A stretch of 61,750 bases of DNA, filler included, from Basidioascus undulatus (Eukaryota): the NCBI GenBank assembly GCA_000826855.1. It is 7 parts of 7 records of this genome, joined end to end, with 100 filler letters (N's around TTAATTAATTAA, not from the genome) between each part and the next. Parts side by side here need not be neighbours in the genome. Positions count along the whole stretch, not along the records: positions 53,039 to 61,750 come from JTLS01001347.1; 6 more parts are not named here. One strand, 5' to 3'. The notes under the pieces are model-generated. The model saw only the letters and a list, made by a program, of their open reading frames with translations, was not told the DNA's origin and made no database searches. Both the position numbers and the translations under genes were made by a program. Positions 1 through 61,750 of the stretch are shown here, in pieces. Position 1 is the first letter of the stretch, and the number at the start of each line of letters is the position of its first letter.

Positions 1-711
1 CATGTTTACTTTGGAGCGATTGAAAGCACGTACGTGGTGAGAAGTACCGGCCTTCGAGCGATAATCGGGATGGTTGCTGGGGCGCGAGCGGGAAGAGGCC
101 GAGGGCACAAGCGGAGGGGCCATCTCGCGGGAGGCCGACTATAGGTGGTTGGGTCAGCGTCGGCGCGAGGAGGGCGGATGGCGTGCATGTAATAGCTTAC
201 CTGTTGATTCTGGCGAGAAGGGCGCGAGTAGGACCGCGAGGCGGCAGGACAGGACGAGCCCTTGTTGCGCTGGAGTTCATCCGCCGAGGCACTCACTCAG
301 TGACTCGCTCACCCAGCCCGTCCAGCTCGCCTAAACATAACGACAGCGTACCTGCCACTCCGACCTGGACGCATAGCATTTCTTCCTCAGTTCCTCCTCC
401 AAGCGCAGCTGGGCAGCGCGAGCGTCCTGGGCCTCCTTCCTGGACTGGGGGACCTCGCCCTCCTCAGGCTCCTCCGAGAGCCGCAGCTTCTTGGACGGGC
501 TCGGCGCGTCCTCAAAGCACAGGCACGGTGGGGCGGGAGGGTCCCATTCTGAATCGAAGCTGATGACGGAGCGGGCGTCGTCGTCCGAGGTGGGCGGCGT
601 GGGCAGCGTCCTTTGCGACGCGGAGGGGGCCGCGGGGGCGGGCGAGGCGGTGCGCCCGGGGGCAAGGTCGTCGCCCTCGTCCCAGTCGAGCTCGTCCCCC
701 GAAGTTGACAT
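1..711 (-). CDS. Hypothetical multi-exon protein, runs off the window start
   Basis: ATG at 711 opens MSTSGDELDWDEGDD...RSEWQ, followed by a GTACGC donor. Further GT..AG-bounded exons follow (RNKGSS...QNQQ; SASREM...HPDYRSKA). No recognised domain. Confidence 0.5.
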
Positions 712-1538
712 TCTGTGACAGTGTTTGTTGTTTTGGATGAACGCTGGCGTGCGTAGCGCCCTTCAGGATGCGGTATCCAATGCTCGAAAGAGGATGGAGA
801 CGCACGATTGGCGGGCGGGGAACCGGAACCTATAGCAGCATCCAACCTCTAGCTGTGTCGGCGCTGGTCTTTTGGGTACAGCACCAGCAGTTGGGCTGGA
901 AATGCGATTGGGGGGGAGGGCAGGAGGTGCGGACGGTGGTGGTAGCGGTTGAAGGGCAGGAAGCAGGAGAGGGTGAGTGACGAGTCGCATGCGGCGTTGT
1001 GTCGCGGCGAATGTTCCGCTTCGCATAGCCTTCCCTTTCTCCAAATAACACAATCACTCTTGAGACTTTTCTTATTATACTTCTTTTTATTTCATCAAAG
1101 GGAGTACCGCTGGTGATCAGACCTGCATACGAATCGCAGCGTCGCTCGAAAGCGCGCACAATGAAAGGGCCTTGGGTGTTAGGTTGACAGTCGACATGCA
1201 GTCTGCTTCCGACCAAGAACACGACAATTTACCAAAATTTACGCAGAAATGGCTGCTTTGGACTTTTCCTCGCCAGCTGCTGTATATTCACTCAGAGAGA
1301 AAACAACCCAACCCAAGAACGTCGTCCGGGTGTTGTTGTATAATTGGCGGTTTGAACTCGAGGCGTGGAGAAAGCATAGACATCCGCGAAAGGTTCCGCC
1401 GAATACGAAATAAAAATCAGACGCGTCATCCTCAGAGGCGGTCTTCCTTCCCTTTACTTTCACCACATTCATCGACAGCTCGCGTACTCACCGCGAGACT
1501 ATTTACAATTTAATATCTACTAGACATCGCATCGAACC

Positions 1539-2859
1539 ATGTCTGATCCTTCGATCGAACCCATCGAGCCTTCGTCTCCCGTACCCCCTGCGGAGGTCCG
1601 TATTCCGCCTTTCGAGCCCATCGCGCGACGTTGAGTCCTTCGACACCCACAACGCTCATCCTGGCCTTCTCCTCAAAGATCCTCACGCAGGATTCTCCAA
1701 ATCCCTCTAGCGACTCACCTGCTCCAGAATCCCCCGTCCCCGTGCCCCAGTCCGTGCAGCCCAACGCCCCGACCGCCCATGAGCTCGAGGCTTTCGCCGT
1801 GCCCTCCCTCCCGGCGCCGGCAATGCACTACATCCCCAACTTCATCACGCCCGCCGAGGAGGCGTACCTCCTCCGCAAGATCGACGATAGCCCCAAGGCG
1901 TCGTGGAAGGTTCTGCAGAAGCGGCGGTGCGTGGGATCTTTCTTTATCGCAGGACGAGGGGCGGAAGCTGACTTTGGGGTGGGCGAAGGAAGGGTACAAA
2001 ACTACGGTGCGCTGATAAACAGCAAGTTGAATTGCTCGAGACCTAGACGCTGAGGTCCTTTGAGTCGAGCAGGCGGCGAGGTCACGCCCTCGAACCACCT
2101 CATTCCCTCGCCCCTTCCGTCCTTCCTGACCGACTTGTGCGCCTTCCTCCTCCCATTCATCCGATCCCGCCCCCGACTTCCAATCCAATGTTGAATCTAG
2201 TCTCCCCCCTCCCCCTCAAACCCCTCACAGTCCCCACCTCGTTACGCGCATAGCCGCCACAGGCGCGTTCGCCTCGACCAAGCACCAGCGGCCGAACTAC
2301 GTGCTTGTGAACGAGTACCTCCCAGGGGAGGGGATCATGGTGCGCTATTCATTCTATCACTCTGCCCTACGGATACGTAGCTGATAGATGGTGCTCGGGC
2401 GGTGCTCCAGCCGCACACAGACGGGCCGGCGTACGCGCCAGTCGTCGCGACCCTCTCGCTCGGGTGCGCACTGTTACCTCCCACCCCTTCTTCCACCCTC
2501 CCTCACCCCCCCACACAAACAGCTCCCACGCCCTGATGGACCTGCACCCCCCCTCCTCGCCCTCCTCCCCGCCCACGCACTCCCTCCTCCTCGAGCCGCG
2601 CTCCCTAATCCTCACCTCCTCGACCATCTACTCCACACACCTGCATGCCATCCCTGCGGCAACGCATGACCGCATCGCCTCCCCCCCCGGGCAGATCGCC
2701 AACGCGCCCCTGCTCGTGGAGGAGCGGTATAGGCGCTTTGTGGAGGAGGGGGGCGTGCTTGCGAGAGGGAGGAGGGTGAGCCTTGGATTTCGGGACGTGG
2801 AGAAGGTCGCGGGGAAGGGAGTTGGGAAGGCACTGGGGGGGCTGATGAGCAAGAAGTGA
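1539..2859 (+). CDS. ALKBH6: AlkB-family 2OG-Fe(II) dioxygenase, ALKBH6-like
   Basis: Spliced motifs [53 protein letters not shown] (HxD), LLLEPRSL, HLHAI (distal His) and RGRRVSLGFRDV (RxxxxxR). Stop at 2857-2859. Confidence 0.85.
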
Positions 2860-3032
2860 AGGTGTTGATGAAGGAGCATGCGGTGGGATGCAGATAATGG
2901 TTTTGGACTGGCACCGGCTGCTCCTTGACTTGCGCTCAGATGCATTTACTTCCCTATGAGATACAAAGAAAGATCGGCAGGTGTGCGGGCCATCTATCAG
3001 ACCGAGCGAAAGTAACAAGCAAAGGCAAAAGC

Positions 3033-3104
3033 TTCCCTGTCCGGGAATCCAACCCGGGGCTAGGCGCTGAGAACAACCGATGTTAGCCACTGCACCAACG
3101 AGGA
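3033..3104 (-). tRNA. Degenerate tRNA-Glu(CTC), possible pseudogene
   Basis: Minus strand TCCTCGTTGGTGCAGTGGCTAACATCGGTTGTTCTCAGCGCCTAGCCCCGGGTTGGATTCCCGGACAGGGAA folds as a 72-nt cloverleaf with A-box, CTC anticodon and downstream TTTT. It has TTG instead of TTC in the T-loop and mismatches in the acceptor and anticodon stems. Confidence 0.7.
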
Positions 3105-4536
3105 GATGATCGCAGCCACCAAAGCACTAAGAAAAGTCAACTCAAGACAGTTTCACAAGAGTCGGCCCTCCTTTGACTACTCATGTACACAGGGGTGGTT
3201 CTTAGCACTTTAGTATCTCCCTTGTACAGGCGTACAGTGAAGCTCAGCTGGCCGTCCCTCAGGTTCTGCCGCAGCCGAAGCTGTCACCCATGTTTCACAA
3301 TATACCAGGGAGGGTGGAGGACTCCAAACACAGTGGTAAGTTAAACACAATTTCTAGCCTTCTCGCGACCAGCTGCAATAACGCAACAATCATGTCCGAC
3401 CACGCATGTACAGACTTTCCACGGCCCTCCAATGCGACAAACAAAGAGGCCCGACCAACGGCAATGATCAGGCAGAACACTGCCAATCGAAAACTGCAGC
3501 TCGATGACGCACTGCGAATGCTGACACGCCCTACGAACTTTTGCGGGCGACGTCAGCCGTGTAGCATGGCAACATTCTCACAGGAGCAAAAGCGCACCAC
3601 GGCAACAATACCCTGGATCCAAAGCTACGCAGACCAACTCCCACGGCACACAACCGACGCACACGGCAGATTTACCTGACAGACACGGCGCATTGCCGTT
3701 CCACACGGCCAGGATCTTCTGCTCGACTGGCCAGCTTGCTTTTGGAAAATTGGGGTCTGTCCGCGCTGGTATATTGCCGTAAACCCCGCGACAAGACACG
3801 GCAGAGAGCTCCAAAAAGTTCATAGGGCAGCACGCATTTTTGGTTCTGGCGGCTTCTTCTCGAAGCGCCCTGCATTTCACCGGCAGGCCCCTTTCACCGG
3901 CATGCTCCGCTTCACCCCTTGTAGCGCCGTATACGCCCGGTACACAATACCGGGAAGTGTTCGCCCAACGTCATCGCGTCAAGTCGCACGTCCACGCGAA
4001 GCTGCAATATATTGGCAGTGATCGCCATCGAGCATATCCGAGCTGTGTATCCCGGAACGTTTTTCTGCACCACCGTGCTGTTCAGCGCACGTGAAGCAAT
4101 ATACAACAATGTTTTATGCTAAATGTTTTACCGGATGTAGCGGTAGGCATGTCCCGCGCCGTATTATGCGTGGCCTGATGACAAAAGAGGCGAAGGAAGA
4201 TGCTCGAAGCACGGGAATCTTCAACCATCTTCGCTGTCGCCTTCCGCTCCGACCGGTCGCGCTCGCGAGGCCGTCGCCATTGATCGCGAAGGATGCTCGA
4301 GAGTCGTGAGGTGGGGTGGCGATATTTCATGTGTGCTCTTTATGCGCTCTCTCCTCTCCCACACTTCTCTGATCCACACCTAACTTCATCCACGAAACTC
4401 ACTGAGCGCACTTGAAACGCCATGCCTCCGCGCTTGTTCGCCCGCTCTGCACTCGCTATGCAGCACTCAGCCGCTCCATCAAATTCAGCTCGGACCCAAT
4501 CGTCTCGTCGCTGGGAGCAGGAAAAGGCGTTCGGGA

Positions 4537-6196
4537 ATGGGGTCAAGGTGCGCCTCAGCTCTGAAAGTTTGTTCCTCTGCGCTCACCGCTCCCCTGTAGA
4601 CTACTCAACCCCGCCCGCAGTCCAAGTCTTGGACTGTCGGCCGTGCTAGATCTCGTTGGGTTTCTCATGAGTCGCAAGTTTATCAAGAGCCCGTAAGTCA
4701 TTTGGCACGTGTGGTCAGCGGCGCAATGAACGTCGGGCTCAAAAGTCGCATCGCTTGCAGTCCCCTAACTTCGTTCAGCTGGCTGCGCTTGGAAGGCGCT
4801 CGTCGCCGTCTTCATGCGGAGAATGTGAGTAGAAGAGAACTCTCGGAATGCCACTACAAATGCTCATGTGAACTCTTTGCATCTTCAGGCCACTCGACCA
4901 GCTGTACAAACAACTTCCACCACCACATCGGCTCCGTCGCACCCTTCACGCAAGTCAATTTTGCCATTTTACCTCAGCCATTTGTTACTTACCCACCTCC
5001 CTTTTGCAGTCCTCCATCCTCGGAAGGTTCAGCGTCTCCTCCCCTCTCCGCCACCAAGTCCTCCCCTCTCGAGTCCACTCCGGATGTTCCGCGCCACCGC
5101 GTCCTCACGCTCCTGCAGTACCTCGGCACGCCCATCGGATGCTTCTCCATTCAGCACGTCAGCGAGCTGGAGAGCATTCCCGGCCTGGACCTCGAGACCG
5201 GCATGAGTCAAGTCGCGTTCATGCCCGTCTGGGTCGACGTACCCGACGACCGCGTCTGGACGGCCGTGGACGCGTGCAAGGCGGGGTTGAGGCTGCCGAA
5301 GGGTGGGGTGGGTAACAAGGCGTGGTTGCTGAAAGTGAGCCTTGCTATATGTCAATAATTGTCAACTGAAGATTACTGACCCTTTAACTTTGACAGGGCC
5401 ACCTGGAGAAGGTGGGACGGGCGGACATCGCTGTCGAGCATTGGTACGAGCTGCTGGACTGGCTGTGTCCCGAGTGTCAGTTCATGGTACGCAACTTTAC
5501 CAACAGTTTTCAAACTCTTATTCAAAGCTGACTTGGATGACTCTGCAGAACTGGGCCTGCAACTCCTCCTGCCGCGAGTGCAAGAATCGCCTTTCCTCTC
5601 CTCCCTCGTCGTCCTCCGAGCAGCAGCCGAAGCTGCAACCGATCCGGCTCAACGCGCGCACCGCGCTGTGCGCCGACCTGCTCGAGGCGCGCGCGCACGC
5701 ACAGCCCGTGCTAGTCCTGTCCGGATCTGACAAGCAGGCTCCGCGGGGCGCTGCGAGCCGACGCAGTGCGGAGGCCGACAAGACACGCCTACCCGTCTTC
5801 CCTGTCGGCATGCCCCAGGCGCCCACCCCTTCGACCATTCTCCCCCTTCCATCTACTCTCCCCCTCACTCCCCCGGCGACGCCTCCTGCACCCTCGCTGC
5901 AACTTCGCTCGAGCTTCTCCTCATGCGCGTCCCACACTTTCCTCGGCGACTCGTCTGACGACGAAGTGGTCATTGCGCCCCGCCGCAGACGCGAGCACCT
6001 TCCTCCTCCTATCGCCCCTCCTAGTCACCCCGAGTCGGCAGCAGACCATGCTGCAGCCCCGTTCATGGCTCCTTCCCCTTCTGGACCCCAGGGACTTTCC
6101 CGACTCTTTTCACCCCCTCAGGCTGAAGCTCGGTTCGACGCCATGCTCTACAATGCCATTCACACTCCTCCCACACTGCCCCCCTCTTGCTTCTAG
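4537..6196 (+). CDS. RanBP2-type zinc-finger protein with Pro/Ser-rich tail (start uncertain, 4537 or 4667)
   Basis: Splicing GT..AG exons gives ...GHLEKVGRADIAVEHWYELLDWLCPECQFM|NWACNSSCRECK, matching W-x-C-x2-C-x3-N-x6-C-x2-C. Stop at 6194-6196. Confidence 0.65.
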
Positions 6197-6874
6197 AGCA
6201 ATCCTCTTCTCGTCTATGCTGTTTCATTGTCTCGGGACACTTCCCGTGCTCCGTTCTTCTGCGGGATGCAGGTTGTACTTATCATCAAAGTTGCCATGCC
6301 CAATTGGGACTTTCCCACTTTCCCTTAGGCCTTGGCAGATGTACTTGAAGGGCTGCTTTCGAATGCTCGCGACTGCAGTTTGAGACGTCTTCGCGTTAGT
6401 CTCAAAGCAGTTTAACCCTCAAAAGGGCGCGAAATATTTAATCCTGATTGCCCAAGCACTTGCATTGCGGTTTTAGAAAGCCAAAGCTACGTGCACACCT
6501 TGTGCATACCGCTGCGACGCCGGTGCGGAATCCCTCAACCTCTCAAGGCTCCTTCATCCGCACGCCCTCGACCCGCCCCCGTCCGTCAATTCTACGGGAG
6601 AACAAGCAACGCCAGATAACTTCCGGATGCAGCATCCCATACACGTATGGGTATGGGTGATGCATCCGGGCAGTGTAGGGCACGGCAGGGCAAGTAAGCG
6701 GACGAGGGCGACGATAAGAAGTAGAAAGATCACAACGGAAGAAAGGAGAAAGCAAAGAAAAGTCAATGCCAATAAGTTCCGGGTATGTCGAAGAATCAAA
6801 GTCCGTAACTTTAAGCACACAACAAAGTCCTAATCCTCCTCCCTCCCATCCTCCTCTCCCCATTCCGCCGCCGT

Positions 6875-8759
6875 TTACCGACCCCACCACCCCCCGGGGT
6901 AATACGGTTCCGGCTCGGACATCGCAGCAGGCGCAGGGATATGGTCCGGCTCGTGGGCGCGGTGCTCCCCGTTCTCGAGGTCGAGAGAGTCCCGCTCGCG
7001 GCGGCTCCCGACGCTCCCGATTGTGGAGAGCTTGCGCACGAGCTTGCCGTTTGACATACGGACGTCTGCGGGTGCGTGGACGCCAGAGGTAAGCCGGAGG
7101 AAAGGTGGTATGGGTAGGGACGGGAAGGGGAAGGAAGGGGGGCGAGGAAGACGCACAGATCAGATCCTTCGGCGGCGGGGGCGGGAGCGGCTCGGGGGAG
7201 TCCGGATGCGCGTCGGCGTACGGCTCCGCATCGGGGTGCTCGTCGGGCAAGGGGGCGCGGGAGTGGTTGTGGTACGACGATGCCGTGGCGTGCCGCTCTG
7301 CCGCGGGGGCGGGCACGGCGGAGGAGGAAGAGCCCCAGCTGGAGAGCCAGTTGAGGAGGCCGCCTCCCCCTTCCTGCTCCTGCTCCGGCGACGGGGGTGT
7401 GCGCGGCAGCGTGCGATCGAGGTTAGGCGCGTCGTCGTTGTGCTCCTCGTCGAGAAGCGGGGTGCCCGCGCCTTTTTCCAACTCGCGGTCCTTCTCCTTC
7501 TCGGCGGCAGTAGCAGTGGAGGCGGAGGGAGACACCAGAGTGGCGTCCGAGGAGTGTGGTTCGGAGGGTGCGGCGGGAGGGGCGAGGCTGACGATCGCCG
7601 CCTGGCCCGAGTCGAGGAGCGCGCGGATCTCGGGCGGCGGGGAGGCGTCGCGCGGGAGGAAGGACGACGAATGGGAGAGGAGGGAGGTGAAGTGCGTTGT
7701 GGCGTGGATGAATATCGCCTGGGGGGGTAGCGAGTTCAGTCAGCGGCCGGGGCAAAGGGGGGACGGGTAAGAAAAGAAGGAAGGAGTGGGAGGAGAGGGG
7801 GACGGACCATGACGATGATAGTCACTACCAGCCGAACAGCGCTTGCGATCAAAAGTGGGCGAACGCGTCCATCGCCCGGGCACCTTCCGCTCCTCTCCCC
7901 CCAAACGACATCCACATCCACCTCACACCTCCCCACCAATCTCCGTTCCCGCACCAGCTCGCTCGGCGGCGTCGGGTCGCGCCACAGGACAGCAACGACG
8001 AGGTTGACGACTGCGACAGAGATGTGCAGCGCGAGCGCCGCGCCCTGGAGGGAGGTGTTGAGCGGCGAGTACCAGCTGCGGCGGTGTGCTAGGCGGAGGT
8101 AGGGGATGTTTAGGGTGGTGAGAAGAAGGGCGAGGAGCGTGAGGATGAGCAGTGCTAGGGAGAGGGAGTGGCGGACGGGGTCGAGGCGGAACTCTGGGGG
8201 AGACGTTGGGTGAGAGAAGTTGGATGAGCGGATCTGGCATTCTTGGGCGGGGACGGAAGGGAAGACGCACTGTAGTACGCGATCCCGTATCGGACAACGC
8301 AATAGACCGCCCACACCTAATTTCCATCTCACACCCATAAGCCTCGAATGAGAGAAACATACCACGCGGAAGGGAACGAACCTCAACAACAAGCGTGACC
8401 ACCCCCGCCCAGATCCTCCACTTCCCGACCCCCCTCCTTACCGCGCCCTTCCGCATCCTCCGCAACTCATGGACGACCGCCTCCCTCGCCGGCCCGGCGA
8501 TACCCACTCCCTTTGCCTCCCTCTCCCTGTCCCCCTCCTCCCCAGCCGCCCTGTCTTCCGCGCCCTCTCCTCCCCCTCCACCTTCTTGGTGAGAGTGCGC
8601 GGGGTGATTGGGGTGCAACGCGAGCACCCCGCCCGCATGCTCGTGCGCGTCGAGGGAGTCGGGGTCGTAAGGCAGGAGGGCGGAGAATGGGAGGGTCTCG
8701 TGTGGTTGTGGTTGGGTTGGGGGCGGGGAGGAGGAGGGAAGGGAGGGAATTGAGGGGTC
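6875..8759 (-). CDS. Hypothetical multi-pass membrane protein, 5'-truncated by contig end
   Basis: Several hydrophobic segments (WRIWAGVVTLVVE; SLSLALLILTLLALLL; AALALHISVAVVNLVVAVLW; LLIASAVRLVVTIIVM) and a Cys pair (GRCEVDVDVVW..GRC) in GT-AG exons, then a low-complexity tail ending YYPGGWWGR*. Confidence 0.55.
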
Positions 8760-8859
8760 NNNNNNNNNNNNNNNNNNNNNNNNNNNNNNNNNNNNNNNNN
8801 NNNTTAATTAATTAANNNNNNNNNNNNNNNNNNNNNNNNNNNNNNNNNNNNNNNNNNNN
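8760..8859. other. Artificial contig spacer
   Basis: N44-TTAATTAATTAA-N44; the 12-mer puts stops in all six frames. Confidence 0.97.
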
Positions 8860-10636
8860 CAGCCCTGTTGCTACAGCGGCCCTGTAGATACTTCCTCCCC
8901 TCACCCCCCTCCCTCCCCCACCGAGCAGACTGTTTCCAGCGCGTCCTCTCCGCGCTCCTCCTCCTCCCCCTCTGGGCGCTCTACTACTCCCTCTTCCCCC
9001 GCCCGCGGCCTTCCTGGTCCCTCTCCCAAACGCTACTCATCCGCTTCACCCGGCGCGTAAACAAGATGACCGAAGTCGCGAATCTGTGCTTCGCGACACG
9101 GGACCCCAAGTCGGAGCCCGACCCTCGCTCTCTCAAGGAAACGCAGTTTCGGTGGGTGCCCGCGCTGAGAGATGGGCTAAGGACGGGCGTGGTGAACGAC
9201 GTGGATGTTAAGCGCATGCATCCGGTGGGGGTGTACGTTTGGCCCAAGTGGGCCCCGCCGCCCAGGACGAAGGCGGACGATTTGGAGCGCGTGGAGGAGG
9301 CGCAGGAGGAGGAGGAGGGGGGTCTAGTCGGGCTATACTTCCATGGAGGGGGATACGCACATATGAGCGCACACGAAACTTCCCAGACGAGTGGTGCGTC
9401 GTCTCTTTTCCTCTCTCTCCCCGCGAGAACCCTGCCCCTTAGTCCCTTGCCCTCCCCAACAGCCATCCCCCGCCGCCTCGTCCGGTCGCGCCTCTTCCGA
9501 GAAATCCACTGTCCGTCTTTCTCTCCCCCTCCTCCTCTCCTCTCCGATCTCTCTCCTCTTTCCCCCTATTCTCCCCTTTCCTCCTTTTCCCTTTCCTTGC
9601 TTCCCATTTCCACCTTCTCCCCCCTTCTCTCTCCTATCCCTCAATCCTTCTTACCCTCTTTTTTGCTCTCCAACAGCCGTCGAGTACCGCCTCATATCCT
9701 CCGCGCCCTTCCCGGGCGCGCTCCAAGACGCGGCAGCGGTGTACGCTTCCCTAGTCGAGGTGCAGCGCGTGCCGCCCCACCGGATCGTCCTCATCGGCGA
9801 CTCCGCGGGGGGGAACCTCGCCCTCGCCCTGGCGCGCTGGGTGCGCGACGAGGGGAGGCTGGGGATGATGGGCGGGCTGCTGCTACTGTCTGTGGGACCC
9901 CTCTCTCTTCCCTCCGCTACTTCCCTTTGCTTTCTCGGAGCTGATCAACGAACGATATAAAATACAGCCATGGTGTGATCCCTGTACGTCCTCTTTTGCC
10001 TCCTCTCTTCCCTCCTCTTCCTTTTCTCCCCATCTCCCCTAATCTCTTCCCCTCCTTCCCCTCCTTCTCCCCTTTCCCCTCACTCTGACCCCCGCGCCCT
10101 ACAGCCCACTCATTCCCCTACACCCCCTCCTCGCACATCCCGCGGCCAAACTACAAGACGGACTACCTCGTCGACACGCCCGCGCCGCGCTCGCTGCTCG
10201 TGCACCGCCTGCTGGGCAAGCACCGCACGGCGGACTTTGTGCACTCGCCTTATATCTCGCCCGCTTCCCCTAGACTCTCTCAGCAGGTTGGGCGTGCGTG
10301 GTTTCTCTTTCCCCTCCCCTTTCCCTTCTCCCTTCTCCTTCCCCTTCCTTCTTCTCCTTCCTCCTTTCGCTCTTTCCATTCGCTCACGCCCACCCCAACC
10401 TAACAGTGCACCGCTCCCTACCCCGCACATTCATCTCCCTCGGCACCGCCGAGCGCCTCGAAGCCGAGATCGAAGCGCTCATTTTCGCGCTCGAGCGAGA
10501 CGCGGTCCCGCTCACGGTGCACCGCGCGCCCGACGCGCCGCACGACCCGCTCATTCTTCGCTTCTGGGATAAGAAGGTGTCGGAGGATATTTGGAAGACG
10601 GTAGGGGAGTGGTTGGAGGGTGAGATGAGCGCTTGA
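8860..10636 (+). CDS. Alpha/beta hydrolase, GDXG/HSL lipase-esterase family, 5'-truncated
   Basis: LYFHGGGY (oxyanion motif), VEYRL, FPGALQDAAAVY, IGDSAGGNLA (nucleophile elbow), LLLS|PWCD, GTAE and APHD. N-terminal hydrophobic segment and CT-rich introns. Confidence 0.9.
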
Positions 10637-10892
10637 TTGCTCCGGAGAGATAATGACTTTGATGCACGACCTTTACGGTTTATGTGGTATGAGTGTCACC
10701 TTGCCTTCATCATTGGAAATGGCTATGCGCGTGGCACAGGGGTCAATAGCGGTCCCACGGTGAGTATTTCTCGGTGTGGAGGGAAGTACAATGCAAGCCA
10801 GAGGTGACGAAAAAGACACTCTAGAGAACGCAGCTGGACAGCCCATCCGGGGCATCCCTCCGGGCAACGATCGAACGCAGTTGCCGGACACG

Positions 10893-11380
10893 CCTGCGGG
10901 GAGGGTGGATGGAAGTTAGGCCTCCGGAGAGCATCTCTGGTGGAGCATTTCCAGGTAACGGGTAAGCCCAGAGGAAGAGGATATAGGGAGCCAACGAGCG
11001 ATCCGAAGGACGTTGCAGGCGCTACGGCCAGGAGTGTAAACTACTTGGATTGGTAGCCCGTGCGGTCCGGAGAACGCACGATTGCCATACGGGGGCGGCG
11101 AGTACAAGTTTCAACAAGCGTCCTAGAGACCCAAGCATCTCGCGCAAAGAGGTTCTTGAATGGGCTTACGTGGGCGGCGACTTGCGAGAAGGGTAGTCTG
11201 CGGAGAGGGTAGTGAGCTACGGCACGGGTGTTTAGTAGCGACTCCGTGGAGCTGATCGTGTCGGTAGGATCCTCATAAAAAAAGAGAGAGGATATTGGGT
11301 TGTTGTTTTTGTGGGGAAAGGAGAAGGAGAGTCACGAAGGCCGGCAAGTGAGCGAGTGGCGAGAGTGGGTGCGGGTGCTG
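10893..11380 (-). ncRNA. Candidate structured non-coding element, copy X (homologous to 55290-56310)
   Basis: Shares collinear islands with copy Y, including an identical 28-mer at 11053-11080. Several C(YNCG)G hairpins on the minus strand. No convincing ORF. Strand is inferred from the tetraloops and splice-like signals. Confidence 0.45.
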
Positions 11381-12145
11381 GACGACTGGAATGTGCGGAA
11401 CGCTTAGCTTGGACTGAGACTGAGAACGAGGCGCAGTGTTTGTAAAGAGTCGAGTACGTCAAAATTTTAACGAGTAGATAAGATGGTTGCCTGTCATAGT
11501 AACTCTCTGAGAAAACAACCTGCGCTGTCGGTACGAGACACGGAGGCCCCAAGGCCGTCACCCTGTCGCGGCTCAGACCTTCAAAGCCCTTTCTGGAAGA
11601 CCTCCCTGTCTTCCTCTTGTGTGGATATGGCGCTTTTGGATCCGATTGACTACGATCATTGGAATGTGATCGATAAAGGCAGTCCGTCGTGTGTGAATCC
11701 CTCGGAAACGTCCGCACCTCCCAGAGCCATTTTCAGACCAGAAAATACACTACTGTAACTAGTGGGGGAGAGGAAAGCAGACAAAGATTTAAGCATGTAT
11801 GTACTCAAGGTAAGAAACTAACCGTTGATACCCACTATGTAGTGACCTTTGTGAAGTTCTGACTTCGAAGGACGGCTGTCCTAATATCACGAACTCCTCT
11901 CCTCGCATTGTCAGGCTCCCTGCAGAGCCACATTCGCCTCCTTTACTTGATCCACCTGGAAATGAATCGACCGCATACGATTAGATCGGCTGAAGCGAAC
12001 AGGCTGGAGAGCCTTTCAAAACGCGATGCGAACAAAGCTCATGTCTGCAGCACAACCGTCCACATTAAACTCACTCAGAAGACACCGAGCAGCCATGTCC
12101 TTTCCGAGCATAGATAGTTGGAGTTCTAATCCAGATCTTTCCGCC

Positions 12146-13118
12146 TCACGAGATGCTTCTCTCCTTGCTATCCACCGACACCGCATCCTCGACGTCCGAC
12201 TCCTTCCCTTGCACGCCGCCCTGGTGGTCCTCGGCGTCCTCGTTGAAGTCAGACAAAGCCACCAAAACACCTCCTCTCAAGGTCTACTGACAGCTTCCGC
12301 AGCCCAGAAGAACCCAGCTCTGTGAAGATAGGCAAGAGTCAGCGCGATGGGATGGGCCCGACGGCAGCTGCAGAAGGCCTTACGAGATTCCGCAGAACGC
12401 AGAGCCAAACAGCATGAACCACGTCGTGGAGCTCTTGTTCTGTAGGTTGTCGTCAGCAAAACCTTCTTGTTCAGCTTGAATGTCGGATATTGGGTGCACA
12501 TTGGTGTACAGGCCAGCACCGTACAAGGGGTAACCGATTGTTCCGAGCTGTTGTCCGACCACAAGTGAGCCGATGAACGCACTACTTCGAGCGGTTGGGC
12601 GAAAGACGTACCGCCAACGCGTATGTGAGACCAATCTTGTTGATCATACCGCCCGCGCATATGCAAAAGATCTGTAGGACGCTGTTGAGCGGCAACACCA
12701 TGCGCAGTCGCGACGCATTCCAGACGTACAACCATGAGGCCATACACAAGTGCATCTGCGGAAAAGGGTTTAAGTAAGATTTTACATTTGTTATACTGCG
12801 CATAGCGCAGAAAGAAGGCTCACTAGCTGCGCTGACGGCGTACGGCTCCGCCGCACCTCCTGCTCCCAGCTGCCCTCGAGACGTCAATCCCGGTCTTTGG
12901 GCGGCGCTTCAGCAAGAGAAACCTACCCCGCCCAAGGCATCCCACATTCCCGGTGCGCATACCGAGACCAGCCCGGCCAGAAGGATCTGAAAGGATTCAA
13001 TGTAAGCTCGAACTTGCAGATCGCTGGAAGTCGATGGATGATTTGCCTGGAACGGCACACTCCTGAACCAGCTGCCCCTTCTCACCACTAATTTCTCATT
13101 GGCAATAGAAGCGGTCAT
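12146..13118 (-). CDS. UNC-93-like MFS transporter, internally truncated (about 4 TM), possible pseudogene
   Basis: Spliced: MTASIANEK...ILLAGLVSVCAPGMWDALGG|LGAGGAAEPYAVSAA|NAFVYGLMV|FCICAGGMINKIGLTYALA|LGTIGYPLYGAGLYTN|NKSSTTWFMLFGSAFCGIS|AGFFWAAEA, then straight into an acidic tail DAEDHQGG...KERSIS*. Confidence 0.7.
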
Positions 13119-13788
13119 TTTCAATAGAGGAGAAGAGAGCCAAGATGGTCAGTAGCCCGAATTGGAAGACCCGAAAATTGGCGGCTAAATGAGTGGAAGA
13201 GCAGCTTTGCGGATCGGAAGGAGCGAGCACGACATCGTTGAACGGTGCCGGTAGCATAGTGATACCACAAAGTGAAGAAAAAGATGAAAATAAGTTGATG
13301 TATCAGAAATCATCGTAAGACATCGGCTGTGGAGACGGGCTACCGACGGCTGCGCATGGTGCCCCGCTACGGGCCCTCAGGGCGTAAGAATGCGAGCTTC
13401 GCATCGAGTACAGTGAAATTCATCGACAGCAGCCACTCGGGGGTTTTCTTTCTTGTTTGTATTTAGATTGAAGAATATCTGCCGGGCGGAGGCATACGTG
13501 TGACTGACGGCCTATGAGAATATGGTGTGACTCGTGGCGGGCAATCAGCGCGTTGCGCGCCGACATGATGCTGGTGTCATTCATCAGGTCTGAAATGTTC
13601 GCTTGCGTTATCTTTTTTTTAGCGAGCTACATGTAATAATAAGGACGGGCTATTTGACGTCGAAGGCACAAAACAGCTTCCTCAAGCAAGCTGCAAGAAC
13701 GGCGAACGCAGCGCCTGAGAACGAATCCTCCGAGCTCGTTTACTCCTCAGCGGTTAGATAATAGGCAGAGACTGGTCAGCAAGCCGTA

Positions 13789-15184
13789 CTAGAGCGTGGT
13801 CAAGCGGACAGCAAAGCGCCGCACCTCCCCCCCAGCCGGCAGCCTGCATGGCCTCCCGGATGTCGCGCTCCCTCTCCAGGCGCTGCTCCTTCGTGCCGTT
13901 CGTGTCGGAGAGGCGGACGGGAAACTCACGCTGCTCGACCTCCCGCGTGGTGACGCGCTCCCCACGGCCCTCAGCGATCGCCTTGCAGTCCTCTACGCCG
14001 CATCAACGGTGAAGCGCGGGTTCAGGAAGCTCCAAAGAATACATTGTGACCCTGTAATCCAGCAAGAGTCCGCGAGTGTCTGGCCAGGCATCAAGCGAAC
14101 AGAGCAGCCGGCGAGGCTGGGGGCGTCATGCGCAGCGCCTCGGCGATCCGGAGCAGGGCTGAGGCGCTGTGCGACGACGCTATAATGCACTCCTTGATGT
14201 CGGAGAGCTCAACAGTTCCCAAAGCTGAAACAGCAGTGACAAGCCTCTTCCAACTTCCGTTGATGAGAGCTTGTTAGCCACTCAATAGGATTCGCCGATG
14301 GGGGGAGAGGAACTCAATGTTGTTGAGCTGCAGCTCGAGCACGCGAATAGGCAGAGCCGCTTGCAAGAGGTAGGAAAACTAAGGCGGAAGGGTAGATTCC
14401 CGACAAACGAGAACAAGGCGATCGAGGGAGAGGCTGACCAAATAAGGGTTTCGACAGAGCGTCGAAGCGAAGCGCGAGTACTGGCTCGAATGGGTGAGAG
14501 GGCAGCGCGAGTAGGCGGTCCTCATGCCGAGGTGGTACCACGCGCGGCTGACCAGGAGGGGCAGAAGCGAAACGGACGCTTGACAAGCTCCACGGGCGGC
14601 GGCTCGAAGAGGTAGCGGAAGATCGAAAGGAGCACGTCGAAGGGGAATGGCCTGACAGACTGGAATGAAAGCGGAATCACATTAAGCGCACAAAAAATAG
14701 TTGGTGCGTCTCAAAATGCCATTGGCATACCATTTCGGAAAGTTCAGCGTCACGAGCAACCAGCGGATGGACAGAAGTAAGTGCCTAGGGGGGTGCAGAA
14801 GATCGGCTTAAGTTGTCGCCCGAGACCAATGACCAAGAATCGCCGTCTGTTGAACCACCTTTCCATGCTTCTCGGCCATCCGAAGCGTACCGTTCTTGAA
14901 CAGCGGCTTCCTCGCTGACCCACGGCCCCGGGCCCCCTCGCTGTGTCAGGCACGCCGGTTCAGCAAACCCGGCATAGACTGAAGAGGTGCTTACATAGAG
15001 GTAACCAAGCCTTGAGAATAATGAGGATGGGGAGAAGAGGCCCAGGTATCAGGAAGCCGATTCCGAAGTGCTCACCAACCGGCGGACGCATGACAATCTT
15101 CCAGATCATGTACCCGAGCGCCAGCGCCGCGATGTGGAAGAGGTTCATCCAGAAGAAGAGGCTAAGAGTGTTGAATGTAAGCAT
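13789..15184 (-). pseudogene. Decayed gene with N-terminal TM segment and F-box-like domain
   Basis: Hydrophobic N-terminus (MLTFNTLSLFFW...), F-box-like PFDVLLSIFRYL, then after a frameshift LVSRAWYHLGMRTAYSRC...FASTLCRNPYL. Several in-frame stops and frameshifts. Confidence 0.5.
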
Positions 15185-16288
15185 TTGAGGTATAGGTGCC
15201 TGTGGCGGATATCAGAGATTCGTTGAGGCGAATATGGACAGAAGGTACGAGAGTAGGTGTTGAGGACGTCGAGGAGAGTCGGTGGTGGGGGTAACCCTTG
15301 AGAGCCCAGATGCGGTGCCGCGTGCCGCGAGCCCGCGCCTGCCAGACTTCCGACTTCTGCTGATGGGCTTGTCCTTGCCGCAGCAAGTTTGCAGTCTCAG
15401 GCCTTACTGTACGTGGACTTGATTCCGCAACCTCTCAACAACTTCGCACACTGTCGCACACCGTACGTAAGACTTTACACCCACAGGGAGAAATTTCTAC
15501 CTTGGAAAATTCACTCTAAACTTCCTACAGGGCATACCATAACTTGAAAAGTGCCTGCGGATATTCTGTCATCCAGAGTCCTTCACACCTGCCTTGCAAG
15601 CAAGATCTGTTATGCCTCGTTACCCTCCCGCTCCCCGACAAGCTTCCCTCAGCTCTAATACACCAAGAACAAGTATAGAGAACCGCTGAGAGACAAGTAT
15701 TAATTAAGGCGCCAGGCCAAATCGCCGTGAAGGTGGGTCATGATCGAGGCTGGAAGTCCCCATCTCCACTATCAGTGTGACTATTTTCAGAGTAGCGGCT
15801 GTACTGGCAGGGCGGCCATGTGACGAATCTGAGTTGGGCAACGACTCCCGGTTCTTGCATCTTTGCCTTGCGGCGGTGTGTCAGCTGTACACCTGCAACA
15901 GCGGGTGGTGCCGCGTACCGGGCAGGCTGTTGTGATTTTTGTAGACCTTCCCCCTTGTCTAGCAAGTTATTCGCTCCTTATGGGTGTTGGGGTCTAAGCC
16001 GGTGTGTCGCGCGTGGAAGGGTCTTTTCACGTTGGCCGCCTGTCAGCTCAGCTCAGCGTGCAAGTTCCAATGGTTTATTCTTTATTTTCAATGATTTAGT
16101 GCATTATGTAAATTATCCCCCGTGTGACTTTGTGCCGTGCTGATCTAATGTTTCCACTGAAGAGAAGAAGGGTAGTCAAAGCGATATTCTGTACACAGCG
16201 ACAGGCGGCACGACCTGGATGCTCGAGAAGACAAGAACACAGCGTGTTCGTTAAATCAGAGGGGAAAAAACCTGATATTAGAGCAACA

Positions 16289-16560
16289 TCATGGTAGGCC
16301 TATTCCCCCGAATCCCAGATCGCGCAGTGTCAGACACGCCAGTCGGAGAGTCCTGCAAAGAGGGGGCGTACACGCATAGGCGATTTCAAGAATCGCCAGT
16401 GCGGCAAAAATGTACGCTGATGCCAGTACGCCGAACGAGAAGCGGTCAGTAAGCAGCGGACTCGACCACGCCTTCCAGAGCCACAACGCCGTCAACGCGA
16501 CGTTGGTGGTCAAGGCGAGAAGAAACATTATCAAAATGTTGTTGTTCCAAGGCGTCTGGT
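16289..16560 (-). CDS. Possible exon of a small membrane protein
   Basis: AG-preceded open segment with two hydrophobic helices (ILIMFLLALTTNVALTALWLW; FSFGVLASAYIFAALAILEIAY). Full model not resolved. Confidence 0.3.
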
Positions 16561-17254
16561 AAGCGAGAAGGTTATTTGGGTGGGGGAAGAGTTCGTGCGA
16601 ATGAACGACAGAAGGCCGCAGGAGCTGGTGCCGTGTGCTGGCGGAATATGGTCAGTCAACCTGGGGAGACCCGGGAGTCGGGTTCAGCAGGCGCGCAGCC
16701 TGCAGGGCAGCGGCTGCAACGACGGGGCCCATTTTCTACACATACGCGCAAGCGCTAGCACTGCAAGCACTCATGTAAGCGGCAGTCTCACTTCTTTGTG
16801 TGGTATGGGAAACGCTGGACAGGACTCATATATTCAGCTCTAGAAGGGATATATTCGAGCATCCCTCCGCCTTCCGCTGCAACAAGCTGCAATGCACTTG
16901 ACATTCAGTCGCCATCTCCTGGACCGAGCGCTATGCAGCATACTTGTTTGTGCAACGTTGGAACTCACCCACTTTCAGAGCTCACACGCCCCCCTTCTTG
17001 GATGCGTGTTCTGGCTGAGGGGGGTTCAAGAACTTGCGCTTGCTTGCTCGCAAGCGCAGGCTGACAACAGCCTGAAGGAAATCCGCGTCGGCAATGCATG
17101 GTATTAAAGGGAGAAGAAGTGTACCGGATATCTCGTTTAATGTACAGGAAAGAAACAAAGGTATAATCGAACAGACAATAATGCAACCATGCAAGTCCAG
17201 GAAACCCCAACCCCGCCCACCATCCAACAAGCACCACACGTCAATCGTCATCGT

Positions 17255-17612
17255 CTATTTGCGGTAGGGCGCCCCCGGCCGCAAGCTCGGATGTCTGGGC
17301 GACGTGAGCGGGGCCTCCATGAACGCTGCGTGCGGCGGCGACCGCAGGGCGGGCTGGGGCTGGTACGCGTGGATGCGCTCGTGCTCGTAGGAGTGGCGTG
17401 GCGGGGGGTACGCTCCGCGGGAGAGGGACCACGGGTCGCTGTATGACGCGCCTGTCGGGCTGGTGTATCCGTACTCGGCGTACTCCTGCGGGGAGTACGG
17501 CGAGTAAGGAGACGTCGCGCCGGAGGATGGTGCAGGGGCGGGGGCGTAAGTGTTGTATGACGCCGGCGGCGGGGCGGGCGTGGGGTAGGGGTATCGGCTG
17601 GGGGAGAGCGGC
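17255..17612 (-). CDS. C-terminal fragment of a Pro/Ser/Tyr-rich protein, 5'-truncated by contig end
   Basis: Open frame ...RYPYPTPAPPPASYNTYAPAP...SPYSPYSPQEYAEYGYTSPTG...RPGAPYRK* with GC-rich third positions. Confidence 0.5.
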
Positions 17613-17712
17613 NNNNNNNNNNNNNNNNNNNNNNNNNNNNNNNNNNNNNNNNNNNNTTAATTAATTAANNNNNNNNNNNNNNNNNNNNNNNNNNNNNNNN
17701 NNNNNNNNNNNN
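17613..17712. other. Artificial contig spacer
   Basis: N-run with TTAATTAATTAA. Confidence 0.97.
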
Positions 17713-18261
17713 GAGGGAGGGGGGGAGAGAGGAGAGTTGGGGAGAGGTGGATAGATGGGATGGGGAGGGAGAGGGGGGAGAGTGGGTCATGCGCGGATGC
17801 ATGCCTTGCGTGCTGCGTCATTATTGAGGTTTGTGGGTGTGGGATGTTGCGCGTGAGTAAGCGTGTGGGGCGTGAGGTCTGCGGGGGTGTGGGAGGTTGT
17901 GAAGTGCGGTAAGGAGAAACGCATCAGACGTAAGGACGGCTCGCTTGCCTTCTGCCTTGAGGATCTACGTATTTGAAAATTCTCCCTCCTCATGAGGACT
18001 TCCAAAATCTCCAGGCCCAGCTCCCGAGACAGCCACTTGAGCAGGCACGCACAACACGCCAGCCGCATTCCCAGCCTCGCCTGCAACTGTTTTCCTCGGC
18101 TTCGCCACACGAGTAGGCTCAGCACGCTCTTGCTCTCATTCTTCCACCCTCTCAATCCTGCCCTTTCCCAGATGTGAAGCTTTCAAGTTTGATCAATTCA
18201 ACTCATGGCAGTGCATGCGGGAGCAGACGCATAAGCCAGCAACGTCTCCATGAAAGGGATA

Positions 18262-19279
18262 TCAGTCGGCGCCTAAATCACACAGGGTCCCATCGGCCAC
18301 CAGATCCCGATAATACATGTCGAAGTCCCCTAGAGCCATGACCACCTTTACGCTACGAGGTGCAGGCAGATGGATAGCCAGATCCCGTTCAAGCTTGGCT
18401 TTGAGCCTGCGAGCCTCTGTCATACATTGCGAATCAACATCGAGGATGATTATCAACTTTCTGCAGCGATTGAGAGTTCGACAGCCGCTCGGTTCCTCCC
18501 ATGTATCGAGAGACATGGTCATACTGCTCAAACACCAGGGTGGCAAGATGAGAGAGGTGCCGCATTTCGCTTTCGAGCGTGCCCACGATGTTCGGTACCT
18601 CGAAAGGAATGCCCCGGATGGCCAAGCGCATCACAGTGGATATAGTGAGCACTCCCGACCAGTCCCTCAACGATCCGGATCGGGGGACACAGGTTGTGCT
18701 GGCCCAATTGATACTCGCTGGCTTCAGTGGACAGGTTGGTGTAGAAGCCGTGGATCACAAGATGTCGGATCGAGGACTTTGAAGCAGCAATGCGCCAAAG
18801 AAAGTCATACAGGGCTCTGTTGAATTGTCGAAGATCGACAGGAGGGATCATAAACAGGGGTAGACAGAGCGTGTGGAGAGTGGCGAGAAGCGACGGATTG
18901 GATCGAACGGAACGATGGAACATCCTGAAACGCCGCGCGGACTGCTGAAGAGATCATCCCATGTTTTGGCCCTCAGATCCACCAAAGAGTACGCCAAGAT
19001 CTGGCCAGCTCTCTGAAGCAATGCGATGCGAGACAGAGCGAGGCCAACGTGACTGTCGATGCACGTACTTCCACCGATGAGCGTACCGGAGAATAGGGTA
19101 AGACAAGTGACTTGCTCAACAATGAGGCCAATGATGTCGTAGGGAATCTGAGGAATTCGAGTGCTTAGGCGCGGTTGTGCATGAGGAACCCCTGCAGAGT
19201 TGAAAAGCAAATCGAGCAGCTCGACCAGCCTATGGAGAAACCATGCGAAGAAGCCGATGACGATAACAAAGAGAACCAT
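18262..19279 (-). pseudogene. Frameshifted gene with N-terminal TM segment and F-box-like domain
   Basis: MVLFVIVIGFFAWFL (TM), IPQIPYDIIGLIVEQ (F-box-like), then protein-like text continues across frame changes (FHRSVRSNPSLLATLHTL; VMRLAIRGIPFE..LSHLATLVF; CRKLIIILD...GAD*) with no intron signals at the shifts. Confidence 0.55.
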
Positions 19280-20399
19280 GCCGTCTGGATCGAAAGAAGG
19301 CTGAGCGGTTTCGACGTTTAATGAGCTCGGGACGACGACCTAGTAGTGAAGATGGTGGTGGGAGGCAAGGACGGGAGTCAAGGATCATTGGTGCCGCGGT
19401 GGGAGCTTTCGAGGCGTAATGAGTCCCACAAAGTTTCGGATGTTAATTGCTTGATGGAGATCAAATAATACATTTGTATTATTTGGACCTAGGTCAATCT
19501 CTGCGAAATTGGTAATTCTCAACAGCTATGACTACAACGTCGAGGACTCAATGAGGACAGTTCTTCCTTCATTTCTTGTTCACGAGACTTTGTTCGACTT
19601 GCTTCAATCCTGATATAAGGGCTTTGAACGAGAACTTGTAATGAGTGTAAAGTTACCTCAGACGAGAGCAATGCTATACCCACAGTAGATGTACGCAGTC
19701 ATGCATCCGATAGTTCGGTCGCTACTGAGCCCATGCATCCTTTCACAACTTCAAGTTGAAGATCAATACTCCAAATCTAGAGCCTCCAAAGATCTCTAAC
19801 CGACCCAGCCTTGAATTTCCTGGTGGGCGGACGGGATCTTGTGCATTATCGCAGCGCTTTGGCGTTTCAGGCTCTCCACCGGTCCTTTGCTTTCTCGCCG
19901 TTACCTTCAAGCGTCCATCGCTTTCTTCCCTCATATGACTCTCCCATGCTTCCCCACAAACGACGCACTATGGAGTCCGATCCCCATCCCACTTCCTCGA
20001 TCGTAACGGCGACTCCCACCTCTGCCGGTTTCACCGGATCCTCCCCCACCATCAAGCCCACCAAAGCCATCAAATAGCTCGTCTCGGCCTCATACCCGAG
20101 CTGGTCGTCGAAGCTCTCCGGACGCACCTCGTTCCGGCGCTATCCACATCCGACGCGTCCAATGTCGTCCAGATCCTGAACGCCGCGAAGGCGAAGTACG
20201 GATCTCAGGCGAAAGCCGATATGGTGCAGGAGGTTTATGAGAAATACTCCAAGAGCCTGGAGACGCAGCTCAAGGATTTGGAGAAGGACATTGGGGCGAA
20301 CGGCAGAGAGGGCTGAGAAGAGCAGTGAGCCTGATACGCCGAGTTGATCTCAGAGCTTCAACGCGGAAACCGCTCCCCTGGATTTGGTGGATAGGAGAG

Positions 20400-21210
20400 A
20401 TTATGCGCTCTATTGTGGAGGAAATCTGGACTGGTTATCCACGTTTTCGACATGGGCATCGAGTCCGACGGCGACCTCTCCCTCGTGTACTACAGCCTGT
20501 CGTTCTGTGCGGGCGAAGCAGGGATGGGAAGAGCAGGTGCGCCTTGATAGGCTGACCTTTAGCCCCAGAAAGTTAGAGTCTCACAGGGAGAGATGATGAG
20601 CTCGATCGCAGACGAAATATCGGAGTGGCTGTCCACGCTCTTCGCATCGTTGTCGAGTCCGACGCAGACCTCGCGCTCGTTCACTCCAGCTTGTCATTCT
20701 GCGTAGACGCCGTCGAGAGTCTCCACAGCAGCGACAGCCGGTAACCCCACCATCTTCCAATCATCTTTGGTCAGCCCGACTGAGCTGTCTTCCGCGCGCT
20801 CCCCAGCACGCCGTTCGAGGACATGGTTAGCGGTTTCGAGATCAAGAGCTCGGCCAGCGAGCGCGTCTACGGTCCTACCGGCTTCTCGAACCAGACCACC
20901 TGCTTCTACCGGGAGAGCGTCCTGGCCGCCCTCGCCCGCGGTACCGATGTCGAGGTCGTCCGGAGCGTTGTCTCCGGCAAGGACGCCGAGTCGCTGAGAC
21001 TGAGAGACGAGGGCGGGGGTACGTCCGCGCGCATCGTTTTCCGGGGTGCACCTTTGGCAAGAGGAAATTTTCTGACAGAGATGTGTTTTTCCAGGGAAGG
21101 ATTCAGAATGGGAGGAGTTCTTCGATGAGTGGTGGACGGACGACATCAAAGCTGCCGTTCCTCGTATGCGCAGTCTCCTCGCGTCGACCGGCGTCGCGAC
21201 TTCTTGAGGA
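20400..21210 (+). pseudogene. Decayed coding remnants with a diverged internal duplication
   Basis: Two similar peptides (VIHVFDMGIESDGDLSLVYYSLSFC and AVHALRIVVESDADLALVHSSLSFC), in-frame stops, one GTACGT..CAG intron, ending ...LLASTGVATS*. Confidence 0.35.
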
Positions 21211-21988
21211 GCAACTGGGGGGGACAATCAGGTGATCGCTTCAGTCCAGCCCCGTCTTGGAGGCACTAAAGACTAATGAGAGTGATAACGTCAAGGCAAT
21301 ACTGCAGACGCTGCGGTTCGGGATGGCCTGGTTTCGAGGGATTAGCTATGGCTCGGGGCGCTTGTTGCAGCTAGGACCTGGTCGCTGCCTACGTCTACAT
21401 GAAAATGTTCCAATTGTACCGCCGTCGAAGACTGAAACGCTCGCTGCGAAAGAAACCAAGAGTTGACAGCTGTCAGCTGTTAGGTCTGGTTAGACGGACG
21501 CGCGGGCCAACGGTCGGACGCGTCCTGAAGGCGTGAGTCCTGTCCTCCGCCTTGTTTGCCATCTACCAACAACACCTTTTCACCGGGCTAACGCCTGCCC
21601 GCCGTTCCTGGCACATACTCCTTCAGCCAAACGACCGAAAACGCGACACCCACGCCCCCGACGACTTTGGCGACGAGCACGACCGAACCACGTCTTCTGG
21701 CCGCGACGAGACCGGACTGGACCTGAAGGTGCTGGACTGGCTGTTGGGACGCGCAGGTCAGCCGGTCTTCCTTGCTTTACGAGAGGACAGAACCACTTTA
21801 GGACGGGTGCCTCTGGTCTATATGGGAGGGTCGGAGGGCACGCTGGAGATGGGCCGGAACAGGAGGAGCAGTTCGCGAGCCGGTGGTCGTCCGAGCGGGT
21901 GTACTGACCTTCGATTGGGCCTGCTACAGCTCTTTCGATCCAAAACCATCGATACTACACTCACTGACACACCTATCGATTCGCCATC

Positions 21989-24900
21989 ATGTACGCACTG
22001 CCCGCGCTGCTGCTCCGGCTGAGCCCGCTGACCTGAGCGCTGCTGCCGCAGGGACGGCGCGCCTCCGCCCGAGGAGGACTTCTCGCAGATTCCCCTTCCG
22101 GATCGGATAGCGCACTCTGTGCGTTCCTTCTCCAGTTACTATGCAGATTCCACGCTCACTTGAGCGCCTCCACGCTGGCCGCAGAACTGGAAAGCCCGTG
22201 TCTCAGCGTACACCGAACTCGTCGCCGCCTTCCAGCGCTCCTCGTCCGACGACGACCCCGTCTTCCGACAATGGCTCTCCAACACGGACATGCTCAAGAA
22301 GGCCGTGACGGACTCGAACGCGGCTGCGCAGGAGAAGGGGCTCGAGATGGTGTGCACGCTCGTACGCGAGGCGGGCACGAACGCGGCGAGGTGCGTGGAT
22401 GGCTAGGGAGATAGCCCTGGGAAGAAGGCTCACGGGGTTGGCGTGCAGGTTGAGGGAGGACATCGTCAAGCCGGCCATTGAGAAAGGGTTGGGCGCGGCG
22501 CGGGCGGGAACCAAGACTAAGGCGCTCGAGCTCGCGCTGCTGTTTGTGGAGGTAGAAGGCCAGGCGGACGGGGTCGCGGTGCGTTTAATGTCTCTTCCTG
22601 GGCCGGGTGGAAATGCTCATGCAGATCGGAGGATGCAGGCGACGATCTTGGAGTCGTTGGGAGCGAAGCAGCCGAAGCTTGTCGCGGGCTGCGTGACTGG
22701 CTTGAAGGAGATTATCCGGTGCGTGGCTGTGGGCCGAACAGGATCGAAATTGAAACAGCTGATGCGCTCCATTCTTGCAGGCAATTTGGACTTCGCACGC
22801 TGTCCAATTCGAAACCGCTGCTCAAAGCGCTGCCCAAGATCTTCTCTCATACGGACAAGACCGTCCGCTCTGAGGTACCTTGCCTATGAATACCTCCATG
22901 CTTTCTCCTCAAACTCCATCCTCACCATGCGCTCCAAACCCCAGGGCACGCTGCTCGTCCAAAATCTCTACACCTACCTAGGCTCCGCGCTCCTCCCGCT
23001 CCTCGAGGAGCTCAAGCCCGTGCAGGTCAAGGAGCTGCAGGAGAGCTTCGCGAAGATGGACGGCGAGGGAAAGGGCGCGGGGACGGGCGCGCAGACGCGA
23101 TTCACGCGCGCGCAGCTGGTTGAGAAGGCGGCGGCCGAGGCGGCGGGCGTGGAGGCGGAGGCGGAAGGTGCGTTGAAACCGGCCTGGCTGTTCGAGGTGG
23201 TTCAACTTGGACGACTGACAGAGGGTCTTCGGACGTGCAGCGGACGGGCCGATCGAGCTCGACTTCGACCCCGCGGACGACATCCCGCCTGTGGACGTGC
23301 TCTCGAACCTGCACCCGGACTTCTACGGCATGCTCGAGTCCAAGAAGTGGCAAGAGCGGAAGGAGGTGGTCGACGCGCTGCTCGAGACGCTCAAGAAGGC
23401 GCCGCGCGTCGAGCCGGGCGCGGACTACTCGACCGTCCTCGGCGCGCTCGCGAAGCGCATCTCCGAGACAAACATCAACGTCGTCATCGCTGCCGCGCAG
23501 GCGATCGAGGGCATCGCCAAGGGCCTCCGGACTGAGTTCGGGAAGCACAAGGGCACGGTTATGCACCCCCTCATGGACCGCTTGAAGGAGCGCAAGCAGA
23601 ACGTCACAGACGCGCTTGGGGCAGCTTTGGACGCGGTCTTCGCTTCGGTACGTCTGTTTTCCATTCCCCATGCCGCTTGGCGATCTGTGCTGAAACGCTG
23701 TGCTGGACAGGTTCCCTTTGCCGAAGTCACCGAAGACATTGTCTCCTACTCGTCGAACAAGAACCCGCAAGTCAAGACGGGCACGCTGCTCTTCGCGGTC
23801 CGCGCGCTGCGGACGACGCGCGAGGCGCCCTCTCCGAAGGACGTCAAGCCCCTCGCGGACGCGTTCGCGGCCACGCTCGCGGACACGTTCGAGCCCGTGC
23901 GGACGGCGGGCGCGGAGGCGCTCGGCACGCTCATGAAGATTGTGGGCGAGCGCGCGATGAACCCCATCATGGAGGGCATGGACGCCGTCAGGAAGGGCAA
24001 GGTCATGGAGTTCTATGAGAAGGCGCAGGTCAAGGCGAAGGCGGGCGCCCCTAAACCGGCACAGCCTAAGGCGGCGCCCCCACCGAAGGCGGCTCCCCCG
24101 AAGAAGGTGAGGGTGCTCCCGTAACCTTTTGGGGTCCCATGTCTCGTAACATAACATTAATGATACGCTTTCACCTGGTGCAGAAACACGCCACTCCCCC
24201 CGCCCCTTCGCCCTCGGCTGCGTCGCCTCCGCAAGAACCAGAAGACGTTCTCTCGGCTAGCGCGATGCAGTCTCCGAAGCGTGGACCGCCTGCTCGCCTA
24301 CTCGTACGACTCGCCCTTCTTCATTTTATCCGCCCCAGCGTGGCTGATATCATTTACGGGTTACAGGCCAGGAAAGCCGCAGCCTCGCCGCCGAAAGACG
24401 AGAACAACCAGCCGGAGGCTGACGCGCTGTCGTCGGCTGCCGCGATGGAACCGCCCAAGAGGGGTCTGCCTGCTCGACTTCTGGTGCGTATGGACTGTTT
24501 TACAAGAAAAGTGATGGACGTTGCTGAACTTCAAATACTCGCAGGCCAAGAAACCGCCTGCCGCCGCGGGCGGTTCTCCAGCGGCTGCCCCGCCAGCAGC
24601 CGCGAAGAAGCCTGCGCCGTCGGCAGCAGCCATAGCCGCCGCGTCCGCGAAGCCGAAAGGCGGCGCATCCGCGCCGGCCGAGCCGATCCGGTACCGCTTC
24701 TCGTCCGAGGACGCAGAGGCGCAGGCGCATGAGCTCGTGCCTGCCGGTCTGCCCGCCGCGCTCGAGGATTCTAACTGGAAAGCGCGTCTGCAGGGCATGG
24801 AGGACTTCACAGCGTGGCTTGAGGGCGGCGCGGTCGACACCGCCGAGGCGGAGGTGCTCGTTCGGTTCTTAGGCAAGCGGCCGGGGTGGAACGAGAAAAA

Positions 24901-37218: not shown

Positions 37219-38582
37219 ATGAAGTTCCACCTCCGCGCATTCGTCCGCGGCAAAGAGGACCAGTCGCGCTCGTGCGAGCTCAGCGCGGTCAAGGAGCGTT
37301 CGTTCGGGTTACCGTCGCTGGGCAGCGACTGGAACCTTCTCTCGCATAGCGAGTTCTCGGGGGCGGAATGGGTGCAGGAGGTCCGAGTGGATGAGGCGCT
37401 GCGGCGGTGTCCTGCGACGCCGTCTCGCCCGCAGAGCACAGGTACGTTTCATCCCTCTTTGACCTACCTCCCAATACACAGTCAACTTTCAACTTCTTTT
37501 GAAATGAGCTGACAGGTAGCGTCTTACCAGCAGCCGGCCCGCACACGCCAACTTCCACCACCCCGCGCAAACTCCCCAACATCACGCCGTTCTCTCCTTT
37601 CCGCCTCTCTTCTACCGCTCCTCTCCTCTTCGGCAGCGCGTCTCCAGCACCAACACCCACCCATACTGGCACTGCTACACCCACGCGCCGCAAGTCCACC
37701 GACCCCTTCGCGACTCCGACGGGGTCCGTGCGCACGGACAGTGCTGTGTTGACGCCGAAGCAGGCGCTGCGAATCGTCAAGCGCGCCCGCGCCGAGGGCT
37801 CGTCGCCGCTCGCAACTCCTTCTCACACGACCTACGCTCGCCGGCCGACACTCTCACTTCTTACCCCTCCATCCGACTTCCCCTCCCCGCCGCTCCACCG
37901 CGTGCGCTCACCGGACTCGATCCTCTCCCCTTCAGTCGACTCCATTCTCTCGCGCTCGAGCGACTCCATCCTCTCCTTCTCCTCCGACAGCGACGCCGAG
38001 CGCGACGATGACCCCCCCTGCCCCCGCCCCTTCTCTGCCCCCGGTCCTAGCGTAGCAGTCCCTCCCGTCCCCCTCCACGACTCGTCAGCCTCAAGCGCGC
38101 AGCCCCGACGCCTCGCGCGCAGCGTTCGTCCCTCGCTCTTGCCTGTCTCGACGTCTCGCCAGGCGTCCCGCACGCCCAGTCCGAACGCGCTCCAACGCGC
38201 GGGGAGTACCAAACAAAGTCGTCCAACTGCAGTTCGCCCAGCGCCCTCCGCTCCTATCTCCGCCGACGCTGTCCCCGCGCTCGCGCGCGTACCTCGCGGT
38301 AAAAAGTCGGAGGAGAACCGACGCGGGCCGCTCGGGGGGACGAGCAAGATCCCCTGGAGCCAGGACGCTTCCGCGCGTGTCCGCAAACCTGTTCGGAAGC
38401 TCTTCCGAGGAGAGGCTGGACAGGGCAGCGCAAGGGGCGCCGAGAACGCTGCCAGAGTGGCGCGGTCTACGGTGCGGGCGAGGTCGGTGGGCTCGCCGGA
38501 AGGGATCGGGAAGGCTGGGGAGAGTCTATCTAGCGGGGGGAGGACTGGAACGGTGGAAGGCGGTCGGATTGGACGCATCTGA
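37219..38582 (+). CDS. Hypothetical Ser/Pro/Arg-rich protein
   Basis: ATG at 37219 (MKFHLRAFVRG...), GTACGT intron near 37442, long low-complexity ORF to stop at 38582. Confidence 0.55.
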
Positions 38583-39986
38583 GGAGGGGAAGAGTTGGAC
38601 ATCAGGTGCCCGCTCCTCAATTTTTGCTGAAGTTCTCTGTTCTTCTCCCCCTTTCCTCTCCTTTCCACTTTTCTATCGCACAAAGCGCACGATATCCCGC
38701 CATGCTTCTGATATCCCTTCGCACTGTCGCTGCTGCATGTACTGCCCCCCATTTCTTCCTTGCGGACAAGGGATGCTGTCATGTGCTATTCTTCAAAAGC
38801 GAAGCGACTTCTCAGTGCATTAAAGACTATGGACCTCTGTCCAGAAGCCAGCGAGCGGATTGCTTTGTGCGCTGCAGCTGGACGGATCTGTCGGGCTGCT
38901 GTCAGATACTGCACTGTATGTTGATTCAACTCTGAACCTCTATCTCCTTTAGTTAAACCTCCTACCCTCTTTGATAAAGAGCCCCAATCTGCCATACCGA
39001 AGCTCTGTGACCAAGTTGCGAGGCTGGGACAGAGCAACACAAGGCACCAGGGTCTGGCCACTGGTCGGCAGGGAATACAGACAGGCCCCGTCTTTCCCCA
39101 TTTTTCCCTTTTGTCCGGAAACTACTTGGTAGCGACCTTCAACAATCTGTTTTTCCAAGAGTACGCGGGGGGAAAGGGGGCTGAGGCTCGCGTGCGAGTG
39201 GAAGGAAGTCTTGCTGTCTTTGTTGCGGCCGAGGCATTGTTTTGAGAAAGATTGCTGGCCCTCTACACTGAGATCAATCAAAGCCCAAAGCGCACCACCC
39301 ACCGAACCGAACCATCAACACTAGCCGCCGGATGCAACAATTACACAACAATATCGAACACCTCGTAGTGTTGTTTTCTACCTGCCGCCGACATTCACTA
39401 TTGCATCGGTTAACCGAGATTTCTCGGTATCTGCCCATCGAGCTATCTACCAGAATTTACCAGCTTTTTGTGAAGTTTTCAACAGCTTTTTCTTTACAGT
39501 GCTGCGTGTTCAAGAATGCTGGCAGTGTTGTGGGCGATGTTGGGCGATGCACGGTGGCCGCGGCTGCATTGCGGCTGCAAGCGGCCCGTGTCAAGCCGGC
39601 CCGGAGTGCCCGCTCGTAGTGTTGCCATTGTTTTTCCCCCTTCAGAGTGCAGTCCGAGTCCACCCTAGGTCAAGAATCTGGCAACCAATGGCAACGTGAA
39701 ATGGCCTCATAGCGTACAGCACCATTTGCGGGTGGAATTGGGGGAAATGGCTCGAAAGACGTTCATATGGCGAGCGCGGTGGAGATTACAGGTGACACCT
39801 GCGAAATGACGAAAGCAACAGACCGGACCGCCCCGGTCCGACGTCACCTGTGGTGCCCCTGCCCTTGCGATTGCACTTCAACGAGCTTCGCTGGCGATTT
39901 CTCCCTCTTTCCTCTCCTGATCATCACCGTGCACTTGCTGCAGATCCATACCACCTCACAACTCAACCAACTGGATACCATCCAAC

Positions 39987-41909
39987 ATGACTACCGCGAA
40001 GTCCATCTCGAACAAGGACATCCCCGTGCCCCACTCCAAGTACGTCTTTGGTTCTACCTGGGTTGGATGTGGGCCTGACTGGTGGGTCTGCAGGTACCCC
40101 CAGAAGCAGATTCCCCTCATTGGGCTCGGAACCTGGCAGGCTGCGCCGGGTGAAGTCGAGGCCGCTGTGTATGAGTCCCTCAAGGCTGGCTACACCCACA
40201 GTACGTGTAACAACCACCGGCCTTGTGCGGTCGCTAACGACCTCCGGCCGACACTTTCCAGTCGACGCCGCTGCTAGTACGTCGATGATGACTTGGTAGA
40301 GCATTTGTGACGCTGTGCTGAACCCGGTACTCTGGGAACTCACAGTCTACCAGAACGAGCCCGAGGTCGGAAACGGCATCAAGCGCTACCTCCAGGAGAC
40401 CGGCAAGTCGCGCGACGAGCTGTGGGTGACCTCGAAGCTCTGGAACAACGCGTAAGCACAATCTCTACGGTCTTCCGAAGACAGAGCTCAGATTAGTGTC
40501 TTCAGCCACCGCCCTGAGGATGTTCCCGCCGCGCTCGAGAAGACGCTGAAGGACCTTCAGCTCGACTACCTTGACCTCGTGAGTTTGTTGGTCCGATTAC
40601 GATATCACACCGATCTGACATGCCGCCTGCTCCAGTACCTTATCCACTGTACGGTTCACGCACCTTCCTCGTCTGCCTCGACGCTAACGCCTAAACGATG
40701 TGTGACAGGGCCAGCCAGCTTCGAGCCGCATGGGGAGTTGATCCCGAAGGACGACCACGGCCTCATTAAGCTTGACCAGACCAACCCTCCGCATGAGAAG
40801 ACTTGGGCTGCGCTCGAGTCTCTTCTTGCGACCGGCAAGGTCCGCAACATCGGTGCGCCCCTGCAGCCTTACCGCCGCGCGCGGGACGGGTATTGACGTC
40901 TTGCGCCGACCCTTTCAGGTCTCTCCAACTTCACCAAGTCGGAGACGGAGAACGTGCTCAAGCACGCCAAGCACAAGTGCGTGGGCTTCCCGAGGGATCC
41001 GCATGTTGCAGCGTGATGCTGATGCATGTTCGTCTGCAGGCCTGACTTCATCCAGCTCGAGCTGCACCCTTACTTGAACCAGCTCCCGTACACCAAGTGG
41101 CTACAGGTTCGTAAAAATCCGGACCTTTCCTTGTCGCAAAGATCGGTCTGACACGTATTTAATCAGTCCGAGGGCATCGTCGTTCAGGCCTACTCTCCCT
41201 TCGGCAACCTGAACCCCGTGAGCACTGCTCTGCTACGCCAGAAGGAGCGTGGTACTGACGTTCCATCTTGCTTCAAGTTATACGCGGTGGGCGACGAGGG
41301 CAAGGTTGTCGACCACCAGGTTGTCAAGGAGATTGCTGCCAAGTATGGCAAGACCACCTCCCAGACCGTCCTCTCGTGGGGCGCTGCGTATGTCTTCTGT
41401 TTACCGCTGGCACCACGGTCACTATATAGAGCGCTGAACTGATATAATCTTAACCATAGGCACAACTACACCGTCCTTCCCAAGTCCGCCAACGCCGGCC
41501 GCATCCGCGAGAACCTCGACATCTTCGAGCTCGAGGCGGCCGACGTCGAGAAGATCGACGGGATAAACCTCAACTTGCGCTACAGTGCGTTGAAGCTTTA
41601 CGGAATCTTGTCCCCAGAGCGTTTGAATTGACCGATATATCATACGCGCTGCAGACGACGCGAGCACCAGCTTCGGCTACGGTATGACGCTCGGTTAAAT
41701 GTCGAATGGAGTAATTCGCTGACTTTGAACTTTCCGAATGACAGTGTTCTTCAGCGACGAGAAGGACGCCACCACCATTGCGTCGCAGACTTTCGAGAGT
41801 ACGTGTGGCGACTACGTCCTGTCGGGGATTAAGGCTGACGGTCTTCTCTCTTTCTACAGATGTCAAGCAGAAGGTTCTTGCTACCGCTAAGGGCGCTGTT
41901 GGGAAGTAG
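39987..41909 (+). CDS. Aldo-keto reductase, paralog 1 (14 introns)
   Basis: IPLIGLGTWQ, H|IDAAA|IYQNE, VTSKLWN, YLDL|YLIH|WP, VRNI|GLSNF, QLELHPYL, AYSPFG, LPKS..RIRENL. Catalytic D/Y/K/H tetrad present. Confidence 0.93.
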
Positions 41910-42100
41910 GTGAATAATGGGGGACGACCGTTGACTGAACGCTAGATACCTTGAATTGAATTGACAATGGTTGCTCGTCTGCTTATTGCAATCTCGGGAA
42001 TCGGCCGTGAGAGATCAGAGTCGTTGGGGCTGCTGAGAACAGATCTGGACGAGATGAGTGTTGGAAGTCACTGAGTGTGACGCTGCGTATTTCGTATGTG

Positions 42101-42253
42101 CTGGTGGTGAAGCGTTCCGGACGTGTCGACAATGCATGTGCCAAGTGCTTTTCATGTGCTCGAAGCTTAGAGTTATCTGGTGGTTAAGCGTTCCGGAAGG
42201 GTCGACAATGCATGTGCGAAGTGCTTCTCATGTGCTCGAAGCTTAAGAATTAT
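42101..42253. repeat. Two-copy tandem duplication of about 76 bp
   Basis: CTGGTGGT(G/T)AAGCGTTCCGGA...CATGTGCTCGAAGCTTA..TTAT at 42101 and 42177. Confidence 0.85.
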
Positions 42254-42361
42254 CGCTCATCACGTCCCGCCTTCAAAAGCTACGCTGCGCCTTCGACGAG
42301 GAACATCGATCGCTTAACACCCACTTCACTTAACATCGAAGGCACGCAGAAGTTCAACCAA

Positions 42362-43972
42362 ATGCCGGACGTTGAGCCCGTTCCATGCGCCGAGAAGACA
42401 TATGCGATCCCTCATTCAAAGTTGCTGCCCGCCATCCCTGTCCGCACGCGTCACACAAGCTGAGTTCGCTGTCGACAGGCATCCTGAGAAGCAGATCCCT
42501 GCTATTGGGCTCGGTACATGGCAGGCGAAACCGTGAGTTTCAAGTTCAGGCTTCCAATATCGTGCATTGGAAGGCTCAGTTATGAGGATGCGCAGCGGGG
42601 AGGTCGAAGTCGCTGTCTACGACGCTTTGCGTACTGGATACAGGCACAGTACGTACACATAACACATGAATCACGCGAAATCACTCATGAGTAACAATGG
42701 GGTTTACTCAGTTGACGCGGCCACCAGTCAGTTGGAGGAGCCTCGCTGAGCATCTCACATCCCACCAAGAATGCTGACAAAGGCTGGGCCAGTCTACCTG
42801 AACGAGAAGGTACAAGCCCTGTGTATAGAGGTGGAAAGCCTATCATCGCTGAATCCGTGATTCAGGAAGTGGGAAACGGTATCAAAAGGTTCCTGGATGA
42901 GACGGGGACAAACCGCGACGAAATGTGGGTGACCAGGTGCGTCCCTTCAGCATTGATACGATTTTACCCGGCTTTTCTGAGTGTCCGCCCTACAGCAAAC
43001 TATGGTGCAACTCGTACGTAGATTTTATATTTCGCCCTAGGGCGATCCAACTGATCAAGTAACACCAGGCACCGCCCCGACCGCGTTCAGCCGGCGCTTG
43101 AAAAATCTCTGCAAGATCTTCAGCTGGATTATCTCGACCTGGTGCGCACTTTGATGCTCCTTCTCTGATGTGCGGGTAAAATCTCAGATATGTTCTCAAC
43201 CCAGTACCTCATTCATTGGCCTGCAAGTGTCTGCTGGTCCTTTCACGGAAGAAGCCCGCATTGACGGTTGTGCAATCTCAGGTGGCTCTCAAGCCGGGCG
43301 ACGAGCTCATCCCGAAGGACGAATACGGTATGCAGCCTTTAGAAACTGCGCGCACTATTGGTATATGACTGACTTAGATTCTGCCATCTTAGGCCTTCCG
43401 ATCCTTGATAAGGAGACGAAGCTTACCGACACGTGGCATGCTATGGAGGACCTTCTCGAAACCAACAAAGTGCGGAACATCGGTACGTGTCACCCCGGGG
43501 CTTTGAGGTAATACAGTCAGTGTTTATTTACTCCACCATGCCATTGAGGTATCTCCAACTTCACCCGCTCCGAAACGGAGGAGGTCAAGTCGCAGGCAAG
43601 GCACCCGCCCGACGCTATCCAGAACGGTGCGTCTCGTCGCTGCAATGCGAGGGTTGTCCACAGCTGACTCAGTTGCGTCCTAAAGAGCTGCACCCTTACC
43701 TTCAGCAAAAGCCCTACGTCAAGTGGCTGCAGTCGTAAGCGGTCTCGGCTCGTATGCGTGGGGCAGTGGCTAAATGGCAGCCGCCCTGATAGGAACGGAA
43801 TAACGGTGGAAGCGTACTCTCCGTTTGGTGTACTTTGTTCCAGCTGCTGTCAACTCAAAAAAATGGGCTGATATATTCTTCCCTAAAAGAACTTGAATCC
43901 AGTCTACCAAGTCGGCGATGAAGGAAGAGTCGTCGACCAGCCGGTGATCAAGGAGATCGCGCAGAAGGCGGG
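42362..43972 (+). CDS. Aldo-keto reductase, tandem paralog 2, 3'-truncated
   Basis: IPHSK|HPEKQIPAIGLGTWQAKP|GEVE, IDAAT|IYLNE, VTS|KLW, YLIHWP, VRNI|GISNF, ELHPYL, AYSPFG|NLNPVYQVGDEG. Ends in low-quality homopolymers before the spacer. Confidence 0.85.
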
Positions 43973-44010
43973 CACTTCTTCCTTTCTATCAGCCGGGGCC
44001 CCCTCCCCCC

Positions 44011-44059
<49 letters not shown>

Positions 44060-44123
44060 TAAAAAAAAAATAAAAAAGAAAAATAAAAACAAAAGCAGAA
44101 ATGGACTGGGTGGTGATTGCGCT

Positions 44124-44223
44124 NNNNNNNNNNNNNNNNNNNNNNNNNNNNNNNNNNNNNNNNNNNNTTAATTAATTAANNNNNNNNNNNNNNNNNNNNN
44201 NNNNNNNNNNNNNNNNNNNNNNN
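44124..44223. other. Artificial contig spacer
   Basis: N-run with TTAATTAATTAA. Confidence 0.97.
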
Positions 44224-44268
44224 TCCTCTCACCCTTTCGTCTCACCCCTCCCCCCCCCGGGCCCTCAG

Positions 44269-44535
44269 GTCGACTGGACGTCCGAAATGGGCTGCTTCTC
44301 GTCCTTCCTGCACGAGCTCGCCTACTTCTACGCGCCCTTTCCCCTCACCTCTGCGTCCGAGCCGCCGCAGGACGCGCACGCAACCGCAGCGGAGGAGTCA
44401 AGACGGTGGCAGATCCAGCACGTCGTCTTCCCCGCGCTCGCGAGCTCGCTCGTCCCCCCCAAGCGGCTGCTCGAGCGCGACGTCGCGCAGGTCGCGAGCC
44501 TGCCCGATTTGTATCGGATCTTTGAGAGATGCTAG
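44269..44535 (+). CDS. MLH1: DNA mismatch repair protein MLH1, last exon only
   Basis: VDWTSEMGCFSSFLHELAYFY...IQHVVFP...VASLPDLYRIFERC*; the terminal FERC motif is characteristic of MLH1. Confidence 0.92.
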   Translation, partial: VDWTSEMGCFSSFLHELAYFYAPFPLTSASEPPQDAHATAAEESRRWQIQHVVFPALASSLVPPKRLLERDVAQVASLPDLYRIFERC

Positions 44536-45420
44536 AGCGGGGGGAGCGGCGGAGGAGGGACTGGGATATCGCGACTCGTGCTGGGGCTGGGGCTGAAAAA
44601 GTTGATAGGGGAAGGAGAGGGGGGACACAGTCGATGTTGTACTTCTTGCGCTGTTGTACTTCTTCGCTTATTGTTCGCCTGCCTGCCTGCCGTTTGGTGA
44701 GATTTCTCGGGTCTTGTGGGGCGTATGTTGGTGATGTTGTTCAGTTGCATTGCCGGAGCGGTTAGGCGGTGAATATTGAATCAAGCATCCTCATGTTGTG
44801 TCGTCCGATCGTCGTAATTGCCGTCTACGCGGACCACTCAGCTGCTCCTGAAAAATAAACCTGGACGTTTGGGCAATGTCCTTGGGGTTGGACGTTGCGC
44901 ATAACCGGGACTCGGGGCCGTCCGAGTCAGGCACTGTAGCCTTTGCCAGCTTGCGGCAACGGTTGGGCATGCGGTACACGTGTACCGAATGATGTTATGT
45001 TTTCGCTCTTTCGTGCACTTTGGAGGTCTCATAAGTCAAGTTCAAACAAAGATGCCTCAGTGGCACTTTGCTATCGTCTACGTGGGTGAGTGCTGCAGAA
45101 CGTCGCGCCTGTTGCTGCCTGGCTCTGTCAAGGCTGTAAGCATTGCTTTTACTCTGCACAACTTTGGCACAAATTAATGCAATATTAAAGCCGGCAAACG
45201 GAAGCTGTACATAGGGTCCGCGCTCGTCTAGCGCAGATCTTCTTGCGCGAGCCGTGCCTGCTGCAGGCTAGCGCGACCCGGTTGTTGTTTTACTTCCCCG
45301 TCGCATAAATTGCCAGTCGCCTTGTGCTGCTCAATTGCCCCTTTCCAGGATAACGATTCCCCTTCTTCCTTCTTACCCTCACATCCTACTTACTCCCCAC
45401 TCTTATTCACGGCGAACATC

Positions 45421-45519
45421 ATATCGAACGCTCCTTTCGCTTACATCTAACTAATATCGAACGCTCCTTTCGCTTACATCTAACTAATATCCAACGCTCC
45501 TTTCGCTTACATCTAACTG
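45421..45519. repeat. 33-bp tandem repeat x3
   Basis: ATATCGAACGCTCCTTTCGCTTACATCTAACTA at 45421 and 45454; third copy at 45487 has 2 substitutions. Confidence 0.95.
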
Positions 45520-45533
45520 ATCTCGCACTGCAC

Positions 45534-48500
45534 ATGCGGTTCCTCTCCACCGCCGCCCTCGCGGCTCTCGCGCTCTTCGGAGCCTCCTCGACGCTCGCGG
45601 CGCCCAGCTCAGGCGAGAACGAAAAACTCACGCCTCAGCAGAAGGCGGACCGGGTCAAGGGCCTCTTCCAGCAGTCCTTCGAGGACTACAAGCATTACGC
45701 GTACGGGTTTGACCTCCTCAAACCCGAGTCCAAGAAGGGCGAGAACGACGGCATTCTGGCGGGATGGGGCGGCACCATCGTCGACTCTCTGACCACGTAC
45801 GTTCGCTCCCCCCGCCCCCCACATACCTGTTTCCTGGAACAAGCTGATACTTCACTTTCAGGCAAATCATTATGAAACTCGACGACCAGGTCAAGGGCGG
45901 GTTGGACTGGATCAGGAACTTGGACTTTTCCAGAACGACCTCGAGGGAGAAAGTGAACGTGTACGCATGTTCGTTTGAATGCGCCCAGTAATATCCAGTA
46001 CTGAAGTGGAAGATGAGGGTTATGTAGTTTCGAGGTATGGTGCTCTTGTTCAAGTCGGCTGGGATGCGGGCAGCTGAGACTGCTGTCTACTCTTGTAGCT
46101 TACCATCCGTTACATCGGCGGTCTGGTGTCGGCGGTACGTACTTGCAAGCCTGAATTATCTCCACCTACTTTAACTGATTGTAGCTCTGGTTCTTTCACC
46201 AGTACGAGCTCCTCGAGGAGAAGGACGAGTATCGCTTCCTTATTGACAAGGCTGTGAGTACGATCCCCACGCAGTGCGGGCCGAAGCGAGGCTCAATAAG
46301 ACGCGACGGCAGCGAGACCTCGCGGACCGCCTTGCTTTCGCGTGGACGGGCGAAAACAGAATCCCCTACAAGTGCGCAAAGGTCATAGGTTTCAACTCTA
46401 CCCACTTACTGACAGACGGTCGCATGTCAGCTCTTTCGACTACAACACCCTCACGCCGGTGAAGCAGAACACGGTTCGTGTTTTCATTGCTCACTGTCTG
46501 TCTCTGACGCCACTGATTGTGAGCGTTCCCAATTCAGGGCAGCAAGGCAGCCTCTTCTCGATGCCCCACCTATTTCAGCTGACGGATGAGGACGTCCACG
46601 TACAGTTGCTGTCGCTGGCACCCTCGCGCTCGAGTGGTGCGCTCTCACCCGGGCCTCGGGCAATACCACCTACTGCGACCTGGGCCTGGGGGCCCTTCAA
46701 GCTGTCATCGATACCAACCCCGCCCCTGCGGGTCTCTATGCTCAGGGCATCAGCCCTTCGACTGGCAAAGCCACCGACAACTATGTGACGTGGGGCGGAG
46801 GGTAAGCTGAAAGCAGTTCTGTTGTTCTACGGCAACTGACCAGTGCCTTGCAGGTCCGACTCGGCTTTCGAGTACCTTCTGAAATACGGTCAAGTGAGTA
46901 TTTGCTTCCTTTTTTGCGCTTTCCCACGCTGATGCCGGAGACACTAGATGGTCGGCGGCAACAAGCGTACTCAATACGTAGACGCGTGGAGAGGTGCGCC
47001 GCACGATTGCACGCTGCTCAAGGACTTGTCGATTCACGCAAGGTTCTTTAGAGAGCGTCTACTCGTCTGTTCAGTACCTGATAAAGTATTCGAGGTACGT
47101 CTCCAGCTCCAGTGCCTCGGCTCTGCTGACGCGATTGCACGCCTTCACAGTGTCGGCGATCGCACGTACTTGACCGACCGCTCTGGCGACCAGAACATCG
47201 AGGTCTTTTCTCACCTCGCCTGCTTCGTCGGTTCGTCCCCATCCACGCATCCTCCAGTCTTCTCCCTACCTCTCTTGAAAACTAGCCGTCGAGCTCAACG
47301 CCCGGAACCCCAGGCGGCAACTGGATCCAGGGCGGGCGTATGCTTAATGATGACACCATGTGAGTCGTCCGTATCGGCTTGATGCTTGCTCTAAGCAGGT
47401 ATTTGGTAGTGTCGACTACGGCCTGCAGCTTGCGGAGACTTGCTATAACTCCTACCAGGGGACTGCGACCGGCATCGGTCCGGAATCGTTCGGTGCGCAC
47501 ATATTGTTTGGATGTCAAGGGATACTCGGAGGGCTAACACCGCACGCACAGGTTTTATCGACCGGGACGACCCGGAAAAAGATGCGAAGCTTGCCGAACT
47601 CTCGCAGGAGGACCGGGACTTGTACGTTCTCACCGCGGCTTTACGTGTACCCTGGCTTAGACGGTCGATGCTTCAGCTACTTGGCCAACGGCTTCTACAT
47701 CCTGGTCAGTTCTCGTTCTCCGTGTTATCCGGACTCAGCGCGCTCACGCCGATCTTGTATTCGATGTAGGGCTCGGGCTACATGCTTCGGCCTGAAGGTG
47801 TGTATCAACCTCACACTTTTCCTTTTGATGAACCAACTAAGCCTGCTGTGTTCTCTAGTCCTCGAAGTACGTCAAGTACGCTCGCTCTTCGTTTCCAGCG
47901 CTCATATTTTCTTTGCAGTCTGTTTTCTACGCGTGGAGGGCCACCGGCAACGAGAAATATAGGGGTGGGCCAAGGGAAGCTCCTTGAAGTGTGCGGTAGG
48001 ACTTACGCGCTCGCCACTCTTTAGACTGGGCTTGGGAGGCATTCTTGAACCTCGAGGTGTACACCAAAGCCCCCGCTGCTTGTCCGTCTCCCTTTGCGCC
48101 GTCTAGTTGTCTTCGTACATAACCGTCTCCCAACTCAGACTCCGGCATCGAGGACGTCAACCAGGTCCCTGTTACTCTGACCGACAACTCTCAGGTTTGT
48201 CACAGTCGGAAAGGTCTGCGTGAGCTGCGCTAACTCTCCCCTTCTCCCCTTTTGCAGTCGTTCTGGTATGCGAGAAACACTAGGCATCTCACGTCATGAA
48301 CTCTCACCCACACTTCCCTTGTTCTTCAGGTACGCTGAGACGCTGAAGTACCTCTACCTCACTTTCGTGGACCCGTCGGTCATGAACCTCGACAGCATTG
48401 TCTTCAACACCGGTCAGTCTTCCCCCATTTGTATGATTTGTCGGCGCACGCTTGCTGAAAGGTTCTACAGAGGCCCACCCCCTCAAGCTCAACAACCCGA

Positions 48501-48550
48501 ACGGCGGTGAATGGTCTCCGATCCAGGCCTCCTTTCCCGCTGCCTCCTAG
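45534..48550 (+). CDS. Secreted class I alpha-1,2-mannosidase (GH47), about 24 introns
   Basis: Signal peptide, YAYGFDLLKP, GWGGTIVDSLTT, V|FE|LTIRYIGGL, AGTLALEW, GGSDSAFEYLLK, HLACF, TATGIGPESF, LRPE|VLE|SVFYAWR, SFW|YAETLKYLYL, FNT|EAHP. Confidence 0.92.
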
Positions 48551-49237
48551 GCCAGTGCGTTGAGTGAGTCATGCATGTCCGTAGCAGGGTGTGTCCTGAC
48601 GCAGGGATGGTTGGCAAGACTGACCGCATTGTGCATCGTAAACATTCCTTCCTCCATTTTGGGGACGCTGTTGGTTGTTTACGGACTTCATGTATACGCA
48701 CTCGCTTGACTACCAATCTTTGCCACTCTGTATTCCGTGCACTTGAATCAGCCTGGACCGGCAGACTTTTGTCTCCCTATGCTGCAGAGTGACATGGTAC
48801 GAGGTACCAGCCAACGTCGTCCCAGCAGAGTACATACACAGTTCAATGTGTTACTCTGCTCAGATCTTTCCTGCCAACCAGAGCACGGCGAAAAATGAGC
48901 GGACTGCTGCCCATTGGAACCTTCTCTTGCTTCAAGGCCATATGTCAACGGCTCCAGCTCGGTCACCCTCCTGTCGATTTCTCGGCCAATAGAGCTATTA
49001 GACAAGCCATTCAGAGGAAAGTTCGACGCCTGACAAAAATAAACGAACCGGACAAAACTTTCGAGAACAATGCAACACTGATGATGGTTAACCCGATACT
49101 GTCCAGGAGCCGCCGCCTCAAGCCTTTGGTGTTGTCAGTTCTGCCTGGTACAGTGACTCAAGTGCAAGAAGAGATCTGGTCAGGCAAAGGAAAAGCTGGG
49201 ATGGCTGCGGGGCAAAAAGAACTAAAAGTTCAAGATA

Positions 49238-49329
49238 CGACCAGAGCAGGATTTGAACCTACGCGGGCAGAGCCCATGAGATGTCAAAGGCATTCGAGTC
49301 TCACGCCTTAACCGCTCGGCCATCTGGTC
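49238..49329 (-). tRNA. tRNA-Ser(CGA) with an intron of about 10 nt
   Basis: GACCAGATGGCCGAGCGGTTAAGGCGTGAGACTCGAA[TGCCTTTGAC]ATCTCATGGGCTCTGCCCGCGTAGGTTCAAATCCTGCTCTGGTCG: intron at 37/38, long variable arm, G discriminator. Confidence 0.93.
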
Positions 49330-50191
49330 ATATGTGACAGATATTCTTTTATGTATCGACTAGCGCGCACCAAATTTACAATACCTGACCACCCTGTGCC
49401 TTCTTCGACCAGATAGTAACCCTAGAACACTATTTCTCCCGAATAAAGGTTATCGTACTAAGGGAAAGTCACCTTTCCCAGAAGTGTGACTGACGATCTC
49501 AACAGGCTTGCCTGAAAGTTGATGTGCTTTGAGTGAGCAGGAGTTCAATATTCCTGTGGTGCATTCACTACCGTGAAACGTTATTTCACGAAAGCGGCAG
49601 TATATGATTGCCGCACTTAAGAAGCGTGGTAGAGTGATAGGTTCTCTTTAATTCATGAACCTCAAAGTCCAACAAATGCACAGGGGTGAATGCATGTCGT
49701 AAGTTACAAGGCAGTTTGATCGGAATACACAGAAAAGGTTCAGTATGCGATATAAAAGATGTATCAAATGGGACTGGACATAGAGTACAATTTGCGGTCT
49801 GCTTGCCAACGTGCAACCTCGAACGCTCGGGCTGTGGGCTGCATCGTTCTGCCCTGCAACGTGACACTTTAGGTTTTGTGCTTGCATTATGAATACCATG
49901 CCGCCGAACTTGCCATGGAAGCATTATTCTATCCCACCCCTACAGATGAATTGTCAGTTTGATTGCAGGTGTAGTCTTCACCACAAAGCCCTGGGTTGCG
50001 GTGAGAGTCCTCTGTTCATTGTAACGGCGCGCACGACGGATTTTCTCCATCTGTGAGATGGACTGGGGAAATTAGCCTCTGCTCCTCTTGTCCCCCATAA
50101 CACAGCCGAGCCGTCATGAGCAACTATTCGCAGTCCAACAAACTTCCCGCACACAGCTCACCACCTGAATCAACAGCGCCGCGCCCACCTC

Positions 50192-50232
50192 TCCCCGTCG
50201 GCAACCTTTCCCCGTCGGCAACCTTTCCCCGT
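50192..50232. repeat. Short tandem repeat (about 17 bp, about 2.4 copies)
   Basis: TCCCCGTCGGCAACCTT twice, followed by a partial copy. Confidence 0.7.
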
Positions 50233-51182
50233 GTGTAACTGAGTACCTGATGACCGAGGCGAGTGTTTCCGGCCCGAAGGGCCGTGGAAAGGGCGATGTG
50301 GAACGAATGAGGGAGAGGGACGAAGCGACGACTTGGGTGCTGCCGGCGAGGGAGCAGCACGTCGGGCGGGTGGGCCAAGGCAGTGACTGAGAGGGGAAGG
50401 AGCTGGGGGTAGGCTTTCTCTTTTGTTGATTTATTTCTCAGGTCTCCAATAGGAAGGGATCGGTTAGAGTGCCTCACCTGGAGACAAAGAGGTTGCGGTG
50501 GTGAGGGAGGTAAGACTGCGCTCCCTCGCGTGAGGCTTTAATCTGATGATTAGTGCTCCGGCAGCCTGAAAAGCCTGTCCATATACCCAGTCATAAACCG
50601 ATCTCCGCAGGGACTGATCAAAGTACGAACCAGCAGGTGAGTGGCAAGCAGCTTACATAAGTGCTTTTCTGCTCACGGGGTTACCCACTGCATTTACATG
50701 AACCTGGAAGGGAAAATACTTTGCTGTGTAGGATGCTCACGTCTCCCATTGTAGACGCAGGACGCACATTGAAGTGTTGAGCTGCCGTTTCACAAAAATC
50801 TAACCAGAATCGGTGTCATAGTGCACTGCGACTCTTTGCATCTGCTTTCATAGCGCATACAGGGAAGCAGACATGTATCAGAAATTAAAATATAAGGAAG
50901 ATTGATATGTGCTGCTGCGAAAACCGGCATAAAAGTGGTCGAGTAGGGCAGAGGGCGCAAGTCGAGGCGGAAGACCGCCGCGGCGAGCCGGCTGAGCGCC
51001 GAGAAGCCGCTCCCGCGCGACCGCCCCGCCCGCCACCGAGCTCGACGACAACGCATAGGACCGCCCCACCGCCGCCCGCCTCGCCCGTATACTCGCTCTA
51101 TACCTTCCACGTCGATCGTAAATCGCATCTACCATCCGGCGCGGCCCTCTGCGCGCATTTTGGACCCGCATCGCCGCTCGCG

Positions 51183-52938
51183 ATGCCACCTCCGACGCGG
51201 CATGACACGCTGTCGATCAAGCATCGGCTGACGTCCTTGCTGGGGCCGGCGAGGGCGAAGGCGTATTGGACGGCGTTGGGGGCGTTTCTATCGGGGAAGG
51301 TGGGGCGGGTGGATATCGAGCAGGTGATGGAGGGGGGGGGGAAAGAGCTACGTGAGTCGCGCTTCATCTCCCGCTCTTCTCCGCTCTTCTCCGTATCAGA
51401 GGTCGGCTGGGGTGGATGGGATATTGCAGATGCTTTTTGGGGCATTTTTATGGCTGGATTGGGCGGTGAAAGGGCTTCGATAGCGAAGAGGAGGGTCGCG
51501 ACGGCCGCCAGCCTTCACGTGCGAGGGCCCCGGACGCGTCGCGCTTCCCTGCAATATACAGGAGTCCATCCAGCGTCCCCGCTGATTTCGCCAGAAACAA
51601 AAGCCCTTCTCCCAAGAAATCGAATTTGACAATCATGTTCTCCTCGTAGTCAACTTGCATAATCACCTCTTGCTTTCCATCCTGCACAACGCGTCCCTCC
51701 CCATCGTACCGCCCTCCGCCTCTGCTCCCACATCTCCTCCCTCATCATTATCAAAACGCAAGCGCGACTCGCTTGCCCCGCGCCCGCTGGACTCGAAGCG
51801 CCCGCGGACGCAGGAGCGCGACGCGATCCGCGCAATAGGGAAGCGCGAGCGCGAGCGCTTGAAGGGATTGGCCGAGGGGCGGGAGGCGAAGGTCGAGCCG
51901 CCGATGGCGGAGCGGGTGGGGAGGATACCGAACGGATGGAAGATGCGCCCAAGTAAGCCACCCATTTGTATTTGAGTGGGAGTCGGAGCTGACCAGGTGA
52001 TCGTTTGCAGATCCACCTATACCCGACCCGCCGCTTTGCTCGGAACTCGGCCACCTCCCAACGCCCGAGACGCTTCATGCTCTCATGGCACATATAGCGT
52101 CGGACGCCGGGCTTACGGGGGGCGTCGAGCGTTCGGCTGTGTTACTACTCCAGTCTGGGCTCGAGGTTCGTTTCTTTGTCTCCTCCTACTGTGCGGCATC
52201 GGTTAACCTTGGACCTGCGCCAACAGAGTCACCTCAAAACCATCCTCACGTCCGTGCTCGACAAGCTCCGTGCAAACCGAGCGACCGGCATTCGTACCTC
52301 ACCAGCCGCCGCCCCCTCCTCGCCCTCAAAACTCGCCGCGTCACCTCGCAAACGGCCCGCCGCCGAACTCGCCGCTCCTCCTTCTCCCCCGACCACTCTC
52401 TTCTCTCCACCTCGACCGCCGGACAAGCCGACCCTGGCCAGCTCGCCGCGCGGTCCAAGCGCGCCGGCAACGATGCTCTTCTCCCCGTCGCAGCCGGAAG
52501 CGAGCTCGCTCTTCGCGCGGCCGGACTCGCCCGAGGGCAGGAGTCCAGCGAAGCCCTCACCCGAACAGCTCGTGCCCGAGCAGGTCCAGGCAGAAAACGG
52601 CACGGCGGTTGCGGCTGCAGAGGAGGAGCGTCAACCGACGCTCACCGTCGACGACCTCTCGTTCGGCCTCGAATCCTCGCCGTGGCTAGCCGTCGAGCCT
52701 CTCGGCGCGCTAGGCAGATTCTACGTCAAGCGCTCCTTGTCCTCTTTCTCTCCGCCGCCTTCGGACGACGAGGAAGAGGAAGAGGGCGAACCTGCCGGTC
52801 TCCCACTCCTTCTGCGCCCGCCCTCGCCTCCTGCCCCATCCCCTTCCCCTACGCCGCCCGACCGCCCCCCGCATCCTCAGCAAGGGCGTGAACGCTTCAC
52901 GCTCTCCTCGCAAAACCAGCTCGCACTCCTCCTCTCCT
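51183..52938 (+). CDS. ADA1: SAGA complex subunit Ada1/Hfi1 (SAGA-Tad1 domain), 3'-truncated
   Basis: YWTALGAFLSGK, LHNHLLLSILHNA, LPTPETLHALMAHIASDAGLTGGV..GLE|SHLKTIL, LTVDDL. Confidence 0.8.
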
Positions 52939-53038
52939 NNNNNNNNNNNNNNNNNNNNNNNNNNNNNNNNNNNNNNNNNNNNTTAATTAATTAANNNNNN
53001 NNNNNNNNNNNNNNNNNNNNNNNNNNNNNNNNNNNNNN
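52939..53038. other. Artificial contig spacer
   Basis: N-run with TTAATTAATTAA. Confidence 0.97.
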
Positions 53039-53197
53039 CTGCGGCGGGGGGCGTGGCGTTCGGGGCGGGCGCGGCGATCGTACGTTCTTCCCTCCATCTC
53101 ACTCTTTTGCACTCTTTCGCCCGATGACCCCAGTTTTACATGAACTGACCGACGTGTGGGGATAAAGGGCGGCGGAATCATCAACGCCATCTTCTGA
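53039..53197 (+). CDS. C-terminus of an Lsb1/Pin3-like SH3 protein, 5'-truncated
   Basis: AAGGVAFGAGAAI|GGGIINAIF* across intron 53080-53167; resembles the FGAG..G..I.N.IF C-terminus of the Pin3/Lsb1 family. The SH3 domain itself is not in the window. Confidence 0.65.
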
Positions 53198-53885
53198 TTG
53201 CCTTCCGTGCGCACACTTCCATCGCTCGTTCGCTCTCTTCTACCCCTCCAGCGCTTCTCACACTCGCTCGCGATCGGTTCACTTGGGAACGCACAGGATA
53301 CCCCACGCTCATTCGCTTCCGCATCTCTCGCACCCGCCCGCTCGTTCGTTCTCGTTTCCGGTGCCATCCCGTCTGACATGCTCCCTTTCTCTCTCTCCGC
53401 CCTCCGACCGTCCTCGTCGCCGCCGTGCTTTCCCTTCTTGTGCGGTGCTGGTTCGGAGGGGCAATGGACAGTTCCCATCTCATCTAATCCGCTCGTTCCC
53501 TTCGTTCCGTTTCGTTCAGTTTCAGTTTACTCGCTTTCCTCGTCTAGTTCACTCCTCTCCTGCCCGTATCGTACTTTGTTGGGGACAGGCGCATACACGC
53601 TCATTGCTCTTGCTCTTTGCTCTTTATACTTCGCTTCGCTGGCGCTGGGATAGCTGGGTTGTGTACTTCCCTGAGTTGGGCGGGTCGTGCTGAATGGAAG
53701 ACGCAACCGCACAGAAGGGCAGGGTGCCGGTCACCAGGGGAAGTTCCAAGATTCAAGCAGCGCATGCATGCCATGCAGTTCCGCTTCTCTTTCCTCGGCT
53801 CGTCTGCCTGGGATTCTGTCTGTCTCGCACTGCGCAATACTCGATCCTCGATCCGTGCTCACCCAATATTTGTCCTATCACTTAT

Positions 53886-53905
53886 ACACACACACACACA
53901 CACAC
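53886..53905. repeat. (AC)10 microsatellite
   Basis: Direct reading. Confidence 0.9.
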
Positions 53906-55289
53906 TTGCCTTCCGTGTGACTGAGCACCACGGAGATCAGCGCCGTCCTCTCGCCTCTTGGTTCGACCTAGTCACGGCGCGCATTAGGCATTGCACGACC
54001 GCACGAGGCTGTATCGGCTGCCGGTACAGGCTCAGAAGCAAGCACTTCCTTACCTCTTCCCTGGATTACGTTCAAGGTGGTTTCACGCCAGGCTCTACGG
54101 AGAATTTGGCGGGCTGGTATCTAAAGCCTGGCTGGAGCGGTGTTGCTGTCGCAGTGCGGCGTCTTCTCGCGCTGGGAGTCGTTTGATCTTCTTCAGTGGA
54201 GTCAGGGTGGAACGGTACCCCACAAGTGGCGTTTTACAAACGACGGGCATTATATACACCATCACAATAGAATGGCACTTTGTGCGATCTTCATGAATGG
54301 GGGACACCGTGCACTGCGGACAGACAGGCAGATCTATCGGTCTCTCTTTACCGGTTAAACGCAAGCTCTAAGGGCACAATCTAGTACGAGATCATTGGGG
54401 ATTATCAGTCTTCAGTTCCCATTGGTAGCAAACCTCTCGTGCCGGCGGCATAGACGACGAAAGCGCGCAACTCAGCCAACCCTTCCCCAACGCAATGCTG
54501 CCGCTGCGCCTCTGCCCCTGATCCAAGCACCAGACGCCATCTGGAAGAGGCAAAACTTCTGAAGCCAGAAGGAAGCTGTCCACTATCTCTACATGTCGTT
54601 GCAACTCGGCGAAAATGAGGTTCTCCCACCTAGTTGAGGCATTGAGAAACTTTCGGTGGCCGCGGTCGGTCAGTCTGCAAGGTGCAGTGCGGCGGCTTCG
54701 TACGCTAGCGTAGACGTACTGAGTTCAATTTTCCTAGATCCCTAGGTTATACAATATACGTCGCGAAGAAAGTGGACGGAACGCGCACGGAATGCGGCTC
54801 GAGGAGTGCGGATGGTCGCTGCGGAAAAGAATCACTTGCTCGCACACCCAGCGCGAAGTCGTTTATCGGAACTAGGAGATCATGCACATGGGATATGGAC
54901 TACATGTGTTCTACTGAAAATGCAGACAAAAAAGGAAAACATGGCACTACCAGTACGTCTGTCGTTCGCTTCCACCCTCCCGCATTCCCCCAGCCTCTCC
55001 CCCTTTAGGGTCCCTCTCCCACCGCGCCTCACTTATCCTCCTCCTCCATCTCTTCTACTCCTCCTCTTCCCACTCCCGGTCATTGCAAAGCCTCCTCAAC
55101 GTCGCCTGAGCCCGCGAGTGGAACCCGTCCACCTCGCCCTCCCTCCACAGCCGGTCGCGCTCCTACTTCATCTATTTCGACGATATCGAGGCAATTACCT
55201 CCACCGAGCTGATAACAAGTTACTAAGAAGCACGCCGTTCAGGCAAGCTCACTTCGTCCGACGTCCCGAGCAGGCTGGGACAAGAGAAA

Positions 55290-56310
55290 AACGGCTCACC
55301 AAGCATTTCCAACCCCGGGAATTCCCGACGGTAAGGGGTTCTCTCGGACCGACGACATGCACGACAACAACGAACTTCCACGACATAAAACATGCCCGAT
55401 GTCTGCGGACAGGATCCAAACGCACGACCGACCCACACGACCGACCCACACGGCACAGGCGTCCAACACAAAGGACCGACAAACAGCCACAGACCCAAAA
55501 GGACGGTCAGGCACAAATACCGGGAACAAGTGTAGCCCGTGCGGTCCGGAGAACGCACGGGCTCAGGAAGAGCAGGAGTTCGCCGGCAGGCTGCGAGCAA
55601 TCTCGAGTGATTCGACGGGAAGGAGGGGTGGGAAGGGACTGTATAGCCTGGGTACTTCAGTGGGGTACCTCGGTAGAGTCCGTGTGATATTAGGGAAAGA
55701 CACAAAGGCCACGAGTCCTTGATTCTGAAAAAAGAACTGGAGGACTTTAAGGAGGATCACGCGAGCTTACGGCGCAATGAGAATGGGAATAAAAAGAGGA
55801 ATGTGAGCTTATCGGAGGTTCTTCAGCGACCTAAGGGCTTGCCGAAAGGGGGCCTGCCGAAAGGGTTGCTCCGCAGAGTGACGGTACGTGGAGTGTACCC
55901 CATAATGTTTGATGAAAGACCGGGGGACTCGGGTGCTTGAGGCTGAGGGGAAGGGGGAAAGGTGGTGGTCGAGAAGGAGATGGGCGCTGAGGAACGACCG
56001 AGACGACCGCAGCCCGTGTGCCCCGGAGGAGCACACGGTCTTGGGGAACAATAAAAGAGGGGATACGAGACGAACCAGAGTTTATCGGAGATCGGCGAGT
56101 GACTTGCGAGCTTGCGAGCTTGCCGAAAGGGACCTGTGAAGAAGGTAGCTCCGTAGAGTGGTACGCGTTAGTGGGAGCTCCGTGGAGCTCGATGATTGGA
56201 GCGGGGGTTGGCGTCGGGAAGAGTAGGGGTTAATAAAGATGTGGGGATGGAGATGGAGCGGAGAGCAAGAGTGGTGAGCGAGCGAGAGAGTGGCGGGTGC
56301 GGGTGCGGAT
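55290..56310 (-). ncRNA. Candidate structured non-coding element, copy Y, with internal duplicated module
   Basis: Array of CTC-YNCG-GAG hairpins, two copies of an ~80-nt module, two related long hairpins, and islands shared with copy X. No credible ORF. Confidence 0.5.
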
Positions 56311-57206
56311 ACAGGTGAGGCTCGTGAATGTGCCTCGGCGCAACTGGCACAAGGACGCCTGCATAGTTCTCGCATTGATAATGCATATCGATTGTATATT
56401 TCCTCTGAGAGAATCCGGTATAACTGGTAAAAACAGAACAGCGACAAGCCCAAGTGGGCAGGTAGGCAGACAGCGGGAACGCATAGCAGCACCAATGGGC
56501 AAGGGCACACAACGACGGATTTAACAAACCTCTCAGTCAATGATTCACCACATGAGATATCTCTCTAACCATGCGCCTTCCGAACGAGCTCGCTCTCTCG
56601 ACCCTCAACCTCGTCTGCAGTATGCGACGCTTTCCCAGAAAGCGTGGCGGTCCCGGCCGTTCCTGCCGGCTTAGCAGCATCTCCAGACAATGATCTCTGC
56701 GAAAGTTTCCCTGAAAAACTGTCATATCAACGTGTATGATTCAGGTGCAGCAAGACTTGCTTCGCGCGCTGCCTTTTGTGAGCCCAGCGAGCTTGCTTCC
56801 TCCGCCTGCCCGCTGTCTCCCAGCTGCATCACATTCGGCCGTTCGCAGTTGCAACGTGTCGGCTATCAAGGCCTATCAACGCCACCGACTGTGCAACACA
56901 GCTGCTCTGAGTTGGGCGAGGTGGACAACAAAGCCCCATCGTACAACGCAACTCAAGTCAGTCCTAGAAGACTGGCGAGTCGGGTGCAGGCCCAAACAAA
57001 CGGCGACCAAGGCATCGATCAAAAGCTTCTCATTTCATTTCTATTATGCGGTGACGCCCGCGCCCACGGCGGGGTCCGGTACAATGTGGTGCGACAACGA
57101 ACAGAACAGGTGGATTTCAAACGAGTACGAGCAAGAAGGAAGAGCAACAAAGGCAAGAACAGGAGACAGGGATCCACCGCTGCCTCCTGGAAGCTGGTGC
57201 GGGCGC

Positions 57207-59437
57207 TTAAGCCTGTGGGTGGCGGAGTATCTCGTCAGCAGGTGCGGAAGAGGGAAGGGAGAGGAGGGATGATGGGGGAGGCAAACGGACCTTGTTCTTG
57301 AACATCTCGTTGATCGCGCGCGAGCTGTACGACTTGGGGCGCTCGAGGGGCATACCGAGGGCGCGGTCCTGTTCGCCGTCCATCGCATAACGTTAGATGT
57401 CAGTATCGAACGAGAGCGGGGTGAGAGAAGCAGGGAAGAGGGAGGGAACGGCTACGCACCCAGAGGAGCTGGGCACCGACACCGAGCGCGCGGGAGACAC
57501 CGAAGAGGACGGTGTAGAACGACTGCTGGTCTGTTGTGCGGGGAGACGGAGTCAGTTGGAGGTGAACTCGGCGATGAGAAAGTGGGAAGTGGGTGAGGAG
57601 AGGGAGGGAAGAGAGGGACGCACTGAAGCCGTAGTGGGTGAGGAGGACGCCGGAGTGAGCGTCGACGTTGGGCCAGGGGTTCTTGGCCTTGCCAGCCTCC
57701 AGAAGGACACCGGGGACGATGTTGTAAATCTGGTTAACGAGCTTGAAGAGCTTGTCGTCCTTGAGGTGCTTGAGCGCGAACTCGCGCTGGGCGGTGTAGC
57801 GCGGGTCGGTCTTGCGGAGGACGGCGTGGCCGTAGCCGGGGACGACGCGGCCTGACTTGAGGGTGGACCAAACGTACTCGCGCACTTGGTCGTCCGTCGC
57901 GTCCTCGCCGATCTTGGACCGCATCTCGAGCAGCCAGTTCAGGACCTCCTGGTTCGCCAGCCCGTGCAACGGGCCCGCGAGACCATTCAGCGCGGCGGAG
58001 AAGGAGAGGAACGGGTCGGAGAGCGCCGAGCCGACCAGGTGGCCCGTGTGCGCGGAGACGTTGCCACCCTCGTGGTCACTGCGAGCGAAGCGAGACAAGA
58101 ACGAAGCGAGCGCAGAACGAGGTCAGTCGGTTGAAGGAACTGGGAAGGGAGGGGGATGGGGAGGGGAGGTGAAGACGCACGAGTGGATGGTGAGGTAGAG
58201 GCGCATGAGCTCGACAAACTCCTTGTTCTCGCCGTAGCCGAGGAGGGTGGCGAGGTTGTGCGAGTAGTCCTTGTTGAGGTCGATCTGCTCGTGCTTGCCC
58301 TCGCCGAAGACGTTCTGGTAGATGCGGCCGGCGACGGTGGGGAGCTTGGCTAGAACCCGAGGAAAGAACGCAGTTCAGCGAATGCGCGGGAGAGACGGCG
58401 GTTCGGGAAACGCACCGATGAGGTCCTGGACGTCCTCGAAGGTCGGGTCCCAGTAGAGCTTCTTGTTGACGCCCTCCTGGTACGCCTTGGCGAACGCGGA
58501 GTCGTGGTTAAGCTGTCCGTCGATCTCCCCCAGCGTCAGCCCATTGCTCTTCCGGTAAAGAAACTAACTGAAAGAGGCAGAGGGAAGAGAAGAGTAAGGG
58601 AGAAAGAACGCACAGCAGTGACGGCGAGCGAGAACTGGCTCATGGGGTGGAGGGTCTTGGGGCACGAGTCGATGAGCTCCTCGACGAACTTGGGGATCTT
58701 CGCGCGCGCAGCCCAGTCCTCGGAGAGGCCCTTGACCTGCTCAGCGGTGGGCACCTCGCCCGTGACGAGGAGCCAGAAGAGCGCCTCGGGGAGCGGCTCG
58801 GAACCACCGGGGGCGGCAGGGAGCTTCTCCTGGCACTCGGCTGATCGCCACCAAGAGAAGAATGTCAGTATCGGCGGTGGGACGGGAATGAGGGGGAGAG
58901 GGGACGCACGGATGGTCAGGCCACGGAAGCGGATGCCCTCGTCTGATGGGATGAGCGAGTGTGGAACGTCAGCGGCGTTCGCGCTTCACCGATGAGAGGA
59001 GCCACTCACCGGCGTCAAGGACAGAGCCCTCCCAGACGAGGCCCTTGATGCCGCGCATGCCGCCGTAGGCCTGGTCGACGGTGACCTCGCCGAACGACTT
59101 GTGGCCGTGGTCGGCGCGGACCTTCTTGACCTGTCCTCGTCCCCATCGCGTATCAGCGCGATCTTTCAGGGAAGGAGAGGGAGGGACGACGCACAAACTC
59201 CTGCTCCTGGGGGATGAGCTCCGCAAAGCGCTCCTTGAGCGTCTGGGGCTTGCCCGAGGCGTACGAGCGCGCTTGGATGGAGGCGAGGCGGGAGGCCTTG
59301 TTCTGTGGTAGCGGGGGAAGGAGGAAGACGCAGCATCAGCGTCAGCGGCCCGCGCCCTCGAGACGGAGCATAGCTAGACTACGCTATGAAGAATAATGAT
59401 GAATTACAGTGTGGCGGGCAACGGCGCGGAAGACCAT
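57207..59437 (-). CDS. CIT1: Mitochondrial citrate synthase
   Basis: Presequence [106 protein letters not shown]; last coding exon GCTTAA. Confidence 0.97.
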
Positions 59438-60042
59438 TGTTTTGATTGAGTGTGGATGTGGGAGGATGCGCGAAGGAGGAAGGCGGTGGATGGGGAAAGA
59501 GAAGACACGATCGAGCGAAAAGAGCGGGGCTTGCGCGCGAGAAGAGGCCGTGCGTGAAGTGCTGGCGAGGGCGACGTCGGGGAACAAGTCCGCCGGCCGC
59601 CGTCGTCATCGCTGGACCGCTCATCAACACACACTCTCTTCCCGCTCATCTCCGAGATGCTTCGCTGTGAAACGACGGGCTTTCCGTCAAGTTTCAGCTT
59701 GGATCATAGATGGGTTACTAGCATTTCGGGCACTTTTGGTATTAAAAACACTACACTTGCCTGTACCCAACCGAAACGGTGCCAAATTGCCCATCGAAGC
59801 CCGCACGTCCTTATCGGACGTGATCGGCAGCACTCCTAAGCGCCTTCGTTCTGCGCTGCGACAGGTCCCAGCCCCATCTTCCGTCCGCGGAATAGCCACC
59901 GGCACCGCGGGCCGAGCCGCGCGAGCACTGCCCACTTCCCCGCACGGTCCGAGATCTTGTCCATTCACGTTCATCCCCTCGCGCTCGCTCGCCCACCTCT
60001 ATCCACGCTCCCTTACCCACACCACACCACCACACCGATCTC

Positions 60043-61750
60043 ATGGCGTACAACGGCGGCTATCCGGGCGGGGCGTACCGCGGAAACGGCGGTTATCCAG
60101 GGGCGGGCCACGCCGGGGGAGGGTGAGGCGAACTTGGGTCGGGAGGACACGGAGCGAGTTGCTGATGGACCTTGGTCGCGTGTCTTCTTCCAGCTGGGCA
60201 CAGGCGCCGCCGCCTCCTCAGCAGGGATACTAGTGAGCGCTCCACTGCTGTCTCGGAGGTGCTCGTCGGAGGGGAAGCCGAATCCTGATTCTTATGCGTT
60301 CGACCGCGCCCACTTCGCAGTCCGCCGCCGCAGGGATACCCGCCCCCGTCGGGCCCGCCGCAGGGCTGGGGACAGGGCACCAAGTGTGTTCTTCCGTGAC
60401 CGTCCGCAATGCGCTCTGGGGACTCAATATCGCTAATGTCTGGGAACCATCGGCAGCCTCTACGCACCCCCCCAGGGCCCGCCGCCTAACCACCAGTACC
60501 CCGCCGAGTCCGTTACTCACCTCCCTCCCATCACTCACCCAGACACTCACACCCGCTCATCTCATCAAACCCTCGATCGATTGAACAGCTACAGGCACCA
60601 GAACCAGTACGCGCCCCCGCCCGGGCCGCCAGGCGGTGCTCGTCCGTCTCCCTCCCACCCCACCTTTCACCTCCCATCTCCCCACTCACTTCGCTTCGAG
60701 CAGAACGCCCCCCGAGCGGATACGTGCATGCCGGACCGCAGAACAGCGGGTTCAAGTGCGTTGCTTTCCCCGCGAACGCGCAGTGGAGGAGGCGGACGCT
60801 GAAGGCTGTGGTGGGACACAGCTACCAGTACTCGCAATGTACGGGGAAGAAGAAGGCCCTTCTCATCGGGATCAAGTGCGCTCTTCGTCGTATGCTGTAT
60901 GTTGGAGGGGAATTGAACGCTGATTTGAGGGGGGAGTTGGATAGCTACCCCGGCACGTCCGCCGAGTTGCGCGGGTGCCACAACGACGCGAAGAACATGC
61001 AGCGGTTCTTGATCCGTGCGCCCATCCCTTTCCCACCACATTCTTCTTCCCTCTTTCTCTCTCTCACCTGCTTACCGCCCCGCGTCGAGTCAGAGCGGTA
61101 CGGATATAAGGCGGACGACATCGTCATGCGTGCGTCATGCACCTATATGCGCTCTTACTGCCGAAACTCACGCTGCCTTGGGAATAGTGCTTGATGGGCC
61201 GGGCGCGAACCACCGCTCTAGTGCGTTTCCTCGCTGGTTTGTGAATGGTGAATTGACAGGCTGATGCGTGTGCACTTCGATGCAGTCCCCACCCGCGCAA
61301 ACATGACCGCCGCGATGGGGTGGCTTGTCCAGGGCGCACAGCCCAAGTCCGTCTTGCTGCTGTCCCTTTCCGCGCCGTTCGATCGACAAATACTGACGCT
61401 GATATGCGGGATCCAGCGATTCGCTCTTCTTCCACTGTACGTTCGCCCACCCCGCTCCCATCCGCACGCTCGCATACTCATCTAACGGCACTACCAGATT
61501 CCGGGCATGGCGGGTGAGGATTTACTGGAGTTGATTGCAAGGCGGAAAGGACTGACGTTGGTGGGATGGGATGGGGTGGGGTGGGATGAAAGGCAGACAA
61601 AGAACACCGCGGGCGACGAGGCGGACGGGTACGACGAGACGATTTATCCGTGCGACTTCAAGAGCTCGGGGCAGATCAGTGCGTCCCCCATCCCAGTCAC
61701 CTACCCCTCTTTCCGAACTTCTTCCGCCCCTCCCCGATCCTCCGGACTAC
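60043..61750 (+). CDS. MCA1: Type I metacaspase, 3'-truncated
   Basis: Gly/Tyr/Pro/Gln prodomain, YSQCTGKKKALLIGIN|YPG..LRGCHND, PTRANM..AM.WLV, DSLFFH|YSGHGG, GDEADGYDETIYPCDF. Confidence 0.93.

Follow-up and report, generated by a model that had tools for sequence, protein, structure and literature searches.

The window, by which is meant the whole stretch of 61,750 nt of Basidioascus undulatus DNA that was analysed, consists of seven contigs of ~8.7 kb with runs of N between them, and the character of its DNA is eukaryotic and fungus-like. Two loci, X on contig 2 and Y on contig 7, share an intergenic element that occurs once in X and twice, in tandem, in Y. Its components are listed in Table 1, together with the neighbouring genes and the tRNAs of the window.

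Table 1. Positions of the repeat loci, their modules and other features of the window (CM, covariance model of the hairpin)
Feature	Position	Strand	Remarks
X, as first delimited	10893-11380		contig 2 (8860-17612)
X hairpin core (H)	11053-11080		28-mer identical to Y1; folding context 11051-11087; CM 48.9 bits
X modules B-C	11177-11396		CTTGCGAG / GGTAG..CTCCG..GAG motifs, palindrome CTCCGTGGAG, GA-rich tail ending in GGGTGCGGGTGC
Y	55290-56310		contig 7 (53039-61750)
Two leftmost islands in Y (AGCATTTCCA, ACGGTAAG)	55302-55335		left-flank local alignment, 44/300 shuffles; probably outside the repeat
Stretch covered by run X3, including H1	55413-55608		196-nt contig, letter-for-letter identity
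Y1 hairpin core (H1)	55532-55559		hairpin proper ~55531-55565; CM 55.6 bits
Y1 modules B1-C1	55788-55974		diverged tandem copy of B2-C2
Y2 hairpin (H2)	56011-56041		loop of H1, stem kept via paired changes; CM 47.6 bits
Y2 modules B2-C2	56050-56335		counterpart of X B-C; contains palindromic hairpin GAGCTCCGTGGAGCTC (56175-56190)
Alpha/beta-hydrolase gene	Pfam Abhydrolase_3 in 9367-9957; last open frame ends 10636	plus	left of X
Citrate synthase gene	~57020-59330	minus	Pfam PF00285, E 2e-52
tRNA Glu(CTC)	3033-3104	minus	ARAGORN only
tRNA Leu(AAG)	26563-26642	minus	tRNA gene
94-nt tRNA	49237-49330	minus	odd ARAGORN anticodon call, Rfam 49.5 bits; probably intron-containing

Y lies ~700 nt past position 57020, the mapped end of the cover of the minus-strand citrate synthase gene, the exons of which have a GC3 of ~0.9. 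Contigs of three coded runs (X1, X2 and X3) were compared with 54600-57400, and the full stretch is present in runs X1 and X2, from which the window may derive. In the 3' part of citrate synthase, one contig of run X3, unlike X1 and X2, skips 78 nt at ~57211-57290 (CT..AC on the plus strand, which is GT..AG on the minus strand). The skipped stretch is probably the last intron of the gene, and 57020, where X3 cover stops, is probably the approximate 3' end of the mRNA. Directly left of Y is a short open frame, 55111-55226, with a GC3 of 0.8-0.95 and 13 bits in a codon scan. As both its plus-strand frame (ending in ...SYFIYFDDIEAITSTELITSY and a stop) and a minus-strand frame carry GC3 periodicity, its strand and coding status are ambiguous. 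On contig 2, X begins 417 nt downstream of the stop of the plus-strand hydrolase gene.

The GC content of X and Y resembles that of their surroundings. Both loci are purine-rich on the plus strand (0.6-0.7), whereas in this DNA pyrimidines prevail on the sense strand of known introns and 3' regions. The 3-4 kb around each repeat locus (53039-57020 and 10640-13700) contain no Pfam domain, with ORFs scanned up to 13500, and no strong codon-bias signal. Because several other contigs have similar long stretches, these regions may hold weakly biased genes rather than being gene deserts.

Homology and modular organisation of X and Y

Aligned locally with gaps, X (10800-11500) and Y (55200-56450) score 74.5, whereas 100 dinucleotide shuffles average 29.8 (sd 3.5, maximum 40) and the best of 194 segment/strand comparisons in the rest of the window, which served as natural controls, scores 39. 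Since the score exceeds both the shuffles and the natural controls, the homology of the two loci is real and specific. BLASTN of contig 2 against contig 7 returns a 28-mer as its sole match (E 1.4e-7, ungapped). The flanks of X and Y show no paralogy in tblastx.

The best gapped path, which departs from the pairing proposed in the first-pass annotation, pairs X 11005-11397 with Y 55973-56334 and so resolves Y into two tandem modules, Y1 and Y2. The 28-mer links X to Y1, and the other significant islands, which lie to its right, link X to Y2. The repeating unit measures ~350-380 bp, with one copy in X and two in Y (H1-B1-C1-H2-B2-C2), and is composed of a GC-rich hairpin (H), a block (B) that contains a small palindrome and short motifs that recur, and a purine-rich tail (C) with GGGTGC repeats at its end. 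Within the B block, GGTAGCTCCGTAGAG-like motifs recur four times and GCTTGCCGAAAGGG three times. None of 300 shuffles attains the local alignment score of the hairpins of X and Y1 (56), of X B-C with Y2 B-C at 56106-56333 (71.5) or of Y1 B-C (55788-55974) with Y2 B-C at 56050-56253 (63), and the tandem duplication within Y is plain. The alignment of X B-C with Y1 B-C is not significant (score 30.5, reached by 24/300 shuffles). Profile searches with nhmmer give the same picture, with an E of 3.7e-9 for Y1 against Y2, an E of 6.3e-5 over ~330 nt for Y2 against X, and a match of Y1 to X that is restricted to the hairpin. There is, in consequence, an asymmetry between the loci, in that the hairpin of X is that of H1 whereas the B-C part of X resembles B2-C2. 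One explanation is that complementary parts were retained once Y had undergone its duplication; another is an ancestral two-module element of which X would have lost the interior B1-C1-H2. The latter history is a neutral account of the asymmetry, but it leaves the 28/28 identity of the hairpin cores unexplained.

The resemblance of X and Y had been described in the first-pass annotation as six short islands, conserved in the same order on two unrelated contigs and separated by unalignable spacers, a pattern that was taken to fit selection better than neutral decay. All six island pairs are present on the plus strand at the coordinates reported for them, and within the window each island sequence is confined to its two places, except for reverse-complement AGCATTTCCA at 22608 and ACGGGTAAG at 7763. 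The homology and the unrelated flanks have stood up, whereas the pairs themselves mix islands of the Y1 and Y2 modules. The two leftmost islands (AGCATTTCCA and ACGG(G)TAAG) are at chance level, the left-flank score of 22 being reached by 44/300 shuffles, and a perfect 12-nt palindrome, CGGGAATTCCCG, lies between them in Y at 55316-55327 and is missing from X. Islands GACTTGCGAG and GGGTGCGGGTGC fall in micro tandem repeats of 8 nt and 6 nt in Y. The spacers from B to C do align (X 11177-11396 with Y 56106-56333, 0/300 shuffles). The contrast between conserved islands and variable spacers was accordingly overstated, with the spacing inflated by the internal duplication of Y, two islands at chance and two in simple repeats; islands in the same order can, in the case of X and Y, result from module duplication and simple repeats.

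The idea that two purine-rich, low-complexity intergenic regions resemble each other by chance retains a negligible probability, which it owes to the two leftmost islands, to the right flank (local alignment score 21.5, reached by 73/300 shuffles) and to the two simple-repeat islands. For H and B-C it is refuted, as 0/100 and 0/300 shuffles reach the observed scores, the best natural control stays at little more than half the score of X/Y, and the 28-mer has the E value given above.

Decay of the element was simulated as uniform substitution with indels, starting from X, in three settings of 300 runs each. The longest identical run reached 28 nt or more at frequencies of 0.003, 0 and 0, and two runs of at least 12 nt at frequencies of 0.14, 0.023 and 0.003. 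Among the islands, the 28-mer alone clearly exceeds uniform decay. Its identity between X and Y1 is 28/28, whereas roughly 60% of bases match elsewhere in the element, and this is the sole observation that neutral decay fails to explain.

Coding potential and RNA structure

X and Y lack a coding signal, as the first-pass annotation had supposed, in that no frame-consistent conservation, codon bias, domain or homologue was found at either locus. GC3 periodicity is absent in both, compared with a GC3 of ~0.9 in real exons here. On the minus strand, X and Y score 12-21 bits in a codon log-odds scan for which clear exons were the training set; CT-rich introns score the same, and real exons 33-134 bits. 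In tblastx, X and Y match each other in all frames, with stops in part of the matches. Pfam searches of 67 ORFs around both loci produced matches in one ORF only, that of the hydrolase gene to the left of X, led by Abhydrolase_3. Protein searches with two minus-strand ORFs of Y were likewise empty, with 106 word candidates and none at E<=1 for 55226-55756, and no match among 1.84 billion representatives for 55834-56229. A pheromone precursor (a small ORF of the CAAX type) was considered as a candidate and dropped, as none is common to X and Y.

The islands might still mark short exons, or the borders of exons and introns, in a family of spliced protein-coding genes that has escaped recognition. 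By eye, 5' splice-site motifs resembling GTAAG and CAG|GTGAGG can be made out at two islands on the plus strand, and the spacer between GGGTGCGGGTGC and GAATGTGC differs between X and Y by 9 nt, a multiple of three. Nevertheless, the differences at the other two island spacings are 14 and 8 nt, and the all-frame similarity with stops, the intron-level codon scores, the missing periodicity and the empty domain and homologue searches all weigh against coding exons. This reading is very improbable and close to refuted.

With respect to known RNA families, a search of the whole window with Rfam 15 yielded two tRNAs, both outside X and Y, and nothing else at gathering score. The best that X and Y offered was one chance-level match each, with E values of 8.4 and 3.4 and scores of 15.9 bits against the 60 required and 17.2 against 47, in agreement with the first-pass annotation, which could match the loci to none of several common RNAs. 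A tRNA-like head of SINE type with A and B boxes was sought in X/Y by ARAGORN and Rfam tRNA, and none was found. C/D and H/ACA snoRNAs, Pol III A/B boxes, a PBS-like tRNA complement and an introner-like element were dropped as candidates by eye, the box spacing, the terminal stems or a host gene being missing. In comparison with the snRNA, snoRNA, RNase P/MRP, SRP, riboswitch and ribozyme families of Rfam, X and Y share the non-coding nature only.

The first-pass annotation had further proposed that the islands belong to a structured non-coding RNA, a reading that is supported only for one hairpin. The ~370-nt modules, folded singly, do no better than shuffles, with z-scores of -1.81 and -1.20 on the plus strand and -0.65 and -1.29 on the minus strand. 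The consensus fold of X and Y2, set against 200 column-shuffled alignments, has z -0.53 on the plus strand (equalled by 55/200) and -1.43 on the minus strand (15/200). Structure is kept in hairpin H, which is present in 3/3 modules and folds well on either strand. H1 has a 10-bp stem, a 1x1 internal loop (G/A), a further 2 bp and the loop CGGA, which ViennaRNA predicts as a tetraloop closed by C-G. Its folding energy is -22.2 kcal/mol (z -4.33) on the plus strand and -24.0 kcal/mol (z -5.79) on the minus strand, with -19.7 and -22.2 kcal/mol for H2. The hairpin of X, in which the outer stem is re-registered, folds at -15.1 kcal/mol (z -1.97) on the plus strand and -15.7 kcal/mol on the minus strand. 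The palindromic hairpin GAGCTCCGTGGAGCTC of the Y2 B block folds at -9.4 kcal/mol with z -2.0.

The apex CCGGAG is invariant in all three hairpins. H1 and H2 are separated by eight differences in alignment, among which are two paired changes, one from C-G to U-A in the lower stem and one from U-A to C-G in the 2-bp apical stem, as read from the predicted folds. In addition, a pair is gained through a G-to-C change together with an inserted G, while another change disrupts a pair and a further one lies beyond the stem. In the three sequences, 86.7% of cells are paired in the given structure and one pair is changed on both sides, a result reached by 178/500 shuffles. A covariance model of the hairpin, run on the window, matched its three training hairpins, and the best other site scored 15.3 bits (E 0.087). 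Paired changes in palindromes can arise without selection, by templated (quasipalindrome) mutation. The predicted retention of the H2 stem through paired changes fits a present-day function.

Copies, transcription and origin of the repeat

The suggestion of a multi-copy family, made when two copies were in hand, is borne out by at least one more locus of this genome, which matches 56157-56189. This third locus lies on separate contigs of runs X1 and X2 (11.9 and 15.7 kb), which match the B palindrome at 30/33 positions, with a chance expectation of ~4e-4 by uniform-model arithmetic. There is possibly a fourth locus, on another contig in X1 and in X2, which matches 56294-56317 at 23/24 positions; it is marginal because the matched part includes the hexamer repeat. 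The near-identical patches differ from pair to pair, with H shared by X and Y1, the B palindrome by Y2 and the third locus, and the end of C by Y2 and the fourth locus. By analogy, such a pattern is a mosaic like that of repeat subfamilies or ectopic exchange. Within the 61 kb there are three modules at two loci, and neither an nhmmer profile of the modules nor the hairpin model found a copy in the other five contigs. Copies beyond the genome were not apparent either. Metagenome matches to a degenerate pattern of the hairpin, at nine loci of which five were one sequence, lay in GC-rich, bacteria-like contexts with no BLASTN similarity outside the pattern, and were set aside as chance. A literature search for the 28-mer sequence found no paper containing it, and a keyword search found no paper on such an element in the material it reached.

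There is a hint that parts of the repeat family are transcribed. The 78-nt skip in citrate synthase, seen in X3 alone, suggests that this run is cDNA-like. In addition to the stretch that includes H1, its contigs comprise one that is identical to 55008-55233 and one of 321 nt from the third locus around the B palindrome. As these contigs give no strand, ends or level, their cover is a hint of transcription only, and the stretches of Y that X3 leaves uncovered were given no weight.

Such cover counts in favour of a family of non-coding RNAs, each transcribed independently and at low abundance, or of non-coding exons, where constraint would act on a putative protein-binding H and a few short motifs while the rest drifts, as in many lncRNAs. 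This is possible, if doubtful. The retention of H in every module with its invariant apex and two compensatory pairs between H1 and H2 speaks for such a family, as does the fact that H is frozen in X and Y1 while the flanks have diverged. Moreover, the purine-rich plus strand gives the loci a composition like that of non-coding sequence transcribed from the minus strand. Against it stand the chance-level consensus structure and the unexceptional folding of whole modules; covariation drawn from three sequences, which shuffles often reach and which templated mutation could mimic; the label of run X3 ('DNA?') and its contigs without strand, ends or level; and the lack of an Rfam family. The tandem duplication and slippage repeats of Y also suggest little constraint. 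In a narrower form of the argument, the hairpin would be a functional RNA element and a predicted site for an RNA-binding protein in a few weakly expressed non-coding transcripts or 3' regions, with H1 frozen and H2 compensated after the duplication in Y; this is unlikely.

The element may alternatively be a cis-acting module at the 3' ends of plus-strand genes, serving either as a 3'UTR or termination hairpin with a C-N-G-G apex for a SAM-domain protein of the Vts1/Smaug type, or as a DNA palindrome for a transcription factor. Smaug/Vts1 recognition elements are hairpins whose stem carries a CNGG(N0-3) loop, and a SAM-domain protein binds them. Hairpin H shares with them the stem-loop, the invariant apex with C-C-G-G and a place downstream of open frames on the plus strand, as X follows the hydrolase stop and H1 lies ~306 nt past the end of the GC3-rich frame 55111-55226. 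The X3 contigs over 55008-55233 and 55413-55608 cover both this frame and H1, and A-rich, AATAAA-like motifs can be seen by eye ~200-230 nt past H on the plus strand in X and Y1. However, Smaug/Vts1 elements are defined by loop and shape and not by a 28-nt stem, and the predicted loop of H is CGGA, closed by C-G, in place of one of the CNGG kind. The binding of a regulator to the loop would leave the 28-nt stem identity unexplained, and Y2, B and C would be without a role. Furthermore, the frame 55111-55226 is of uncertain strand and coding status, with its 13 bits and a minus frame that shares its GC3, and a purine-rich sense strand would contrast with the 3' region of citrate synthase and the introns, which are pyrimidine-rich. 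A 3' module of this kind is decidedly unlikely.

Since the homology is confined to the element and the flanks are unrelated, X and Y can be read as copies of a dispersed repeat. At least three homologous copies with unrelated flanks, as in interspersed repeats, are provided by X, Y1, Y2 and the third locus. The copies are tentatively regarded as an old, dispersed, non-coding repeat, possibly a relic spread by a mobile element or by recombination, in which the hairpin is a constrained core and putative protein recognition site; this reading, the most likely of those considered, comes close to being probable without quite reaching it. Either ectopic recombination or the transposition of an element that is itself non-autonomous would have scattered the copies, which would later have decayed by substitution, slippage (the micro tandem repeats) and unequal exchange. 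The internal tandem duplication of Y and its micro tandem repeats are signs of unconstrained drift, and the lack of a coding signal, of global RNA structure and of an Rfam match also speaks for this reading. The hairpin would stay constrained as the past or present recognition site of a protein, perhaps the enzyme responsible for mobilising the element, perhaps a DNA- or RNA-binding protein of the host. On this account, the islands would be functional sites conserved among source copies or subfamilies, and not parts of a folded RNA.

The TSD and TIR pattern of an ordinary transposon, which had been proposed as a check on the nature of the element, was not found. No terminal inverted repeats are common to X and Y, and the inverted pairs that span either locus have imperfect arms of 14-24 nt, 71-93% complementary, none of which recurs at the other locus. 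TSD candidates (6-mers) occur at chance rate, with 14 in X and 6 in Y against ~14 and 4.5 expected, and no TG..CA ends with a 5-bp TSD are present in the boundary zones searched in X and Y. These tests of termini and TSDs are weak, and old copies are compatible with them, because the boundaries of the element are fuzzy. The Pfam search of 67 ORFs surrounding X and Y revealed neither a transposon protein nor an autonomous partner. The points against a repeat relic are the missing TIR/TSD and transposon proteins, a GC content like that of the surroundings, the 28/28 identity, the paired changes in H2 and the X3 cover of H1 and of B at the third locus.

Among known systems, fungal non-autonomous repeats (MITE-like elements, solo LTRs and unclassified repeats) are, like X and Y, several hundred bp long, non-coding, dispersed, mosaic, internally duplicated and intergenic. 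X and Y differ from them in lacking TIRs, TG..CA ends, TSDs beyond the chance rate and any transposase or retroelement protein in the window, and in the far better preservation of one 28-nt core. Helitrons have variable interiors and end in a 3' hairpin that is followed within ~12 nt by a CTRR 3' terminus. The likeness to Helitron termini consists in a GC-rich palindromic hairpin that is the best conserved part amid heterogeneous surroundings, and tandem arrays of ends are known for Helitrons. Nevertheless, none of the hairpins of X, Y1 and Y2 has CTRR in the ~10-12 nt that follow it, whichever strand is read, and there is no identifiable 5' TC terminus, so that the copies fall outside the Helitron definition. 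Bacterial REP/BIME elements, which are of interest as an analogy only, are likewise short conserved palindromic hairpins in variable intergenic mosaics, often between convergent genes. They are, however, prokaryotic, much shorter and far more numerous, whereas X and Y are eukaryotic, with a spliced citrate synthase nearby.

If the element is only a decayed dispersed repeat, its value lies mainly in the repeat annotation of this genome. Should the hairpin instead function in binding a protein, a new and easily testable family of cis-elements would have come to light in a poorly studied fungal lineage.

Other repeats are present elsewhere in the window. On contig 5, 40091-41336 and 42476-43960 are joined by collinear weak direct matches (72-80% over 40-69 nt), ~2.4-2.6 kb apart, over coding-like segments of the plus strand, which from the sequence look like a tandem duplication of a gene with later divergence. 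At 42101-42254, two tandem copies of a 77-78-nt unit are 91% identical, and the end of contig 5 (44005-44090) passes from a long C run through a run of ~45 T to an A-rich tract, a low-complexity stretch that probably broke the assembly. On contig 3, a direct repeat of ~115 nt with 76% identity links 20394-20507 and 20587-20701, 193 nt apart.
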